A DNA stretch of 64,000 nt, from the NCBI RefSeq assembly GCF_013167455.1, contig NZ_CP038328.1. One strand, 5' to 3'. The stretch is from Escherichia coli O157:H7. Lineage in GTDB: Bacteria > Pseudomonadota > Gammaproteobacteria > Enterobacterales > Enterobacteriaceae. How positions within the stretch are numbered: the stretch's first letter is position 1; every line of letters starts with the position of its first letter. Of the stretch, positions 1-64,000 are shown piece after piece. The notes beneath the pieces were generated by a model that did not search any database, had not been told where the DNA came from, and saw only the letters and a list, made by a program, of their open reading frames with translations. A program made the position numbers and the translations under genes.

Positions 1-49
1 AAAAGCTAACCAGGTACCGCAGCAGGTTCTGTCTCTGCTGCAGGGTTAA
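1..49 (+). CDS. fliC: flagellin FliC, 3' end only (gene continues upstream of window)
   Basis: Frame from nt 2 translates ...KANQVPQQVLSLLQG-stop, the conserved flagellin C-terminus; lies upstream of fliA as expected. Confidence 0.75.
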   Translation, partial: KANQVPQQVLSLLQG

Positions 50-59
50 TCGTTGTAAC

Positions 60-215
<156 letters not shown>

Positions 216-220
216 ACGTG

Positions 221-250
221 CTTCCCCGCCACCGGCGGGGTTTTTTCTGC
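221..250 (+). terminator. rho-independent terminator downstream of fliC
   Basis: Hairpin ccccgccaccggcgggg followed by a T-run. Confidence 0.6.
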
Positions 251-316
251 CTGGAATTTACCTGTAACCCCCAAATAACCCCTCATTTCACCCACTAATC
301 GTCCGATTAAAAACCC

Positions 317-343
317 TGCAGAAACGGATAATCATGCCGATAA
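317..343 (+). promoter_or_regulatory. putative sigma-28 type promoter for fliA (-10 GCCGATAA at 336-343)
   Basis: Perfect GCCGATAA -10 element 26 nt upstream of the fliA GTG start; the -35 match is poor. Confidence 0.35.
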
Positions 344-368
344 CTCATATAACGCAGGGCTGTTTATC

Positions 369-1088
369 GTGAATTCACTCTATACCGCTGAAGGTGTAAT
401 GGATAAACACTCGCTGTGGCAGCGTTATGTCCCGCTGGTGCGTCACGAAGCATTGCGCCTGCAGGTTCGACTGCCCGCGAGCGTGGAACTTGACGATCTG
501 CTACAGGCGGGCGGCATTGGGTTACTTAATGCCGTCGAACGCTATGACGCCCTACAAGGAACGGCATTTACAACTTACGCAGTGCAGCGTATCCGTGGCG
601 CTATGCTGGATGAACTTCGCAGCCGTGACTGGGTGCCGCGCAGCGTGCGACGCAACGCGCGTGAAGTGGCACAGGCAATAGGGCAACTGGAGCAGGAACT
701 TGGCCGCAACGCCACGGAAACTGAGGTAGCGGAACGTTTAGGGATCGATATTGCCGATTATCGCCAAATGTTGCTCGACACCAATAACAGCCAGCTCTTC
801 TCCTACGATGAGTGGCGCGAAGAGCACGGCGATAGCATCGAATTGGTTACTGATGATCATCAACGAGAAAACCCGCTACAACAACTACTGGACAGTAATC
901 TGCGCCAGCGGGTGATGGAAGCTATCGAAACGTTGCCGGAGCGCGAAAAACTGGTATTAACCCTCTATTACCAGGAAGAGCTGAATCTCAAAGAGATTGG
1001 TGCAGTGCTGGAGGTCGGGGAATCGCGGGTCAGTCAGTTACACAGCCAGGCTATTAAACGGTTACGCACTAAACTGGGTAAGTTATAA
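369..1088 (+). CDS. fliA: RNA polymerase sigma-28 factor FliA
   Basis: 239-aa ORF with GTG start; sigma-70 family regions 2-4; recognised sequence. Confidence 0.95.
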   Translation: MNSLYTAEGVMDKHSLWQRYVPLVRHEALRLQVRLPASVELDDLLQAGGIGLLNAVERYDALQGTAFTTYAVQRIRGAMLDELRSRDWVPRSVRRNAREVAQAIGQLEQELGRNATETEVAERLGIDIADYRQMLLDTNNSQLFSYDEWREEHGDSIELVTDDHQRENPLQQLLDSNLRQRVMEAIETLPEREKLVLTLYYQEELNLKEIGAVLEVGESRVSQLHSQAIKRLRTKLGKL

Positions 1089-1133
1089 CGTCAGTAAATG
1101 CCGCACTTTAACTTTGACTACCAGGAGTTCTTA

Positions 1134-1685
1134 ATGATGGTGCAGCACCTGAAAAGACGGCCATTAAGCCGCTATCTTAAAGACTTTAAACACAGCCAGA
1201 CCCATTGCGCGCATTGCCGTAAATTGCTCGATCGCATTACCTTAGTTCGCGACGGCAAAATAGTGAATAAAATCGAGATTTCCCGCCTGGACACGCTGCT
1301 TGATGAAAATGGCTGGCAAACGGAACAAAAATCATGGGCGGCATTGTGCCGATTTTGCGGTGATTTACATTGCAAAACGCAGAGTGATTTTTTCGATATT
1401 ATCGGCTTTAAGCAATTTCTTTTTGAGCAAACTGAAATGAGCCCTGGTACGGTGCGTGAATATGTCGTTCGTCTGCGCCGTTTGGGGAATCATCTACACG
1501 AGCAAAATATTTCCCTCGATCAGCTGCAGGACGGTTTCCTTGATGAAATCCTCGCCCCGTGGCTGCCCACCACCAGCACCAACAATTACCGCATCGCGTT
1601 ACGGAAGTATCAACACTATCAGCGCCAAACCTGTACCGGACTTGTGCAGAAATCCTCCAGCCTGCCTGCTTCTGATATATATTAA
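1134..1685 (+). CDS. fliZ: flagellar regulatory protein FliZ
   Basis: ORF 1098-1685; likely start at the ATGATG at 1134 (MMVQHLKRRPL...); sits directly after fliA. Confidence 0.9.
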   Translation: MMVQHLKRRPLSRYLKDFKHSQTHCAHCRKLLDRITLVRDGKIVNKIEISRLDTLLDENGWQTEQKSWAALCRFCGDLHCKTQSDFFDIIGFKQFLFEQTEMSPGTVREYVVRLRRLGNHLHEQNISLDQLQDGFLDEILAPWLPTTSTNNYRIALRKYQHYQRQTCTGLVQKSSSLPASDIY

Positions 1686-1772
1686 ATAAGAATAAGATGT
1701 AGCGGAGTTGTTTTTGTGTTTACAAACAATGGCTCTACACTGCAAACAGACATAACAACATTCGGGGTGAAT

Positions 1773-3664
<1,892 letters not shown>

Positions 3665-3678
3665 CTCCGGGAACGCTC

Positions 3679-4347
3679 ATGCAAGAAAGTATACAACTGG
3701 TTATTGATTCCTTGCCGTTCCTGCTGAAAGGGGCTGGGTATACGCTGCAACTCAGTATCGGCGGCATGTTTTTTGGTTTACTGCTAGGGTTTATTCTCGC
3801 GCTGATGCGCCTGTCGCCAATCTGGCCCGTGCGCTGGCTGGCGCGTTTTTATATCTCTATTTTTCGTGGTACGCCGCTCATCGCACAACTGTTTATGATC
3901 TATTACGGCCTGCCGCAGTTTGGTATCGAATTAGATCCCATTCCGTCAGCAATGATTGGTCTGTCGCTCAACACTGCCGCCTATACTGCCGAAACGCTTC
4001 GCGCCGCCATTTCTTCTATTGATAAAGGTCAGTGGGAAGCAGCTGCCAGTATTGGTATGACGCCATGGCAGACTATGCGTCGCGCGATTTTGCCACAGGC
4101 GGCGCGGGTGGCGTTGCCGCCGCTCTCGAACAGCTTTATCAGTCTGGTAAAAGATACGTCGCTGGCCGCGACAATCCAGGTGCCGGAGCTGTTCCGTCAG
4201 GCGCAGTTGATTACCTCGCGTACGCTGGAGGTATTCACCATGTATCTGGCGGCTTCGCTCATCTACTGGATCATGGCGACTGTGTTATCGACGTTGCAGA
4301 ACCATTTTGAGAATCAACTTAATCGCCAGGAGAGAGAACCCAAATGA
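3679..4347 (+). CDS. tcyL: L-cystine ABC transporter permease TcyL (YecS)
   Basis: 222-aa polar amino-acid ABC permease; stop overlaps the downstream ATPase start. Confidence 0.9.
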   Translation: MQESIQLVIDSLPFLLKGAGYTLQLSIGGMFFGLLLGFILALMRLSPIWPVRWLARFYISIFRGTPLIAQLFMIYYGLPQFGIELDPIPSAMIGLSLNTAAYTAETLRAAISSIDKGQWEAAASIGMTPWQTMRRAILPQAARVALPPLSNSFISLVKDTSLAATIQVPELFRQAQLITSRTLEVFTMYLAASLIYWIMATVLSTLQNHFENQLNRQEREPK

Positions 4348-5096
4348 GTGCCATTGAAGTTAAGAACCTAGTGAAAAAATTCCACGGTCAGACGGTGCTG
4401 CACGGTATCGACCTCGAGGTAAAGCCTGGCGAAGTGGTGGCAATTATCGGTCCGAGTGGTTCCGGCAAAACCACATTGCTACGTAGCATAAATCTGCTGG
4501 AACAACCGGAAGCGGGAACGATCACCGTTGGCGATATCACTATTGATACTGCACGTTCATTAAGTCAGCAAAAATCGCTGATTCGCCAGTTGCGTCAGCA
4601 CGTCGGGTTTGTCTTCCAGAACTTTAATTTGTTTCCGCATCGTACGGTGCTGGAGAACATTATTGAAGGGCCGGTGATCGTCAAAGGCGAACCGAAAGAA
4701 GAGGCCACGGCGCGCGCTCGCAAGCTGTTGGCGAAAGTTGGGCTGGCCGGTAAAGAAACCAGCTATCCACGTCGTTTGTCTGGCGGTCAACAGCAGCGTG
4801 TTGCGATTGCGCGTGCGCTGGCAATGCGTCCTGAGGTGATTTTGTTTGACGAGCCAACGTCAGCGCTGGATCCAGAGCTGGTGGGCGAAGTCCTGAACAC
4901 CATCCGTCAGCTGGCGCAGGAAAAGCGCACGATGGTGATTGTGACACACGAAATGAGCTTTGCCCGGGATGTTGCGGACCGGGCGATTTTTATGGACCAG
5001 GGGCGGATAGTCGAGCAGGGGGCCGCAAAAGCGTTATTTGCCGATCCCGAGCAGCCTCGCACCCGCCAGTTCCTCGAGAAGTTTCTGCTGCAATAA
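4344..5096 (+). CDS. tcyN: L-cystine ABC transporter ATP-binding protein TcyN (YecC)
   Basis: Walker A GPSGSGKTT, signature LSGGQQQR, Walker B ILFDEPTSALD. Confidence 0.9.
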   Translation: MSAIEVKNLVKKFHGQTVLHGIDLEVKPGEVVAIIGPSGSGKTTLLRSINLLEQPEAGTITVGDITIDTARSLSQQKSLIRQLRQHVGFVFQNFNLFPHRTVLENIIEGPVIVKGEPKEEATARARKLLAKVGLAGKETSYPRRLSGGQQQRVAIARALAMRPEVILFDEPTSALDPELVGEVLNTIRQLAQEKRTMVIVTHEMSFARDVADRAIFMDQGRIVEQGAAKALFADPEQPRTRQFLEKFLLQ

Positions 5097-5325
5097 TAAG
5101 AAAAAATCAGCCCCGACGATTCGACAGTCGGGGCGGAACGCCATTTCAAGCCTGATAAAACTGCTTAAAAAATCAGCATAACTCATTAATAACATAAGAG
5201 AATGCGATGGCTTGCAAAAGTAATTCATTGCCTGAATAATATAAATTATATATAAATCTTATTTATGTGATAGTTTGAATTATCATTATAAATGATACTC
5301 ACTCTCAGGGGCGTTGCGGTTTACT

Positions 5326-6048
5326 ATGCAGGATACGGATTTTTTCAGCTGGCGTCGCACGATGCTGTTGCGTTTTCAGAGGATGGAGACCGCAGAAGAG
5401 GTCTACCATGAAATTGAGCTTCAGGCTCAGCAGCTGGAGTACGATTACTATTCGTTATGTGTCCGCCACCCGGTACCATTCACTCGACCTAAAGTGGCTT
5501 TCTACACCAATTACCCTGAGGCGTGGGTTAGTTATTATCAGGCAAAAAACTTTCTCGCAATTGATCCGGTGCTGAACCCTGAAAACTTTAGTCAGGGCCA
5601 TCTAATGTGGAATGATGACTTATTCAACGAAGCACAGCCGTTATGGGAAGCCGCGCGCGCACATGGTTTACGCCGCGGTGTCACTCAGTATTTAATGCTG
5701 CCAAACCGGGCGCTGGGCTTTTTGTCCTTTTCCCGTTGCAGCGCGCGCGAAATACCCATTCTTAGTGATGAACTGCAATTAAAAATGCAGTTACTGGTGC
5801 GCGAAAGTCTGATGGCTCTGATGCGTTTAAATGATGAAATAGTGATGACGCCAGAGATGAATTTCAGCAAGCGCGAAAAAGAAATTCTGAGGTGGACGGC
5901 GGAAGGGAAGACATCAGCAGAGATAGCGATGATTTTGTCAATCTCTGAGAATACGGTCAATTTCCACCAGAAAAACATGCAGAAAAAAATTAATGCACCA
6001 AATAAGACCCAGGTTGCCTGTTACGCGGCCGCTACTGGCTTAATTTGA
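5326..6048 (+). CDS. sdiA: LuxR-family quorum-sensing regulator SdiA
   Basis: 240 aa from MQDTDFFSWRR...; autoinducer-binding domain plus C-terminal LuxR HTH. Confidence 0.9.
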   Translation: MQDTDFFSWRRTMLLRFQRMETAEEVYHEIELQAQQLEYDYYSLCVRHPVPFTRPKVAFYTNYPEAWVSYYQAKNFLAIDPVLNPENFSQGHLMWNDDLFNEAQPLWEAARAHGLRRGVTQYLMLPNRALGFLSFSRCSAREIPILSDELQLKMQLLVRESLMALMRLNDEIVMTPEMNFSKREKEILRWTAEGKTSAEIAMILSISENTVNFHQKNMQKKINAPNKTQVACYAAATGLI

Positions 6049-6075
6049 TCTCTTTTCTGTCCTGCGTGCCAGATG

Positions 6076-6113
6076 CAAAAACCGGCTGAAAGGCACGCTA
6101 TCAGCCGGTTTTA
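6076..6113. terminator. bidirectional rho-independent terminator between convergent sdiA and yecF
   Basis: aaaaaccggctga...tcagccggtttt: perfect stem flanked by A-run and T-run. Confidence 0.65.
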
Positions 6114-6115
6114 TA

Positions 6116-6340
6116 TTACTGACGGTAGGCTTGTTTAATTTGCTTAACCGTTTTGGAAAATACTGCAGCCTGGGTTTCGTCTTCGATCAGCGCAAGCTGT
6201 TGTTCCATCTTTAACATCACGCGGCCCGCGTCAGCTTGTCCCATCGCCTGCAGCATCAGCGTCAGCATCGCTTTCAGGCAGGAGACTTCATTTGCCAGTT
6301 CTTGATTATTCTCGGCAGTAGAAAAATCAGGCGTACTCAT
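6116..6340 (-). CDS. yecF: small protein YecF (DUF2594)
   Basis: 74-aa ORF on the minus strand in the conserved sdiA-yecF-uvrY position. Confidence 0.8.
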
Positions 6341-6798
6341 TTATTTTCCTCGTCATGTTGCAATGAAAATTTGCGGTGAAAAATGTTAAGGCGGCGGAGT
6401 ATACCATAAGCTTTGCTAAAAATAGCAGTGGTTGTTTTTTGAGCGTGCCGTCAACGGTGCTATTAAATGCGTTAATATAATGACCAATAAATATTTTTAT
6501 CATGAATGTTTTTTGCCCGTATTGTTCGGGTTAATTAATGTTACATATTCAGCGGGCTGATTTTCATTTTTGCTGAATAAAGGTAATTTTTGTCACATTT
6601 CGTCGCAGGGCTTACTGTGAAACGATCCGGTAAGCCGTTGGTGACGGGCGTGACCATAACTGTGGACAATCGAATTGACAAAAACGAGAGAAAAATCGAA
6701 TACCCACCATTTTTAACGTTTCAAAGTTGCAATAAAAACCGCTAATATACGAATGACTAACTATCAGTAGCGTTATCCCTATTTCTGGAGATATTCCT

Positions 6799-7455
6799 TT
6801 GATCAACGTTCTACTTGTTGATGACCACGAACTGGTGCGCGCAGGGATACGACGCATTCTGGAAGATATAAAGGGTATAAAAGTCGTCGGTGAGGCATCG
6901 TGCGGTGAAGACGCCGTTAAGTGGTGCCGGGCAAATGCCGTTGACGTGGTGCTAATGGACATGAGTATGCCGGGCATTGGCGGTCTTGAGGCGACGCGTA
7001 AAATCGCGCGTTCCACAGCTGATGTAAAAATCATCATGCTTACCGTCCATACAGAAAACCCTTTACCAGCGAAAGTCATGCAGGCCGGTGCTGCGGGCTA
7101 CCTCAGCAAAGGCGCGGCTCCGCAGGAAGTCGTGAGTGCGATCCGTTCTGTCTATTCTGGGCAGCGTTACATTGCTTCTGACATCGCTCAACAAATGGCA
7201 TTAAGCCAGATCGAACCAGAAAAAACAGAAAGCCCATTTGCCAGTTTGTCTGAACGTGAATTGCAGATTATGCTGATGATCACGAAGGGCCAGAAGGTCA
7301 ATGAGATCTCAGAACAGCTCAATCTCAGTCCGAAAACGGTGAACAGCTACCGCTATCGTATGTTCAGTAAACTAAACATTCATGGCGATGTTGAGCTGAC
7401 TCACCTGGCAATTCGCCATGGTCTGTGTAATGCGGAGACATTATCAAGTCAGTGA
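6799..7455 (+). CDS. uvrY: two-component response regulator UvrY (NarL/FixJ family; BarA partner)
   Basis: TTG start; receiver domain (VDDH...D) plus LuxR-type HTH; 218 aa. Confidence 0.9.
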
Positions 7456-9284
7456 GTGATCAGTTTGACGCAAAAGCGTTTTTAAAAACCGTAACCAGCC
7501 AGCCTGGCGTTTATCGCATGTACGATGCTGGTGGTACGGTTATCTATGTCGGCAAAGCGAAAGACCTGAAAAAACGGCTTTCCAGCTATTTCCGTAGCAA
7601 CCTCGCTTCGCGCAAAACCGAAGCGCTGGTCGCCCAGATCCAGCAAATTGATGTAACGGTTACTCATACAGAAACCGAAGCGCTGTTGCTGGAACACAAC
7701 TACATCAAACTCTATCAGCCGCGTTACAACGTTTTGCTACGCGATGATAAATCATATCCTTTTATCTTCCTGAGTGGCGATACCCACCCGCGTCTGGCGA
7801 TGCATCGTGGTGCAAAGCATGCCAAAGGTGAATATTTCGGCCCGTTCCCGAATGGCTATGCCGTACGTGAAACACTGGCGCTACTGCAAAAGATTTTCCC
7901 CATTCGCCAGTGCGAAAATAGTGTTTATCGCAATCGCTCGCGTCCGTGTCTGCAATATCAGATAGGGCGCTGTCTGGGACCGTGCGTTGAAGGACTGGTG
8001 AGTGAAGAAGAATACGCTCAGCAGGTCGAGTATGTGCGCCTGTTTTTGTCTGGCAAAGATGATCAGGTGCTTACGCAACTCATTAGCCGTATGGAAACTG
8101 CCAGTCAGAATCTGGAGTTTGAAGAAGCGGCACGTATTCGCGACCAAATTCAGGCGGTGCGACGCGTCACCGAAAAACAATTCGTTTCCAATACCGGCGA
8201 CGACCTCGACGTTATTGGTGTGGCGTTCGATGCGGGTATGGCTTGTGTCCACGTATTGTTCATTCGTCAGGGCAAAGTGCTCGGCAGCCGCAGCTATTTC
8301 CCGAAAGTGCCTGGCGGTACGGAACTGAGCGAGGTGGTAGAAACCTTCGTAGGCCAGTTCTATTTACAAGGCAGCCAGATGCGCACCTTACCGGGTGAGA
8401 TCCTGCTCGATTTTAATCTTAGCGATAAAACGCTGCTCGCCGATTCCCTTTCAGAACTGGCGGGACGCAAGATTAATGTTCAAACCAAACCTCGTGGCGA
8501 TAGGGCGCGTTACCTGAAACTCGCGCGCACCAATGCGGCGACGGCCTTAACCAGCAAACTTTCGCAGCAATCTACCGTTCACCAGCGGCTTACAGCACTT
8601 GCCAGCGTGTTGAAATTGCCGGAAGTGAAGCGGATGGAGTGCTTTGACATCAGCCATACCATGGGTGAACAAACCGTCGCTTCCTGTGTGGTGTTTGATG
8701 CTAACGGCCCGCTGCGTGCGGAGTATCGGCGCTATAACATTACTGGCATCACGCCGGGCGATGATTATGCGGCGATGAATCAGGTGCTGCGTCGGCGTTA
8801 TGGTAAAGCCATCGACGACAGTAAGATCCCGGATGTGATACTTATCGACGGCGGCAAAGGCCAGCTTGCGCAGGCGAAAAATGTCTTCGCCGAACTGGAT
8901 GTCTCATGGGATAAAAATCATCCGCTGCTACTTGGTGTTGCCAAAGGAGCAGATCGTAAGGCTGGGCTGGAAACGCTGTTCTTTGAGCCGGAAGGTGAGG
9001 GATTCAGTTTGCCGCCAGATTCTCCCGCGCTGCATGTTATCCAGCATATTCGCGATGAATCACACGATCACGCGATTGGCGGGCACCGTAAAAAACGGGC
9101 GAAGGTCAAAAATACCAGTTCCCTGGAAACCATTGAAGGCGTCGGGCCAAAACGCCGGCAAATGTTGTTGAAATATATGGGCGGTTTGCAAGGTTTACGT
9201 AACGCCAGCGTCGAGGAAATTGCAAAAGTGCCGGGTATTTCGCAAGGTCTGGCAGAAAAGATCTTCTGGTCGTTGAAACATTGA
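7452..9284 (+). CDS. uvrC: excinuclease ABC subunit C
   Basis: 610 aa; GIY-YIG N-terminus ([22 protein letters not shown]), UvrC signature, C-terminal HhH. Confidence 0.95.
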
Positions 9285-9340
9285 TGTCTCTGTAGCAACA
9301 TAGGGGTAATCTTACTGACAACAGATAGTTACCCGTCATT

Positions 9341-9889
9341 ATGCAATTTAATATCCCTACGTTGCTTACACTGTTCCGTGTCATCCTTATCCCATTCTTT
9401 GTATTGGTCTTTTATCTGCCTGTCACTTGGTCGCCGTTTGCCGCCGCGCTCATTTTCTGCGTCGCGGCGGTGACTGACTGGTTCGATGGTTTTCTGGCAC
9501 GCCGCTGGAACCAGAGTACCCGGTTTGGTGCTTTCCTTGACCCTGTAGCAGATAAAGTTCTCGTGGCTATCGCCATGGTGCTGGTAACCGAGCATTACCA
9601 CAGCTGGTGGGTGACCTTACCGGCGGCAACGATGATCGCCCGTGAAATTATTATTTCTGCGCTACGCGAATGGATGGCGGAGTTGGGTAAACGCAGTAGC
9701 GTGGCTGTCTCCTGGATTGGGAAAGTGAAAACCACTGCCCAGATGGTGGCGTTGGCATGGCTGCTGTGGCGTCCGAACATTTGGGTTGAGTACGCCGGTA
9801 TTGCACTTTTCTTTGTGGCTGCGGTACTGACTCTGTGGTCAATGTTGCAATATTTGAGCGCTGCGCGTGCAGATTTGCTTGATCAGTGA
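9341..9889 (+). CDS. pgsA: CDP-diacylglycerol--glycerol-3-phosphate 3-phosphatidyltransferase
   Basis: 182-aa membrane protein with the CDP-alcohol phosphatidyltransferase motif (DGFLAR...G...DPVADK). Confidence 0.9.
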
Positions 9890-9939
9890 TCGTTTCGGCG
9901 CAATTTTCAGCAAACGATCAAAAGTGGTGAAAAATATCG

Positions 9940-9967
9940 TTGACTCATCGCGCCAGGTAAGTAGAAT
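9940..9967 (+). promoter_or_regulatory. sigma-70 promoter of the glyW-cysT-leuZ tRNA operon (-35 TTGACT, 16-bp spacer, -10 TAGAAT)
   Basis: Near-consensus hexamers with a GC-rich discriminator, ~70 bp upstream of glyW. Confidence 0.6.
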
Positions 9968-10040
9968 GCAACGCATCGAACGGCGGCACTGATTGCCAGA
10001 CGATAATAAAATCAAGTGATTAACTGATTGCTTGATGAAT

Positions 10041-10116
<76 letters not shown>

Positions 10117-10169
10117 GTTTAAAAGACATCGGCGTCAGCGGATGTCTGGCTGAAAGGCCTGAAGAATTT

Positions 10170-10243
10170 GGCGCGTTAACAAAGCGGTTATGTAGCGGAT
10201 TGCAAATCCGTCTAGTCCGGTTCGACTCCGGAACGCGCCTCCA
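10170..10243 (+). tRNA. cysT: tRNA-Cys (anticodon GCA)
   Basis: 74 nt ggcgcgttaacaaagcggttatgtagcggattGCAaatccg...ggttcgactccggaacgcgcctcca. Confidence 0.95.
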
Positions 10244-10255
10244 CTTTCTTCCCGA

Positions 10256-10342
10256 GCCCGGATGGTGGAATCGGTAGACACAAGGGATTTAAAATCCCTC
10301 GGCGTTCGCGCTGTGCGGGTTCAAGTCCCGCTCCGGGTACCA
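10256..10342 (+). tRNA. leuZ: tRNA-Leu (anticodon TAA), intact copy; prophage integration target
   Basis: 87 nt gcccggatggtggaatcggtagacacaagggattTAAaatccc...ggttcaagtcccgctccgggtacca, with long variable arm. Confidence 0.95.
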
Positions 10343-10408
10343 TGGGAAAGCTAAGAATAAAATCAAAGCAATAAGCAGTGTCGTGAAACCACCTTCGGGT
10401 GGTTTTTT
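10288..10408 (+). repeat. attL: left copy of the ~121 bp direct repeat (3' ~55 nt of leuZ plus its terminator)
   Basis: Nearly identical to 31693-31814 (one indel, one mismatch seen by eye). Confidence 0.85.
10385..10408 (+). terminator. rho-independent terminator of the tRNA operon
   Basis: gaaaccaccttcgggtggtttttt hairpin plus T-run. Confidence 0.7.
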
Positions 10409-10880
10409 CGTATTTGTATTTTGTGCAATGGCGGTAGAGTGGCGATGGTGTGGCGATATGCAGAAACAATGGTAGTGCACGTGCTGTTTAAACTCTAAGG
10501 ATGAAGCAGAATTCTTCTGCAGCTCCTCCGTATTTCGCATAGTGAACCAGGACCTCTGTTAAACAAAAATTTTTCTGGGATTTTTCCACTCGACTTTATT
10601 TTTCCTCCTGCAATCCACCAACAGGTACCTGCGCTAATCTATCTTTTTAATCTGACAACATCTTGGGAAAAGGCAAATTCGTCAGATTTACTGTTTTTCT
10701 GCTGCCTCGAATGCCGATGTCTGAAGCACTGATAAGAGTTCTATCTCTTTGATATAGATCTTTTTTTTGATGAATTGCACGACATATTATCGTTATGACA
10801 CCTTCTTGTTAAAGGTATTGTGCTCCTCATCTCGATTTTATGATGTGGGCTATGATTGGTTAGTAATTGAGTGTATCGGT

Positions 10881-11162
10881 ATGCGATGTGGTTTATTAAT
10901 GGCAATCTGCCTTTGTTTAGTATCTTTTAGTGGATATGCAGCAACAGGAAAGTCTGATGCTCAGATCAAAAAAGAAATAATTAAAGAATCCATTGAATCT
11001 TATCCAGGCAATTGTGCGTGTCCTTATAATCATGCAAGGAATGGTAGTAGATGTGGTGGACGCAGTGCATATAGCCGTAATGGAGGGTATGACGTGGTAT
11101 GTTATGAGGGTGATGTTACCGATGAAATGATCCGGCAATGGAAGCAGGAGAATGCTGAGTAA
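10881..11162 (+). CDS. small secreted cysteine-rich protein of unknown function (prophage cargo)
   Basis: ORF 10767-11162; likely start at the ATG at 10881 (MRCGLLMAICLCLVSFSGYA / ATGKSD... signal peptide); 4 Cys in the mature part; AT-rich. Confidence 0.5.
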   Translation: MRCGLLMAICLCLVSFSGYAATGKSDAQIKKEIIKESIESYPGNCACPYNHARNGSRCGGRSAYSRNGGYDVVCYEGDVTDEMIRQWKQENAE

Positions 11163-11261
11163 TCTCTTTTAACAGGTTTGTTGTGCGAGCATTATGTGCC
11201 GTTAACGGTTCACATCCCGAAAATCTGCGCTTCTGGCTGAAAGCCTGTCCGGTGGTCCTTC

Positions 11262-12398
11262 GTGAGCGATTTCATCAACAATGTAAGTGTAGATTCAATT
11301 GGTCAACGCAACAGTTATGTGAAAACATGGGGTTGCGGAGGTTTGGAACTATGGAAGAACGGAACAGGCTTCAGTGAAATAGCGAATATCCTGGGTTCAA
11401 AACCCGGAACGATCTTCACTATGTTAAGGGATACTGGCGGCATAAAACCCCATGAGCGTAAGCGGGCTGTAGCTCACCTGACACTGTCTGAGCGCGAGGA
11501 GATACGAGCTGGTTTGTCAGCCAAAATGAGCATTCGTGCGATAGCTACTGCGCTGAATCGCAGTCCTTCGACGATCTCACGTGAAGTTCAGCGTAATCGG
11601 GGCAGACGCTATTACAAAGCTGTTGATGCTAATAACCGAGCCAACAGAATGGCGAAAAGGCCAAAACCGTGCTTACTGGATCAAAATTTACCATTGCGAA
11701 AGCTTGTTCTGGAAAAGCTGGAGATGAAATGGTCTCCAGAGCAAATATCAGGATGGTTAAGGCGAACAAAACCACGTCAAAAAACGCTGCGAATATCACC
11801 TGAGACAATTTATAAAACGCTGTACTTTCGTAGCCGTGAAGCGCTACACCACCTGAATATACAGCATCTGCGACGGTCGCATAGCCTTCGCCATGGCAGG
11901 CGTCATACCCGCAAAGGCGAAAGAGGTACGATTAACATAGTGAACGGAACACCAATTCACGAACGTTCCCGAAATATCGATAACAGACGCTCTCTAGGGC
12001 ATTGGGAGGGCGATTTAGTCTCAGGTACAAAAAACTCTCATATAGCCACACTTGTAGACCGAAAATCACGTTATACGATCATCCTCAGACTCAGGGGCAA
12101 AGATTCTGTCTCAGTAAATCAGGCTCTTACCGACAAATTCCTGAGTTTACCGTCAGAACTCAGAAAATCACTGACATGGGACAGAGGAATGGAACTGGCC
12201 AGACATCTAGAATTTACTGTCAGCACCGGCGTTAAAGTTTACTTCTGCGATCCTCAGAGTCCTTGGCAGCGGGGAACAAATGAGAACACAAATGGGCTAA
12301 TTCGGCAGTACTTTCCTAAAAAGACATGTCTTGCCCAATATACTCAACATGAACTAGATGAACCGCCCCGGGTTTCCTGGAGAGTGTTTTATCTGTGA
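11262..12398 (+). pseudogene. IS30 transposase, damaged: canonical N-terminus missing, C-terminus replaced by read-through into IS629
   Basis: ORF matches IS30 Tnp from ELWKNGTGFSEIANILG... to ...LAQYTQHELD; the native start (MRRTFTAEEKASVF) is absent and the last ~12 codons read into the IS629 inverted repeat. Confidence 0.7.
11288..12357 (+). mobile_element. IS30 remnant (left IR TGTAGATTCAATTGGTCAACGCAACAG present; 3' end cut off by the IS629-like insertion)
   Basis: IS30 terminal repeat and transposase recognised from memory; the right end with its IR is missing. Confidence 0.75.
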
Positions 12399-12400
12399 AC

Positions 12401-13291
12401 TCAGGCTGCCAGATCATCGTTTCCGATGGAAGCATAATAAGCTTTTTCTGCTTCTGCCGGAGGAGTATGGCCCAGCCTTCCCAGCAATCGTCGATTGTTA
12501 TACCAGTCCACCCACGTTAGTGTGGCCAGTTCCACTTCTGCACGGTTTTTCCAGCTCTTACGGTGTATTACCTCCGCTTTGTAAAGACCATTGATGCTCT
12601 CAGCCATCGCGTTGTCATACGAGTCGCCTGTACTCCCTGTTGATGCCAGTAATCCGGCTTCTTTTAGTCGCTCCGTATAGGCCAGTGACACATACTGAGA
12701 GCCTTTATCGCTGTGATGGATGGTGCCAGACGGACGACGGGCCCACAACGCCTGCTCCAGCGCATCCAGCACGAATGTCGTTTCCATAGACGATGAGACC
12801 CGCCACCCCACGATGTATCCGGCAAACACATCAATGATAAACGCCACATAGACGAAGCCCTGCCATGTGCTGACGTAAGTAAAATCAGCCACCCACAGCT
12901 GGTCAGGTCGTTCTGCCACGAACTGACGGTTTACGCGGTCGCCTGCGGCAACGGCTTTCCGGCTGATGGTCGTACGGACCTTTTTACCCCGGAGAACACC
13001 GGCAAGTCCCATAACCGCCATGAGACGTGCCACTGTACATCTGGCCACCCTGATTCCTTCCCGTAACAACTGACGCCAGACTTTACGCACACCGTACACC
13101 TGATGATTTTCATCGTATACGCGCTGTATCTCTCTCTTCAGCCAGTCGTCGTGCTGCGCACGGGCACTGCGTTTATCCGGATGATGTCGCTGTTGCTGAC
13201 AATGGTAATACGTTGACGGGGCAATATGCAGTTCGCTGCATACCGGTCCGACCCCGTACTGCTCACGCAGCTTATCCAGCAGTGGCATCAT
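12401..13291 (-). CDS. IS3-family transposase OrfB (DDE integrase domain)
   Basis: 296 aa, [16 protein letters not shown]...; rve-type catalytic domain recognised. Confidence 0.85.
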
Positions 13292-13614
13292 TTTTTCCAG
13301 AGGCGGTCGAACTCCGCCTTCGCAAAATAAGCGGAAGCCTGGCGAAGGATATCGTTACTGCGGCGCAGTTCACGATTTTCACGTTCCAGCTCTTTCAGAC
13401 GCTGACGTTCAGCGCTGGTGAGCCCACCATCACCGCCCCCGGTATCCCGCTCATGCTGGCGAACCCAGACACGCAGAGTCTCCGGCGTACAGCCAATCTT
13501 TGGGGCAATGGAACAAATTGCCGCCCACTGTGAGTCATATTCATCCTGACTTTCCAGAACCATACGAATCGCCCGCTGACGGACTTCGGGGGAAAAACGA
13601 GTATTTTTAGTCAT
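13288..13614 (-). CDS. IS3-family transposase OrfA (HTH / leucine zipper)
   Basis: 108 aa, [22 protein letters not shown]...; overlaps orfB as expected for a -1 frameshift fusion. Confidence 0.85.
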
Positions 13615-13668
13615 CCTGTTTACCTCTTTCTCAGGGAGTTTAGTCTCCAGGATTTCCGGGGCGGTTCA

Positions 13669-14354
13669 ACACGATGGCTGAGGCGATTACCTACCGCCAG
13701 AAATTCAACGAACGTGAGGTGATGCTCTTATGGCCTGACTTCATCGCCTACAACCTGAAAAGTGGCAAAAACGAAACGTTCCCCGCGCCTGCTTATGCGT
13801 GCGGCCTTCGTGCGTACATTGACCATGAGCAGGGCTGGCACAAATCGCTGTCCAACGTTCCGGTTAAAAATGTGCTTGGGATGTCGAGGCATGTGTTCTG
13901 GTCGTTGCAGGCCGAAGACAGTGATGCCAACAGCCTCAACAACAAAGAAATCACGACCATTATTCGTCGCAACGGGTTCCGCTTCTGGGGCAACCGCACA
14001 CCGGAAACGAACGCCTACATCTTTGAGGTGTATACCCGAACCGCACAGGTGCTGGCTGATTCAATTGCGGAAGCGCAGTTTGAAACCATCGACAGTCCAC
14101 TGACACCTGCGAACGTGAAGGATGTTATCAGTGCCATCAGGGCAAAACTGGATTCACTGGTTACTGCCGGGAAACTGATTGGCGCGGAGTGCTGGTATGA
14201 CATCGAGGATAACAGCACCACGAATTTACGTCAGGGGCGTGTGCGTATTCGCTACAAATATACGCCCGTTCCTCCGCTGGAAGACATGGAGCTTTACCAG
14301 TCGTTTACTGATGAATTCTTTGGTCCCGCATTTGCGGTGCTGGGAGGTGCCTGA
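13669..14354 (+). pseudogene. P2 FI-like contractile tail sheath, C-terminal fragment (5' end cut off by IS629 copy 1)
   Basis: 226 codons continuing straight from the IS junction; resembles the sheath C-terminus; a full sheath is ~390 aa. Confidence 0.7.
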
Positions 14355-14866
14355 TGGCTGTACCAAAACATCTTCGCTTTTTTACGCTGTTTGTGGATGG
14401 TGAAAACGAAGTGGGTAAGGTGACGTCCGTCACCCTGCCTAAACTGACGCGCAAAACCGACAGCTACCGGGGTGGTGGCATGATGGGTGCGGTAAGTATT
14501 GACCTCGGCCTGGACGACTCCGCGCTTGATGCGAGCTTTGTCATGGGGGGCGCAGTTCGTGAGCTGTTCCTGAAGTATGGCGGCACGATTGACGGCACGC
14601 TACTGCGTTTTGCGGGGGAATACTACACCGATGATGAAAGCGACCTGTATGAAGTCGAAATGCGCGGACGTGTGACGGAAATTGATATGGGGGAAGCCAA
14701 ACAGGGCGAAGCCACATCACACACTTACGCCATTAAAAACACCTACTACAAGCTGAGTGTTAACGATCGCCCGTTGTGGGAGATTGACCTGCTGAACTTC
14801 ATTTACCGGAAGGACGGCAAGGACATTGTGCCCGATCGCATCCGTTCCGCGCTTGGGCTTGGCTGA
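14354..14866 (+). CDS. P2 FII-like tail tube protein
   Basis: 170 aa; TLPKLTRK...YRGGGMMGA...DLGLDD motif pattern of P2 FII. Confidence 0.8.
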   Translation: MAVPKHLRFFTLFVDGENEVGKVTSVTLPKLTRKTDSYRGGGMMGAVSIDLGLDDSALDASFVMGGAVRELFLKYGGTIDGTLLRFAGEYYTDDESDLYEVEMRGRVTEIDMGEAKQGEATSHTYAIKNTYYKLSVNDRPLWEIDLLNFIYRKDGKDIVPDRIRSALGLG

Positions 14867-14920
14867 TAAGTAATATGCAGGCGGCGCAGTGCGTCGCCTC
14901 TGACTGAAAGGAGTTTCCTG

Positions 14921-15450
14921 ATGAAAGAGACGAAAAACATCGATACCGAAAACACGGTAGTTACTGACACTGTGAAAGAAACCAGTGAGCGTGGTGTAAA
15001 ACTTACCCAACCAATTGAGCGAGGCGGCGAAAAAATCACGTATGTGGAGATCACCGGGGCTATTGAGCAGGCTGGATCTCTGCGAGATTTGTCGCTGTCT
15101 GATGTGCTGAATCTGAAAGCGGAATCCATGTTTACGCTGCTGTCACGCGTGACATCACCGCGACTGGATGAAGTGACGATCAAAAAAATGGCATCCCGTG
15201 ACTTTATTCAGTTATGTGTGGTTGCCGTAAATTTTTTGAGCGGTGCGGACTCTGGCGGGAAGAACGAACAGGCGACGGAAGCCTGATCACGGTTGTGTGC
15301 TTTGAGCACATAGAAGACTTTGTGGCAGATATTGCCGTTATTTTTAACTGGTCGCCCGCCGAAATCTTCATGATGACGCCCGGCGAAGTGGTTAGCTGGC
15401 GTGAGCGGGCGGCACTTCGCAGCGGGAATGCAGACAATGAAGACTCTTGA
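14921..15450 (+). CDS. tail assembly chaperone GpE and its -1 frameshift product E+E' (slippery T TTT TTG at 15232-15238)
   Basis: E frame ends at 15286; an overlapping -1 frame ORF (15214-15450) begins at the TTTTTTG heptamer, the conserved P2 E/E' recoding arrangement just upstream of the tape measure gene. Confidence 0.65.
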
Positions 15451-17527
15451 TATCCGGGTCGCTTTCAGCGCCGTTGACAGGCTGACCCGACCTGCCGAAA
15501 ACGCACGCCGCCTGATGGGGCAGTTTGGTGACTCCATCCAGCGAACGCAGGGGGCGATCAAAAATCTCGAGCGTCAGGCGCGATCATTTGAGCGCGCCCG
15601 CGACGCTGTCAGTAAAGCGGATGCTGGCATCGTGAAAGCACGACGCCAGCTTAACGCCCTTAATCAGTTACAACGCACGGGTACAGTGCTCAGCGAAAAA
15701 CAACAAAAGCTGATGCAGCAGTTAAGCACCCGGCTTGAACGCCTGAATGAATCGCGCACACGGGAAATTCAGAAAATGAGGGAACTTGGCGGAGAGCTGA
15801 AACGCCACGGCATTTCCCTGACAGGCAGCGATAACACCATTCAGCAGGCCATCAGACGCACCGAACAATACAACAACCAGCTTGAACGCGAACGGCAGGC
15901 GCTTGCGCGTGTAACGCAGGCGCGTGAGCGGTATTCGCACGCGCAGGAAACCGCGGGAAAACTGAAAACAGGTGGTGCGCTGGCAATTGGTGCGGCAGCG
16001 GCGGGCGGCTATGCTGCCGGGCGTTTTTTGCAGCCTGCGATCGGGTTCGGCAAAGAGATGTCCCGCGTTCAGGCACTGACGCGAATCGACAAAAACAGCC
16101 CGCAGTTTAAGGCGCTGCGTGAGCAGGCGTTAAAACTTGCTGAAACACAGTTTACTGCGAGTGATGCCGCCAGTGGGCAGAGCTTTCTGGCAATGGCTGG
16201 TTTTACTCCGCAGGCCATTCAGGCCGCATTGCCCGGTGTTCTTAATATGGCGCTGGCAGGTGGCGTCGAACTCGGCGAGACGGCTGATATAGGCTCCAAT
16301 ATCCTCACACAGTTCAACCTGACAGCCGATCAAATGGACCGGGTGGGCGATACGCTGACAGCAGCATTTACCCGGACCAATACTGATTTACGCGCGCTGG
16401 GCGAAACCATGAAGTATACCGGTCCGGTTGCCGCAAAACTTGGTATCAGTCTTGAAGAAGCGGCGGCCATGGCCGGGATGCTTGCCAATAATGGTCTTCG
16501 CGGAAGCGATGCTGGCACGGCCATGCGCGCAAGTCTGTCCCGCCTTGCATCACCGCCAAAAGCTGCGGCTGATGCACTGAAAGAGCTGGGGGTGTCAGTT
16601 GCTGACGCCAGAGGCAAAATGCGCCCGATGGAGGATGTGCTGCTTGATCTCTATAAGGCGACACAAAAATACGGACAGGTGGACCAGGTCTCCTTCTTCA
16701 AGGACATCGCCGGAGAAGAGGCGTTCGTTGGTTTGCAGACGCTTGTTGCGGCGGCTGGTTCAGGAGAGCTGCAAAAACTGACCAGAGAATTGCAGGGGGC
16801 AAGGGGAGAGGCCGATCGCGTCGCAAAAGTAATGGCTGATAATCTTGATGGGGACCTGAAAAATCTCGACAGCGCATGGGAAGGTCTTCGTATTCGCATC
16901 AGTGATCTGGTTGACGGTCCGCTGCGTTCTGTCACGCAGTGGCTCACGCGGGTGCTTGAAAAAATCACCTCGCTGGCGCAGGCCCATCCGGTACTGACGC
17001 GCCAGCTACTGATAGCAGGCGGTGCGTTGCTGGCAATGACTGCAACGATTGGCTCGTTGTCGCTGGTTATTGGGGTGCTTTACGGGAAGCTGGCCACCCT
17101 GCGTCTTGGTTTTGACATTCTTACCCGGTCAATGAATGTCGTCAGGGTGTTACCTGCGCTATGGGGAATGGTGACGGGTTCCGTTTCTTTACTGGGAGGC
17201 GTTATCGGGGCGTTGTTCAGTCCGGTTGGTCTTATCGTGGCTGCGCTTGCCGGAGCTGCCGTTCTTATCTGGAAATACTGGGATCCTATCAGGGCTTTCT
17301 TTGCCGGGGTGTTCAGCGGGATTATGGAAAGGCTGACCCCGTTGCGCGACACCTTTGAACGGTTTGGCCCTGTTTTTGACGTAATCGGAAGCGGTTCAGC
17401 CAGGTGTTTAACTGGTTTAAATCGCTGCTGTCACCGATGGAGTCCAGCAAGGAAACGCTGGATAAATGTACCAGTGCTGGCGAGGTATTCGGTAACGTTC
17501 TTGGTGGTGCGTTACAGCTTGTTCTGA
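15401..17527 (+). CDS. tail tape measure protein (GpT-like), N-terminal reading frame
   Basis: 708 codons, coiled-coil rich with hydrophobic segments; position after E/E'. Frame changes near 17380-17527. Confidence 0.75.
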   Translation: MSGRHFAAGMQTMKTLDIRVAFSAVDRLTRPAENARRLMGQFGDSIQRTQGAIKNLERQARSFERARDAVSKADAGIVKARRQLNALNQLQRTGTVLSEKQQKLMQQLSTRLERLNESRTREIQKMRELGGELKRHGISLTGSDNTIQQAIRRTEQYNNQLERERQALARVTQARERYSHAQETAGKLKTGGALAIGAAAAGGYAAGRFLQPAIGFGKEMSRVQALTRIDKNSPQFKALREQALKLAETQFTASDAASGQSFLAMAGFTPQAIQAALPGVLNMALAGGVELGETADIGSNILTQFNLTADQMDRVGDTLTAAFTRTNTDLRALGETMKYTGPVAAKLGISLEEAAAMAGMLANNGLRGSDAGTAMRASLSRLASPPKAAADALKELGVSVADARGKMRPMEDVLLDLYKATQKYGQVDQVSFFKDIAGEEAFVGLQTLVAAAGSGELQKLTRELQGARGEADRVAKVMADNLDGDLKNLDSAWEGLRIRISDLVDGPLRSVTQWLTRVLEKITSLAQAHPVLTRQLLIAGGALLAMTATIGSLSLVIGVLYGKLATLRLGFDILTRSMNVVRVLPALWGMVTGSVSLLGGVIGALFSPVGLIVAALAGAAVLIWKYWDPIRAFFAGVFSGIMERLTPLRDTFERFGPVFDVIGSGSARCLTGLNRCCHRWSPARKRWINVPVLARYSVTFLVVRYSLF

Positions 17528-18240
17528 CGCCTGCAAAAATGTTGCTGGATACGCTGGCGTGGATACTTGAAAAACTCGGTGTGCTTCCGGATGAAGCGGA
17601 AAGGGCGCGCAAGAAAATCGAAGACGCACAACGTGCGGCCATTCTTCAGGACAAGGTTGCTCTGTTTCAGGGAGACATTGCGAAAATCAATCCGCCGAAG
17701 TCTGCGGGAAATAGCAATGGCACCGGAGATGATAAACCCAAAGACAACAAACCTCTCACAGACAGCAATACCGGCACGCTACGCAGACTCAGCAAAATTG
17801 CTGATAACACAGGTAAGCTGGTTGATGAGACAAAAAAACGCATTGGCCCCGGCGATATTGTCTTTAAGAACCTGCCCCGCGCACTTGCTGTTCGTGGGGA
17901 GTGGCAGGAGCGGAAGATTGCGCAGGTCAGTAAGCCTGCCCCCGCAATTAATATCACACCCGTGGTCCCGGCTCCGCTGCCTCCGGCGCTGGTCCCTGTT
18001 GTTGCGGCCAGCTCCCGCCCGGTGGTGGAGGCCATACGATCGCCAGTGGCATCAGTTCCTGCAACTTCCCGTAACCGGGAGCCTGTTGCCTCCGGATTTG
18101 GCGGTGAAATTCATGTTCATCTGCATAACGTTGTTACGCAGAATCCCCGCGAACTGGCGAAACTGGTCGGCGAAATGGTCAGGGCAGAAATGGAACGGCG
18201 CGCCCGTGCCAGGCGTGGCAGTTTTTACGATAAAGATTGA
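17404..18240 (+). CDS. tail tape measure protein, C-terminal segment in a different frame (apparent frameshift)
   Basis: 278 codons in the +2 frame relative to the upstream part; this frame opens after a stop at 17377-17379. Confidence 0.6.
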   Translation: MFNWFKSLLSPMESSKETLDKCTSAGEVFGNVLGGALQLVLTPAKMLLDTLAWILEKLGVLPDEAERARKKIEDAQRAAILQDKVALFQGDIAKINPPKSAGNSNGTGDDKPKDNKPLTDSNTGTLRRLSKIADNTGKLVDETKKRIGPGDIVFKNLPRALAVRGEWQERKIAQVSKPAPAINITPVVPAPLPPALVPVVAASSRPVVEAIRSPVASVPATSRNREPVASGFGGEIHVHLHNVVTQNPRELAKLVGEMVRAEMERRARARRGSFYDKD

Positions 18241-18246
18241 GGAGTC

Positions 18247-18741
18247 ATGGCCATGATGATGATCTACGGCATGTTTGTTTTTGAGCTGCGCACGTTGCCG
18301 CATCAGCAGTTACAGCAAAACAAAAGCTGGCGACATGTGAAAAATGAACGCGTTAACCGTTCAGCAAGCTGGCAGTATATCGGTGCAGGTGATGATCGCA
18401 TCGTTCTTTCTGGTGTTCTTTATCCTGAGATTACTGGTGGCGAAGTGTCGCTGTCGTTGTTGACCACGCAGGCATATACAGGACGTCCTTGGCCTTTGAT
18501 TGATGGCGTCGGGCAGATTTACGGCATGTATGTCCTGACCGGAACGAATACGACCCGCTCCGAGTTTGATCGCTACGGTAAGGCGAAAAAGATAGAATTT
18601 TCACTGACTCTTGAACGCTGTGATGAGGATTTGCGGGAGCGCCTGCAATCCTCATCGTTCAGCGATATGCTGTCCGGCTTCAAAGATAAGGTGACATCAT
18701 CCCTTAATAGCGCGGCCAGCTCAGTTAAGGGGCTGCTCTGA
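18247..18741 (+). CDS. P2 GpU-like tail protein
   Basis: 164 aa; MMMIYGMFVFELRTLPHQQLQ... resembles P2 U. Confidence 0.8.
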   Translation: MAMMMIYGMFVFELRTLPHQQLQQNKSWRHVKNERVNRSASWQYIGAGDDRIVLSGVLYPEITGGEVSLSLLTTQAYTGRPWPLIDGVGQIYGMYVLTGTNTTRSEFDRYGKAKKIEFSLTLERCDEDLRERLQSSSFSDMLSGFKDKVTSSLNSAASSVKGLL

Positions 18742-18864
18742 TTTAACGTATGTCGCCAATTTCCTGATGAAGGTGACTGGCGACTTGCTGTTGTATGTCC
18801 TTCTCAGAAAATTGTTTTTGAATAACAAATAACAGGATTTTATAATCTCTTAACCTTATAACAT

Positions 18865-19470
18865 GTGTGGTCTGAAATAATAATTAAGGAGATTATCGTG
18901 CTATCTTACTTAATGGCAATTCACTTTGTTTTATTTGGAAACTCTACTAATTTAAAAAACTTCTGGAAACATGAAGTAATTCGGCGGAAACGTATGGATA
19001 TCTGGAGGCTTTTAAGAGAGAAAAAGCAGCGTAACCGGAATTTCCTTTTCTGGTGGCGGTTGGCTAACGAAATGTATATTAATGGTAATAAATTACATAA
19101 GAAAGCAGCCAAAAAGTTAAACAGTAAAATAATTAACAAGTTTGGTTGTGAAATAGGATTGGGCGCAAATATTGGAAAAGGGTTGACAATTCCCCATCAT
19201 GCTGGAATTGTTGTTCATTTTGCTGTTGATGCGGGTGAAAATCTGGTATTACGACAGAATACTACCATTGGACAGATAGATGGTGATATGCCTAGTTCAA
19301 GAGTAAAAATTGGTAGTAACGTTGATATCGGAGCTAATTGTTGCATCATTGGATTATCACGTAAAATTGGGGATAATGTAAAAATAGGTGCAATGTCTTT
19401 TATAAATAAAGATATACCATCAAACTGCACATATATAACTAAAAAGAGTGGTGTTGTATTGTATAAATAG
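18865..19470 (+). CDS. left-handed beta-helix (hexapeptide-repeat) O-acetyltransferase, CysE/WcaB/NeuO-like (prophage cargo)
   Basis: Hexapeptide repeats (IGANIGKG...IGSNVDIGANCCIIG...IGDNVKIGAMS); strongly AT-rich; the true start may be an internal Met. Confidence 0.65.
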   Translation: MWSEIIIKEIIVLSYLMAIHFVLFGNSTNLKNFWKHEVIRRKRMDIWRLLREKKQRNRNFLFWWRLANEMYINGNKLHKKAAKKLNSKIINKFGCEIGLGANIGKGLTIPHHAGIVVHFAVDAGENLVLRQNTTIGQIDGDMPSSRVKIGSNVDIGANCCIIGLSRKIGDNVKIGAMSFINKDIPSNCTYITKKSGVVLYK

Positions 19471-19513
19471 AGTACATAAAGCCATCGATATTTCTGTCGA
19501 TGGCTTTTTCTTT

Positions 19514-19930
19514 TTATTGTGGGGCGACTGGCCACTCAACATCCGCTGCTACTGTTGTATCAACACGATTCAACAATACCCGATATGTCTTCCATGCAGC
19601 CAGTAACGATGCCTCTTCCTCCGTCGCAATATCCAAATCTACGGCATCCTGAAGTGGCGCAATATGCTCACTGGCTACCTGCATCAGGCTGTTTTTTGTT
19701 TCTTCTGCCTCCCGTACCCGAAACAGTTTTTCTGCTTCTGCATCTTTCGCCCAGGATGTGCCGTTCCACTTCTGACACTCTCCATCCGGCGACAACCAGG
19801 TAACATTTTCCGGTAACGGACCGAGTTCAGAAATAAATAACGCGTCGCCGGAAGCCACGTCATAAACCGTTTTACCCCGATGATCTTCAACGAGATGCCA
19901 CGATGCCTCATTACTGTTGAAAACAGCCAC
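19514..19930 (-). CDS. tail fibre assembly protein (Tfa family), 5'-truncated; the reading frame continues upstream to 20046 without a start
   Basis: C-terminal Tfa region recognised; the upstream frame 19931-20046 translates [38 protein letters not shown] and runs into IS629 copy 2. Confidence 0.75.
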
Positions 19931-20046
19931 GAAGCCAGCCGGAATATCTGGCGGTGCAATATCGGTACTGTTTGCTGGCAGACCTGTATGAGGCGGAATG
20001 TATGCGTCACCTTCACCAATAAATTCATTAGTTCCGGCCAGCAGAT

Positions 20047-21104
20047 TGAACCGCCCCGGGAATCCTGGAGACTAAACTCCCTGAGAAAGAGGTAAACAGG
20101 ATGACTAAAAATACACGTTTTTCCCCCGAGGTCCGTCAACGGGCAGTCCGTATGGTTCTGGAAAGTCAGGGCGAATATGACTCACAATGGGCGGCAATTT
20201 GTTCCATTGCCCCAAAGATTGGCTGTACACCAGAGACTCTGCGTGTGTGGGTTCGTCAGCATGAGCGGGATACCGGGGGCGGTGATGGTGGACTCACCAC
20301 CGCTGAACGTCAGCGTCTGAAAGAGCTGGAACGTGAAAATCGTGAACTGCGCCGCAGTAACGATATCCTTCGCCAGGCTTCCGCTTATTTTGCGAAGGCG
20401 GAGTTCGACCGCCTCTGGAAAAAATAATGCCGCTGCTGGATAAGCTGCGTGAGCAGTACGGGGTCGGACCGGTATGCAGTGAACTGCATATTGCCCCGTC
20501 AACGGATTACCACTGTCAGCAACAGCGACATCATCCGGATAAACGCAGTGCCCGTGCGCAGCGCGATGACTGGCTGAAGAGAGAGATACAGCGCGTATAC
20601 GATGAAAATCATCAGGTGTACGGTGTGCGTAAAGTCTGGCGCCAGTTGTTACGCGAAGGTATCAGGGTGGCCAGATGTACAGTGGCGCGCCTCATGGCGG
20701 TTATGGGACTTGCCGGTGTTCTCCGGGGTAAAAAGGTCCGTACTACCGTCAGCCGGAAAGCCGTTTCCGCAGGCGACCGCGTAAACCGTCAGTTCGTGGC
20801 AGAACGTCCTGACCAGCTGTGGGTGGCTGATTTTACTTACGTCAGCACATGGCAGGGCTTCGTCTATGTGGCGTTCATCATTGATGTGTTTTCCGGATGT
20901 ATCGTGGGGTGGCGAGTCTCATCGTCTATGGAAACGACATTCGTGCTGGATGCACTGGAGCAGGCGTTGTGGGCCCGTCGGCCGTCCGGCACAGTCCATC
21001 ACAGTGATAAAGGTTCTCAGTATGTATCACTGGCCTATACGGAGCGACTAAAAGAAGCAAAACTGCTGGCATCAACAGGGAGTACAGGTGACTCGTATGA
21101 CAAT
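20047..21104 (+). mobile_element. IS3-family IS629-like element, copy 2, 3'-truncated (~1058 of ~1310 bp), inverted relative to copy 1
   Basis: Left IR TGAACCGCCCCGGGAATCCTGGAG at 20047; similarity to copy 1 stops after ...gactcgtatgacaa (~21104). Confidence 0.85.
20101..20427 (+). CDS. IS3-family transposase OrfA
   Basis: 108 aa, nearly identical to copy 1 OrfA (a few substitutions). Confidence 0.85.
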
Positions 21105-21116
21105 GTATTTTATTAG
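20427..21116 (+). pseudogene. IS3-family transposase OrfB, C-terminally truncated
   Basis: 229 codons versus 296 in copy 1; diverges after ...[11 protein letters not shown]. Confidence 0.8.
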
Positions 21117-21135
21117 TTCACATACAATTATCAGA

Positions 21136-21450
21136 TTATTCTGGGAATAAGGTCTGAATATTCTTTTTTATTTTATAAAAATTGCATTCAACTCCGCTAG
21201 GCTGATTAGCCTGGTATGTTTCCTTGATGCTAACGGTATTGAAGGGGAGGTTGTCCTCTGGCCATTCGGCCATCCAGTAGGCAAATGCTGGGTTGCGCTT
21301 TATGAGTGCTAGCCCAGCCAGAAAGGCCGCGCGTTGCGCGCGGCTGCGTTCGGAGGCTGGCAGGCTATCGAGGTAATTGCACGCCTCCTGTTCACTCTTG
21401 ACGGCGGCGGGCTTCAGATAGAAACTTATCCGTCTGGTTGGTGTCGTCAT
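21136..21450 (-). CDS. ParR/StbB-like centromere-binding adaptor of a type II partition system
   Basis: 104 aa; RRISFYLKP...LDSLPASERSRAQRAAFLAGLALIKRNP resembles plasmid R1 ParR (recalled from memory). Confidence 0.65.
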   Translation of the reverse strand: MTTPTRRISFYLKPAAVKSEQEACNYLDSLPASERSRAQRAAFLAGLALIKRNPAFAYWMAEWPEDNLPFNTVSIKETYQANQPSGVECNFYKIKKNIQTLFPE

Positions 21451-21454
21451 TGGT

Positions 21455-22414
21455 TTACTCCTTGTTCATTGCGTACAACCCATTAACCAGAGCAAACTGT
21501 GGCACCCCGTCCGCGATGAAAGTCGCATTAACTCCGCAGGCTTCGCGGATAGCGGTTGCCACAATCTCCGCCCCGCCACCGACAACCATCACCCGCCCGT
21601 AACCCGAAAAAACCGCCAGCGCGCGGATCACGCGTTGTTTCAGTGTTTCTTCCTTTTCACGAATAACCGCCATCAGGCTGGCGTAATGCGCGTCATTGTG
21701 GATGTGCTGGCGCAGCCAGGCTTCATCATGGCGATGTTCGATAATGGTATTGGCGATGTGGTGACTGGTGCGCATACCGTTAGTGGCCATCACCGACAGT
21801 ACGGCATCGGCCATCAGAGAAACGCCTACGTGTGGATCGCAAAACACCTGGCTGATACCTGCCAGTTGCCCCTGAACCTTTGCCACATCCAGCGTGGTTC
21901 CGCCCAAATCCACAATCAGCAGGGATTCAAACGGACTCATGTCAGCCAGTGCCTTAAAGCCAGCAGGAATGGATTCAGGCATAACCCGTACGTTACGGAT
22001 AGTGAATGCTTCGCCGTTCTGGTACTCCACCGGGCGCATGACGTTCGCTTTTTTGCGGTTGATGTTGGCCATGTCCGGCTGTGCGTTTGTATCGAAATAC
22101 TCGCTCAGTGGCAGGGTGACAACCACATCCACTTCCTGTGGTGTGATGCCTGATTTGACCAGCGCGTGATGAATGGCAATTACATTCACATCGCTGTACT
22201 GGTATTGCGTGTCGGTCGTCTGGACAAAGCGATCGCTGACCGGATCAAAACCATAGCGCACGCCATCAAGCATGTAGTTCGCGGGCTGCGTGCCACCGAA
22301 TGGCGCAGACCATTCCGACTTGAAGCTGTTCGGGCTGATGGCGTTGCGGCGTTCGCCGTTCTCAGTCCATGCCAGCTTGATGTTGGTGGAGCCGTCGTCG
22401 ATACAAATTTTCAT
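21455..22414 (-). CDS. ParM/StbA-like actin-family partition ATPase
   Basis: 319 aa; actin-fold motifs IDDGSTNIK (phosphate 1), LIVDLGGTTLD (phosphate 2), VMVVGGGA (adenosine). Confidence 0.75.
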   Translation of the reverse strand: MKICIDDGSTNIKLAWTENGERRNAISPNSFKSEWSAPFGGTQPANYMLDGVRYGFDPVSDRFVQTTDTQYQYSDVNVIAIHHALVKSGITPQEVDVVVTLPLSEYFDTNAQPDMANINRKKANVMRPVEYQNGEAFTIRNVRVMPESIPAGFKALADMSPFESLLIVDLGGTTLDVAKVQGQLAGISQVFCDPHVGVSLMADAVLSVMATNGMRTSHHIANTIIEHRHDEAWLRQHIHNDAHYASLMAVIREKEETLKQRVIRALAVFSGYGRVMVVGGGAEIVATAIREACGVNATFIADGVPQFALVNGLYAMNKE

Positions 22415-22450
22415 GTCGCTTTTCCTTATGTTGATTAATTAATCGGTTAC

Positions 22451-22560
22451 AGGATTTTTAAATCCCGCTTTTGCCTGTTTTGTGCGCGCTTCATATATCG
22501 CGGCGCGTTTTTTGCTCATTTACGGGATTTGTGAGTCCCGTTTCTGTCTGTTTTTTGTTT
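22451..22560. repeat. two copies of a ~35 bp repeat, each containing a GGATTT..AAATCC-type palindrome; candidate parC-like centromere or operator
   Basis: aggatttttaaatcccgcttttgcctgttttg (22451-22485) and cgggatttgtgagtcccgtttctgtctgttttttg (22525-22560), directly upstream of the parM-like gene. Confidence 0.4.
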
Positions 22561-25313
22561 CCACTGGTCAGGCCACCCCGCAGCAGGTCTGCTTTGCGGC
22601 TGGCGCGTTCAGTGGTTTCACTGATTCTCTGTGCGTGCTCTGCGTCGCGGATGGCGCGCAGCATGTCAGAAAGCACGGTAACGGGTGTTTTCATGGTGTT
22701 CTGGTCCTGCTGAAGTGTGGATGCCAGGCGTGCGGCGGCTTCAGGGTCTGATGCCCCCAGCTGTGCCAGATAGCTGGCGACCGGGTTATGGCGGATCTCC
22801 GTGCTGCTTACGCCATGATTACGGCTCAGGCGCTGCCAGAGCTGCGTGATTCGGCTGTCCGGGCGGGTATCCGGTTTGCGTACAATTTCAAATCCCTGCG
22901 GTGCAATGATGCTGCCGTCAACGTACAGACTGCCGCCCCGTAACAGGTGCTGCATCTGTTGTTCACCGATATGCAGGCCGAGAGATTCAGCAGACTCCCG
23001 CCATTCTTTAGCGAGTAATTCGTGGTTATCAGGCAAAGGCCGCTGCTGTTTGCGGCTCTGTGTCCAGCTCTGCATTTCATCACTGCTGTTTTTTGCCTGT
23101 TTGTCACGAAGCGAACGCATCAGCGCCCGGCGTTCGTGCCGTTTCAGTGAGCGCATCCATTCGTTCACGTCAACGCCGTCAGGAAGCTGCGGCCACGGTG
23201 CTGGCCGTTCTTCCGGCTGTTCTGTCCCGTTGTTGTCCGTTTCCTGTACACGGGGACAGTTATTGCCACGAGTCCAAGGGGCGGCAGGGCCGCCCTGAAG
23301 GTCAAAACCATTTTCGCGGGCGCTGTCTTCTACTCCCGGTTTACGTCTTACCAGCTTCCAGTTATCCGGGTGCGTGCACACACGGGAGGATTCCCCGATG
23401 AGTGGTGACCAGATCCCGTAAATCTGTACGCTCTGTTCGCCGTAATCGTTCAGCTCATCTGCGAGGTCGTAGGCGGTGCGAATCAGGTAGTCCTTGCGTG
23501 GAACAAGTACGCCTCCCTGTTTCTCAATGTAGGTGGTAAAACATCCGGCATCAGCGGCAGCAAGAACCGCATCCATTGCGTCATCCTTCAGCCGTTGCGG
23601 GCCTTCCGGGTTGCGTGCCATCTGGCTGGCAAGGCGACGCAGTTCACGCCACACCTGACGGGAGGGGATGCCAAAGAACTGGAACTGGCGGACCCGGTGA
23701 AGGCGCGCCCAGCCAATGGCGCGTTCCACGCTCTCGGTCATTGATTTTCCGGTTTCGTGGTCAACGCGTGGTTTGCCTGTTTTCGGGTCGATGCCATCCA
23801 CGGCGCGGCTGTCCAGGTTTTTTCCGATGTAGGTGGCGATGTAGCTGGTTGGCGTGCCTTTTGAGCCGTCGACATACTCCGCCTTAAAGCGCGGAGTAAT
23901 ATCATCGCCCAGCTCGTGACGATCTTCCTGAATGGCAATATCGCGGGTGTGGGACACAATGGTGTCGATTTCTTCCGGATGAGCAAAGACCATCATATGC
24001 CAGTGCACGGTGCCGTCATGGTGAGGCTCCACCGTGCGGATGCCATACCAGCGCAGGCCGTCGCGGTTCAGTTTCTTGCGGACCGCCGCAAAAAACGTGT
24101 TAACCAGGTAATCGCTGGAGTCGCGCATGGTGGCCCCGTTCCATTTGGGATTCGGATGACCGTTCTCTGTTGTAGCGTGGTATTTTGACGGGCAGGTGAC
24201 AGTCAGAAACACCGCTTTGTCGCCACGGGCTTCGGCCAGAAGTTCCAGCCCCTTCATGGTGGCCATCATTTCTGCCTTACGGTGAACCGGGTTACTTACT
24301 CCCGCGTAATACACTGTCTCGAGATCAATCGTGAACCCGTCTTCGTTTTCCAGCATGAAACTTTTCAGGAAATCGCGTGTTTTCTCGCGCTGTGCGCGAA
24401 ACTCGCTTAACGCGTCCTGGCTCAGATAGGGCGATGTTTTTCTGGAAACCAGACAGGCGGCGCGGAGTTGTTCTTCTCTCCACTCGCAACGTAACAGCCA
24501 CAGTTTGCGTTTCCACCATTCCGCACAGGTCAGGCGAAGGATTGCGCCCGGCAGCAGCTCCGTGTCCGGTTCGTTCCTCCGGTCTTTGTCTGTTGTCAGT
24601 GCGTCATAATGTGGAGGCATGGCGTGCAGGTGTAACGCCATGCGGGCCAGCATCTGATACGCCTTCAGCGTTACATCCATGGTCAGTTCGCCATCGGTCG
24701 CGCCAAAGCCATCGCAGAGTTTTTCGAAGGTGCTGCTGAACATCGCCGCCGTCATGGTGGCCAGCGTCTGTATCTGGTGTTTGTTGAGCTGCGGCAGGTA
24801 AAGCAAATCGTCCAGGCGTTCGCGTCCGGCAAGGGAGCGATAACCCTGTGTCAGCCAGCGGTGATCGGTGCGCTCCAGACGTTCGAATATTTTGCGCAGG
24901 TTTCCGCGCGCGTAGCGTTCAGCCTGCCAGCTCTTTTTGCCTTTCTGACGATCGGCTTCCTGTTTTTTGCGCAGGAAGGAGAGGTGGCGAATAAGCGGAT
25001 CGCGCAGATAGGACGGCAGCAGGCGCAGCGAGGCCATGGCTTCATCCACCGCACCGCGTGCCTGTTTTCTGGCGTCTCCTGCCAGTGTGATGGTTTTGTC
25101 CTGTTTTTCCTGTGCGTCCAGGCTTTTATTAATCAGGTTGCCCAGCGGCGTTGCGGAGAACGCCGCATCAGCCATTTCCTGGCGGCGCTCGTTCTCTACC
25201 CGGTAGGCATCCAGCCAGGAGGAAAGCGCGGATTCAGGAGCGGGGATCCCCGTTCCTTCACGCCCCACTGCGTGGCGCGGTTGTTGCCAGTCCCTGATGT
25301 ACTCTGCCGTCAT
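22491..25313 (-). CDS. rolling-circle replication initiator endonuclease, P2 GpA-like
   Basis: 940 aa; HxH-type motif (GTVHWHMMVFAHP) and YIATYIGKN tyrosine region typical of the GpA family. Confidence 0.8.
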   Translation of the reverse strand: MTAEYIRDWQQPRHAVGREGTGIPAPESALSSWLDAYRVENERRQEMADAAFSATPLGNLINKSLDAQEKQDKTITLAGDARKQARGAVDEAMASLRLLPSYLRDPLIRHLSFLRKKQEADRQKGKKSWQAERYARGNLRKIFERLERTDHRWLTQGYRSLAGRERLDDLLYLPQLNKHQIQTLATMTAAMFSSTFEKLCDGFGATDGELTMDVTLKAYQMLARMALHLHAMPPHYDALTTDKDRRNEPDTELLPGAILRLTCAEWWKRKLWLLRCEWREEQLRAACLVSRKTSPYLSQDALSEFRAQREKTRDFLKSFMLENEDGFTIDLETVYYAGVSNPVHRKAEMMATMKGLELLAEARGDKAVFLTVTCPSKYHATTENGHPNPKWNGATMRDSSDYLVNTFFAAVRKKLNRDGLRWYGIRTVEPHHDGTVHWHMMVFAHPEEIDTIVSHTRDIAIQEDRHELGDDITPRFKAEYVDGSKGTPTSYIATYIGKNLDSRAVDGIDPKTGKPRVDHETGKSMTESVERAIGWARLHRVRQFQFFGIPSRQVWRELRRLASQMARNPEGPQRLKDDAMDAVLAAADAGCFTTYIEKQGGVLVPRKDYLIRTAYDLADELNDYGEQSVQIYGIWSPLIGESSRVCTHPDNWKLVRRKPGVEDSARENGFDLQGGPAAPWTRGNNCPRVQETDNNGTEQPEERPAPWPQLPDGVDVNEWMRSLKRHERRALMRSLRDKQAKNSSDEMQSWTQSRKQQRPLPDNHELLAKEWRESAESLGLHIGEQQMQHLLRGGSLYVDGSIIAPQGFEIVRKPDTRPDSRITQLWQRLSRNHGVSSTEIRHNPVASYLAQLGASDPEAAARLASTLQQDQNTMKTPVTVLSDMLRAIRDAEHAQRISETTERASRKADLLRGGLTSGNKKQTETGLTNPVNEQKTRRDI

Positions 25314-25319
25314 AGTGAT

Positions 25320-25685
25320 TTACTTCGTCATGCCATTCAGGGTGTCGCGGCAGGCTGTAGCCAGCCGCTGAATTTCCAGCACGGTGTCTTCTGTGTCGGC
25401 ATGGCGATGTGTGATGCGGATGCTGTCGGCAATCACATCGACGATTGCAGAGGATGGGCGCTGGTAAATGCCAATAACGGACGGGGTGCCACCTTCAATG
25501 CGGTAAAGCCTGTAATTTCCCTCGTGGCTGTCAATCATGTAGCGACCATCAATAACAATCTTTCCGTCAGCGAGCTGCGGTACAGGCAGGGATTTCAGGT
25601 ACATGTCATAACGATCACGCACGCGAGCGGCAAGATCACGTTCTGTGTTGAGCAGGTATTCAAGAAAGTCGTTGGCGAGAATCAT
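25320..25685 (-). CDS. hypothetical prophage early protein
   Basis: 121-aa ORF ending 6 nt before the gpA start; same strand. Confidence 0.5.
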   Translation of the reverse strand: MILANDFLEYLLNTERDLAARVRDRYDMYLKSLPVPQLADGKIVIDGRYMIDSHEGNYRLYRIEGGTPSVIGIYQRPSSAIVDVIADSIRITHRHADTEDTVLEIQRLATACRDTLNGMTK

Positions 25686-25757
25686 TGCGGCAATCCTCTT
25701 GTTACAGATGTGCGAAGGCCTCCCGCCGCAAGGTGCAGGAAAGGCCCGGAACAGGAA

Positions 25758-25988
25758 TTAATGGAGTTTGTTTTGCTGCTGGATGAGCTGTTGAAACTCG
25801 TGCAGATCATCCGCCAGATAGCTGAAAACAGAGGCGGAATAAATGTTTGATAGTGCGTGGCTGCGCTCATGCAGCATATTGATGTGCATGATTTGCGCGA
25901 CGCGTGATGCGCGGGAAAGTCTGCGGTTGATTTCAGTCTGGATGTGACGACGCTCCGCGATAGCGCGGTGCTGTTTGCGGTCTGCCAT
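25758..25988 (-). CDS. hypothetical prophage early protein
   Basis: 76-aa ORF in the early operon. Confidence 0.4.
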   Translation of the reverse strand: MADRKQHRAIAERRHIQTEINRRLSRASRVAQIMHINMLHERSHALSNIYSASVFSYLADDLHEFQQLIQQQNKLH

Positions 25989-26310
25989 GGTGTGGCCTCT
26001 TTGCTCGGTGATAGAAATAACTCACCATCCAGAGTTGAGAATCTCGGGGTGGCGAGACGTACAGGGTTCTCAACACCGGAGAGCAAAGAATCCGGCCCGA
26101 CCGAAGTCGGCCCCGTACGCCCCGCCATAATTCTGACGCGAAAAAGACGTGGCAATACAGTACGCACAAAAAAACCGCTAGCGCGGTTATGCGCTTTGCT
26201 CTGTATCGGGTTGAGAATCCCGGCACCCGTTTTATGAGGTGCAGCGGAAATGTAACCTGACCGATTGCGGCATGGCAAGCGGTTTTTTTGTGTGTGCATG
26301 TTCTGGTTTC

Positions 26311-26610
26311 TTACTGGTTCAGAAAAAAATCAAAAACGTTATCGATGCGTTGCAGCAGCTCTTGCTGCATTGCTTCCGGCGTTTCCGGTTCGCCAGGTGC
26401 CCCCAGCGTTGCGCAGAAATCAGCGATTTCATGATGGAGCGTGAGGCGAATGGCAGGAGCCGTGGTTCTGGCGTGCTCCAGCTGATCCAGCAGTGCCAGC
26501 ACAGCAGACGGCGAGAGCATTGCGCGAAATGCCAGTAATTTTTGAGGCGTTGCCATTCGTTGCAGGGCAAATGCCAGTTCGCGTAGCTTCTGGTGGTTGA
26601 TGGTGCTCAT
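26311..26610 (-). CDS. hypothetical prophage early protein
   Basis: 99 aa; start overlaps the upstream stop (translational coupling). Confidence 0.5.
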   Translation of the reverse strand: MSTINHQKLRELAFALQRMATPQKLLAFRAMLSPSAVLALLDQLEHARTTAPAIRLTLHHEIADFCATLGAPGEPETPEAMQQELLQRIDNVFDFFLNQ

Positions 26611-26873
26611 GCTCTGGCTTCCTTCAGTAGCTGGTTAAACATGTGAGTAAGTGGATTGCTACACCCGAACGGCATCGGGTTTACGTGGTAAGAAGCCTGG
26701 CCTCCTGTTTTGCGAGCGCGACCACCTGTGCTGCGGTTTGTTCTGATGACTAAGCCGCCGCGCCAAAGTCGGCGTAACTCAGCATTAATGGCTGTGGTTG
26801 GGGTATTCAGTGCTGCGGCGATCTCTCCGCCGCTACACCCCGGATGAGTAGCGATGTAGTCCAGAATGGTCAT
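26607..26873 (-). CDS. hypothetical small protein, possible winged-helix DNA-binding
   Basis: 88 aa; coupled to its neighbours by 4-nt overlaps. Confidence 0.45.
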   Translation of the reverse strand: MTILDYIATHPGCSGGEIAAALNTPTTAINAELRRLWRGGLVIRTNRSTGGRARKTGGQASYHVNPMPFGCSNPLTHMFNQLLKEARA

Positions 26874-27073
26874 CTGCGTGGCTCCTGTACCTGTCGGATA
26901 AGATTTACTCGCGCCACGTTGGTGGCGCAGAAGTAAGTGCCGTCAGTGAGGTAGATGTGGTGTGCATCCTTTTCCGAACGATGTTTGTCGATAGTGGTAA
27001 TCAGGCGTTCGTCGACCTCGTATTCGCGCCCTCTGGAGGTAAAGCGAACGACGGGAAAATGCTTAATTGCCAT
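26870..27073 (-). CDS. hypothetical prophage early protein
   Basis: 67-aa ORF, translationally coupled. Confidence 0.45.
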   Translation of the reverse strand: MAIKHFPVVRFTSRGREYEVDERLITTIDKHRSEKDAHHIYLTDGTYFCATNVARVNLIRQVQEPRR

Positions 27074-27096
27074 TGCGCCCCCTTTGTCCAGTAACC

Positions 27097-27513
27097 CTAT
27101 GCGTTAAATACGGCACGTTGCGCGTCATCAATGAATACAGCTTGAGAGCGTTCTATCAGGCGGAGATTTGTCAGAAGCTCTGACTCTTTTGTGTGGTAAG
27201 GCGTTATCAGGTATTTGCCGTGCAGTTCGGCAATAATGGTGTATTGCAGCATCATTGCTGAACCAAGAATATAAATGCAGCGTCCAATGCTGGACGGATT
27301 CATGGCTGCAACTGTTGACTGTGTTTTAAGAGTGTCGATTTCTTTGCTCTGTTCCTCAATAACTTTGGCTGCTTCAGGGGTGGCTATTGCGATGGTCAGT
27401 GCGTAAAGCGCTGCCATATGTTGATTATCTTTCTGGGCTGCCCTGGACAGCTTGTCTTGCTCTGCTGACACTATTTTTAATGTATTGATAATATTTTTTT
27501 CTTTTGCGTTCAT
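27097..27513 (-). CDS. hypothetical prophage early protein
   Basis: 138-aa ORF with a consistent coding strand. Confidence 0.5.
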   Translation of the reverse strand: MNAKEKNIINTLKIVSAEQDKLSRAAQKDNQHMAALYALTIAIATPEAAKVIEEQSKEIDTLKTQSTVAAMNPSSIGRCIYILGSAMMLQYTIIAELHGKYLITPYHTKESELLTNLRLIERSQAVFIDDAQRAVFNA

Positions 27514-27605
27514 TTTATATCTCCGTTATTTACGTGTGCGAATACCTCCGCGAATGCGGATAGTTTTCAGGTTTTCGGGTTTAATCTGGTGTTCTGTTTA
27601 AGCTG

Positions 27606-27719
27606 TTATTTGTCAGTGAAAAAGCGTTCAATCTTTTTTACTGAATGAATAATTCGCATAATCCCAATGGCGCAGGCCACCGAAATAATCAGAACAAGCC
27701 ATGAGATAAATATACTCAT
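27606..27719 (-). CDS. 37-aa single-pass membrane peptide (MSIFISWLVLIISVACAIGIMRIIHSVKKIERFFTDK)
   Basis: Translated by hand; not in the ORF track (below its size cutoff). Its ATG overlaps the upstream stop as ATGA at 27716-27719. Confidence 0.45.
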   Translation of the reverse strand: MSIFISWLVLIISVACAIGIMRIIHSVKKIERFFTDK

Positions 27720-27958
27720 GCGATATTCCCCAGCTTATATGGTTCAATGTGTTCCCCGCATTCTGCGGCACAGATCAGCTCGGAAAGTTCGTTAAGTGCA
27801 TCCAGATCATCAGCGTAAAAAGCAACGTCATACAAACTCCGGATTGCCCTGGTCAATGAGTCACGGGCTGCACGTTCAGCATGAGCGCCTGATGCACTTA
27901 AGCGAAAATAAAATCGTTCAGGTGCTTTGTTAATGAGAGTTTTATATTCTTTGCCCAT
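27716..27958 (-). CDS. hypothetical 80-aa protein coupled to the downstream membrane peptide
   Basis: ORF in the early operon; acidic C-terminus. Confidence 0.45.
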   Translation of the reverse strand: MGKEYKTLINKAPERFYFRLSASGAHAERAARDSLTRAIRSLYDVAFYADDLDALNELSELICAAECGEHIEPYKLGNIA

Positions 27959-27969
27959 CGCAACGCCCT

Positions 27970-28308
27970 TTAATCTGCTTTCTGAATTTCAGCTTCTGAA
28001 TCCATACAAATAATTTCGATATAGGGTTCATCGCCATTAACCTGACGAGCCTTTTCAGCTTCGCTAATGATTTCTCGTACGGTCTGGTACGGAAGCTCCA
28101 CAGTCAGGCGCGTACCGTTCAGATAAACGTAAGTAGCTGCGTTTTTTTCGGATGGAACAATTCCGTCAATGGCTGATGCGCGTAATAACAGTTCACCGCG
28201 AAAATCAATAAAACGGATAAATACACCTTGTGCATGCTCTTTGGTCATAAAGCACCTGTTATAAATCAGCCTGTTTAATAAAACTTTGCCCGCGAAGCAG
28301 ACGATCAA
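27970..28308 (-). CDS. hypothetical prophage early protein (likely start at the internal ATG at 28248)
   Basis: 112-aa ORF; the upstream 20 codons overlap the preceding gene, so a start at MTKEHAQG is more plausible. Confidence 0.4.
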   Translation of the reverse strand: MIVCFAGKVLLNRLIYNRCFMTKEHAQGVFIRFIDFRGELLLRASAIDGIVPSEKNAATYVYLNGTRLTVELPYQTVREIISEAEKARQVNGDEPYIEIICMDSEAEIQKAD

Positions 28309-28609
28309 CCGTGCGAAGTGCTTCGTATAATGTGAAATCCTGCCCGAAGTGATTGTCGCCGCAGTTCAATGCAAAAATGCGGTTCCCGGTAAACGGATTG
28401 CGTGGGCATTTGTGGACCACGATTCCAGCTTTCTCAATCAGCCAGGCATGTTCGCCGATTTGTTTTACAGCGTGGCCATCCGGTGTTGCATGCGTCTCGT
28501 TCAGGTTATAGCGACTGTTACTACGTGATGCACTGGTAGCGACGTGGTGTACATGGCGTTCTACGCCATTACGAAATTTGGAGTATGGATTATTAGCGTT
28601 TTTTTTCAT
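28259..28609 (-). CDS. hypothetical prophage early protein
   Basis: 116-aa ORF. Confidence 0.45.
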   Translation of the reverse strand: MKKNANNPYSKFRNGVERHVHHVATSASRSNSRYNLNETHATPDGHAVKQIGEHAWLIEKAGIVVHKCPRNPFTGNRIFALNCGDNHFGQDFTLYEALRTVDRLLRGQSFIKQADL

Positions 28610-28630
28610 GATGGTGCTCTGTTCATTGTT

Positions 28631-28834
28631 TTAGCTGTTAGCCAAAGCGTCTTTTAACATCGCCACAAGGTTTACTTCAGGCTTTTCCATTTTGGCGCGT
28701 TTGGGGCGGATAATAATTCGACCGTCAGCCAACATCTTTTTGCATGTATTAAGAGGGATACCTGTTATCTCTGCATATTTCTGCAGGGATACATAGGGGG
28801 CATTCACATTGATATTGATGGTTATACCTGACAT
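28631..28834 (-). CDS. Cox-like small DNA-binding regulator / excisionase-type protein
   Basis: 67 aa; YAEITGIPLNTCKKMLADGRIII resembles the P2 Cox HTH region; position divergent from the repressor. Confidence 0.55.
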   Translation of the reverse strand: MSGITININVNAPYVSLQKYAEITGIPLNTCKKMLADGRIIIRPKRAKMEKPEVNLVAMLKDALANS

Positions 28835-28850
28835 CCCACTAGCCTCCTGA

Positions 28851-29057
28851 TCAGGAAGATTTGTTTTGTTCTTTCTGGGTTAGCTCTAGGCCGCGAAGGG
28901 AGATCATGCGCGCCATGTTAGAGGATGAGCGTTGTTCTTTAGCTGCCATTTCATCAATGACGGCTCGCTCCTCGAGGGACAGCCGAAGTGCCAGTCTTGG
29001 ACCTGTGGCGGTGTTACGCGGAATGCGTGATCTGGTATCGTGAAGAACTTGTTTCAT
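28851..29057 (-). CDS. ribbon-helix-helix (Arc/CopG-like) small regulator, first gene of the leftward early operon
   Basis: 68 aa; LSLEERAVIDEMAAKEQRSSSNMARMI is RHH-like; divergent from the repressor gene. Confidence 0.5.
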   Translation of the reverse strand: MKQVLHDTRSRIPRNTATGPRLALRLSLEERAVIDEMAAKEQRSSSNMARMISLRGLELTQKEQNKSS

Positions 29058-29132
29058 AGTGGTATATTGTGATCATCTAATAGCTCGTGAAATCATTTTG
29101 GTATCAAAAAAGATACCTGTCAAGGTTTTTGT
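29058..29132. promoter_or_regulatory. immunity-switch intergenic region with operator-like palindrome GGTATCaaaaaaGATACC (29100-29117)
   Basis: Perfect 6-bp inverted repeat with 6-bp spacer between the divergent repressor and early operon; a GGTAT half-site recurs at ~29060. Confidence 0.5.
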
Positions 29133-29537
29133 ATGAAAAATGATATTGGTCGGCGGTTGCGTGAGGAAAGGGAAAGATTGGGACTTAGTCAAGTTGCCAT
29201 GAGCGACATTGGTGGAGTCAAAAAGCTAACTCAGCTTAGATATGAGAAAGGAGATAGCTTTCCTGATGCTGCGTATTTGGCAGCGCTGTCTCGTTTTGGC
29301 CTTGATGTTCAGTATGTTGTGTTGGGAATTCACTCACCTGAAACTTATAACGATGATGAGCAGGAATTGATTACTCGCTTTCGAGCAGCTTCGTTAGATG
29401 TGAAAAACGCGGTGATTGGGGCTTTAAAAGGTGCGATCAGTGAAAAGGAAACTCAGCCATCAGGACGTGAGTTAAATATTTCTGGTGGTAATAACCGTAT
29501 CGCTGGTCGTGACTATAACGAAACTAAGGGTAGGTGA
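29133..29537 (+). CDS. prophage repressor, HTH XRE family (C/CI-like)
   Basis: 134 aa; N-terminal HTH (LREERERLGLSQVAMSDIGGVKKLTQLRYEKG); divergent from the Cox-like gene; upstream of int. Confidence 0.75.
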   Translation: MKNDIGRRLREERERLGLSQVAMSDIGGVKKLTQLRYEKGDSFPDAAYLAALSRFGLDVQYVVLGIHSPETYNDDEQELITRFRAASLDVKNAVIGALKGAISEKETQPSGRELNISGGNNRIAGRDYNETKGR

Positions 29538-29552
29538 TAGTAGGGAGGTGAC

Positions 29553-30203
29553 ATGGCCGTCAACTCAAACGGTTCAAACAATCGCGTTGCTGGGCGTGAT
29601 TTTCACGAAAAGAATATTCAGATAGAGCGATATGATGGTTCTCATACCGTCAATATCGCAATCCCTTCGAATAATGATGATGACGATCGCCCTTTGCTTA
29701 AGGCTCAGCGTAAGGAGCTAAATAGCTTGGTTGCTGCTATTGCAGAAGCTAGCAATACTGAAGCGTTTATTATTTGGCAAAAAGTACATGCGGAGATTGG
29801 TGTAGCTGGTATTGATGATATGACAGTAAATCAATATAAAACAGCGGAGAGTTTTCTGCATGCAATGCTTGAGCGATGTAAAGATCATGATGCCTGTAAG
29901 GCTCTTGTAAGTTTATTACTACGTAACAGTGAAGACTGTGGACTTCGACAAAAACTTCTGCGGTATTGCCATATCAATTTCGGTACAGGACGTTTAAACG
30001 ATCTTACTCGTTCTCAGTTACAGTCTGCATTGTCGTGGTTAGAGCAACAATCGGCATCAAGCCACATAGAGAGTTCGACCTTACCAGAAGTCCGACTTCG
30101 TGCTTCAGAATTAATCCGACTTTATCCAAAAGAAATAATATTCTTTATCTGCGTAGGGGTTTTGGTAGGCGGTGTCATTTCTAGGGCGTTTTTTAATTTG
30201 TAA
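29553..30203 (+). CDS. hypothetical tail-anchored membrane protein (cargo between repressor and integrase)
   Basis: 216 aa; one C-terminal TM helix (IIFFICVGVLVGGVISRAFF); N-terminus shares the motif NNR[IV]AGRD[YF][NH]E with the repressor C-terminus; AT-rich. Confidence 0.55.
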   Translation: MAVNSNGSNNRVAGRDFHEKNIQIERYDGSHTVNIAIPSNNDDDDRPLLKAQRKELNSLVAAIAEASNTEAFIIWQKVHAEIGVAGIDDMTVNQYKTAESFLHAMLERCKDHDACKALVSLLLRNSEDCGLRQKLLRYCHINFGTGRLNDLTRSQLQSALSWLEQQSASSHIESSTLPEVRLRASELIRLYPKEIIFFICVGVLVGGVISRAFFNL

Positions 30204-30232
30204 TCTTACTTGAGCTAAATTGAGGTAATGAT

Positions 30233-44942: not shown

Positions 44943-45521
44943 ATGAGTGAAAAAAGCATTGTTCAGGAAGCGCGGGATATTCAGCTGGCAATGGAATTGA
45001 TCACCCTGGGCGCTCGTTTGCAGATGCTGGAAAGCGAAACACAGTTAAGTCGCGGACGCCTGATAAAACTTTATAAAGAACTGCGCGGAAGCCCACCGCC
45101 GAAAGGCATGCTGCCATTCTCAACCGACTGGTTTATGACTTGGGAACAAAACGTTCATGCTTCGATGTTCTGTAATGCATGGCAGTTTTTACTGAAAACC
45201 GGTTTGTGTAATGGCGTCGATGCGGTGATCAAAGCCTACCGTTTATACCTTGAACAGTGCCCGCAAGCAGAAGAAGGACCGCTGCTGGCATTAACCCGTG
45301 CCTGGACATTGGTGCGGTTTGTTGAAAGTGGATTACTGCAACTTTCCAGCTGCAACTGCTGCGGCGGCAATTTTATTACCCACGCTCACCAGCCTGTTGG
45401 CAGCTTTGCCTGCAGCTTATGTCAACCGCCATCCCGGGCAGTAAAAAGACGTAAACTTTCCCAGAATCCTGCCGATATTATCCCACAACTGCTGGATGAA
45501 CAGAGAGTACAGGCTGTTTAA
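44943..45521 (+). CDS. flhC: flagellar master regulator FlhC
   Basis: 192 aa; zinc-binding Cys cluster CNCCGGNF...CSLC. Confidence 0.95.
45452..45478 (+). promoter_or_regulatory. sigma-28 consensus-like motif TAAACTTT-N11-GCCGATAT inside the flhC 3' end (possible motA operon promoter)
   Basis: Close match to TAAAGTTT-N11-GCCGATAA; a terminator-like hairpin lies between it and motA, so function is uncertain. Confidence 0.35.
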
Positions 45522-45546
45522 CTGATACGGTGTGGCGCAACATTCC

Positions 45547-45581
45547 AGCAGCGGTAACGACGTACCGCTGCTTTTTTTTGC
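45547..45581 (+). terminator. rho-independent terminator/attenuator after flhC
   Basis: cagcagcggtaacgacgtaccgctgc hairpin followed by TTTTTTTT. Confidence 0.6.
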
Positions 45582-45647
45582 CCCAATCGCGCGTTAACGC
45601 CTGACGACTGAACATCCTGTCATGGTCAACAGTGGAAGGATGATGTC

Positions 45648-46531
45648 GTGCTTATCTTATTAGGTTACCTGGTTGTTCTCGGTACAGTTTTCGGCGGTTA
45701 TTTGATGACCGGTGGAAGCCTTGGAGCACTCTATCAACCCGCTGAACTGGTGATTATTGCCGGTGCAGGGATTGGGTCGTTTATTGTCGGCAATAATGGA
45801 AAAGCGATTAAAGGCACGCTGAAAGCGCTGCCGTTGCTGTTTCGTCGCTCCAAATACACCAAAGCAATGTATATGGATCTGCTGGCTCTGCTTTATCGGT
45901 TGATGGCGAAATCGCGGCAGATGGGGATGTTTTCGCTGGAACGTGATATTGAAAATCCCCGTGAGAGCGAGATCTTCGCCAGCTACCCACGCATCATCGC
46001 GGATAGCGTCATGCTTGATTTTATCGTCGATTATCTGCGCCTGATTATCAGCGGTCACATGAACACCTTCGAAATCGAAGCCCTGATGGATGAAGAGATT
46101 GAGACGCACGAAAGCGAGGCAGAAGTCCCGGCGAACAGTCTGGCGCTGGTCGGGGACTCACTTCCGGCGTTTGGTATTGTCGCGGCTGTAATGGGGGTCG
46201 TTCACGCGTTAGGTTCAGCCGATCGTCCTGCCGCCGAGCTGGGGGCGCTTATCGCACATGCGATGGTGGGGACTTTCCTCGGCATTTTATTGGCTTACGG
46301 ATTTATTTCCCCATTAGCGAGTGTTTTACGTCAGAAAAGCGCCGAAACCAGCAAAATGATGCAGTGCGTCAAAGTCACACTGCTTTCTAATCTGAACGGT
46401 TACGCACCGCCTATCGCCGTTGAGTTTGGTCGCAAAACGCTCTATTCCAGCGAACGTCCGTCGTTTATTGAACTGGAAGAGCATGTGCGTGCGGTGAAAA
46501 ATCCGCAACAACAGACGACAACCGAGGAAGC

Positions 46532-46535
<4 letters not shown>
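45648..46535 (+). CDS. motA: flagellar motor stator protein MotA
   Basis: 295 aa, four TM helices; recognised. Confidence 0.95.
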
Positions 46536-49427
<2,892 letters not shown>

Positions 49428-49447
49428 ATGAGTAAAAAGGTAACAAT

Positions 49448-49951
49448 ATGACCGGTATGACGAATGTAACAAAGCTGGCCAGCGAGCCGTCAGGCCAGGA
49501 ATTTCTGGTATTTACCCTTGGTGATGAAGAGTACGGTATTGATATCCTGAAAGTGCAGGAGATCCGTGGCTACGATCAGGTAACACGGATTGCGAACACG
49601 CCAGCGTTTATCAAAGGCGTCACGAATCTGCGCGGCGTTATTGTGCCGATTGTTGACTTACGAATTAAGTTCAGCCAGGTGGATGTGGACTATAACGACA
49701 ACACGGTAGTTATCGTCCTGAATCTCGGACAGCGGGTGGTCGGCATCGTGGTTGACGGCGTTTCAGACGTGCTTTCATTGACGGCGGAGCAAATTCGTCC
49801 GGCACCAGAGTTTGCCGTGACGCTTTCAACAGAATATCTCACTGGACTGGGCGCACTGGGCGACCGTATGTTGATTCTGGTGAACATCGAAAAACTGCTG
49901 AACAGCGAAGAGATGGCGCTGTTAGATAGCGCGGCGTCAGAAGTGGCGTAA
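49448..49951 (+). CDS. cheW: chemotaxis coupling protein CheW
   Basis: 167 aa; recognised. Confidence 0.95.
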
Positions 49952-49978
49952 TTCTCCTGATTTCCTCAATTGAAATGA

Positions 49979-50009
49979 ACCCGATGATCTGCGCATCGGG
50001 TTTTATTTC
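49979..50009 (+). terminator. rho-independent terminator after cheW
   Basis: cccgatgatctgcgcatcggg hairpin followed by TTTTATTT. Confidence 0.6.
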
Positions 50010-50035
50010 AATTTCGCGGCGGGTGGCATCAGCAA

Positions 50036-50062
50036 TAAAGTTTCCCCCTTCCTTGCCGATAA
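50036..50062 (+). promoter_or_regulatory. sigma-28 promoter of the tar-tap-cheRBYZ operon (TAAAGTTT-N11-GCCGATAA)
   Basis: Perfect match to the sigma-28 consensus ~30 nt upstream of tar. Confidence 0.75.
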
Positions 50063-50093
50063 CGAGATCAACTTGTTTTCAGGAAGGTGCCTT

Positions 50094-51755
50094 ATGATTA
50101 ACCGTATCCGCGTAGTCACGCTGTTGGTAATGGTGCTGGGGGTATTCGCACTGTTACAGCTTATTTCCGGCAGTCTGTTTTTTTCTTCCCTTCACCATAG
50201 CCAGAAGAGCTTTGTGGTTTCCAATCAATTACGAGAACAGCAGGGCGAGCTGACGTCAACCTGGGATTTAATGCTGCAAACGCGCATTAACCTGAGTCGT
50301 TCAGCGGTGCGAATGATGATGGATTCCTCCAATCAACAAAGTAATGCCAAAGTTGAATTGCTCGATAGCGCCAGGAAAACATTGGCCCAGGCCGCGACTC
50401 ATTATAAAAAATTCAAAAGCATGGCACCGTTACCTGAAATGGTCGCTACCAGTCGTAATATTGATGAAAAATATAAAAACTATTACACAGCGTTAACTGA
50501 ACTGATTGATTATCTTGATTATGGCAATACTGGAGCTTATTTCGCTCAGCCAACCCAGGGAATGCAAAATGCAATGGGCGAAGCGTTTGCTCAGTACGCC
50601 CTCAGCAGTGAAAAACTGTATCGCGATATCGTCACTGACAACGCAGATGATTACCGATTTGCCCAGTGGCAACTGGCGGTTATCGCGCTGGTGGTGGTAT
50701 TGATTCTGCTGGTGGCGTGGTATGGCATTCGCCGTATGTTGCTTACACCGCTGGCAAAAATTATTGCTCACATTCGCGAAATCGCCGGTGGTAACCTGGC
50801 GAATACCCTGACCATTGACGGGCGCAGTGAAATGGGCGACCTGGCGCAGAGCGTTTCACATATGCAACGCTCTTTGACTGACACCGTCACTCATGTCCGC
50901 GAAGGTTCAGATGCCATCTATGCCGGTACCCGTGAAATTGCGGCGGGCAACACCGATCTTTCCTCCCGTACGGAACAGCAGGCATCCGCGCTGGAAGAAA
51001 CTGCCGCCAGCATGGAGCAGCTCACCGCGACAGTGAAGCAAAACGCCGATAACGCCCGCCAGGCCTCGCAACTGGCGCAAAGTGCCTCCGACACCGCCCA
51101 GCACGGCGGCAAAGTGGTGGATGGCGTAGTGAAAACGATGCATGAGATCGCCGATAGTTCGAAGAAAATCGCCGACATTATCAGCGTAATCGACGGTATT
51201 GCCTTCCAGACTAATATCCTCGCGCTGAATGCCGCTGTTGAAGCCGCGCGAGCGGGTGAACAGGGCCGTGGTTTTGCCGTGGTGGCGGGCGAAGTGCGTA
51301 ATCTTGCCAGTCGTAGCGCCCAGGCGGCAAAAGAGATCAAAGCTCTCATTGAAGACTCCGTCTCGCGCGTTGATACCGGTTCGGTGCTGGTCGAAAGCGC
51401 CGGGGAAACAATGAACAATATCGTCGATGCTGTCACTCGCGTGACTGACATTATGGGCGAGATTGCATCGGCATCGGATGAACAGAGCCGTGGCATTGAT
51501 CAAGTCGCATTGGCGGTTTCGGAAATGGATCACGTCACGCAACAGAACGCATCGCTGGTGCAGGAATCAGCTGCCGCTGCAGCTGCGCTGGAAGAACAGG
51601 CTAGTCGTTTAACGCAAGCGGTTTCCGCGTTTCGTCTGGCAGCCAGCCCACTCACCAATAAACCGCAAACACCATCCCGTCCTGCCAGTGAGCAACCACC
51701 GGCACAGCCACGACTGCGAATTGCTGAACAAGATCCAAACTGGGAAACATTTTGA
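50094..51755 (+). CDS. tar: methyl-accepting chemotaxis protein II (aspartate/maltose receptor)
   Basis: 553 aa; two TM segments, HAMP, methylation helices, C-terminal NWETF pentapeptide. Confidence 0.9.
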
Positions 51756-51800
51756 CGAGTATTTACTAACGCGGTCATTGCCGCCTGATGGGGAGCGTTG

Positions 51801-53402
51801 ATGTTTAATCGTATTCGAATTTCGACCACGCTGTTTTTAATTTTGATTCTCTGCGGGATCTTGCAGATTGGCAGTAACGGCATGTCTTTTTGGGCATTTC
51901 GCGACGATTTGCAACGACTGAATCAGGTCGAGCAGAGCAATCAGCAACGTGCGGCATTAGCGCAAACTCGGGCGGTAATGTTACAGGCCAGTACCACGCT
52001 GAACAAAGCAGGCACTCTGACAGCGCTTAGCTATCCGGCGGATGACATTAAAACGTTGATGACGACGGCGCGTGCCAGTCTGACGCAATCCACCACGCTG
52101 TTTAAAAGTTTTATGGCGATGACTGCGGGCAACGAGCACGTCAGGGCATTGCAAAAAGAGACGGAGAAAAGTTTTGCCCGCTGGCACAACGATCTCGAAC
52201 ATCAGGCGACCTGGCTTGAAAGTAATCAACTTTCGGATTTCCTCACTGCGCCGGTGCAGGGATCACAGAATGCGTTTGACGTTAACTTTGAGGCCTGGCA
52301 GCTGGAGATCATCCATGTGCTGGAAGCCGCCAGTGCGCAAAGCCAGCGTAACTATCAGATTTCGGCGCTGGTGTTTATCAGCATGATTATTGTTGCGGCG
52401 ATCTACATCAGCAGTGCGCTGTGGTGGACGCGCAAGATGATTGTTCAACCACTGGCCATTATCGGTAGCCATTTTGACAGCATTGCTGCGGGTAATCTGG
52501 CGCGTCCGATTGCGGTATATGGTCGTAATGAGATCACCGCCATTTTTGCCAGCCTGAAGACCATGCAGCAGGCTTTGCGTGGGACGGTAAGTGATGTGCG
52601 TAAGGGAAGCCAGGAGATGCACATTGGTATCGCGGAGATTGTCGCAGGCAATAACGATCTCTCAAGTCGTACCGAACAGCAGGCGGCATCGCTGGCACAA
52701 ACGGCCGCCAGTATGGAGCAATTAACCGCCACGGTAGGGCAAAACGCCGATAACGCACGACAGGCGTCGGAACTTGCAAAAAATGCCGCGACAACGGCGC
52801 AGGCGGGCGGTGTTCAGGTCAGTACCATGACTCACACCATGCAGGAGATCGCCACCAGCTCGCAAAAAATTGGCGACATTATCAGCGTTATCGACGGAAT
52901 TGCTTTCCAGACCAATATTCTGGCCCTGAATGCGGCAGTAGAAGCGGCTCGCGCCGGAGAGCAGGGGCGTGGTTTTGCGGTAGTGGCAGGAGAAGTGCGC
53001 AATCTTGCCAGCCGAAGCGCCCAGGCGGCAAAAGAGATCAAAGGGCTGATCGAAGAGTCAGTCAATCGTGTCCAGCAGGGTTCGAAACTGGTGAATAACG
53101 CCGCCGCGACCATGACCGATATTGTCAGTTCGGTGACCCGCGTGAACGACATTATGGGAGAAATTGCTTCGGCCTCGGAAGAACAACGGCGGGGGATTGA
53201 GCAGGTTGCGCAGGCTGTCAGCCAGATGGATCAGGTGACACAGCAGAACGCCTCGCTGGTAGAAGAAGCGGCGGTGGCAACGGAACAACTGGCGAATCAG
53301 GCCGACCATCTTTCGTCGCGTGTGGCGGTATTTACCCTTGAAGAACATGAAGTAGCACGACATGAGTCGGCGCAGTTACAAATTGCGCCAGTGGTATCCT
53401 GA
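51801..53402 (+). CDS. tap: methyl-accepting chemotaxis protein IV (dipeptide receptor)
   Basis: 533 aa; paralogue of tar lacking the NWETF tail; position after tar. Confidence 0.9.
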   Translation: MFNRIRISTTLFLILILCGILQIGSNGMSFWAFRDDLQRLNQVEQSNQQRAALAQTRAVMLQASTTLNKAGTLTALSYPADDIKTLMTTARASLTQSTTLFKSFMAMTAGNEHVRALQKETEKSFARWHNDLEHQATWLESNQLSDFLTAPVQGSQNAFDVNFEAWQLEIIHVLEAASAQSQRNYQISALVFISMIIVAAIYISSALWWTRKMIVQPLAIIGSHFDSIAAGNLARPIAVYGRNEITAIFASLKTMQQALRGTVSDVRKGSQEMHIGIAEIVAGNNDLSSRTEQQAASLAQTAASMEQLTATVGQNADNARQASELAKNAATTAQAGGVQVSTMTHTMQEIATSSQKIGDIISVIDGIAFQTNILALNAAVEAARAGEQGRGFAVVAGEVRNLASRSAQAAKEIKGLIEESVNRVQQGSKLVNNAAATMTDIVSSVTRVNDIMGEIASASEEQRRGIEQVAQAVSQMDQVTQQNASLVEEAAVATEQLANQADHLSSRVAVFTLEEHEVARHESAQLQIAPVVS

Positions 53403-53420
53403 AGTGATTGAGAAGGCGCT

Positions 53421-54281
53421 ATGACTTCATCTCTGCCCTGTGGGCAAACGTCTTTATTGTTACAGATGACCGAGCGCCTGGCGCTTTCCGACGCGCATTT
53501 TCGGCGGATAAGTCAATTGATCTATCAACGAGCCGGGATCGTTCTGGCTGACCATAAACGCGACATGGTTTACAACCGACTGGTTCGTCGTTTGCGTTCG
53601 CTGGGACTGACGGATTTCGGTCATTATCTGAACTTGCTGGAATCTAATCAGCACAGCGGTGAGTGGCAGGCGTTTATCAATTCGCTGACCACGAATCTGA
53701 CGGCATTTTTCCGTGAGGCACATCATTTCCCTCTGCTCGCGGATCACGCACGTCGCCGTTCTGGCGAGTATCGCGTATGGAGCGCGGCGGCTTCGACCGG
53801 CGAAGAGCCGTACAGCATTGCGATGACGCTGGCTGACACATTGGGCACCGCGCCCGGACGCTGGAAAGTGTTTGCCAGTGATATCGACACCGAAGTGCTG
53901 GAAAAAGCCAGAAGCGGTATCTATCGCCATGAAGAGTTGAAAAACCTGACGCCGCAGCAACTGCAACGGTATTTCATGCGAGGGACGGGACCGCATGAAG
54001 GGCTGGTACGCGTGCGTCAGGAGCTGGCGAACTATGTTGATTTTGCCTCGCTGAATCTACTGGCGAAACAGTACACCGTGCCGGGGCCGTTTGATGCGAT
54101 CTTCTGTCGTAACGTCATGATCTACTTCGATCAAACTACCCAGCAGGAGATTTTGCGCCGCTTTGTTCCGCTCCTTAAACCCGACGGATTGCTGTTTGCG
54201 GGTCACTCTGAAAACTTTAGCCACCTCGAGCGCCGCTTCACGCTGCGTGGTCAAACGGTGTATGCGCTAAGTAAGGATTAA
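53421..54281 (+). CDS. cheR: chemotaxis methyltransferase CheR
   Basis: 286 aa; SAM-dependent methyltransferase. Confidence 0.95.
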
Positions 54282-54283
54282 CG

Positions 54284-55737
<1,454 letters not shown>

Positions 55738-55747
55738 GGATGCGACT

Positions 55748-56392
55748 ATGATGCAACCATCAATCAAACCTGCTGACGAGCATTCAGCTGGCGATATCAT
55801 TGCGCGCATCGGCAGCCTGACGCGTATGCTGCGCGACAGTTTGCGGGAACTGGGACTGGATCAGGCCATTGCCGAAGCGGCGGAAGCCATCCCCGATGCG
55901 CGCGATCGTTTGTACTATGTTGTGCAGATGACCGCCCAGGCTGCGGAGCGGGCGCTGAACAGTGTTGAGGCGTCACAACCGCATCAGGATCAAATGGAGA
56001 AATCAGCAAAAGCGTTAACCCAACGTTGGGATGACTGGTTTGCCGATCCGATTGACCTTGCCGACGCCCGTGAACTGGTAACAGATACGCGGAAATTTCT
56101 GGCAGATGTACCCGCGCATACCAGCTTTACTAACGCGCAACTGCTGGAAATCATGATGGCGCAGGATTTTCAGGATCTCACCGGGCAGGTCATTAAGCGG
56201 ATGATGGATGTCATTCAGGAGATCGAACGCCAGTTGCTGATGGTGCTGTTGGAAAACATCCCGGAACAGGAGTCGCGTCCAAAACGTGAAAACCAGAGTT
56301 TGCTTAATGGACCTCAGGTCGATACCAGCAAAGCCGGTGTGGTAGCCAGTCAGGATCAGGTGGACGATTTGTTGGATAGTCTTGGATTTTGA
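55748..56392 (+). CDS. cheZ: CheY-P phosphatase CheZ
   Basis: 214 aa from [12 protein letters not shown]... Confidence 0.95.
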
Positions 56393-56593
56393 TTTGTATT
56401 GCCTGATGTGGCGTGACCACGTCATATCAGGCGGTCTGATAAGGCGATGACGCCGCATCCGACAAACGCACACTATGCTTGATGTGTGGCAGCAAAAGCC
56501 CTAAATCCCGCCTGTTTTGCCCCTTACTCAAACCATTGAACGCTTTGCGCTCTGGCATCATTTACGCTTAATACTCTTTCCAGGATTGGCGAC

Positions 56594-57742
56594 GTGTCTG
56601 ACGAGAGCGACGACAAAACAGAAGCCCCCACACCTCACCGACTAGAAAAAGCGCGGGAAGAGGGGCAAATCCCGCGTTCCCGTGAACTGACCTCACTGCT
56701 GATTTTGCTGGTGGGCGTTAGTGTTATCTGGTTTGGCGGTGTGTCGCTGGCCCGTCGATTGTCGGGCATGCTCTCCGCTGGGCTGCATTTTGATCACAGT
56801 ATTATCAAAGACCCGAATCTGATCCTCGGGCAAATTATTCTGCTGATCAGAGAAGCCATGCTGGCGCTGCTACCGCTGATTAGCGGCGTGGTGCTGGTGG
56901 CGCTCATTTCTCCGGTTATGCTGGGGGGGCTGGTATTTAGCGGAAAATCCTTGCAGCCGAAGTTTTCCAAACTCAACCCGCTACCGGGCATAAAACGGAT
57001 GTTCTCGGCACAGACTGGCGCGGAGTTGCTTAAAGCAATTTTGAAAACCATCCTGGTTGGCAGCGTGACGGGGTTTTTTCTCTGGCATCACTGGCCGCAT
57101 ATGATGCGCTTAATGGCCGAGTCTCCGATTACCGCCATGGGTAATGCGATGGATTTGGTAGGGCTATGCGCACTGCTGGTGGTGCTTGGTGTCATTCCAA
57201 TGGTGGGATTTGACGTCTTTTTCCAAATCTTCAGCCACCTGAAAAAGCTGCGAATGTCGCGGCAGGATATTCGTGATGAGTTCAAACAAAGCGAAGGCGA
57301 CCCCCATGTTAAAGGGCGGATCCGTCAGATGCAGCGAGCTGCCGCACGGCGTCGGATGATGGCCGATGTGCCGAAAGCGGATGTCATTGTCAATAACCCG
57401 ACCCACTATTCGGTAGCGTTGCAGTATGACGAAAACAAAATGAGCGCACCGAAAGTGGTCGCTAAAGGTGCAGGGCTGGTCGCGCTGCGCATTCGTGAAA
57501 TTGGCGCTGAAAATAACGTCCCGACGCTTGAAGCGCCGCCGCTGGCGCGAGCGCTGTATCGACATGTGGAGATTGGTCAACAAATCCCGGGTCAACTGTA
57601 CGCCGCGGTGGCGGAAGTGCTGGCCTGGGTCTGGCAACTGAAACGCTGGCGTCTGGCTGGTGGACAGCGCCCTGTACAACCTACTCATCTTCCGGTGCCG
57701 GAAGCCCTGGATTTTATTAACGAGAAACCGACCCATGAGTAA
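56594..57742 (+). CDS. flhB: flagellar export apparatus protein FlhB
   Basis: 382 aa; GTG start; NPTH autocleavage motif present (NNPTHY). Confidence 0.95.
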   Translation: MSDESDDKTEAPTPHRLEKAREEGQIPRSRELTSLLILLVGVSVIWFGGVSLARRLSGMLSAGLHFDHSIIKDPNLILGQIILLIREAMLALLPLISGVVLVALISPVMLGGLVFSGKSLQPKFSKLNPLPGIKRMFSAQTGAELLKAILKTILVGSVTGFFLWHHWPHMMRLMAESPITAMGNAMDLVGLCALLVVLGVIPMVGFDVFFQIFSHLKKLRMSRQDIRDEFKQSEGDPHVKGRIRQMQRAAARRRMMADVPKADVIVNNPTHYSVALQYDENKMSAPKVVAKGAGLVALRIREIGAENNVPTLEAPPLARALYRHVEIGQQIPGQLYAAVAEVLAWVWQLKRWRLAGGQRPVQPTHLPVPEALDFINEKPTHE

Positions 57743-59813
57743 TCTGGCCGCGATGCTGCGCCTGCCCACAAACCTGAAATCGACACAATGGCAGATCCTT
57801 GCCGGACCGATTTTGATCCTGTTGATCTTGTCGATGATGGTGCTGCCACTGCCCGCATTCATACTCGACCTGTTGTTTACCTTCAATATTGCCTTGTCGA
57901 TCATGGTGTTGCTGGTGGCGATGTTTACCCAGCGCACGCTTGAGTTTGCTGCGTTTCCGACCATTTTGTTGTTTACCACGCTGTTGCGTCTGGCACTTAA
58001 CGTGGCTTCAACCCGTATCATTTTAATGGAAGGGCATACCGGCGCAGCGGCGGCAGGGAAGGTGGTTGAAGCGTTCGGTCACTTCCTCGTTGGTGGCAAT
58101 TTCGCTATCGGTATCGTGGTGTTTGTCATTCTCGTGATCATCAACTTTATGGTCATTACCAAAGGTGCCGGGCGTATCGCAGAAGTGGGTGCGCGCTTTG
58201 TTCTCGATGGTATGCCGGGTAAGCAGATGGCGATTGACGCCGACCTTAACGCCGGATTGATTGGTGAAGATGAGGCGAAAAAACGCCGCTCCGAAGTCAC
58301 TCAGGAAGCCGATTTTTACGGCTCAATGGACGGGGCAAGTAAGTTTGTTCGCGGCGATGCCATCGCCGGGATCCTCATCATGGTCATTAACGTTGTCGGC
58401 GGGTTGCTGGTCGGCGTGCTGCAACATGGCATGAGCATGGGACACGCGGCGGAAAGTTATACGCTCTTGACCATTGGTGACGGTCTGGTGGCACAAATCC
58501 CGGCTCTGGTGATTTCTACCGCCGCGGGGGTCATTGTTACGCGTGTCAGCACCGATCAGGATGTTGGCGAGCAGATGGTGAATCAGCTTTTCAGTAACCC
58601 AAGCGTTATGTTGTTAAGCGCTGCCGTGCTCGGTTTACTCGGCCTGGTGCCTGGAATGCCGAACCTGGTATTTTTGCTGTTCACTGCCGGATTGCTGGGG
58701 CTGGCCTGGTGGATCCGTGGACGCGAACAAAAAGCGCCTGCCGAACCAAAACCGGTAAAAATGGCAGAGAATAATGCCGTTGTCGAAGCGACGTGGAACG
58801 ATGTACAACTGGAAGATTCTCTGGGAATGGAAGTGGGTTATCGACTGATCCCGATGGTCGATTTCCAGCAGGATGGTGAGTTGTTGGGCCGTATACGCAG
58901 TATCCGCAAGAAATTTGCCCAGGAGATGGGATTTCTGCCGCCAGTGGTGCACATTCGCGACAATATGGATCTGCAACCTGCCCGCTATCGCATTTTGATG
59001 AAAGGCGTGGAGATAGGCAGTGGTGATGCTTATCCGGGGCGCTGGCTGGCTATTAACCCTGGAACCGCTGCCGGGACGTTACCTGGTGAGGCGACCGTCG
59101 ATCCGGCATTTGGCCTGAATGCTATCTGGATTGAAAGTGCGCTAAAAGAACAGGCGCAGATTCAGGGGTACACAGTGGTTGAGGCCAGCACGGTGGTAGC
59201 AACGCATCTTAACCACCTCATTAGCCAGCATGCCGCAGAGCTGTTTGGTCGTCAGGAGGCGCAACAGCTGCTGGATCGCGTCGCCCAGGAGATGCCAAAG
59301 CTGACGGAAGATCTCGTCCCTGGCGTCGTCACGCTCACCACACTGCATAAAGTGCTGCAAAATCTCCTCGATGAAAAAGTACCGATTCGCGATATGCGCA
59401 CTATTCTCGAAACGCTGGCGGAACATGCGCCCATCCAAAGCGATCCACATGAATTAACCGCCGTCGTGCGCGTGGCGTTGGGACGGGCGATTACCCAGCA
59501 GTGGTTTCCTGGCAAAGATGAAGTCCATGTTATTGGCCTCGATACACCGCTGGAACGTTTGTTGCTACAGGCGTTGCAGGGCGGGGGCGGACTGGAGCCA
59601 GGGCTGGCGGATCGTTTACTGGCGCAAACTCAGGAAGCGCTATCCCGTCAGGAGATGTTGGGTGCGCCGCCAGTTTTATTGGTGAACCACGCGCTGCGAC
59701 CATTATTGTCTCGCTTTCTGCGCCGCAGCTTGCCGCAGTTAGTGGTGCTGTCGAATCTGGAACTGTCTGATAACCGACATATCCGCATGACGGCGACAAT
59801 TGGCGGTAAATGA
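57735..59813 (+). CDS. flhA: flagellar export apparatus protein FlhA
   Basis: 692 aa from MSNLAAMLRLP...; overlaps the flhB 3' end. Confidence 0.95.
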   Translation: MSNLAAMLRLPTNLKSTQWQILAGPILILLILSMMVLPLPAFILDLLFTFNIALSIMVLLVAMFTQRTLEFAAFPTILLFTTLLRLALNVASTRIILMEGHTGAAAAGKVVEAFGHFLVGGNFAIGIVVFVILVIINFMVITKGAGRIAEVGARFVLDGMPGKQMAIDADLNAGLIGEDEAKKRRSEVTQEADFYGSMDGASKFVRGDAIAGILIMVINVVGGLLVGVLQHGMSMGHAAESYTLLTIGDGLVAQIPALVISTAAGVIVTRVSTDQDVGEQMVNQLFSNPSVMLLSAAVLGLLGLVPGMPNLVFLLFTAGLLGLAWWIRGREQKAPAEPKPVKMAENNAVVEATWNDVQLEDSLGMEVGYRLIPMVDFQQDGELLGRIRSIRKKFAQEMGFLPPVVHIRDNMDLQPARYRILMKGVEIGSGDAYPGRWLAINPGTAAGTLPGEATVDPAFGLNAIWIESALKEQAQIQGYTVVEASTVVATHLNHLISQHAAELFGRQEAQQLLDRVAQEMPKLTEDLVPGVVTLTTLHKVLQNLLDEKVPIRDMRTILETLAEHAPIQSDPHELTAVVRVALGRAITQQWFPGKDEVHVIGLDTPLERLLLQALQGGGGLEPGLADRLLAQTQEALSRQEMLGAPPVLLVNHALRPLLSRFLRRSLPQLVVLSNLELSDNRHIRMTATIGGK

Positions 59814-60205
59814 TGAGAACCTTATTAGCAATATTATTGTTTCCGCTGCTGGTGCAAGCCGCCGGGGAGGGGATGTGGCAGGCAAGTAGTGTCGGAATTA
59901 CGCTAAATCATCGCGGTGAGTCGATGTCGTCTGCACCTCTTTCTACGCGACAACCTGCTTCAGGATTGATGACGCTGGTGGCGTGGCGGTATCAGCTTAT
60001 CGGCCCGACACCTGCAGGACTGCGGGTTCGCTTGTGTTCGCAATCTCGTTGTGTCGAATTAGATGGGCAGAGCGGAACCACCGTGGCCTTTTCCGGTATA
60101 GCGGCAGCAGAACCGTTGCGCTTTATCTGGGAAGTGCCTGGCGGTGGGCGGTTAATTCCGTCGCTGAAAGTACAACGTAATGAAGTGATTGTGAATTATC
60201 GCTGA
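59810..60205 (+). CDS. flhE: flagellar protein FlhE
   Basis: 131 aa with signal peptide; overlaps the flhA stop. Confidence 0.9.
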   Translation: MMRTLLAILLFPLLVQAAGEGMWQASSVGITLNHRGESMSSAPLSTRQPASGLMTLVAWRYQLIGPTPAGLRVRLCSQSRCVELDGQSGTTVAFSGIAAAEPLRFIWEVPGGGRLIPSLKVQRNEVIVNYR

Positions 60206-60324
60206 AGGACAAAAAAATTACGCGCTCGCGAGTATGTTTAATAACTCAGTGAAAAAGGCTGGATGTTTTGTTGCAATCATTTATCAGGAATAGCTTGCAA
60301 CAAAACATGCCAAAAATATGTGAA

Positions 60325-60813
60325 TTATCCTCTTGTCAAAGGGCTTGGATAAAAATCTTCAGAGTTACGGTATAGCTGCAACTGGCGAGTTCGCGTATTG
60401 GTCTGTATGATCATACATGATAGCCATTCTGATTCAGAATAAGGGTTACTTAAATCCTGAACGTCCTCATTTGAAAGGATTAATTCACATTCTTTGTCCC
60501 TAAAATCCAGCCAGGCTCGTTGTGATTTTTTAAGCAAGTTAAGTTGTTCAGTATCAGGTTTTTTTGCACCTGTGCGTGGCACTTGTTCTATATAACGATA
60601 AGCTTCACCATAAGCTTTATTTAATTGCGCATCGACGAGATTGTATTCTTGTCGCAGACATGATTTGATCACGTTAATGTCAGTATCATCACCTGAATTT
60701 TTTTGCCAACAATCTTTGATGGCTGAAATGTCATGATCATTTACTATAAGCGTATCTTCTGCGTAAACCTGGCAAGAGATAATGCCTAATGTTAATACAA
60801 GAAATTTAAACAC
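60325..60813 (-). CDS. yecT: periplasmic protein YecT (DUF1311 / LprI-like)
   Basis: 162 aa with signal peptide; AT-rich; conserved position between flhE and argS. Confidence 0.75.
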   Translation of the reverse strand: MFKFLVLTLGIISCQVYAEDTLIVNDHDISAIKDCWQKNSGDDTDINVIKSCLRQEYNLVDAQLNKAYGEAYRYIEQVPRTGAKKPDTEQLNLLKKSQRAWLDFRDKECELILSNEDVQDLSNPYSESEWLSCMIIQTNTRTRQLQLYRNSEDFYPSPLTRG

Positions 60814-60989
60814 TGCGGTATTCCTTAAATTGAACCGTTACCGTTTCCCTGGAGCTGGATATTACGCTTCTGGCCTCTTACTCAACAGCGAGAAAACAAT
60901 GGCATGCCTATTTTCAGAATACATTTAGATGGTAATAAAAAAGCCTGATCGGCTAAACCTGATCAGGCTTCACTCTCACGAAAAATCGA

Positions 60990-62723
60990 TTACATACGCT
61001 CTACAGTCTCAATACCCAGCGTATCCAGACCCAGCTTCAGCGTCTTCGCTGTCAGTTGTGCCAGTTTCAGACGGCTGTTACGCACTTCTTCGTTTTCTGC
61101 GCTGAGGATCGGGCAGTGCTCGTAGAAGCCAGAGAACAGACCGGCCAGATCGTACAGGTAAGCACACATTACATGCGGCGTGCCTTCACGGGCAACCACG
61201 GTGAGGGTTTCTTCAAACTGCAGCAGGCGAGCTGCCAGTTGCGCTTCACGATCTTCACGGATGATAACCGGAGCTGCAGCCAGTTGCTCTTCGTCAATTT
61301 CTGCTTTACGGAACACGGACAATACACGCGTGTATGCATACTGCATGTATGGCGCGGTATTACCCTCAAACGCCAGCATGTTGTCCCAGTCGAAGATGTA
61401 GTCCGTGGTGCGGTTTTTGGAGAGATCCGCATATTTCACCGCACCAATACCAACCGCGTTAGCCAGTTTTTCCAGCTCGTCGGCTGGCATATCCGGGTTC
61501 TTTTCTGCCACCAGACGGCGTGCACGTTCCAGGGCTTCATCCAGCAGATCGGCCAGTTTCACTGTACCACCCGCGCGGGTTTTGAACGGTTTGCCGTCTT
61601 TACCCAGCATCATGCCGAACATGTGGTGTTCCAGCGGTACGGATTCCGGTACATAGCCTGCTTTACGGACGATAGCCCATGCCTGCATCAGGTGTTGATG
61701 CTGACGGGAGTCGATGTAATACAGCACGCGATCGGCATGCAGTGTTTCATAACGATATTTCGCACAGGCGATATCAGTGGTGGTGTAGAGATAGCCGCCA
61801 TCTTTCTTCTGAATGATCACGCCCATCGGTTCGCCTTCCTTGTTTTTAAACTCATCAAGGAATACGACGGTCGCCCCTTCGCTTTCTACTGCCAGACCTT
61901 TGGCTTTGAGATCCGCCACAATTCCTGGCAGCATTGGGTTGTAGAGGCTTTCGCCCATCACGTCATCATGGGTCAGCGTCACGTTGAGACGATCGTAAGT
62001 GATCTGGTTCTGCGTCATGGTGATGTCGACCAGTTTGCGCCACATCTCGCGGAAATATTCGTCACCGCTTTGCAGTTTTACCACGTAGTTACGTGCACGC
62101 TCGGCAAACTCTTCATCTTCGTCGTAATGCTTTTTCGCATCGCGGTAGAAACCTTCAAGGTCAGCCAGCTCCATTTCACCGGCGTTTTCCTGCTGCTGCT
62201 TTTCCAGCCATGCAATCAGCATACCGAACTGAGTGCCCCAGTCGCCGACGTGGTTTGCGCGAATCACTTTGTGACCGAGGAACTCCAGAGTACGCACTGC
62301 TGCGTCACCAATAATGGTAGAGCGCAGGTGACCGACGTGCATCTCTTTCGCCACGTTTGGCGCAGAGTAGTCAACCACAATGGTCTGTTTTTCTGGCGTA
62401 GCAACACCGAGACGATCGGACGCCAGCGCCTGCTGAACATGTTCAGCCAGGAATGCCGGATCAAGGAAAATGTTGATAAAGCCTGGACCGGCGATCTCAA
62501 CTTTGCTGGCGATACCGTTAAGATCCAGATGAGTCAGCACCTGCTCTGCTAATTGTCGCGGTGCCATACCCAGTTTTTTAGCAACTGCCATCATGCCGTT
62601 AGCCTGATAGTCGCCGAACTGAACTTTTGCTGACTGACGAACCTGCGGTTCGCAATCCGCAGGCGCGCCTGCCGCAATCATGGCCTGACGGACTTTTTCT
62701 GAGAGAAGAGCCTGAATATTCAC
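60990..62723 (-). CDS. argS: arginine--tRNA ligase
   Basis: 577 aa; class I HIGH motif ([12 protein letters not shown]); C-terminal anticodon-binding domain. Confidence 0.95.
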
Positions 62724-62938
62724 CGGAATACCTTACATTGATGAAGCGAGCAAAAATTGCCCGCACCAGTTAAAGAAATTAGGGCGGGAGTATACTGCAA
62801 ATGGCTGTTTTCGTCAGCAACGTGCGCGTGGCGTATTGCCGTTTTCACTATTGCATCAGAAGCGGCGTGAAATCAGCGGTTGGTTGGCGCAGGGCAACAG
62901 GGTAAATTAACGCTTTTACTGAAAGACGAAGAGTGATT

Positions 62939-63505
62939 ATGGCGAACTGGCAATCTATCGACGAGCTGCAGGATATTGCATCGGATTTACCGCGATTTAC
63001 CCACGCATTAGATGAACTTTCCCGCCGTCTGGGGTTGAATATCACTCCGCTGACTGCCGATCACATTTCTTTGCGTTGCCATCAAAACGCCACTGCTGAG
63101 CGCTGGCGTCGCGGGTTTGAACAGTGTGGCGAGCTTTTGTCAGAAAATATGATCAATGGCAGACCGATTTGTCTGTTTAAATTGCATGAACCGGTACAGG
63201 TTGCACACTGGCAGTTTTCTATTGTGGAGCTACCGTGGCCTAGGGAAAAACGTTACCCGCACGAAGGTTGGGAACATATTGAAATCGTTTTGCCGGGTGA
63301 TCCAGAAACGCTGAATGCCCGTGCGCTGGCATTGCTTTCTGATGAAGGACTCAGCCTACCGGGGATCTCAGTTAAAACCAGTTCGCCAAAAGGTGAGCAT
63401 GAACGATTACCGAATCCGACGCTGGCGGTCACCGATGGCAAAACGACCATTAAATTTCATCCGTGGTCCATTGAAGAGATTGTTGCCAGCGAGCAGTCGG
63501 CGTAA
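62939..63505 (+). CDS. yecM: VOC/glyoxalase-fold protein YecM
   Basis: 188 aa from MANWQSIDELQD... Confidence 0.85.
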   Translation: MANWQSIDELQDIASDLPRFTHALDELSRRLGLNITPLTADHISLRCHQNATAERWRRGFEQCGELLSENMINGRPICLFKLHEPVQVAHWQFSIVELPWPREKRYPHEGWEHIEIVLPGDPETLNARALALLSDEGLSLPGISVKTSSPKGEHERLPNPTLAVTDGKTTIKFHPWSIEEIVASEQSA

Positions 63506-63509
63506 TTAA

Positions 63510-64000
<491 letters not shown>

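Follow-up and report, generated by a model that had tools for sequence, protein, structure and literature searches.

The interval 25989-26310 of the window (the whole 64-kb stretch of Escherichia coli O157:H7 DNA that was analysed) encodes, with a probability that we put at about 0.8, an RNA immunity switch of the P4/P1/Gifsy-1 type on the minus strand. The most likely function of this switch is that of an RNA-based immunity or induction gate on an epsilon-like anti-repressor and on replication. The interval is the exact gap between two minus-strand open reading frames, 25758..25988 (76 aa) and 26311..26610 (99 aa), both of which belong to the early operon of a prophage. The features on which the argument rests are the following.

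26249..26278, minus strand: sigma-70-like putative promoter, TTGCCA-18-TACATT, matching the consensus at 9 of 12 positions
26168..26242, minus strand: IsrK/seqA-like leader RNA, about 75 nt (Rfam RF01394)
26217..26210, minus strand: target a1, UUCUCAAC, in the loop of IsrK hairpin 2
26202..26194, minus strand: target b1, AGAGCAAAG, within the IsrK-like RNA
26045..26132, minus strand: C4/CI-type antisense RNA (Rfam RF01695)
26094-26113: GC hairpin, ggcccgaccgaagtcggccc
26088..26080, minus strand: segment b', CUUUGCUCU, in the loop of C4 hairpin 2
26074..26067, minus strand: segment a', GUUGAGAA, in the single-stranded joint of C4
26067-26074: inverted partner of the direct repeat, TTCTCAAC
26034-26047 and 26210-26223: the two copies of the direct repeat, GTTGAGAATCTCGG and GTTGAGAATCCCGG
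26034..26041, minus strand: downstream target a2, UUCUCAAC, complementary to a'
26006..25999, minus strand: downstream target b2, GAGCAAAG, complementary to b' (site 25996..26006)
25758..25988, minus strand: 76-aa homologue of the P4 epsilon helper derepression protein (Pfam PF25738, BLASTP, RefSeq)
25685..25320, minus strand: 121-aa protein, phrog_3237, function unknown
25313..22491, minus strand: gpA-type replication endonuclease (nickase), 940 aa (PHROG 91)

Both RNAs were recognized by their Rfam models over the full model length. The isrK model (RF01394, positions 1-77 of 77) matches 26242..26168 on the minus strand with 63 bits against a gathering score of 50, and the C4 model (RF01695, positions 1-87 of 87) matches 26132..26045 on the same strand with 78.5 bits against a gathering score of 45. 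The IsrK-like RNA folds into hairpin 1, hairpin 2 and an intrinsic terminator with a stem at 26188..26173 followed by a U-run, so that the fold and the terminator scan together give the two 5' hairpins and the terminator hairpin that characterize the family. The minus-strand terminator proposed earlier from the letters alone is this IsrK terminator. Members of the isrK family have their own promoter directly upstream and bind Hfq. Here, the putative promoter would start transcription near 26242, where the isrK model has its first position. Its match to the consensus is no better than 9/12, and neither hexamer varies among 44 distinct homologues, including those with unrelated sequence further upstream. 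In Stx phages a near-consensus promoter sequence, TTGACT-17-TATATT, lies at the same distance from the isrK start.

Two further elements lie close to these sites. A plus-strand terminator-like hairpin with a T-run (CCGATTGCGGCATGGCAAGCGG-TTTTTTT, 26262-26295) overlaps the -35 region of the IsrK-like promoter. It repeats the IsrK terminator region (26162-26182) in inverted orientation, with 90% complementarity over 21 nt. The conserved module starts at this hairpin, at about 26292, and since homologues carry unrelated sequence upstream of that position the site resembles a junction formed by recombination. Another promoter-like site, TTGCCA-17-AATTAT (26127-26155, minus strand), has a -10 hexamer that overlaps the 5' end of C4; it would start inside C4 and may be due to chance or be a remnant.

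The C4 RNA is built as a 17-bp outer stem around two hairpins, the first of which is the GC hairpin. Folded alone, its minimum free energy structure is identical to the Rfam structure (-47.6 kcal/mol, z = -4.9), and in 39 distinct aligned rows pairing is 100% at each of the 27 stem pairs, 4 of which have changed on both sides. In the C4 family the mature RNA is cut from a longer precursor by RNase P and other enzymes and acts in trans. The two recognition segments of the RNA, b' and a', each have a complementary copy in the IsrK-like leader and another one between C4 and the 76-aa gene. Target a2 lies just past C4 and corresponds to the first half of P4 seqC. Target b2 runs into a Shine-Dalgarno sequence, AAGAGG (to 25996), and the epsilon-like gene has its AUG 7 nt past the end of this sequence.

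This anatomy explains the repeats. A 14-mer, GTTGAGAATCYCGG, is present twice, at 26034-26047 and 26210-26223 with a spacing of 176 nt, and no other copies exist in the 64 kb when one mismatch is allowed. Shuffled sequences gave an expectation of 0.05 copies, and two or more copies were found in none of 100 shuffles. The sequence-only reading had seen these direct repeats but placed them at 26036 and 26208, each 2 nt off, and gave their spacing as 172 bp. It was right about the inverted partner, which it located near 26072, and about the GC hairpin. The repeat copies contain the targets a1 and a2, and the inverted partner corresponds to a', the segment of C4 that is left single-stranded. A second set of elements had escaped notice, as had the RNA families and the connection to the epsilon-like gene downstream. 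This set consists of two minus-strand copies of GAGCAAAG, at 26201..26194 and 26006..25999, and of their complement, which sits in the C4 hairpin loop at 26088..26081.

The pairing could be examined by comparing homologues, a check that had been suggested along with the first observations. The 80 IMG/VR loci that encode this epsilon-like protein, all from P88-like phages, represent 44 distinct versions, and the RNA module is present in 80/80 loci. The versions are 84-100% identical, and the segments a1, b1, b', a', a2 and b2 account for nearly all of the variation. Recognition segments were extracted by an nhmmer-anchored method. The 44 versions show 19 distinct six-segment combinations and 11 C4 specificities, the latter built from 5 a-types and 9 b-types that reassort, and in each version all three copies of a segment match. 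The segments ACUGCGAA and CUUGUGUAG are an example of another specificity type.

Pairs were counted on alignment A2, which has 39 distinct rows for the stem pairs. Helix a1:a' has 8 pairs, 4 of them with changes on both sides; b1:b' has 9 pairs, 6 with changes on both sides, and is 100% paired; a':a2 has 8 pairs, 4 changed on both sides; and b':b2 has 9 pairs, 5 changed on both sides. One-sided changes are absent from each of these helices, so that the a and b helices combined contain 19/34 pairs with both-side changes and 0/34 with one-sided changes. In the structure with the upstream sites 98.5% of the cells are paired, against 36-45% when the segments are slid, and the covariation score is 0.31 against 0.03-0.07. 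For the structure with the downstream sites the corresponding values are 97.7% against 39-46% and 0.29 against 0.03-0.08. The observed covariation score was reached by none of 500 shuffles, both in the upstream and in the downstream test. In all four interactions the cognate duplex is favoured over non-cognate ones by 7-8 kcal/mol, for example -10.2 versus -3.4 kcal/mol for a':a2 and -14.0 versus -6.2 kcal/mol for b':b2. The compensatory variation in the 44 homologues confirms that the repeat and its inverted partner pair as RNA, and it is direct comparative evidence that these sites of RNA-RNA pairing encode a specificity. The possibility that O157 genomes contain a second copy of a1/b1 acting as a decoy in trans was discarded, because the 39-nt a1-b1 segment, carried by 499 genomes, occurs a median of once per genome.

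The same data bear on the other functions that had been suggested for the interval. A small regulatory RNA was among them, and this suggestion is borne out by the isrK and C4 matches above their gathering scores. The alternative suggestions, a repeated protein-binding site or a replication or packaging site, would make the interval a signal at the DNA level. The existence of direct and inverted repeats is the sole point in favour of such a signal. It is the complementarity that is conserved and not the sequence, and since RNA pairing accounts fully for the repeats these readings are left unsupported. Moreover, the nick site of the P2 origin is annotated inside gene A, and repeat analysis revealed no repeat family typical of iterons. 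We therefore regard a DNA-level signal as extremely unlikely. A retron msr/msd had already been considered and dismissed by the sequence-only reading, rightly so: Rfam gives no retron-type match in 24500-28000 (E up to 10), and the annotated intact prophage contains no reverse transcriptase.

The statement that no plausible open reading frame covers the interval is essentially correct, although mechanical reading frames do span the gap: a minus-strand frame of 205 aa and a frame of 97 aa on either strand. RefSeq annotates no CDS in 25989-26310 of O157:H7. A protein-coding interval, either for an 'Ash family protein' or for a 148-codon frame starting from an AUG at the 5' end of C4, should nevertheless be considered. 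In some genomes PGAP labels a CDS or pseudo-feature here as 'ash family protein', and the 205-aa frame has a weak match to Pfam Phage_ASH (E 0.0068). However, the Pfam Ash model also matches the obsolete 'cI' ORF of P4 that lies over the CI RNA, whereas the P4 immunity factor is the CI RNA itself, processed from an untranslated transcript (PMC3632133, PMC4825925). The 148-codon frame is open in 80/84 loci and its end overlaps the start of the next gene, the one for the 121-aa protein, in the sequence ATGA, and Gifsy-1 has a short orf45 downstream of isrK, the translation of which is needed for anrP expression. Against this, the frame is broken in 3 specificity classes and overlaps the epsilon homologue out of frame, and the substitutions somewhat favour the epsilon frame (synonymous/non-synonymous 111/171 versus 78/204). 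The variation of the interval is compensatory between distant segments and lacks codon periodicity, which is the pattern of an RNA and not of a protein. Together these points make a coding function very unlikely.

Some observations on these frames and labels can be added. The 148-codon frame occupies 25682-26127 on the minus strand and starts at a conserved AUG; judged from the Rfam geometry, this AUG at the C4 5' end may be the equivalent of the orf45 start in Gifsy-1. The PGAP labels 'ash family protein' and 'similar to ash family protein' fall on the IsrK and C4 RNA genes (26039-26299, minus strand). The obsolete P4 'cI' ORF (8168-8584, minus strand in P4) matches Phage_ASH with an E value of 8e-16. 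The Phage_ASH family may be largely a translation of conserved RNA.

The genes that follow the RNA module indicate what it could control. The 76-aa protein matches Pfam PF25738 (Derepression) with E 1.3e-7 and P4 epsilon by BLASTP with 32% identity over 50 aa (E 6e-9), and RefSeq names the product 'derepression protein'. We propose that its gene is the first to be controlled by the RNA module. For the 940-aa protein the match is to PHROG 91, 'nicking at origin of replication', with E 1.4e-274, in agreement with the RefSeq annotation. For the intervening 121-aa protein Pfam, NCBIfam and PHROG provided no function; homology to P4 orf151 or orf106 was considered and was not found in the comparison. 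In view of the polarity known from P1 and P4, the 121-aa gene and gpA (22491..25685) would also be under control of the module. Directly downstream of the replicase are genes for a ParM-like segregation ATPase and a small 'plasmid partitioning/stability' protein (21136-22414, minus strand), an arrangement common to this P2-type prophage and P88, which hints at a plasmid-like maintenance option.

In the mechanism that we propose, the promoter at 26278..26249 would produce a short IsrK/seqA-like RNA that ends at the intrinsic terminator near 26168. Transcripts that read through this terminator, as well as those from the early promoter, would extend into the C4/CI-like RNA (26132..26045). The C4 RNA would then expose b' and a', each able to pair with a site in the IsrK leader (b1, a1) and with a site upstream of the epsilon-like gene (b2, a2). 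Pairing with a2 and b2 would mask the ribosome-binding site of the epsilon-like anti-repressor gene. This pairing could occur in trans, by a processed C4 as in P1 and P4, or in cis, between parts of one read-through transcript. With the epsilon-like gene untranslated, polarity, presumably by Rho-dependent termination as in P1 and P4, would silence the 121-aa gene and gene A. The a1 and b1 sites on an abundant short IsrK-like RNA would compete for the same C4 segments, and because of this competition the IsrK-like RNA could relieve the block, as is the case for IsrK of Gifsy-1; the direction of its effect here is inferred from that system. Through these steps the module would gate prophage derepression and replication and set an RNA-encoded immunity specificity. 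The presence of an intrinsic terminator in the middle of the operon means that expression of gene A requires read-through or antitermination; phage 186 also has terminators within its early operon.

This scheme leaves room for a narrower one, in which the interval is purely a cis-acting leader or attenuator of the early operon that produces no stable trans-acting C4 and has no immunity function. The complementary segments would then form alternative structures within a single transcript and so set read-through and translation of the epsilon-like gene. It agrees with this that in the minimum free energy fold of the 273-nt leader b' and a' are base-paired in cis to a2, b2 and the Shine-Dalgarno sequence, and that the Gifsy-1 study emphasises alternative structures of the read-through transcript. 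However, P1, P4, lambdoid and P88-like elements all keep the C4 fold and its long outer stem, with high scores, and the same fold is a processed, stable and trans-acting RNA in P1 and P4 (PMC3632133). Furthermore, the many reassorting specificity types are what selection on a trans-acting immunity predicts, whereas a switch that works only in cis needs none. An exclusively cis-acting role is for these reasons considered unlikely, and the immunity switch remains the preferred reading.

A close parallel to that switch is found in P4. Its immunity region has the order PLE - seqA - CI RNA/seqB - seqC - kil/eta - epsilon - orf151 - alpha, and in P4-type elements pairing of CI with seqA and seqC leads to premature Rho-dependent termination. 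The same Rfam models find in P4 an isrK match of 60.8 bits (seqA) and a C4 match of 74.9 bits (CI RNA) upstream of epsilon. The two systems thus share the order of the elements on one strand, with an isrK-like seqA and its terminator followed by a C4-like CI, and in both there are two RNA recognition segments, each with a complementary upstream and downstream copy, a downstream b site that overlaps a Shine-Dalgarno sequence, and an epsilon homologue and a replication gene further downstream. They also share combinatorial diversity of specificity: the P4-like satellites from IMG/VR, 56 loci in all, carry at least 17 combinations of CI segments, nearly all with matching seqA and seqC. Their a and b parts reassort as well, and combinatorial RNA immunity types therefore appear to be general in the family.

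There are also differences from P4. The host element is no P4-like satellite, as defined by an alpha primase, sid/delta/psu and the lack of structural genes, but a phage of the P2 and helper type that encodes a repressor, an integrase and structural proteins of its own. The epsilon-like gene, the product of which is only 32% identical to P4 epsilon, lies directly after the target site, 57 nt past C4, where P4 has the kil/eta ORFs. The replicase is gpA, a rolling-circle nickase, and not the alpha primase-helicase, and the module is located in the middle of the early operon. The recognition sequences, although equally complementary, bear no relation to the P4 ones, and none of the types occurs in the P4-like elements that were sampled. 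Cross-immunity between helper and satellite is accordingly not supported in this sample, with 0 of the 11 P88-like types occurring among the 17 types of the 56 P4-like loci.

Gifsy-1 offers a second parallel, with an isrK family RNA that has its own promoter and a leaky terminator, and a C4-like downstream region that is complementary to IsrK and controls a gene of the anti-repressor type (PMC4825925). The authors of that study likened IsrK to P4 seqA and STnc1160 to CI. They demonstrated activation by IsrK in trans (PMC4825925). The net effect in P4 is immunity, and the IsrK-like RNA of the window could act in either direction. The context of Gifsy-1 is lambdoid, and its AnrP/Rha-type anti-repressor is reached via the short orf45 by translational coupling, while here the epsilon homologue itself would be controlled, with its own Shine-Dalgarno sequence as the predicted target. 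Over the RNA part, lambdoid Stx phages with the Gifsy-1 layout share about 71% identity with the window. They carry the same module, with specificities of their own, ahead of genes for Rha-family proteins or anti-repressors. The two Stx-phage types examined differ from the type in the window, and of the P88-like segments a single a' type, but none of the b' types, recurs in a lambdoid phage.

The immI regions of P1 and P7 (c4 - icd - ant; also found in N15) have an antisense RNA of the same C4 family, RF01695 (PMC3632133). There too a' and b' pair with a1/b1 upstream and a2/b2 downstream, b2 is located at the ribosome-binding site of the first downstream gene, an anti-repressor is controlled, and heteroimmunity arises from compensatory changes in the segments and their targets. 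The processed c4 RNAs of P1 and P7, like the CI RNA of P4, pair with the downstream site and block translation of the first ORF, which results in Rho-dependent termination before the anti-repressor or replication genes (PMC3632133, PMC4825925). The upstream target in the window is of the isrK type and not of the P1 type, for which the Rfam model c4-a1b1 (RF03163) gives 15.9 bits against a gathering score of 46.7. Instead of Icd and Ant, for which the downstream proteins gave no family match, the epsilon homologue, the 121-aa protein and gpA follow. The early regions of P2 and 186 contain neither isrK nor C4 in the Rfam comparison, while P88 has both.

The prophage that hosts the module is of the P2 type, lies beside yecA in E. 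coli O157:H7 and carries an integrase, a repressor (29133..29537) and gpA, to which intact copies add portal, terminase and capsid genes. A 381-bp region with the module is 100% identical in many O157:H7 chromosomes and has matches in 1180 of 5426 complete E. coli genomes; the closest phage relatives are the P88-like phages (Xuanwuvirus), with 87% identity over the whole region. We identify the prophage by yecA with Sp13 of strain Sakai, since the published description has Sp13 as the sole P2-like prophage and mentions a P4 epsilon-like gene in it (PMC2669165). Sp13 is inducible by mitomycin C despite having a repressor without a peptidase motif, and its epsilon-like gene was proposed as the cause of this induction (PMC2669165). 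Direct SOS control was considered and rejected, because a LexA box (CTGT-N8-ACAG) is absent from the regulatory region of the prophage; the window contains only two matches, at 23244 and 45617, where chance predicts 0.7.

The copy of the module in the window sits in a prophage that is disrupted by IS elements. Rfam finds two ALIL pseudoknots, the frameshift signal of the IS3 family, and an IS009 RNA (13217-13333, minus strand; 19551-19749, minus strand; 20382-20498, plus strand). The IS copies are just past the ParM-like genes, where the prophage of strain PV15-279 continues with portal, terminase and capsid genes, and this placement fits Sp13 being a truncated, IS-disrupted prophage. The other Rfam matches in the window (10041-10339, plus strand; 49971-50046, minus strand; 114-155, minus strand) are three tRNA genes, the C0465 sRNA and ES036. 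The tRNA genes are at the far end of the prophage, and the ES036 match is borderline (38.0 bits against a gathering score of 37.6).

Part of this picture was available before. An Rfam-based annotation of EDL933 already includes C4 and isrK (PMC5331693), and the principle of C4/CI antisense immunity with an IsrK/seqA leader is well established, so that the gain is incremental. In the searchable literature, including comparative genomics of P2-like phages, we found no description of a C4/IsrK module in P2-type, helper-type phages, no account of such a module directly before an epsilon homologue and gpA, and none of the set of specificity types. For annotation, a region that is left blank in RefSeq O157 genomes or mislabelled 'ash family protein' holds two RNA genes. 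The P4-style RNA immunity module extends beyond satellites, P1-like plasmids and lambdoid phages, and a concrete, testable regulator can now be offered for the epsilon-like gene of Sp13 and of the P88-like prophages, which are present in about one fifth of the complete E. coli genomes.

The module may also explain how mitomycin C induces a P2-type prophage of which the repressor is not cleaved in the SOS response (PMC2669165). It is conceivable, at somewhat less than even odds, that in P88-like phages including Sp13 the IsrK/C4 pair serves as the phage's own induction gate, acting via an endogenous epsilon-type anti-repressor against the non-cleavable C-type repressor. If so, the inducibility of Sp13 by mitomycin C would be accounted for. 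The reassorting a and b segments would then form a two-part RNA immunity 'barcode' that diversifies independently of the protein repressor, and a helper-type phage would be using a regulatory logic described so far for its satellite.

Follow-up and report, generated by a model that had tools for sequence, protein, structure and literature searches.

An early-operon block of eight small genes in the P88-like prophage Sp13 (CP-933T) of Escherichia coli O157:H7 and its proposed accessory role

A stretch of 64,000 nucleotides of Escherichia coli O157:H7 DNA (GCF_013167455.1 NZ_CP038328.1), hereafter the window, carries a block of small ORFs on the minus strand at positions 26311–28609. An earlier note on this DNA had described seven ORFs of 67–138 aa. 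All seven were confirmed at their positions on the minus strand, and an eighth ORF of 37 aa (o37), which had been overlooked, brings the number packed on this strand to eight. By sequence comparison, the locus is identified as the Sakai prophage Sp13 (CP-933T) of E. coli O157:H7, a defective P88-like (Xuanwuvirus) prophage of the P2 family. The features of the block and its flanks are as follows.

30586–31587: int
29133–29537, plus strand: C-type HTH repressor gene, divergent, facing the Pe-like promoter
29095–29123, minus strand: Pe-like sigma-70 promoter, TTGACA-17-CAAAAT, called on a 10/12 consensus match only
28851–29057, minus strand: Arc-like RHH gene, 68 aa, first in the early operon (phrog_3431 'Arc-like repressor', E=4e-27)
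28631–28834, minus strand: Cox/Apl-like HTH excisionase-repressor gene (ECs2622), 67 aa (phrog_575, E=1e-27)
28259–28609, minus strand: o116 (ECs2623), 116 aa, DUF4761
27970–28248, minus strand: o92 (ECs2624), acidic, 92 aa (phrog_3800, E=7e-59)
27716–27958, minus strand: o80 (ECs2625), 80 aa, DUF4754
27606–27719, minus strand: o37, 37 aa (RefSeq WP_000021655.1), with an ATGA overlap at the o80 stop
27547–27560, minus strand: stem-loop TCCGC-ATTC-GCGGA in the o37–o138 spacer, left edge of cassette slot 1
27097–27513, minus strand: o138 (ECs2626), 138 aa, variable cassette gene (phrog_9338)
26870–27073, minus strand: o67 (ECs2627), basic, 67 aa (phrog_3459, E=1e-45)
26607–26873, minus strand: o88 (ECs2628), 88 aa, accessory (PF12802 MarR_2, E=1.5e-5; phrog_1687)
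26311–26610, minus strand: o99 (ECs2629), 99 aa, two-module (phrog_4144; N-terminal phrog_250 and phrog_368)
26168–26242, minus strand: isrK-type sRNA, the P4 seqA equivalent (Rfam RF01394, 63 bits, GA 50)
26045–26132, minus strand: C4/CI-type antisense RNA (Rfam RF01695, 78.5 bits, GA 45)
25758–25988, minus strand: o76 (ECs2631), P4 ε-like 'derepression' protein (PF25738)
25320–25685, minus strand: o121 (ECs2632), directly upstream of gpA (phrog_3237)
22491–25313, minus strand: gpA-type replication endonuclease gene (ECs2633), 940 aa (RefSeq 'replication endonuclease')

The interval 26311–28609 has a coding fraction of 94%. Gaps of 10 and 11 nt occur at the o116/o92 and o92/o80 junctions, respectively, and o138 is separated from o67 by 23 nt. 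The earlier description of overlapping or near-overlapping stop and start codons holds for this tight spacing, but true overlaps, of 4 nt each, are found at only three junctions (o80/o37, o67/o88 and o88/o99), and a gap of 92 nt separates o37 from o138. An SD-like G-rich stretch lies 5–10 nt upstream in seven of the eight ORFs, whereas the o116 one is weak. In o92, translation from the ATG yields a protein of 92 aa; a TTG version of 112 aa overlaps o116 and differs from the RefSeq choice.

Purifying selection acts on the eight ORFs, which are genuine genes. For six of the seven ORFs, pN/pS against five sequenced phages was 0.00–0.35, and o138 has no ratio because every o138 alignment is gapped. 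In o116, o92, o80 and o37, third codon positions were 2.7–6.7 times as diverse as positions 1+2 among 40 unique related sequences. PHROG holds a separate family for each of the seven ORFs (E 1e-31 to 1e-79), and hundreds of O157 genomes carry every block ORF in intact, identical form. The small ORFs correspond to ECs2623–ECs2629, with agreement of the Sakai locus tags and gene sizes. Their annotation as hypothetical proteins dates from 2001; the genes were already known, are conserved and are real.

The assignment to Sp13 and Xuanwuvirus is based on P88-like synteny, DNA similarity and the Sakai table of gene sizes and order for ECs2617–ECs2635, in which ECs2622–ECs2633 agree exactly with the locus. 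The DNA is 84–94% identical to 14 P88-like records and matches O157:H7 genomes at 100%. A 3.9-kb region recurs at 99% identity or more in 286 complete E. coli genomes, and 1454 of 5426 (about one quarter) contain part of it. The families of the block combined gave only 140 matches among 1.84 billion representative proteins; o92 occurs in 14 of 50,697 phage records and o138 in four, all of them P88-like. On these searches, the block ORFs are confined to the P88-like phage lineage. Sp13 is among the few O157 prophages that still excise and replicate after mitomycin C; after this treatment it replicates about 30-fold more and gets packaged (Asadulghani 2009).

The arrangement is that of a P2-family early operon, which diverges from the C repressor next to int and begins with a Cox/Apl-type gene and ends with gpA. 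The Arc-like RHH protein shares 98.5% identity with the protein annotated as Arc-like repressor in phage 520873; at this gene, O157 RefSeq carries a 45-aa ORF on the opposite strand instead. The match of the Cox/Apl-like protein to 186 Apl is weak (E=7e-5 in a 19-protein database). All promoter and terminator calls used here are consensus matches that occur at background frequency (6 where 4.5 were expected, and 10 where 4.9 were).

Downstream, o99 is followed after 68 nt by isrK, the C4/CI-type antisense RNA, the P4 ε-like gene, o121 and gpA. A run toward gpA from the Cox/RHH side had been described earlier; the block does lie downstream of the Arc-like RHH and Cox/Apl-like genes, but the two RNAs, the ε-like gene and o121 intervene before gpA. 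isrK has a predicted promoter-like site of its own (26278–26249) and a predicted intrinsic terminator (26188–26173), and it is at this terminator that the block is predicted to end. In the Rfam search, P4 itself scored 60.8 bits for isrK and 74.9 bits for C4, in the same order; IsrK and C4 have been equated with P4 seqA and CI RNA (Barquist 2013). The C4 loop is complementary to a site in isrK and to the SD of o76, with perfect matches of 9 nt or more and 7 nt or more, respectively, in all 25 unique cassettes. These sites exist in 11 and 6 sequence versions with three-way covariation, whereas non-cognate C4–target pairs average 4.2 and 3.3 nt of complementarity. The covariation supports the view that the isrK–C4–ε-like region may be a working P4-type RNA immunity cassette.

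The ε-like gene of Sp13 was pointed out previously (Asadulghani 2009). Its product o76 is 32% identical to P4 ε over 50 aa (E=6e-9). SOS control of this gene, in the manner of 186 tum, was considered and rejected, as no LexA box is present in the prophage. o121 co-varies with the gpA type, and a 129-aa protein takes its place in most loci with a gpA of 55–58% identity. The match of o121 to P2 Orf81 is weak (E=0.004 in a tiny database).

A core/accessory map was drawn from 80 related IMG/VR viral contigs retrieved with o92 as bait. The elements fixed in the lineage across these loci are o116, o92, o80, o37, o67 and the C-terminal module of o99, with the reservation that the constancy of o92 is circular because it served as bait and that of its close neighbours is partly linkage. 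The swappable positions are o88 and the cassette slot that holds the divergent o138 family.

o116 matches PF15958 (DUF4761) over its full length (E=3e-62, model 1–105 of 105) and also phrog_2492. It consists of a basic, variable N-terminal tail of about 45 aa and a conserved α/β domain, with a pI of 9.7, and its most variable stretch is the N-terminal 60–90 nt. It is found in 79 of 80 related loci with a pN/pS of 0.24–0.35. The sole expression datum in the literature on the ECs tags is a 2.4-fold increase of ECs2623 in one stress transcriptome. The AF2 model of o92 (pLDDT 78.5) predicts a five-strand β-meander with a C-terminal helix; the best Foldseek match against the PDB had E=0.03, and the matches included PH-like, Sac7d and LytTR folds. 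A relative of o92 with 40% identity lies at the same post-cox position in a distant P2-like prophage. o80 matches PF15946 (DUF4754) over its full length (E=1e-50, model 1–80 of 80) and is predicted to be helical from its sequence pattern. Its pN/pS is 0.03–0.05 against four of the five phages and 0.21 against the fifth. A literature search found no paper mentioning DUF4761 or DUF4754.

o37 has a single TM segment and a basic C-terminal tail, with a Kyte–Doolittle maximum of 2.68 at residues 3–21. It is present in 79 of 80 loci, its third-position diversity is three times that of positions 1+2, and it matched no family in PHROG or NCBIfam. It is a small hydrophobic peptide of the kind seen in type I toxin–antitoxin systems. 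A check for an antisense RNA to o37 gave a plus-strand promoter-like site at 27465–27494, inside o138, which many relatives lack, and the hairpin at 27547–27560. Extra nucleotide-level constraint on o37 from an overlapping RNA was hinted at by the five phages and disappeared in 40 unique sequences.

o67 occurs in 78 of 80 loci, and both exceptions are contigs that end early. Its pN/pS is 0–0.29, and 0–0.06 against three of the five phages. A 246-aa profile, phrog_19053, spans o67 and o88 together. o92 and o67 were considered as paralogues owing to a similar β-strand/'NG' pattern, which we take to resemble FlbD; an hhalign comparison (E=0.23, probability 0.3%) left this idea unsupported.

The o37|o67 slot contains o138 alleles that are 36–100% identical, unrelated cargo of 105–122 aa, or nothing; o138 is missing from P88, P884B11 and 520873. 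The AF2 model of o138 (pLDDT 82.8) predicts a long helical hairpin (residues 3–70) followed by an SH3-like five-strand barrel (79–127). The predicted structures of o92 and o138 resemble generic folds only, as modelled from shallow input alignments of 10–12 sequences and with all fold matches at E of at least 0.03. The stem-loop in the spacer is kept in six of six phages, two of which show a compensatory C-G to T-A change, and no T-run follows it on the coding strand. A second high-turnover slot lies between o99 and isrK. Slot cargo consists of proteins of 100–140 aa without defence-type domains. Within the block, the o138 slot alone shows the behaviour of a conflict locus.

o88 carries the MarR-type winged-helix core, with PF12802 covering residues 2–53. 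The full MarR fold of about 140–150 aa with flanking N- and C-terminal dimerisation helices is absent, and the NCBIfam matches are far under the cut-off (20.8 bits against 125). As o88 is only 88 aa long and starts within the wHTH, it is better named a bare wHTH protein. It is absent or replaced in about one third of the related loci, and it is often lost where o67 is kept. In o99, residues 1–46 form an N-terminal module of the Ead/Ea22 type and residues 60–99 a small, acidic C-terminal one. PF13935 matched 15 of 24 aligned sequences, most of them with the shared N-module, while o99 itself gave E=0.047. Of the three-part Ead/Ea22 architecture, o99 has only the N-module, with no coiled coil and no CTD. 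In other loci its C-module is fused to an Arg-rich N-terminus.

The block ORFs were compared with 19 P2/186 early proteins (P2 Orf78, B and Orf80–83; 186 CII, Fil, Dhr and gp31–34) by phmmer --max and BLASTP, and no homologue was found; the best match, o80 against B (E=0.016 over 36 aa), is not meaningful in a 19-sequence database. The earlier note had been unable to assign any ORF to the P2 early functions B and orf78–83, and none was matched here, nor were 186 cII, fil or dhr. It had proposed host-takeover and anti-defence roles and had named homology to known replication accessory proteins as the opposing outcome; such homology was absent in this comparison. PADLOC defence models gave nothing under E=0.009, the weak matches being wHTH noise. 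A PDB sequence search with the concatenated proteins and an o92 profile gave nothing under E=0.06. Taken over Pfam, NCBIfam, PADLOC, PDB and fold searches, no homologue of known function was found for the block ORFs. The literature on P88/Xuanwuvirus and the ECs locus tags yielded no functional data. That the ORFs are unassigned stands as regards function, but they are catalogued, with DUF4761, DUF4754, the bare MarR-type winged helix and the Ead/Ea22 N-terminal module as the only assignments beside the PHROG families. No catalytic signature is present in any block protein, and their make-up is that of small binding proteins.

From these data it is hypothesized, with modest confidence, that the block makes up the half of the Sp13/CP-933T early lytic (Pe) operon nearest the promoter and supplies lineage-specific accessory functions. 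Once the C repressor is lifted, the block would be made first, from Pe. The replication genes would need a second, RNA-level release, and the block would be expressed independently of them. The fixed core would provide lineage-specific accessory functions for lytic development through stoichiometric binding to DNA, RNA, membrane or host proteins. Its members may be functional counterparts, not homologues, of P2 orf78/B/orf80–83 and 186 cII/fil/dhr, while the variable slot would hold conflict or accessory cargo. Most of the block is strictly conserved across the genus, which favours phage-intrinsic roles; this pattern is also compatible with host-directed roles, so the functional half of this explanation is one that we infer.

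The strongest competitor, possible but doubtful, is that the block is a counter-defence or host-takeover battery in which each protein inhibits a host immunity function or process and o67–o88 are arranged like an acr–aca pair. The proteins are indeed small, early and non-enzymatic, the content of the o138 slot varies from empty to divergent alleles and unrelated cargo, and in 186 the equivalent position is taken by fil and dhr, early genes directed at the host. The coupling of a small ORF (o67) to a winged-helix gene (o88) by translation recalls the acr–aca layout, but o88 is often missing where o67 remains, and no internal promoter above background was found for o67–o88. Moreover, most of the block is genus-invariant under strong purifying selection, unlike patchy anti-defence genes, no defence-related model was matched in PADLOC, and no literature was found on these families. 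An anti-defence role is plausible for the variable slot only. A narrower and rather unlikely proposal, confined to this slot, is that o37|o67 is an unrecognised cassette-exchange hotspot in the repressed early lytic operon of P88-like phages; the o138 family, with its mosaic N-terminal hairpin, would then be a new factor, expressed early, for counter-defence or for competition between phages, and its hairpin would track a variable target.

Less probable still is that the core includes one or more replication accessory factors, for example a functional replacement of P2 gpB, the DnaB loader, which P88-like phages lack by sequence. In favour of this, no B homologue was found among the early-region ORFs examined while gpA-type replication is active; the core is also fixed in the lineage, and the block shares an operon with gpA. 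However, the left core is 80–100% identical with either gpA type (that of the window or that of 55–58% identity), showing no covariation with the replicase, whereas o121 and its 129-aa alternative do co-vary with gpA. A predicted terminator and an RNA immunity cassette also lie between the block and the replication genes, and no fold or sequence link to helicase loaders was found. That a defective prophage keeps these ORFs as decaying relics, functionless in O157, is highly improbable and largely refuted. Sp13 does lack head, packaging and most tail genes and contains IS insertions, but the ORFs are intact across the O157 genomes and under purifying selection, the same genes are intact in plaque-forming relatives, and excision and replication of Sp13 persist. 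An accessory role in the early lytic operon is preferred to these alternatives.

The block is of limited consequence in itself, being one more lineage-specific early ORFan set in a P2-family phage that was already annotated. The core-versus-slot map directs life-cycle studies to o116, o92, o80, o37, o67 and the o99 C-module, and studies of conflict phenotypes to o138 and the slot-2 cargo. The viable relatives P88 and phiSM make the block genes easy to test genetically. The adjoining P4-type RNA immunity cassette, predicted here in a helper-type phage, is the more interesting by-product.

Among known systems, the P2 Pe operon (cox–orf78–B–[terminator]–orf80–81–82–83–A) shares its position and direction with the Sp13 operon, being divergent from C, with a Cox-type gene first and gpA last. 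Both contain a run of small, tightly spaced ORFs, mostly without known function, and P2 has an annotated internal terminator after the first early gene group. In contrast to P2, none of the seven block ORFs is homologous, Sp13 has neither B nor the TraR/DksA-like orf82, and an extra Arc-like RHH gene precedes cox. The predicted internal terminator of Sp13 is that of the isrK sRNA, followed by the C4 RNA and ε-like gene, which are unannotated in the P2 early region. The 186 pR operon (apl–cII–fil–dhr–tR1–…–A) likewise starts with an Apl-like gene, although the match is weak, and carries the small host-directed genes fil and dhr before an internal terminator that is read through in lytic growth. 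The block differs in having no homologue of cII, fil or dhr, and Sp13 lacks the LexA-controlled Tum; the ε-like protein may act in Sp13 induction (Asadulghani 2009).

The P4 left operon (vis–isrK(seqA)–CI RNA–ε–orf151–orf106–α) has isrK, C4/CI, an ε-type gene, small ORF(s) and a replication gene in the same order, an HTH excisionase-type gene upstream, and an ε to which o76 is homologous. However, vis and isrK are about 70 nt apart in P4, whereas about 2.4 kb with eight small ORFs separate the Cox-like gene from isrK in Sp13. The Sp13 replicase is of the gpA type rather than an α primase, and Sp13 is a P2-type helper phage, not a satellite. The block also resembles that of λ, in which small, early, conserved, non-essential ORFs modulate the lysis–lysogeny decision. 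λ Ea22 consists of an N-terminal domain, a coiled coil and a dimeric CTD (Goddard 2024). o99 shares its short N-terminal module but joins it to an unrelated 40-aa tail, and the other block ORFs are unrelated. Finally, the P2-like hotspots (old/tin; Rousset et al. 2022) resemble o37|o67 as small high-turnover loci between conserved anchors. The hotspot downstream of gpA holds defence systems expressed from the prophage (Rousset et al. 2022); in Sp13 it holds ParM and a partition gene. Unlike these hotspots, the Sp13 slots sit within a repressed lytic operon.

The seven ORFs that the earlier note placed at 26311–28609 are borne out by the ORF map, all on the minus strand, and an eighth, o37, which that note had missed, lies among them. 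The proposed translational coupling holds at three junctions only, which are ATGA overlaps, whereas the others are gaps of 10, 11, 92, and 23 nt. The second ORF, 112 aa when started from a TTG, is better started from an ATG with an AGGTG Shine-Dalgarno (SD) sequence, which gives 92 aa, the same as RefSeq. The block, whose names give lengths in aa, is composed as follows, all on the minus strand.

o116, DUF4761 protein
o92, the second ORF
o80, DUF4754 protein
o37, 27606–27719, single-TM peptide annotated in RefSeq; its ATG overlaps the stop of o80
o138, at the o37|o67 junction (slot 1)
o67, directly after slot 1
o88, MarR_2-type wHTH only, without dimerisation helices
o99, sub-threshold Ead/Ea22 match

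The block ORFs are real genes. In comparisons with five phages, six of the seven ORFs have pN/pS values of 0.00–0.35; the seventh, o138, is gapped in all alignments and gives no ratio. Among 40 unique sequences, the codons, those of o37 included, are 2.7–6.7 times as diverse at the third position as at positions 1 and 2, and each of the seven ORFs has a PHROG family of its own.

Many E. coli O157:H7 chromosomes match the 3.9 kb around the block at 100% identity, and 14 records of P88-like phages (Xuanwuvirus, Peduoviridae) match it at 84–94%. In RefSeq, the prophage lies between the glyW–cysT–leuZ tRNA cluster and yecA/tyrP, and the block is accompanied by int, a C-type repressor gene, gpA, ParM/partition genes, a few tail genes, and IS elements. 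Gene order and sizes match ECs2617–ECs2635 of Sakai, which is prophage Sp13 (CP-933T in EDL933), and ECs2623–ECs2629 are the seven ORFs. The block genes are already catalogued as hypothetical-protein families of a well-studied prophage. The O157 RefSeq and Sakai annotations also carry a 45-aa ORF at 28906–29043 on the plus strand (ECs2621), which is probably a wrong-strand gene call; on the minus strand, 28851–29057 codes for an Arc-like RHH protein of 68 aa (phrog_3431, E=4e-27), for which the annotation of phage 520873 gives Arc-like repressor.

The block proteins are lineage-restricted ORFan families. When the eight proteins were concatenated and run in a full HMMER scan against 1.84 billion representative proteins, only 140 matches came back in total, many of them fragments, and o92 and o138 occur in 14 and 4 of 50,697 phage records, respectively, all P88-like. 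Searches of NCBIfam, PADLOC, and PDB sequences with the block proteins gave no match, and no mention of DUF4761 or DUF4754 was found in the literature. The earlier failure to match the ORFs to P2 early functions stands, as direct comparison with every P2 and 186 early protein revealed no homology. The AlphaFold2 model of o138 (pLDDT 82.8) is an antiparallel long helical hairpin (residues 3–70) followed by a five-strand SH3-like barrel (79–127), for which Foldseek returned only KOW, Tudor, PWWP, and myosin-SH3 barrels, all with E ≥ 0.03. In the o92 model (pLDDT 78.5), a helix caps a five-strand meander with weak matches to PH-like, Sac7d, and LytTR folds (best E 0.03). Neither model pins down a function. 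o99 is a two-module chimera: residues 1–46 correspond to the short N-terminal module that characterizes proteins of the Ead/Ea22 family, and the C-terminal ~40 residues form a distinct acidic module that also occurs behind other N-termini. PF13935 is matched by 15 of the 24 sequences aligned with o99, most sharing the Ead/Ea22 N-module; unlike λ Ea22, o99 has neither the coiled coil nor the CTD.

All genes were mapped in 80 IMG/VR loci fetched with o92 as bait, so the constancy of o92 is circular. In virtually all of them o116, o92, o80, o37, o67, and the C-terminal module of o99 are fixed. Slot 1 lies between the o67 SD and a conserved stem-loop behind o37 (TCCGC-ATTC-GCGGA, 27547–27560, o37–o138 spacer), which marks its left edge, shows a compensatory C-G to T-A change in two phages, has no T-run on the coding strand, and is terminator-like on the opposite strand. 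Some loci leave the slot empty (90 nt); in others it is filled by unrelated cargo of 105–122 aa or by an allele of the o138 family. These alleles show 36–100% identity, and their N-terminal hairpin is mosaic. Slot 2, between o99 and isrK, is empty in the window. Elsewhere (L014, L017, L021, L035, L038, and others) it is occupied by a 186-aa protein, or by a 67-aa membrane protein together with a 276-aa lipoprotein, which one P88 record (KP063541) names as an SPFH-domain protein. o88 is lacking from some loci and divergent in others, o99 varies in its N-terminal half, and not all loci have the isrK–C4–ε cassette.

The ORFs do run toward gpA, as previously proposed, but not without interruption, since an RNA immunity cassette (25758–26278, minus strand) and o121 intervene.

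26242–26168 (minus strand), isrK-type sRNA, 68 nt past o99 (63 bits, gathering score 50)
26132–26045 (minus strand), C4/CI-type antisense RNA (78.5, gathering score 45)
25988–25758 (minus strand), o76, ε-like gene (32% identity to P4 ε, E=6e-9)
25320–25685 (minus strand), o121, followed by gpA

The sRNA has a promoter-like site upstream and a strong predicted intrinsic terminator at its end. IsrK and C4 have been equated with P4 seqA and CI RNA (Barquist et al.). Two sites, one in isrK and the other overlapping the o76 SD, are complementary to the loop of the C4 hairpin. Among 25 unique cassettes from 55 related loci, C4 shows 11 different loops and, in a second segment, 6 variants, and both cognate targets change to match in all 25 (perfect over ≥9 and ≥7 nt), whereas non-cognate pairs average 4.2 and 3.3 nt; 14 specificity combinations co-vary in three ways. 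This three-way covariation is strong sequence evidence for a working, diversifying RNA immunity, which is predicted to gate the ε-like and replication genes separately from the block. No description of these RNAs or their covariation in P88-like phages was found. Inside o138, AGAGCAAAGAA (27341–27351) matches the complement of the C4 loop perfectly over 11 nt, compared with 9 nt at each of the two bona fide targets. It is probably a chance match, because loci of the same C4 type have divergent o138 (~50% identical) with differing surrounding residues.

We lean, with modest confidence, toward an early, Pe-driven block (Pe being the promoter-like site of the early operon) with a core of lineage-specific lytic accessory binders and conflict-type cargo in slot 1. 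The observed basis is a series of co-oriented, tightly packed early genes with binder-type architectures and no enzymes, a fixed core with two swap positions, and a terminator and RNA cassette downstream. Upon derepression of Pe, expression would start with the block and would not depend on replication. The core proteins would bind stoichiometrically to DNA, RNA, membrane, or host proteins and may serve as lineage-specific accessory factors for lytic development, analogues rather than homologues of P2 orf78/B/orf80–83 and 186 cII/fil/dhr, while slot 1 would carry conflict-type cargo. The anti-defence battery proposed by the earlier note is credible mainly for o138; for the block as a whole it is rather doubtful, as the remaining genes are too uniformly conserved. 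That proposal was reasonable, though incomplete on operon structure.

A replication-accessory role is unlikely. gpA occurs in two types, ~100% and 55–58% identical over the first 200 aa (window 22491–25685; loci L012–L091), and the left core does not co-vary with them, which argues against a dedicated replicase partnership. The small gene just upstream of gpA, o121 or an unrelated 129-aa protein, tracks gpA type in most loci, which suggests a replicase-specific partner; o121 also matches P2 Orf81 weakly. Decay of the block is very improbable. Sp13 is defective, as IS30-family and IS3-family transposase genes (11262–13614 and 20101–21116) interrupt and truncate its late region and its tape-measure gene is frameshifted in RefSeq. 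It lacks head and packaging genes, but excises spontaneously, is amplified ~30-fold after mitomycin C, and is packaged in virions of other prophages (Asadulghani et al. 2009); therefore, the early region is functional in the cell.

Other genes of Sp13 include ParM-like and partition-protein genes directly downstream of gpA (21136–22414, minus strand), at the position of the variable old/tin hotspot of P2, where Rousset et al. report a plasmid-partition system for about a quarter of the P2-like phages. They suggest that Sp13-type elements may persist as plasmids. Between C and int (29553–30580, plus strand) are two lysogeny-side cargo genes with possible lysogenic-conversion or exclusion functions. 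One encodes a 216-aa protein with a hydrophobic C-terminal tail and, at residues 37–166, a resemblance to the flagellar regulator Flk that falls below the cut-off (E=8e-16); the other encodes a DUF2511 protein with a hydrophobic N-terminus. A serine/sugar O-acetyltransferase-like gene of the hexapeptide-repeat family (18865–19470, plus strand) amid the remaining tail genes looks like a moron, possibly for surface-polysaccharide acetylation.

The finding itself is ordinary; the variable slot and the neighboring RNA immunity cassette are the parts that deserve experiment. P2 and 186 have an internal terminator after the first early gene group, as is predicted for Sp13 after the block, and the bipartite early operon is therefore a family trait. 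The P4 ε-like gene of Sp13 was already noted by Asadulghani et al. (2009). In P4 the order is isrK, C4, ε, orf151, orf106, and α, and the Sp13 cassette keeps the isrK–C4–ε order. The operon boundary in Sp13 has been taken over by this P4-type module, which here resides within a P2-type helper prophage.

Follow-up and report, generated by a model that had tools for sequence, protein, structure and literature searches.

A 37-residue predicted membrane peptide encoded in overlap with a DUF4754 gene in the early operon of a P88-like prophage of Escherichia coli O157:H7

Results

Organisation of the locus

The window, the whole stretch of DNA that was analysed, comprises 64,000 nucleotides of contig NZ_CP038328.1 of E. 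coli O157:H7 (RefSeq assembly GCF_013167455.1), and all positions are counted from its first letter. On its minus strand it carries two short, overlapping genes within the early region of a prophage, the upstream one encoding an 80-aa protein of the DUF4754 family and the downstream one a 37-aa peptide. The features on which the argument draws are as follows.

27716..27958, minus strand: DUF4754 gene, 80 aa, with an ATG start and a TGA stop (ORF listing, Pfam PF15946, PHROG 2549, RefSeq WP_000514287.1)
27606..27719, minus strand: gene for the 37-aa peptide, product MSIFISWLVLIISVACAIGIMRIIHSVKKIERFFTDK (ORF listing, WP_000021655.1, P88 gp07, conservation and pN/pS)
27716..27719, minus strand: ATGA overlap of the DUF4754 stop and the peptide start (TCAT in plus-strand letters), the presumed site of translational coupling
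27726..27731, minus strand: Shine-Dalgarno-like GGGGAA, 6 nt ahead of the peptide start codon and within the 3'-terminal part of the DUF4754 gene
27547..27560, minus strand: conserved GC hairpin with a 5-bp stem (UCCGC-AUUC-GCGGA, then GG), in untranslated sequence 3' of the peptide gene and bordering variable downstream genes
29095..29123, minus strand: Pe-like early promoter, TTGACA-17-CAAAAT, 10 of 12 matches, the probable source of the transcript with both genes
29133-29537, plus strand: CI-like repressor gene, divergent from the Pe-like promoter
30586-31587, plus strand: integrase gene of the prophage regulatory region

The original prediction, made from the letters of the window, had proposed a hand-translated 37-aa ORF whose ATG overlaps the stop codon of the upstream 80-aa ORF. 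The minus strand from 27719 to 27606 yields exactly the claimed translation, and the ATGA lies at 27716-27719 as described. The ORF had also been described as falling below the cutoff of the ORF track, which is correct for that first-stage track only; RefSeq, GenBank phage records and UniRef all annotate it already. The 37-aa gene is thus no new discovery, both ORFs having been annotated by RefSeq PGAP, the upstream product as 'DUF4754 family protein' (WP_000514287.1) and the downstream product as a 37-aa 'hypothetical protein' (WP_000021655.1). Elsewhere the peptide is called 'membrane protein' (P88 gp07), 'putative membrane protein' (in another phage) and 'Prophage membrane protein' (in UniRef).

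The pair is widespread. The exact 37-aa sequence occurs on at least 1000 public contigs, and a profile search headed by a 41-aa homologue returned more than 150 clusters at 90% identity from Escherichia, all of them named 'hypothetical protein'. Related prophage copies of the peptide are also found in Salmonella and Citrobacter, and 1361 of 5426 complete E. coli genomes contain DNA at least 80% identical to the region. The orthologues of the O157 pair in phage P88 are gp06 and gp07, which are 98.8% (DUF4754) and 94.6% (peptide) identical to it. By homology, and by its position immediately 3' of DUF4754 with a 4-nt overlap, the peptide belongs to the P88 gp07-type family, for which there is no Pfam or PHROG model; searches for the O157 peptide itself assigned it to no family of PHROG, NCBIfam or PADLOC, and nothing meaningful came from the last two. 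No literature was found on either gene under the terms DUF4754, Xuanwuvirus, WP_000021655, CP-933T/Sp13 and P2-like early small membrane proteins.

The prophage and its early operon

The host element is a defective P88-like prophage of the genus Xuanwuvirus, family Peduoviridae (the P2 family), which in O157:H7 has yecA on one side and a tRNA cluster on the other. Many E. coli O157:H7 chromosomes carry the region with 100% identity, and its identity to P88-like Xuanwuvirus phages is 85-93%. The defects of the prophage comprise IS interruptions, a frameshifted tape-measure gene and the absence of head genes, the late region lying elsewhere and being partly deleted; its regulatory and early region is intact. 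Reading along the minus strand from the Pe-like promoter, the order is an Arc-like ORF, a Cox-like gene, DUF4761, a 92-aa gene, DUF4754 and the 37-aa peptide gene, followed by several small genes, an isrK/C4 RNA module, a gene for a 'derepression protein' and that for a 940-aa replication endonuclease A. The early-operon placement made in the original prediction is borne out by the Pe-like promoter, divergent from the CI-like repressor gene, and by this gene order up to replication gene A. The pair does not have the location of a holin or antiholin, as its neighbours are early regulatory and replication genes and not a lysis cassette with an endolysin.

The only sense promoter-like site near the pair (27933..27905) has 9 of 12 matches, and the scan found four such sites against 4.0 expected from shuffled sequences, so that no internal promoter above chance was detected for the pair. 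Since the operon is lytic and repressor-controlled, with no internal promoter beyond chance, the pair would be expected to be made only upon infection or induction, the operon being repressed in lysogens. In two O157 translatome (Ribo-seq) papers on uninduced cultures, the supplements do not contain the sequence of the peptide, an outcome that is expected if the operon is indeed repressed but that lends no positive support to its translation.

Coding status of the two genes

The 37-codon ORF, taken alone, does not rise above chance, as 86 ORFs of at least 25 aa occur within 6 kb. Its conservation was assessed in a set of 84 loci sharing 89-100% DNA identity, of which 80 come from IMG/VR contigs, three from annotated records and one from the window. 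The original prediction had named conservation in related prophages as a check, and the outcome favours it: the ORF is intact in 83 of the 84 loci, being 37 aa long in 75 and 45 aa long in eight and broken in one, and the ATG together with the 4-nt overlap is kept in all 84. The 45-aa forms have a frameshifted C-terminus arising from a 1-nt indel in a T-run, five codons before the end; because such variants are common, the last 5-9 residues of the peptide are dispensable.

In a set of 33 intact alleles, the annotated frame has a pN/pS of 0.25, compared with 1.69 and 0.94 for the other sense frames, and the variable sites are distributed 9/6/18 over the three codon positions (chi-square p=0.029). 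The peptide gene is under moderate purifying selection. Comparisons between deep lineages gave pS of 0.53-0.75, pN of 0.21-0.26 and dN/dS of 0.11-0.33, with synonymous sites near saturation. A phmmer search over 1.84 billion representatives and a profile search matched only relatives of the peptide (37, 41 or 45 aa, all unnamed) in prophages of Escherichia, Salmonella and Citrobacter.

The arrangement also extends beyond the close relatives. In six further DUF4754 lineages, whose DUF4754 proteins are 25-51% identical to that of O157, a gene for a homologous peptide again comes immediately after, with the 4-nt overlap, its product being either 41 aa long (56-69% identical) or 37 aa long. Every DUF4754 gene examined has such a homologue behind it, down to partners of only 25-39% identity. 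In Salmonella, the ATGA-overlapping frame encodes a peptide of 50-53 aa (MNCGIPVSVCFSWTVFALSIIAAIAIVRLWRAISKPDK...), which has been missed by gene callers and in which the SW motif is preserved along with the hydrophobic helix and the basic segment. Phage 503458 carries several homopolymer indels in both genes, which may reflect either decay or sequencing error. Taken together, both ORFs are almost certainly genuine protein-coding genes, and both are subject to purifying selection. Database proteins of 103-128 aa that are labelled DUF4754 were considered as natural fusions of the two products and rejected as frameshift artefacts, as nearly all are singletons from raw assemblies and most run into the third, non-conserved frame.

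The 37-aa peptide

The single predicted transmembrane (TM) helix that had been claimed for the 37-aa product is recovered at residues 3-21, with a summed Hessa dG of -2.9 kcal/mol and a mean Kyte-Doolittle hydropathy of 2.7. Only two residues precede this window, and it is followed by a basic, amphipathic C-terminal tail of 16 residues with five K/R, two D/E and a high hydrophobic moment; the net charge of the peptide is +2.6. Under the positive-inside rule the basic segment of a membrane protein faces the cytoplasm, and for this reason the N-terminus would be directed to the periplasm and the tail to the cytoplasm. The peptide is therefore probably a single-pass protein of the inner membrane in the N-out/C-in orientation, as judged from its sequence. 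AlphaFold draws the whole peptide as one helix in the fused-chain model described below.

In the 37- and 41-aa forms, 12-13 positions are invariant, namely S6, W7, L10, I11, A17, G19, I23, I24, K28, I30, E31 and F34, so that invariant residues occur along the whole peptide; an MRII motif lies inside or at the edge of the membrane helix. The O157 allele ends in TDK, where its relatives have TGE or TDE. A likeness of the tail (IMRIIHSVKK) to the C-terminus of phage 186 Fil (IIRIVHFVIK), suggestive by eye, was dropped, as BLASTP gave no match.

The DUF4754 partner

The 80-aa protein matches Pfam PF15946 (DUF4754; E=4.9e-53) and phrog_2549 (PHROG 2549; E=6e-37), each over residues 1-80 of 80, the latter being of unknown function in PHROG. 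The family is acidic, with a pI of 5.3 in O157 and of 4.5-5.3 overall, and a net charge of -3.3 to -6.4. An AlphaFold2 model (pLDDT 81) places helices at residues 4-23, 25-48 and 52-66, and the protein is predicted, with fair confidence, to form a three-helix bundle with an extended C-terminal tail. This tail contains a conserved (I/V)xPY motif with an invariant Pro73. At position 13 the O157 allele carries Pro in place of the Leu of nearly all relatives (L13P).

DUF4754 proteins fall into discrete, highly divergent types (25-51% identity), each under very strong constraint; pN/pS within the O157 type is 0.008 in a sample that was selected by protein identity. A Foldseek search with the model found no significant analogue and returned only generic helical bundles, with best E values of 2.3 in the PDB and 0.6 in BFVD. 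Sequence-profile matches of DUF4754 in the PDB are to designed helical repeats and were set aside as an effect of composition.

Coupling and co-inheritance of the pair

The 4-nt overlap is kept in all 97 loci examined, which include the divergent lineages L084-L098 and Salmonella, and a Shine-Dalgarno-like element lies within the DUF4754 gene, 6-8 nt upstream of the peptide start. The overlap and this element form the classical layout for termination-reinitiation. The predicted duplex of the peptide gene with the anti-Shine-Dalgarno sequence has an energy of -5.5 kcal/mol, comparable with the values of -4.8 to -6.6 for the rest of the operon, and it is stronger in most of the divergent lineages (-6.3 to -10.3). 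The sequence thus suggests that translation of the peptide is probably coupled to that of DUF4754. Programmed frameshifting at the junction was also considered and rejected, as AAT ATC GCA TGA contains no slippery heptamer. Coupling alone is no evidence of a functional partnership, because 4-nt overlaps are frequent in this operon, with at least two further pairs at 26870-26873 and 26607-26610.

Co-inheritance is the stronger evidence that the two genes form a unit. In the loci examined they always occur together and in the same order, and they persist as a pair in changing surroundings, L097 lacking DUF4761 and the genes downstream varying from locus to locus. In plasmid-borne copies, too, the peptide gene stands beside DUF4754. 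The types of the two proteins have been reshuffled, as L085 has an O157-like DUF4754 (81% identical) together with an L084-type peptide, and in L096 the DUF4754 is 44% and the peptide 86% identical; such combinations argue against a tightly co-evolving interface. A fused-chain AlphaFold model, built with a GS linker and a paired alignment and scored without PAE, gave a pTM of 0.47, with a disordered linker and no sign of docking. Direct contact between DUF4754 and the peptide is a possibility that we regard with some doubt.

The region 3' of the peptide gene

The hairpin at 27547..27560 is present in all 97 related loci and occurs as a single copy in the window. In its alignment 98.8% of cells are paired, one pair covaries from C-G to U-A, and the loop is free to vary. 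Between the stop codon of the peptide gene and the hairpin lies an untranslated gap of 55 nt, and the next start is about 90 nt away. The hairpin was considered as a target of the C4 antisense RNA and rejected; the C4 loop GUUGAGAAC matches instead the GAUUCUCAAC repeats that flank C4.

On the plus strand, a short terminator-like hairpin with a T-rich tail occupies 27547-27575, just 3' of the peptide gene, and a weak promoter-like site lies at 27465-27494, inside a gene that is not conserved between phages. The promoter scan found no plus-strand promoter-like site between 27575 and 27720, and an Rfam search at E up to 10 gave no match beyond chance matches. Synonymous diversity is not depressed in the peptide gene (pS 0.146, compared with 0.110 in the DUF4754 gene).

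Discussion

The most useful clues to the role of this gene pair come from its context, as neither family libraries, structure searches nor the literature gave a function for either protein. Our tentative proposal, which could well prove wrong, is that the pair provides an early, dispensable, host-directed accessory function at the inner membrane. Following infection or induction, which would be the only occasions for expression if the operon is repressed in lysogens, the acidic, cytoplasmic DUF4754 protein and the peptide would be made in a fixed ratio by termination-reinitiation at the ATGA, helped by a moderate Shine-Dalgarno element. The peptide would insert as one helix (residues 3-21), with its two-residue N-terminus in the periplasm and its basic tail on the cytoplasmic face of the membrane, and DUF4754 would either be bound to this tail or work alongside the peptide. 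As an early accessory that the phage can dispense with, the pair would then modify the host from the inner membrane, in the niche that Fil and Dhr occupy at the corresponding position of phage 186.

The main rival reading, which we consider unlikely, makes the peptide an inactive anchor, whose tail tethers DUF4754 to the inner membrane as the true effector, acting as an inhibitor of, or a decoy for, a host or competitor factor. Such an arrangement would be consistent with the strict co-occurrence and coupled production of the two genes and with the opposite charges of their products. It would also fit the contrast between a DUF4754 protein divided into discrete, highly divergent and strongly constrained types, which hints at a determinant of specificity, and a far more uniform peptide, as a generic anchor might be. 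However, the fused-chain model did not show confident docking, and the invariant W7 and G19 and the MRII motif, in or near the helix, suggest that the peptide does more than anchor passively. A more speculative, and improbable, extension regards the pair as a two-component early effector of P2-family phages, in which the peptide would hold the hypervariable acidic DUF4754 at the inner membrane, the DUF4754 types would be the product of an arms race with a target in the host or in a rival phage (for example in anti-defence or inter-phage competition), and the GC hairpin would serve as an RNA-level control or stabiliser.

The original prediction had pointed out that small single-TM peptides of phage early regions are typically toxic to the host or mediate exclusion, and that the coupled partner could be a regulator or chaperone of the peptide. 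None of these functional suggestions gained support from the analysis; for Kil-like toxicity and for such a role of the partner, the BLASTP comparison with 186 Fil, the fold searches and the fused-chain model gave no positive result. The pair could in principle be a toxin and its neutraliser, with the peptide depolarising the membrane and the co-translated DUF4754 restraining it until a trigger, in a manner similar to abortive infection or addiction. The peptide has the size and architecture of a small membrane toxin, with an N-terminal TM helix and a charged tail, the two genes are tightly coupled with the partner gene placed first, and the cassette has stayed intact although the prophage no longer has head genes. 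Nevertheless, we consider this improbable, as the pair is located inside a lytic operon under repression, lacks any promoter of its own beyond what chance would give, and has no PADLOC match. The pattern of decay also speaks against it: the peptide ORF is sometimes frameshifted while its partner is intact, the reverse is not enriched, and in phage 503458 both genes carry indels. Furthermore, the cassette occurs in about 25% of complete E. coli genomes with no sign of orphan antitoxins.

Exclusion of other phages is a frequent role of the small membrane proteins of temperate phages, examples being HK97 gp15, T4 Imm and P22 SieA, and the retention of the cassette in a defective prophage would be consistent with a protein of superinfection exclusion or lysogenic conversion expressed in the lysogen. 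The position of the pair disfavours this reading, since it is found in the middle of a lytic operon, where it follows the Cox-like gene and is read in the direction leading away from the repressor gene. Neither its position nor the promoter scan indicates expression from the repressed prophage by a promoter of its own or in a lysogenic operon, as the sole nearby sense promoter-like site (27933..27905) is at chance level, and the peptide was not seen in the translatome supplements of uninduced O157. The exclusion role suggested in the original prediction is accordingly quite improbable.

It has also to be asked whether the short ORF has any function as a protein, or has been kept because its translation aids downstream expression or mRNA stability. 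The conserved hairpin and then the next gene follow the peptide gene, and its C-terminal residues tolerate frameshifts, as such a role would allow. Yet the amino-acid sequence is conserved between lineages with near-saturated synonymous sites (dN/dS 0.11-0.33), the 37- and 41-aa forms share 12-13 invariant residues, the TM character is kept even in the very divergent Salmonella form, and the distances to the hairpin and to the next start argue against coupling to the downstream gene, all of which make this reading very improbable.

The type I toxin-like alternative raised in the original prediction, in which an antisense small RNA would control the peptide mRNA, draws on the hydrophobic character and typical length of the peptide and on the plus-strand hairpin and weak promoter-like site, but it is hardly credible, since the peptide gene is no separate transcription unit with a structured leader (its start overlaps the upstream stop in a polycistronic operon), the plus-strand hairpin would halt an antisense transcript before it reached the peptide gene, the one promoter-like site lies in a non-conserved gene, the computational tests found no antisense small RNA with its own promoter and terminator and no Rfam family, and pS shows none of the reduction that an overlapping functional RNA would impose.

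The peptide gene having been annotated already, the value of these observations lies in functional follow-up and not in discovery, and they open no long-standing question. The cassette is common and well conserved, and it provides a clean test case for the role of the small membrane peptides that temperate phages make early.

Comparison with known systems

By descent, the pair is closest to P88 gp06/gp07 and their Xuanwuvirus orthologues, which share its order, overlap and flanks; the O157 genes differ from those of P88 only as alleles (L13P in DUF4754 and the TDK ending of the peptide), and the O157 prophage is defective.

Two groups of small membrane proteins resemble the peptide in architecture only. 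The type I toxins of the Fst/Ldr, Hok and TisB kind are 30-50 aa long, with one hydrophobic helix and a charged C-terminal tail, and the 37-aa product, itself a small hydrophobic membrane peptide, is like them in length, helix and tail. In contrast to these toxins, the O157 gene is embedded and overlapping in a polycistronic operon, and it has no antisense RNA signal, long regulatory 5' leader, Rfam match or sequence similarity to them. Peptides of the AcrZ, MgrB, MgtR and KdpF type are bitopic, 30-50 aa long, and bind larger membrane proteins through their TM helix. The conserved S6, W7 and G19 in the helix of the O157 peptide would fit helix-helix recognition of this sort, whereas the peptide differs from them in being phage-encoded, in being paired with a soluble partner and in lacking homology.

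The phage cell-division inhibitors, to which the original prediction had also referred in its mention of Kil-like peptides, showed no homology in the searches: 186 Fil gave no BLASTP alignment with the peptide at E up to 100, tblastn of both O157 proteins matched only P88-like phages, and lambda Kil, Qin DicB and P1 Icd were not among the matches of the peptide in the search of 1.84 billion proteins. The closest functional analogy is nevertheless found in fil and dhr of phage 186, which block cell division and host replication, respectively, an analogy that extends to position and expression class only. The fil and dhr genes overlap by 14 nt, compared with 4 nt in the O157 pair, and Fil (75 aa) and Dhr (66 aa) are not predicted to be single-pass membrane peptides. 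Like the O157 pair, they are two short, overlapping early-lytic genes of a temperate phage of the P2 family; they are non-essential, follow the switch genes, precede the first hairpin or terminator, are located upstream of replication gene A and are expressed in the lytic state only.

Variation of the DUF4754 protein and of the peptide encoded next to it

The DUF4754 family falls into discrete types that share only 25-51% identity with one another, and the family alignment (A2) shows that the types, for instance that of the member P0116, are conserved at their ends and variable in the centre. Within each type the protein is almost unchanging, being identical in 79 of 84 loci despite a pS of 0.11, and different peptide types have been recombined with the DUF4754 types. 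This pattern of discrete, near-invariant types recombined with peptide types resembles that of a specificity determinant. The O157:H7 allele carries proline at codon 13 (27920-27922), midway along predicted helix 1, where leucine is found in 24 of 25 family representatives and in 82 of the 84 loci; Pro13 may reflect decay of the defective prophage.

The 3' end of the peptide gene (27615-27640) contains two homopolymers on the sense strand, A6 and T5, which are recurrent indel sites. Indels in the A-run and the T-run give rise to 45-aa forms whose C-termini are unrelated, KRLNAFSL... and ERFSLVNN... respectively; these forms are widespread, and several of them are abundant clusters. A divergent single-pass peptide gene, whose start forms an ATGA overlap with the DUF4754 stop, is present in Salmonella enterica prophages at two loci and was missed by the gene finders of those assemblies.

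L094, 2740-2892, and L095, 686-847: divergent peptide gene, 50-53 aa

Other elements of the early operon and prophage decay

The first ORF downstream of the Pe-like promoter would encode an Arc-like protein.

28851-29057, minus strand: 68-aa Arc-like ORF, matching PHROG 3431 (Arc-like repressor; E=4e-27)

This ORF is absent from the RefSeq annotation, where the opposite strand of the same DNA is instead assigned to WP_001673482.1, a hypothetical protein of 45 aa, probably a mis-annotation; a Shine-Dalgarno sequence is absent at the Arc-like ORF. The same early operon as that of the peptide gene also contains three further elements.

26168-26242, minus strand: isrK-like RNA (63 bits)
26045-26132, minus strand: C4 antisense RNA (78.5 bits)
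25758-25988, minus strand: 'derepression protein' gene, 76 aa

The C4 RNA is flanked on either side by GAUUCUCAAC repeats, to which its loop (GUUGAGAAC) is complementary, and together the three elements are a P1/P7/P4-style RNA immunity module within a P2-family prophage. Directly after replication gene A lie genes annotated for partitioning.

21136-22414, minus strand: ParM-type plasmid segregation protein and partitioning/stability protein (RefSeq annotation)

It is unusual for an integrated P2-like prophage to carry such genes, and their presence may be a hint that the ancestor of this one passed through an episomal phase. The prophage itself is defective (window ~13200-20500): it has no head genes, its tape-measure gene carries a frameshift and its gene D a truncation, and the late region is interrupted by IS3-family and IS30 copies, for which the following RNA features are given.

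13217-13333 and 20382-20498: ALIL pseudoknots
19551-19749: IS009 RNA

A conserved hairpin downstream of the peptide gene

About 50 nt beyond the peptide stop codon, the sense strand carries a conserved GC hairpin.

27547-27560 (flanks 27530-27605), minus strand: 5-bp stem, AUCCGC-NNNN-GCGGAGG

The hairpin is kept in all 97 related loci, even in lineages in which identity of the DUF4754 protein falls to 25%. The loop varies freely, pairing is present in 98.8% of cells across the related loci, and one stem pair shows covariation from C-G to U-A. A perfect GGAGG is continuous with the 3' arm, and a sense-strand U-tail is missing in most copies (the divergent locus L097 has GGGUUUUGUU); on the opposite strand, the hairpin is followed by a T-rich tail. 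Some 15 nt past the hairpin, sequence conservation ends and the content of downstream genes changes. The hairpin could stabilise the 3' end of the mRNA or mark a site where it is processed, could be a recombination sequence at a module boundary, or could be a weak terminator, for which tR1 of phage 186 offers a comparison.

Follow-up and report, generated by a model that had tools for sequence, protein, structure and literature searches.

The 75-bp interval at positions 29058-29132 of the window, by which we mean the whole 64-kb stretch (64,000 nucleotides) of Escherichia coli O157:H7 DNA analyzed here, is the exact gap between two divergent genes, a leftward 68-aa open reading frame with its ATG at 29057 and a rightward 134-aa open reading frame with its ATG at 29133. 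Within this gap lies a perfect 18-bp inverted repeat, here termed O1, which an earlier sequence-only reading had reported and which is confirmed by the sequence together with the open reading frame coordinates. The features of the locus are collected in Table 1.

Table 1. Position and description of the features of the locus (window coordinates)
Feature	Position	Strand	Description
tRNA-Gly/Cys/Leu	10041-10342		tRNA genes
67-aa Cox-like protein	28631-28834	-	Excisionase/repressor-like; second gene of the early operon; phrog_575, E=1.2e-27
68-aa Arc-like (RHH-type) protein	28851-29057	-	First gene of the early operon; phrog_3431, E=4e-27
Conserved box	29060-29074	+	TGGTATATTGTGATC; from conservation; TGgTATATT at 29060-29068 reads as an extended -10, candidate Pc
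Pe -10 hexamer	29100-29095	-	CAAAAT; promoter scan and comparison; 17-nt spacer
O1	29100-29117	.	Perfect 18-bp palindrome, GGTATCaaaaaaGATACC / GGTATCAAAAAAGATACC; candidate site of a dimer of the 134-aa HTH repressor
Pe -35 hexamer	29123-29118	-	TTGACA; promoter scan and comparison; abuts O1
O2	29129-29148	.	TTGTATGAAAAATGATATTG; putative degenerate second operator, 14/20 identical to the O1 20-mer
134-aa repressor	29133-29537	+	XRE-type HTH 2-64, two-helix C-terminal region 74-105, conserved tail (RIAGRDYNETKGR; end ...NNRIAGRDYNETKGR)
216-aa membrane-anchored protein	29553-30203	+	Repressor-side operon
DUF2511 protein	30233-30580	+	Repressor-side operon
P2-type integrase	30586-31587	+	Repressor-side operon (29553-31587); 38% identical to P2 Int
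yecA	31944

The prophage and its two divergent genes

Judged from the identity of the region, the match to phage 520873, and the positions of the tRNA genes and yecA, the element in the window is Sp13, a P2-like prophage of E. coli O157 Sakai (genus Xuanwuvirus). Specifically, O157:H7 chromosomes of E. coli match a 2-kb region here at 100% identity, the region turns up in 524 of 5426 complete E. coli genomes (~10%), and its identity to Escherichia phage 520873 (Peduoviridae, Xuanwuvirus) is 97.9%. Sp13 is defective in morphogenesis yet inducible by mitomycin C (Asadulghani et al., PMC2669165); its early region is transcriptionally silent and mitomycin C-inducible, and the 134-aa protein, which carries no peptidase motif, is regarded as the repressor (PMC2669165).

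The repressor matched phrog_8 (E=2.6e-14), while its Pfam HTH scores were all under the gathering thresholds, including that for HTH_31 (E=4.5e-5; 24.1 bits, below the 27-bit cut-off), and a sequence search against the PDB had no hit among solved structures. The AlphaFold2 model (mean pLDDT 80.7), based on 26 aligned sequences, predicts an HTH domain with helices at 2-15, 20-27, 31-39, 46-53, and 59-64 (pLDDT >90), followed by two helices within 74-105 and a disordered tail. In Foldseek, the N-terminal domain of this model superimposed on the DNA-binding domain of P22 c2 with an rmsd of 1.6 A over 63 aligned columns, and C.BclI, HipB, 434 repressor/Cro, and P2 C were matched as well. The tail, SGxGNR(I/V)AGRDYNE, is nearly invariant, and the neighboring membrane protein carries the motif again at its N-terminus. 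An S24 peptidase domain was not matched by Pfam in the repressor and, because there is no S24 domain, induction cannot be self-cleavage. We also found no LexA box close to the switch or to the epsilon-like gene at 25758-25988, and the number of such sites was that expected by chance.

On the other side of the interval, the 68-aa protein belongs to a conserved family with a beta-strand/helix/helix sequence pattern. Its AlphaFold2 monomer is predicted to consist of an extended segment and two helices; the monomer model gave no Foldseek match, and a profile search of the PDB returned as its only match, at E=0.15, a DUF1778 protein, an RHH-type antitoxin. The Cox-like gene that follows is kept in all loci of the RHH type.

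Palindrome, promoters, and further candidate sites

O1 consists of the half-sites GGTATC and GATACC around an A6 core, with the GGTAT(C) half-sites 12 bp apart from centre to centre, and each half-site has a partial internal symmetry of its own (G.TA.C). The window holds one perfect copy, with 0.06 copies expected when up to one mismatch is allowed. As a chance level, we scored any perfect 6+6 inverted repeat with a spacer of 0-10 nt and found one in 20.5% of shuffles of the 75-bp interval and in 17.3% of all 75-nt stretches across the whole window. The palindrome alone is therefore weak evidence and statistically unremarkable and, because 17-20% of 75-nt stretches carry such a repeat, the significance of O1 has to come from comparative data only. 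Among close relatives, O1 is perfect in 44 of 46, the two exceptions being a single change in one arm and, in L044, a rearrangement that cuts O1.

A consensus scan of 28600-29600 returned one promoter, the leftward Pe, with a 10/12 match in which the -10 hexamer is the weak part. O1 takes up the entire 17-nt spacer of Pe, and transcription would start near 29088. The same arrangement recurs in 25 of 26 representative related loci, each with a leftward sigma-70-like promoter matching in at least 9/12 positions and a spacer filled by a class-specific palindrome of 16-20 bp. Across the 26 representatives the pattern is TTGAC[A/T], a spacer of 17-18 nt, and cAnaAT; TTGAC[A/T] adjoins the palindrome in nearly all classes, and about 14 heterologous classes have a matching palindrome in the same place. 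We conclude that Pe is well supported.

The same scan detected no plus-strand -35/-10 promoter for the repressor gene. A candidate is provided by the conserved box at the RHH end of the interval, which is present as TGnTAnnTTGTGATC in all loci of the RHH type whatever the repressor class, sits to the left of O1, at a distance of 38-40 nt, in each of the 18 RHH-type representatives, and is missing from Ner-type loci. The sequence-only reading had seen in this region, near 29060, a half-site related to the palindrome. Other GGTAT-like hexamers do occur, GGTATA at 29061-29066 and GGTATC at 29034-29039, but the former is conserved in heteroimmune loci and, in seven of the 46 close, homoimmune relatives, the box reads TGATATATT, which destroys GGTAT (GATATA) while TGnTATATT is kept. 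We therefore rejected GGTATA at 29061 as a repressor half-site. Because the box is kept across repressor classes and TGnTATATT survives this change, we re-read it as an extended -10, conserved as TGnTAnnTT; the variable position of its hexamer across classes is the fourth base (TAT[A/G/C]TT). Thus TGgTATATT at 29060-29068 is likely to be the repressor promoter Pc, facing Pe and starting, we infer, near 29075. This reading was made by eye and from conservation, and the scan would have missed such a promoter because extended -10 elements lie outside what it tests. In L075 the palindrome directly adjoins the HTH start codon, and therefore the mRNA must begin upstream of or within the operator, in agreement with the placement of Pc. 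The box could instead, or also, be a binding site of the RHH or the Cox-like protein.

While no second site was retained at 29060, a degenerate copy of O1, here termed O2, was found instead over the repressor start codon, 30 bp from O1 and upstream of the Pe -35. To locate it, the sequence downstream of O1 in each locus was searched for the best match to that locus's own O1, and in 21 of 26 loci this match fell at an offset of 30-34 bp, overlapping the HTH start codon. In the window, the self score is 14 as compared to a cross-class maximum of 12. With one representative for each of 16 classes, the self scores sum to 193, versus 151.7 +/- 6.4 for permuted pairings, the highest of the 20,000 permutations reaching 184 (p<5e-5), so the site is class-specific. 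O2 is nevertheless a weak match in the window (14/20), 5 of the 16 classes lack it, and the site keeps the identity of its half-sites without good self-complementarity. In the GGTAT class, codon 4 of the repressor is GAT, AAT, or TAT, yet ..ATAT.. is retained, and therefore a constraint at the DNA level is suggested. It should be mentioned that a simple scorer of full-length palindromes misplaced O1 in the classes with a non-symmetric core, whose O1 positions were set by hand from the GTCAA anchor.

Sites further away were considered and rejected. The GGTATC at 29034, within the RHH gene, is not kept in L043/L045, although their repressor is the same one, with 93-94% identity. Near-matches to GGTAT-N8-ATACC looked enriched (7 found versus 0.72 expected), and those considered as distal operators, at 28745-28762 and 28811-28828 in the Cox-like gene, are identical in the heteroimmune L075 and not preserved in the homoimmune L043/L045. 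Within 900 bp, we found no class-specific distal sites across the family.

Natural swaps and what probably binds the palindrome

Relatives of the HTH and RHH proteins were taken from IMG/VR, and the sequence in front of every HTH gene was inspected. L075/L076 and L077 share with the window an RHH protein at 90-93% identity and the same or almost the same Cox-like protein (the same in L075), whereas their HTH protein is only 41-45% identical; in these loci the palindrome is replaced, by TAGGGAACAAAACTTCCTA in L075/L076 and by GAGATCAATAGATCTC in L077, in the same position abutting GTCAA. The converse exchange is seen in L053-L066, where the HTH protein retains 53-63% identity and its recognition helix, VKKLTQL, is unchanged, and the divergent gene encodes a Ner-like HTH protein followed by Mu-type genes. 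In these Mu-like loci, the palindrome GGTATAAATATTTATACC / GGTATAAAAATTTATACC is retained though the RHH and Cox genes have been replaced by the Ner-like gene. Moreover, L190, L196, L197, and L201 combine nearly the same RHH protein with four unrelated palindromes, and L077 and L197 have one palindrome in common despite different RHH types. RHH type and palindrome class are thus uncoupled, and the operator does not co-vary with the RHH protein.

What the palindrome does vary with is the recognition helix of the HTH protein. VKKLTQL goes with the half-site GGTAT(A/C), (V/I)RKQ(A/T)QL mostly with GGTAC (the left arm in L177 is still GGTAT), and AFR(A/T)YCD with ATTTGCA..TGCAAAT, and such pairings extend over about 14 classes. 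In Mantel tests on the 26 representatives, half-site distance correlated with recognition-helix distance (r=0.60, p=0.0002) but not with the distance of the C-terminal helices (r=-0.01) or the tail (r=-0.07), and therefore the association is not merely shared ancestry of the whole gene. By these comparisons, operator specificity follows the recognition helix rather than the RHH protein, the Cox-like protein, or the repressor's C-terminal part. The natural swaps, the covariation with the recognition helix, and the position in the spacer of the early promoter together support the proposal of the sequence-only reading that the palindrome is probably the repressor operator.

We considered whether the palindrome might act chiefly at the RNA level, as a hairpin in the 5' leader of the repressor transcript, with an effect on stability, translation, or attenuation and with protein binding secondary or absent. 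It would be transcribed if Pc starts near 29075, the minimum-free-energy fold contains a GGUAUC/GAUACC stem, and both arms change together between classes. However, the folding energy is ordinary (z=-1.1, with 28 of 200 shuffles folding as well), and a hairpin does not need an arm sequence that follows the recognition helix. The preserved half-sites of the poorly self-complementary O2 also speak against it, as does the fixed register with -35 and -10 elements on the opposite strand, which is a constraint on DNA. We regard a primarily RNA-level role as very unlikely.

An autoregulatory operator of the Arc-like RHH protein, comparable to that of Arc at Pant of P22, would fit several features: the site lies in the promoter spacer, like the Arc operator, Pe has the RHH gene as its first gene, and the half-sites are partly symmetric internally. 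The exchanges described above point the other way, in that the palindrome was replaced with the HTH protein while the RHH protein stayed 90-93% identical, one RHH type occurs with four palindromes and two RHH types with one, and the palindrome persists in Mu-like loci without any RHH gene. By these swaps, binding by the RHH protein as the basis of the palindrome appears largely refuted, and we give it hardly any weight.

That the Cox-like protein or a host factor such as IHF or Fis, rather than the HTH repressor, binds the site is an equally slim prospect. The P2 and 186 switch regions do carry Cox or Apl sites, and the A6 tract could bend DNA; but Cox and Apl sites are direct repeats and not palindromes, the Cox-like protein is highly conserved, and identical in the window and L075 with a different palindrome in each, and host factors do not require class-specific sequences. 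Lastly, that the palindrome arose by chance in an AT-rich intergenic region and has no function, as the 17-20% of comparable 75-nt stretches with a perfect 6+6 repeat might suggest, is untenable on the comparative data, in which all but two of the 46 close relatives have it in perfect form, 25 of the 26 representatives, spanning about 14 classes, have a palindrome in the same register to the -35, and its sequence covaries with the recognition helix.

A proposed switch and its relation to known systems

The sequence elements, their fixed register, their conservation, and their covariation with the HTH domain are observed, and from these we infer a working model in which the palindrome is the primary operator, O1, of the lysogeny-maintenance repressor of Sp13 and keeps the early promoter Pe shut, to which we assign a probability of roughly 85%. 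In this model, a dimer of the 134-aa XRE-type HTH protein would bind both GGTAT(C) half-sites of O1 and, because O1 fills the whole spacer of Pe, the bound repressor would exclude RNA polymerase from the promoter. Exclusion would silence the early operon, that is, the RHH and Cox-like genes and the downstream genes including the epsilon-like gene and the replication genes. O2, the weaker copy, which lies over the repressor start codon, beyond the Pe -35 and some three helical turns away from O1, may accept a second dimer, probably for cooperative binding and/or negative autoregulation of the repressor. Pc would transcribe the repressor gene, most likely from the extended -10 beside the RHH start, through both operators. 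Because the two predicted starts are only ~13 bp apart and the promoters face each other, Pe and Pc, overlapping and face to face, would be expected to compete as in P2 and 186. During lytic growth, an early protein, either the RHH or the Cox-like protein, may shut Pc.

The protein-DNA part of this arrangement most resembles the P22 c2 and 434 pairs. P22 c2 uses 18-bp palindromic operators, and P22 c2 and 434 bind palindromes of 14-18 bp with AT-rich centres that are not contacted, a style that fits the 18-bp site of the window with its A6 core. The modeled N-terminal domain of the window repressor has the same five-helix HTH fold as these proteins, and the likeness extends to an 18-bp palindromic operator with an AT-rich centre, specificity through the recognition helix, and more than one operator copy. 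In contrast to P22 c2 and 434, the window repressor has no sequence match to solved structures and no S24/self-cleavage domain but a two-helix C-terminal part and the RIAGRDYNE tail, and its two operators lie 30 bp apart, flanking the -35, instead of in three adjacent sites, with one operator in the promoter spacer. The Arc operator, which lies between the -35 and the -10 of Pant in phage P22, is likewise a palindrome in the spacer of the repressed promoter with an Arc-like gene adjoining (P22 immI); the window site, however, follows the HTH protein and not the RHH protein in the swaps.

The genetic layout, on the other hand, is like that of P2: a P2-type integrase (38%), a repressor without peptidase domain located toward the integrase, and an early operon that includes a Cox-like gene. 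As in the annotated P2 switch, the Pe -35 lies at the repressor start codon, an operator lies in the Pe spacer, and the putative Pc lies beside the first early gene and faces Pe. P2 C (99 aa) is 33% identical to the window repressor over 46 N-terminal residues (pairwise E=8e-5), and the predicted fold superimposes on that of P2 C (2xcj) with an rmsd of 2.2 A over 71 aligned columns, which is no better than for other XRE proteins. The operators of P2 C are 8-bp non-palindromic direct repeats flanking the Pe -10 (PMC2995052), whereas the window has one inverted repeat within the spacer and another, the putative O2, upstream of the -35. Also unlike P2, an extra RHH gene precedes the Cox-like gene, and the Cox-like protein has no detectable similarity to P2 Cox. 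Phage 186, with CI and pR/pL, shares with the window a P2-family switch, convergent promoters (putative in the window), and inverted-repeat operators over the lytic promoter; it differs in that the window repressor is much smaller and has no HTH-domain similarity to 186 CI, that no class-specific distal sites (FL/FR) were found within 900 bp, and that no CII-type establishment gene was seen.

By descent, the window repressor belongs with the BcepMu gp17-like HTH proteins of Mu-like phages. BcepMu gp17, which is annotated as 'cro/cI repressor', is 46% identical to it (alignment A2), and it and the Mu-like HTH regulators of B3, KS10, and Ps59, the Mu-like homologues being recovered also by tblastn, are true homologues. 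BcepMu has the same layout, with TGGTATGCGTTTGATTACC abutting TGTCAA ~25 nt before the start codon, and gp17-gp18 repeat the pairing of a repressor with a membrane protein, the latter with a VAGRD motif. The differences are that the divergent gene of the BcepMu type is Ner-like rather than RHH plus Cox and that the backbone is transposable and not P2-like.

In functional terms, these comparisons suggest a repressor-operator pair in the style of P22 c2/434 set within a face-to-face switch in the style of P2. A review of the regulatory regions of P2-like phages recognizes only two groups, the P2-C and the 186-CI types (PMC3448106), and the window switch is neither of them. In the literature searched, we found no operator or binding study of the repressors of Sp13, Xuanwuvirus, P88, or the BcepMu/B3 type. 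A far bolder proposal, which we consider improbable as it stands but offer tentatively, is that the palindrome is one of at least 14 specificity variants of a portable cassette (HTH domain, O2, Pe -35, and O1) that recombines freely between P2-like (RHH+Cox) and Mu-like (Ner) phages. This cassette would constitute a third, undescribed switch type of the P2 family, and the C-terminal tail would be a common handle for derepression, for instance for the epsilon-like protein of Sp13. Such a handle would explain the induction of Sp13 by mitomycin C without a peptidase domain; the mechanism of SOS induction of Sp13 is so far unexplained (PMC2669165).

The repressor-operator pair is a conventional one and leaves concepts unchanged, although the repressor family is apparently unstudied experimentally. 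What the analysis provides is a concrete map of the immunity switch of the Sp13/CP-933T type, in prophages that are found in nearly all O157:H7 strains sampled. The ~14 matched pairs of recognition helix and half-site amount to a specificity table for XRE-type repressors, which could serve in designing orthogonal synthetic repressors or in predicting superinfection immunity groups. A possible target of an anti-repressor is indicated by the invariant C-terminal tail, which, together with the modular cassette, is among the parts of this switch that might repay study.

A motif shared by the repressor tail and the 216-aa protein

In alignment A2 of the HTH repressor family, the heteroimmune repressors, i.e. 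those of other repressor/palindrome classes, have HTH domains that are 31-65% identical and share a near-invariant C-terminal tail, SGxGNR(I/V)AGRDYNE(T/N)K. The same motif (GSNNRVAGRDFHEKN) is present at the start of the 216-aa protein encoded by the gene following the repressor gene, and this protein has a membrane helix at its C-terminus. In the Mu-like Burkholderia phage BcepMu, gp18 (25% identity to the 216-aa protein over 102 residues, E=7e-6) contains GSVAGRD at the equivalent position, and at the related locus L080 the HTH protein carries a fused domain similar to the middle part of the 216-aa protein. We suggest that an anti-repressor, a protease or a partner protein may engage the repressors through this tail.

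Coordinates of the features discussed
Feature	Position	Strand	Source
C-terminus of 134-aa repressor, with tail motif	29476-29537	+	alignment A2
N-terminus of 216-aa protein with tail motif	29553-29610	+	
Leader of RHH (Arc-like) gene	29058-29088	-	
RHH (Arc-like) gene	28851-29057	-	
45-aa call WP_001673482.1	28906-29043	+	RefSeq/PGAP
isrK Hfq-binding RNA	26168-26242	-	Rfam
C4 antisense RNA	26045-26132	-	Rfam
76-aa derepression protein, P4 epsilon-like	25758-25988	-	Pfam PF25738
Two ALIL pseudoknots and one IS009 RNA match	13217-13333, 19551-19749, 20382-20498	-, -, +	

Variants of the predicted operator and the start of the early operon

Variants of O1, the predicted 18-bp operator, were found in two related loci. 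L044 (identical to L207) has two tandem HTH repressor genes, the first similar to that of locus L077 and the second of the window type; at ~60 nt before the window-type gene, the end of the L077-like gene (...GKGHRIAGRDYNETKG) runs straight into the O1 right half (cgAAAGATACCTGTCAAGG). The recombination junction falls within the predicted operator and, therefore, this copy lacks Pe, the leftward early promoter, and the early operon on the junction side. L023 is the sole close relative with a C-to-T change in one arm of O1 (GGTATCAAAAAAGATATC), making it a candidate for a natural operator-down (vir-like) or decaying allele.

The first gene of the early operon, encoding the Arc-like, RHH-type protein, is missing from the RefSeq/PGAP annotation of O157:H7 strain PA20, in which a 45-aa "hypothetical protein" is called on the opposite strand. 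This plus-strand call is likely to be an error, since the minus-strand ORF is conserved as a protein in 18 diverged loci; the Arc-like gene is also backed by PHROG 3431 and by the record of phage 520873. Its start codon (…CACAAUAUACCACU-AUG) has no recognisable Shine-Dalgarno sequence, and the CA/AU-rich leader is more conserved across RHH types than the adjoining coding sequence. Its translation may be Shine-Dalgarno-independent; alternatively, the overlapping candidate repressor promoter Pc or a protein-binding box may account for the conservation.

RNA elements in the prophage

The two ALIL pseudoknots (IS3-family frameshift elements) and the IS009 match lie inside the prophage, consistent with the insertion-sequence disruption of the Sp13 morphogenetic region reported in the literature. 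Directly upstream of the derepression protein gene are the C4 antisense RNA (78.5 bits) and the isrK RNA (63 bits), a layout similar to that of cI-RNA and epsilon in the immunity region of P4, here within a P2-like prophage's early operon. These RNAs could constitute a second, RNA-based immunity layer, and the layout could bear on the mitomycin inducibility of Sp13, which is unexplained (PMC2669165).

Follow-up and report, generated by a model that had tools for sequence, protein, structure and literature searches.

A peptide shared by a prophage repressor tail and the N-terminus of its membrane-anchored neighbour looks like a link between lysogeny control and the cell membrane

Why do the last residues of a phage repressor reappear as the first residues of the protein encoded next to it? 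The question is raised by a 64,000-nucleotide stretch of DNA, hereafter the window, which is Escherichia coli O157:H7 chromosome sequence (100% identity) and is 97.9% identical to phage 520873 (Peduoviridae, Xuanwuvirus). The window harbors a P2-like prophage of about 21 kb, located between a tRNA Gly-Cys-Leu cluster (10041-10342) and yecA. The prophage is a remnant, as judged from its length of only about 21 kb and its IS-associated RNA elements. Its lysogeny operon lies on the plus strand and encodes, in this order, the repressor, a membrane protein, a DUF2511 secreted protein (30233..30580; RefSeq annotation, phrog_2950) and a tyrosine integrase (30586..31587) that adjoins yecA. The divergent lytic operon starts on the minus strand (28631..29057; phrog_3431 and phrog_575, annotation of phage 520873) with an Arc-like repressor (28851-29057) and a Cox-like excisionase/repressor (28631-28834). 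The existing annotation of the two genes under study goes no further than "transcriptional regulator" and "hypothetical protein". For the membrane protein, hereafter the partner, the most specific names among the clusters that were looked up are "hypothetical protein", "putative transmembrane protein" and "flagella biosynthesis regulator".

The repressor ORF (29133-29537) ends with ..LNISGGNNRIAGRDYNETKGR, or ...ELNISGGNNRIAGRDYNETKGR in a longer view, and the downstream ORF (29553-30203) begins with MAVNSNGSNNRVAGRDFHEK, or MAVNSNGSNNRVAGRDFHEKNIQ in a longer view. The original prediction noted a motif, GxNNR[IV]AGRD[YF][NH]E, common to the repressor tail and the start of the next ORF, and both peptides are indeed present at these positions. 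Pairwise alignment of the 13-residue core (29484-29522 against 29571-29609) gives an identity of 9/13 in protein and 27/39 in DNA, the DNA differences being mostly at synonymous third positions. The likeness is longer than was claimed, as it covers about 20 gap-free columns between residues 112-131 of the repressor and residues 1-20 of the partner. A peptide of 20 residues is thus shared between the C-terminal end of one protein and the N-terminal start of its membrane-anchored neighbour. The C-terminal copy (29466..29525, plus strand, RELNISGGNNRIAGRDYNET) is followed by KGR and the stop codon, and the N-terminal copy (29553..29612, plus strand) opens the partner. The ungapped segment scores 62 with BLOSUM62, against 19.6 +/- 4.0 (maximum 45) for 3000 composition-preserving shuffles, none of which (0/3000) reaches 62 (z = 10.5). 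A chance origin of the match is excluded, and the same statistics dispose of the concern that the motif might be a low-complexity coincidence. The 64 kb window contains only these two copies and no third one.

Codon usage bears on how the two copies came to resemble each other. Their identity at codon positions 1, 2 and 3 is 0.62, 0.70 and 0.37, respectively, and the same codon is used at only 42% of the identical residues. The contrast of 62% and 70% with 37% argues for selection on the peptide, and the likeness of the copies thus appears to be maintained at the peptide level. The local duplication that had been put forward as an explanation survives in one form only: a recent local duplication or gene conversion is ruled out by the codon-position identities and the 42% of shared codons, and an ancient duplication is a plausible origin of the two copies. 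A role of the repeat in DNA or RNA was rejected, as the copies are direct repeats with near-random third codon positions; no Rfam match was found at the junction. The junction itself (29535..29552, plus strand) comprises three in-frame stops, TGA TAG TAG (29535-29543), and a Shine-Dalgarno sequence, GGAGG (29544-29548), 4 nt upstream of the partner ATG. The first repressor stop and the partner start are 15 nt apart and both ORFs are in the same frame. Fusion of the two ORFs by read-through or frameshifting is unlikely, given the three consecutive stops and the differences in frame and spacing among loci.

The repressor (29133..29537, plus strand) is a protein of 134 residues that matches Pfam HTH_31/HTH_3 and the phrog_8 and phrog_4 repressor families. 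It comprises an XRE-type HTH domain (residues 5-54), a two-helix region (residues 74-103), a flexible linker and the terminal motif. The AF2 model has helices in regions 2-64 and 74-103, with pLDDT values of 71-94 by 10-residue block, and a Foldseek search of the PDB matched the HTH domains of P22 C2 and SinR, with no match reaching an E-value of 0.001. The HTH domain, the position as first gene of the lysogeny operon and the divergence from a Cox/Apl-type lytic operon identify the protein as an XRE/CI-type phage immunity repressor. A self-cleaving repressor of the LexA/lambda-CI type was rejected, as the protein has no S24 peptidase Pfam match and a length of only 134 residues. No LexA box was found near the switch, which gives no support for an SOS link.

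The partner (29553..30203, plus strand; phrog_5825, E-value 8.5e-103) comprises 216 residues, arranged as the N-terminal motif, a conserved strand-prone segment, a helical Flk_N-like domain and a C-terminal transmembrane helix. Residues 37-166 match positions 20-149 of the NCBIfam Flk model NF007987 with an E-value of 8.2e-16. The protein was rejected as a Flk orthologue, its 58.2 bits lying far under the curated cut-off of 353. Pfam-A returned no match at E <= 0.001 because our copy of the library is older than PF27202 (named Flk_N), a family precomputed on nearly all of the 120 partner homologues listed. The segment that follows the motif (29613..29669, plus strand, NIQIERYDGSHTVNIAIPS) has alternating hydrophobic residues and the invariant positions I24, D28, T32, N34, I37 and P38; it is unfolded in the AF2 monomer (pLDDT 34-41). 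Residues 46-172 are modelled with pLDDT above 90. As had been proposed, the ORF encodes a membrane protein: a single strongly hydrophobic segment, residues 195-213 (30135..30191, plus strand, IIFFICVGVLVGGVISRAF), has a 19-residue hydropathy maximum of 2.36, against 1.09 for the next best, and the AF2 helix runs to the C-terminus. PF27202 on the homologues and this hydropathy peak together define a tail-anchored Flk_N protein. Chromosomal Flk is an experimentally established tail-anchored protein, with a C-terminal anchor and a cytoplasmic remainder, and the partner resembles it in this respect as well as in its central helical domain (PMC6794478). By analogy, we infer that the N-terminus of the partner lies in the cytoplasm, on the same side as the repressor. 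The two proteins differ in size, the phage protein having 216 residues and the Flk model 339 positions. To our knowledge, Flk lacks the N-terminal motif.

The pair of copies is not particular to this prophage. The motif is invariant across the 120 listed partner homologues (Enterobacterales) and recurs in the upstream repressor wherever a related locus could be evaluated. All 90 loci found via the partner (10 species genomes and 80 viral contigs) carry both copies, with motif variants such as GHRIAGRDY among the upstream repressors, and at least five HTH (immunity) types share one C-terminal helix-linker-motif module. IMG/VR was also scanned for a degenerate DNA pattern that represents a single motif copy, pairing not being required, and this gave 117 new loci. 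In 115 of them, from both P2-like and Mu-like prophages, the C-terminal copy is followed by an ORF on the same strand that starts with the motif; the remaining two are cut by the sequence end, so that 115/115 evaluable loci are paired. The distance between motif starts has a median of 87 nt and is 68-91 nt in most loci. The genes are 0-15 nt apart or overlap in several loci, and the repressor and partner genes are translationally coupled. Pairing of the copies is thus near-obligate, being essentially always observed in two unrelated phage groups. Among isolated phages, tblastn found the Flk-like protein only in phage 520873, plus weak Ralstonia phage matches, and gave no match for a zinc-ribbon partner (see below); no characterised phage model carrying the pair was found in this set.

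A search of 1.84 billion representative proteins with a 24-column motif profile, run without a word filter, gave 47 matches at E <= 0.001. Three of these are not relatives: one low-complexity repeat protein and two large eukaryotic-looking repeat proteins (P0121 and P0125). The latter two are high-scoring by virtue of internal repeat matches in large proteins, and P0121 contains Ig-like repeats. All 42 further sequences that were read, with fragments of the same families counted, fit two classes, namely HTH proteins, Phage_CI_repr-type folds among them, that carry the motif at their extreme C-terminus, and membrane proteins that carry it at their extreme N-terminus. In bacteria, the motif G..NR.AGRD[YF].E was therefore found by this search only at HTH repressor C-termini and membrane protein N-termini; neither a housekeeping protein with the motif nor an unpaired motif-bearing protein was found at E <= 0.001 among the 1.84 billion representatives. 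The matches come from Mu-like (B3-like) transposable prophages, those named being from Pseudomonas aeruginosa and Phytopseudomonas daroniae. In these loci the repressor ends with ..V[ST]G..NR.AGRD[YF]HE.. and is followed by a membrane protein that starts with M.I.V.G..NRVAGRDY.E, mostly with 0-100 nt between the genes; a lipoprotein gene intervenes in locus L104. The tail is carried by XRE and Phage_CI_repr HTH types of several immunity types. The partners include proteins with a zinc ribbon and two transmembrane helices, other two-transmembrane proteins, Flk_N-like proteins, a 191-residue type and a minimal 70-residue type, and one Mu-like operon encodes three motif-bearing proteins (repressor, Flk_N-like and zinc-ribbon). 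The minimal partner consists of the motif, a short linker and a C-terminal anchor, with no sensor domain, which implies that the essential task is to present the peptide at the membrane.

Both copies have the same invariant residues, G-3, N0, R1, A3, G4, R5, D6, [YF]7 and E9, in 72 unique tails and 63 unique N-termini. This argues for a self-complementary interface or a common binding site rather than a lock-and-key fit. Cognate tails and N-termini are hardly more similar than non-cognate ones (0.602 against 0.589, the cognate value being reached in 247/5000 permutations), including within one clade (0.620 against 0.612, 502/5000 permutations). Pair-specific co-evolution thus appears to be essentially absent. 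By BLASTP (E < 1e-3), the P2-like prophage of the window and the Mu-like loci have no families in common except the repressor and the membrane proteins that bear the motif, and a third partner encoded by both kinds of phage was not found. With only these two carriers in common and no housekeeping carrier, the module looks self-contained, or else reliant on a conserved host factor.

We favour, with a probability of roughly 0.4, the explanation that the copy anchored in the membrane acts as a mimic of the repressor tail, to which it binds directly. The 20-residue peptide would be an association element, portable and exposed at a terminus. In the repressor, a flexible linker beyond the helical dimerisation region would carry it; in the co-translated partner, the tail anchor or transmembrane helices would keep it at the cytoplasmic side of the inner membrane. 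The mimic would pair with the tail through a self-complementary interface that also serves tail-tail contacts. Part of the repressor pool may thereby be tethered or capped at the membrane, which would set the amount of repressor available for operator assembly, and the abundance, proteolysis or oligomeric state of the partner would in turn influence the lysis/lysogeny switch. That the copies physically bind each other, and that this affects repression, is what we infer from these patterns.

Structure models cut both ways for direct pairing. In an AF2 model of a repressor-GS20-partner fusion, built with a paired alignment of 28 rows, the HTH and Flk_N domains are confident and both motif copies have pLDDT values below 50. 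A Foldseek search of the PDB with the fused model returned HTH matches only, and none for the Flk_N domain. The fusion gave no support for a 1:1 repressor-partner complex, and an AF2 concatemer of six alternating motif copies (see below) was unconfident throughout; both are weak negatives given the monomer weights and the shallow alignments. The predicted disorder of the motif fits peptides that become ordered only upon binding, and a segment that is conserved yet modelled as unfolded in both copies is typical of this behavior. Other points weigh against direct pairing. It is unclear why a repressor would be co-expressed with its own sequesterer in one operon, the four invariant charged residues and the aromatic residue resemble, in sequence, a linear motif read by the folded domain of a third protein, and the alignments suggest no pair-specific co-evolution between tails and N-termini.

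The direct-pairing model has its logic in common with SinI/SinR of Bacillus subtilis and AimX/AimC of arbitrium phages, in which SinI and AimX antagonise repressors by mimicry of the oligomerisation segment (bioRxiv 10.1101/2025.11.23.689978). As in these systems, an XRE-type HTH repressor has a C-terminal association segment, and a protein of the same regulatory module resembles that segment; there, the small protein forms a hetero-complex with the repressor. Unlike in SinI/SinR, the shared part is not a helical oligomerisation domain, but an extra terminal peptide of 20 residues, predicted to be disordered, that lies after helices 74-103 and is non-helical in the AF2 models. The putative mimic further differs from SinI and AimX in that it has a membrane anchor and is co-transcribed with the repressor, as the next gene of the lysogeny operon. 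A membrane protein that holds a soluble repressor has a precedent in PtsG, which sequesters Mlc at the membrane. The phage partner would likewise inactivate or buffer a cytoplasmic repressor, although the tether would be a shared peptide and not a folded domain. We found no description of a repressor/membrane-protein motif pair in the literature searched. The module looks akin to mimic antagonists of repressors and to gene pairs with terminal motifs, the pair itself being apparently undescribed.

How lysogeny is maintained and released is poorly understood in P2-like and Mu-like prophages whose repressors, unlike SOS-cleavable ones, have no S24 self-cleavage domain. The pair looks like a link between lysogeny control and the cell membrane; if real, this coupling of repressor and membrane would be a new input into the lysis/lysogeny switch, either as a route for envelope or membrane signals or as a means of buffering repressor dose. 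The consensus does not differ between heteroimmune phages or between Enterobacterales and Pseudomonas, and cross-talk is therefore predicted among prophages that reside in one cell, those of E. coli O157:H7 and P. aeruginosa included. Since the peptide is short, terminal and portable, it is easily tested and might be reused as a tethering tag.

The main alternative, which we regard as possible though less probable, is that both peptides are bound by a single host factor, such as a protease, an adaptor or a chaperone (FtsH, ClpXP and Lon being candidates), with the membrane copy acting as a decoy that buffers the repressor. This corresponds to the functional mimic of the original prediction, in which the membrane protein competes for a partner that binds the repressor tail. 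It fits the common invariants, the free cytoplasmic termini and the constant pairing, all of which direct binding of the mimic to the tail explains at least equally well. Identical invariants with no pair-specific covariation are what one conserved pocket would impose, the pattern of conserved charged and aromatic residues is reminiscent of a short linear motif, and both copies are disordered alone in AF2. No phage gene near the module is common to its Enterobacterales and Pseudomonas settings, and any third partner would therefore be a conserved host protein. Phage lambda offers a model, in which FtsH degrades CII and CIII competitively inhibits FtsH, thereby protecting CII; in phage Mu, the C-terminal tail of the repressor controls its sensitivity to ClpXP. 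The likeness lies in a lysogeny regulator whose stability depends on a terminal tail and in a co-expressed phage competitor. The putative competitor described here differs from CIII in being membrane-anchored and in carrying an exact copy of the peptide, and the protease link is hypothetical. Against a host factor, no candidate binding protein has emerged, and the presence of the same peptide at a C- and an N-terminus excludes degrons that require a free carboxylate. Pairing in 115/115 evaluable loci is also less expected, as some phages should carry the degron without the decoy. A phage-encoded candidate, the 76-residue "derepression protein" located behind the isrK and C4 antisense RNA genes, is a possible antirepressor of the prophage in the window; it was ruled out as the obligate partner because it is present in only 28 of the 107 Flk-type loci with at least 4.8 kb of upstream sequence.

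Less probable still is an amyloid-like signalling motif, in which partner N-termini, once clustered, would seed a cross-beta assembly; the repressor tails would be drawn into it and the repressor thereby inactivated. Clustering at the membrane upon envelope damage or superinfection would, in such a templating (prion-like or amyloid-like) signal, capture the tails and irreversibly end lysogeny, a scenario that we hold to be equally improbable. Pairs of amyloid motifs are known from HET-S/NWD2, from bacterial BASS and from Bab/Agp of E. coli (bioRxiv 10.1101/2024.11.07.622273, 10.1101/2020.01.06.895854), the Bab paper reporting an AF model for BASS11. The repressor-partner pair shares with them the adjacent genes, the motif at an extreme C-terminus and then at an extreme N-terminus (115/117 loci, median 87 nt), a length of about 21 residues (21-25 for the known pairs) and conserved G and N residues, and it is prophage-borne as Bab/Agp is. 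A short hydrophobic alternation, [IV]N[VI]SG, and the flexible linker ahead of the motif also suit this reading, and the Mu-like operon with three motif-bearing proteins is consistent with several sensors feeding one effector. The carriers, however, are different: an HTH repressor at the C-terminal motif and Flk_N-like, zinc-ribbon or minimal membrane proteins at the N-terminal one, with no NLR/STAND or TPR sensor, no Bell/HeLo or other cell-death effector, and a 70-residue partner without any sensor domain. The motif core is rich in invariant charges (R, R, D, E), and an in-register stack would bring like charges together. An AF2 concatemer of six alternating motif copies gave strands with a pLDDT of 28 and no confident beta-arch stack, with the caveat of monomer weights and a shallow alignment, and a tail is not clearly closer to its cognate N-terminus than to a non-cognate one. 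Neither the domain partners nor the charged core nor the AF2 result supports counting the pair among the amyloid systems. If true, this reading would provide the first amyloid-type signal acting on a bacterial transcription factor and an exit switch for P2-like and Mu-like prophages without an S24 self-cleavage domain.

Finally, it is very improbable that there is no cross-talk at all and that an old duplication across the junction left a general oligomerisation or stability peptide used independently by each protein: the adjacency and the 68-91 nt register match a small tandem duplication and both proteins probably oligomerise, but this leaves unexplained the joint transfer onto unrelated HTH folds and unrelated membrane proteins under strict pairing, the reduction of a partner to motif plus anchor, and the lack of unpaired carriers in the profile search.

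The third gene of the operon shows no such constancy. The DUF2511 gene is a variable passenger, missing or replaced in other loci.

The P2-like prophage in the window extends over only about 21 kb (10041-31587), from a tRNA Gly-Cys-Leu cluster to the int gene adjoining yecA, and harbors two ALIL pseudoknots (13217-13333 and 20382-20498) and an IS009 RNA (19551-19749), all of them IS-associated RNA elements. Given this small size and these elements, the prophage is a degraded remnant. The replication endonuclease gene is adjoined by a 319-residue ORF with a match to the PHROG partition-protein family phrog_691 (21455-22414, minus strand, E 1.1e-89). In the early operon, a gap of 320 nt that is apparently non-coding contains Rfam-level matches to isrK (26168-26242) and to the C4 antisense RNA (26045-26132). 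Directly downstream lies a gene for a 76-residue "derepression protein" (phrog_3688, 25758-25988). The whole region (25758-26242), on the minus strand, looks like an RNA-controlled antirepressor cassette of the P1/P7 style within a P2-like prophage. The repressor gene is closed by TGA TAG TAG (29535-29543), a run of three stop codons in its own frame, and the ORF that comes next, for the motif-bearing membrane protein (its partner), is read in this frame too.

The genome of a Symbiopectobacterium symbiont (L012, 3605-4631) has a degenerate motif in both the repressor tail (AGNNF) and the partner (AVRDF), and its partner gene is frameshifted, which suggests that the two are decaying jointly as a pair. 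The partner gene of phage 520873 (L002, NC_049344, 4938-5978) is unannotated and was recovered by tblastn as three pieces. The integrase of this phage is annotated in two fragments. Taken together, these points make it probable that the record contains frameshifts or pseudogenes.

A recurrent protein of the Mu-like loci, likely a lipoprotein, has a signal-peptide-like N-terminus, and its C-terminal peptide, ..[SP]Y[DE]EYQRRY.EI.G[QR], is conserved. Its gene is located just 3' of the partner gene in L101 (3601-4179), L105 (3413-4141) and L106 (3158-3562), and between two partner genes in L093 (3492-3983). In a Phytopseudomonas daroniae prophage (L103), the repressor/zinc-ribbon pair is directly followed by a gene encoding a TIR_2-domain protein (3483-4328), possibly a defence gene.
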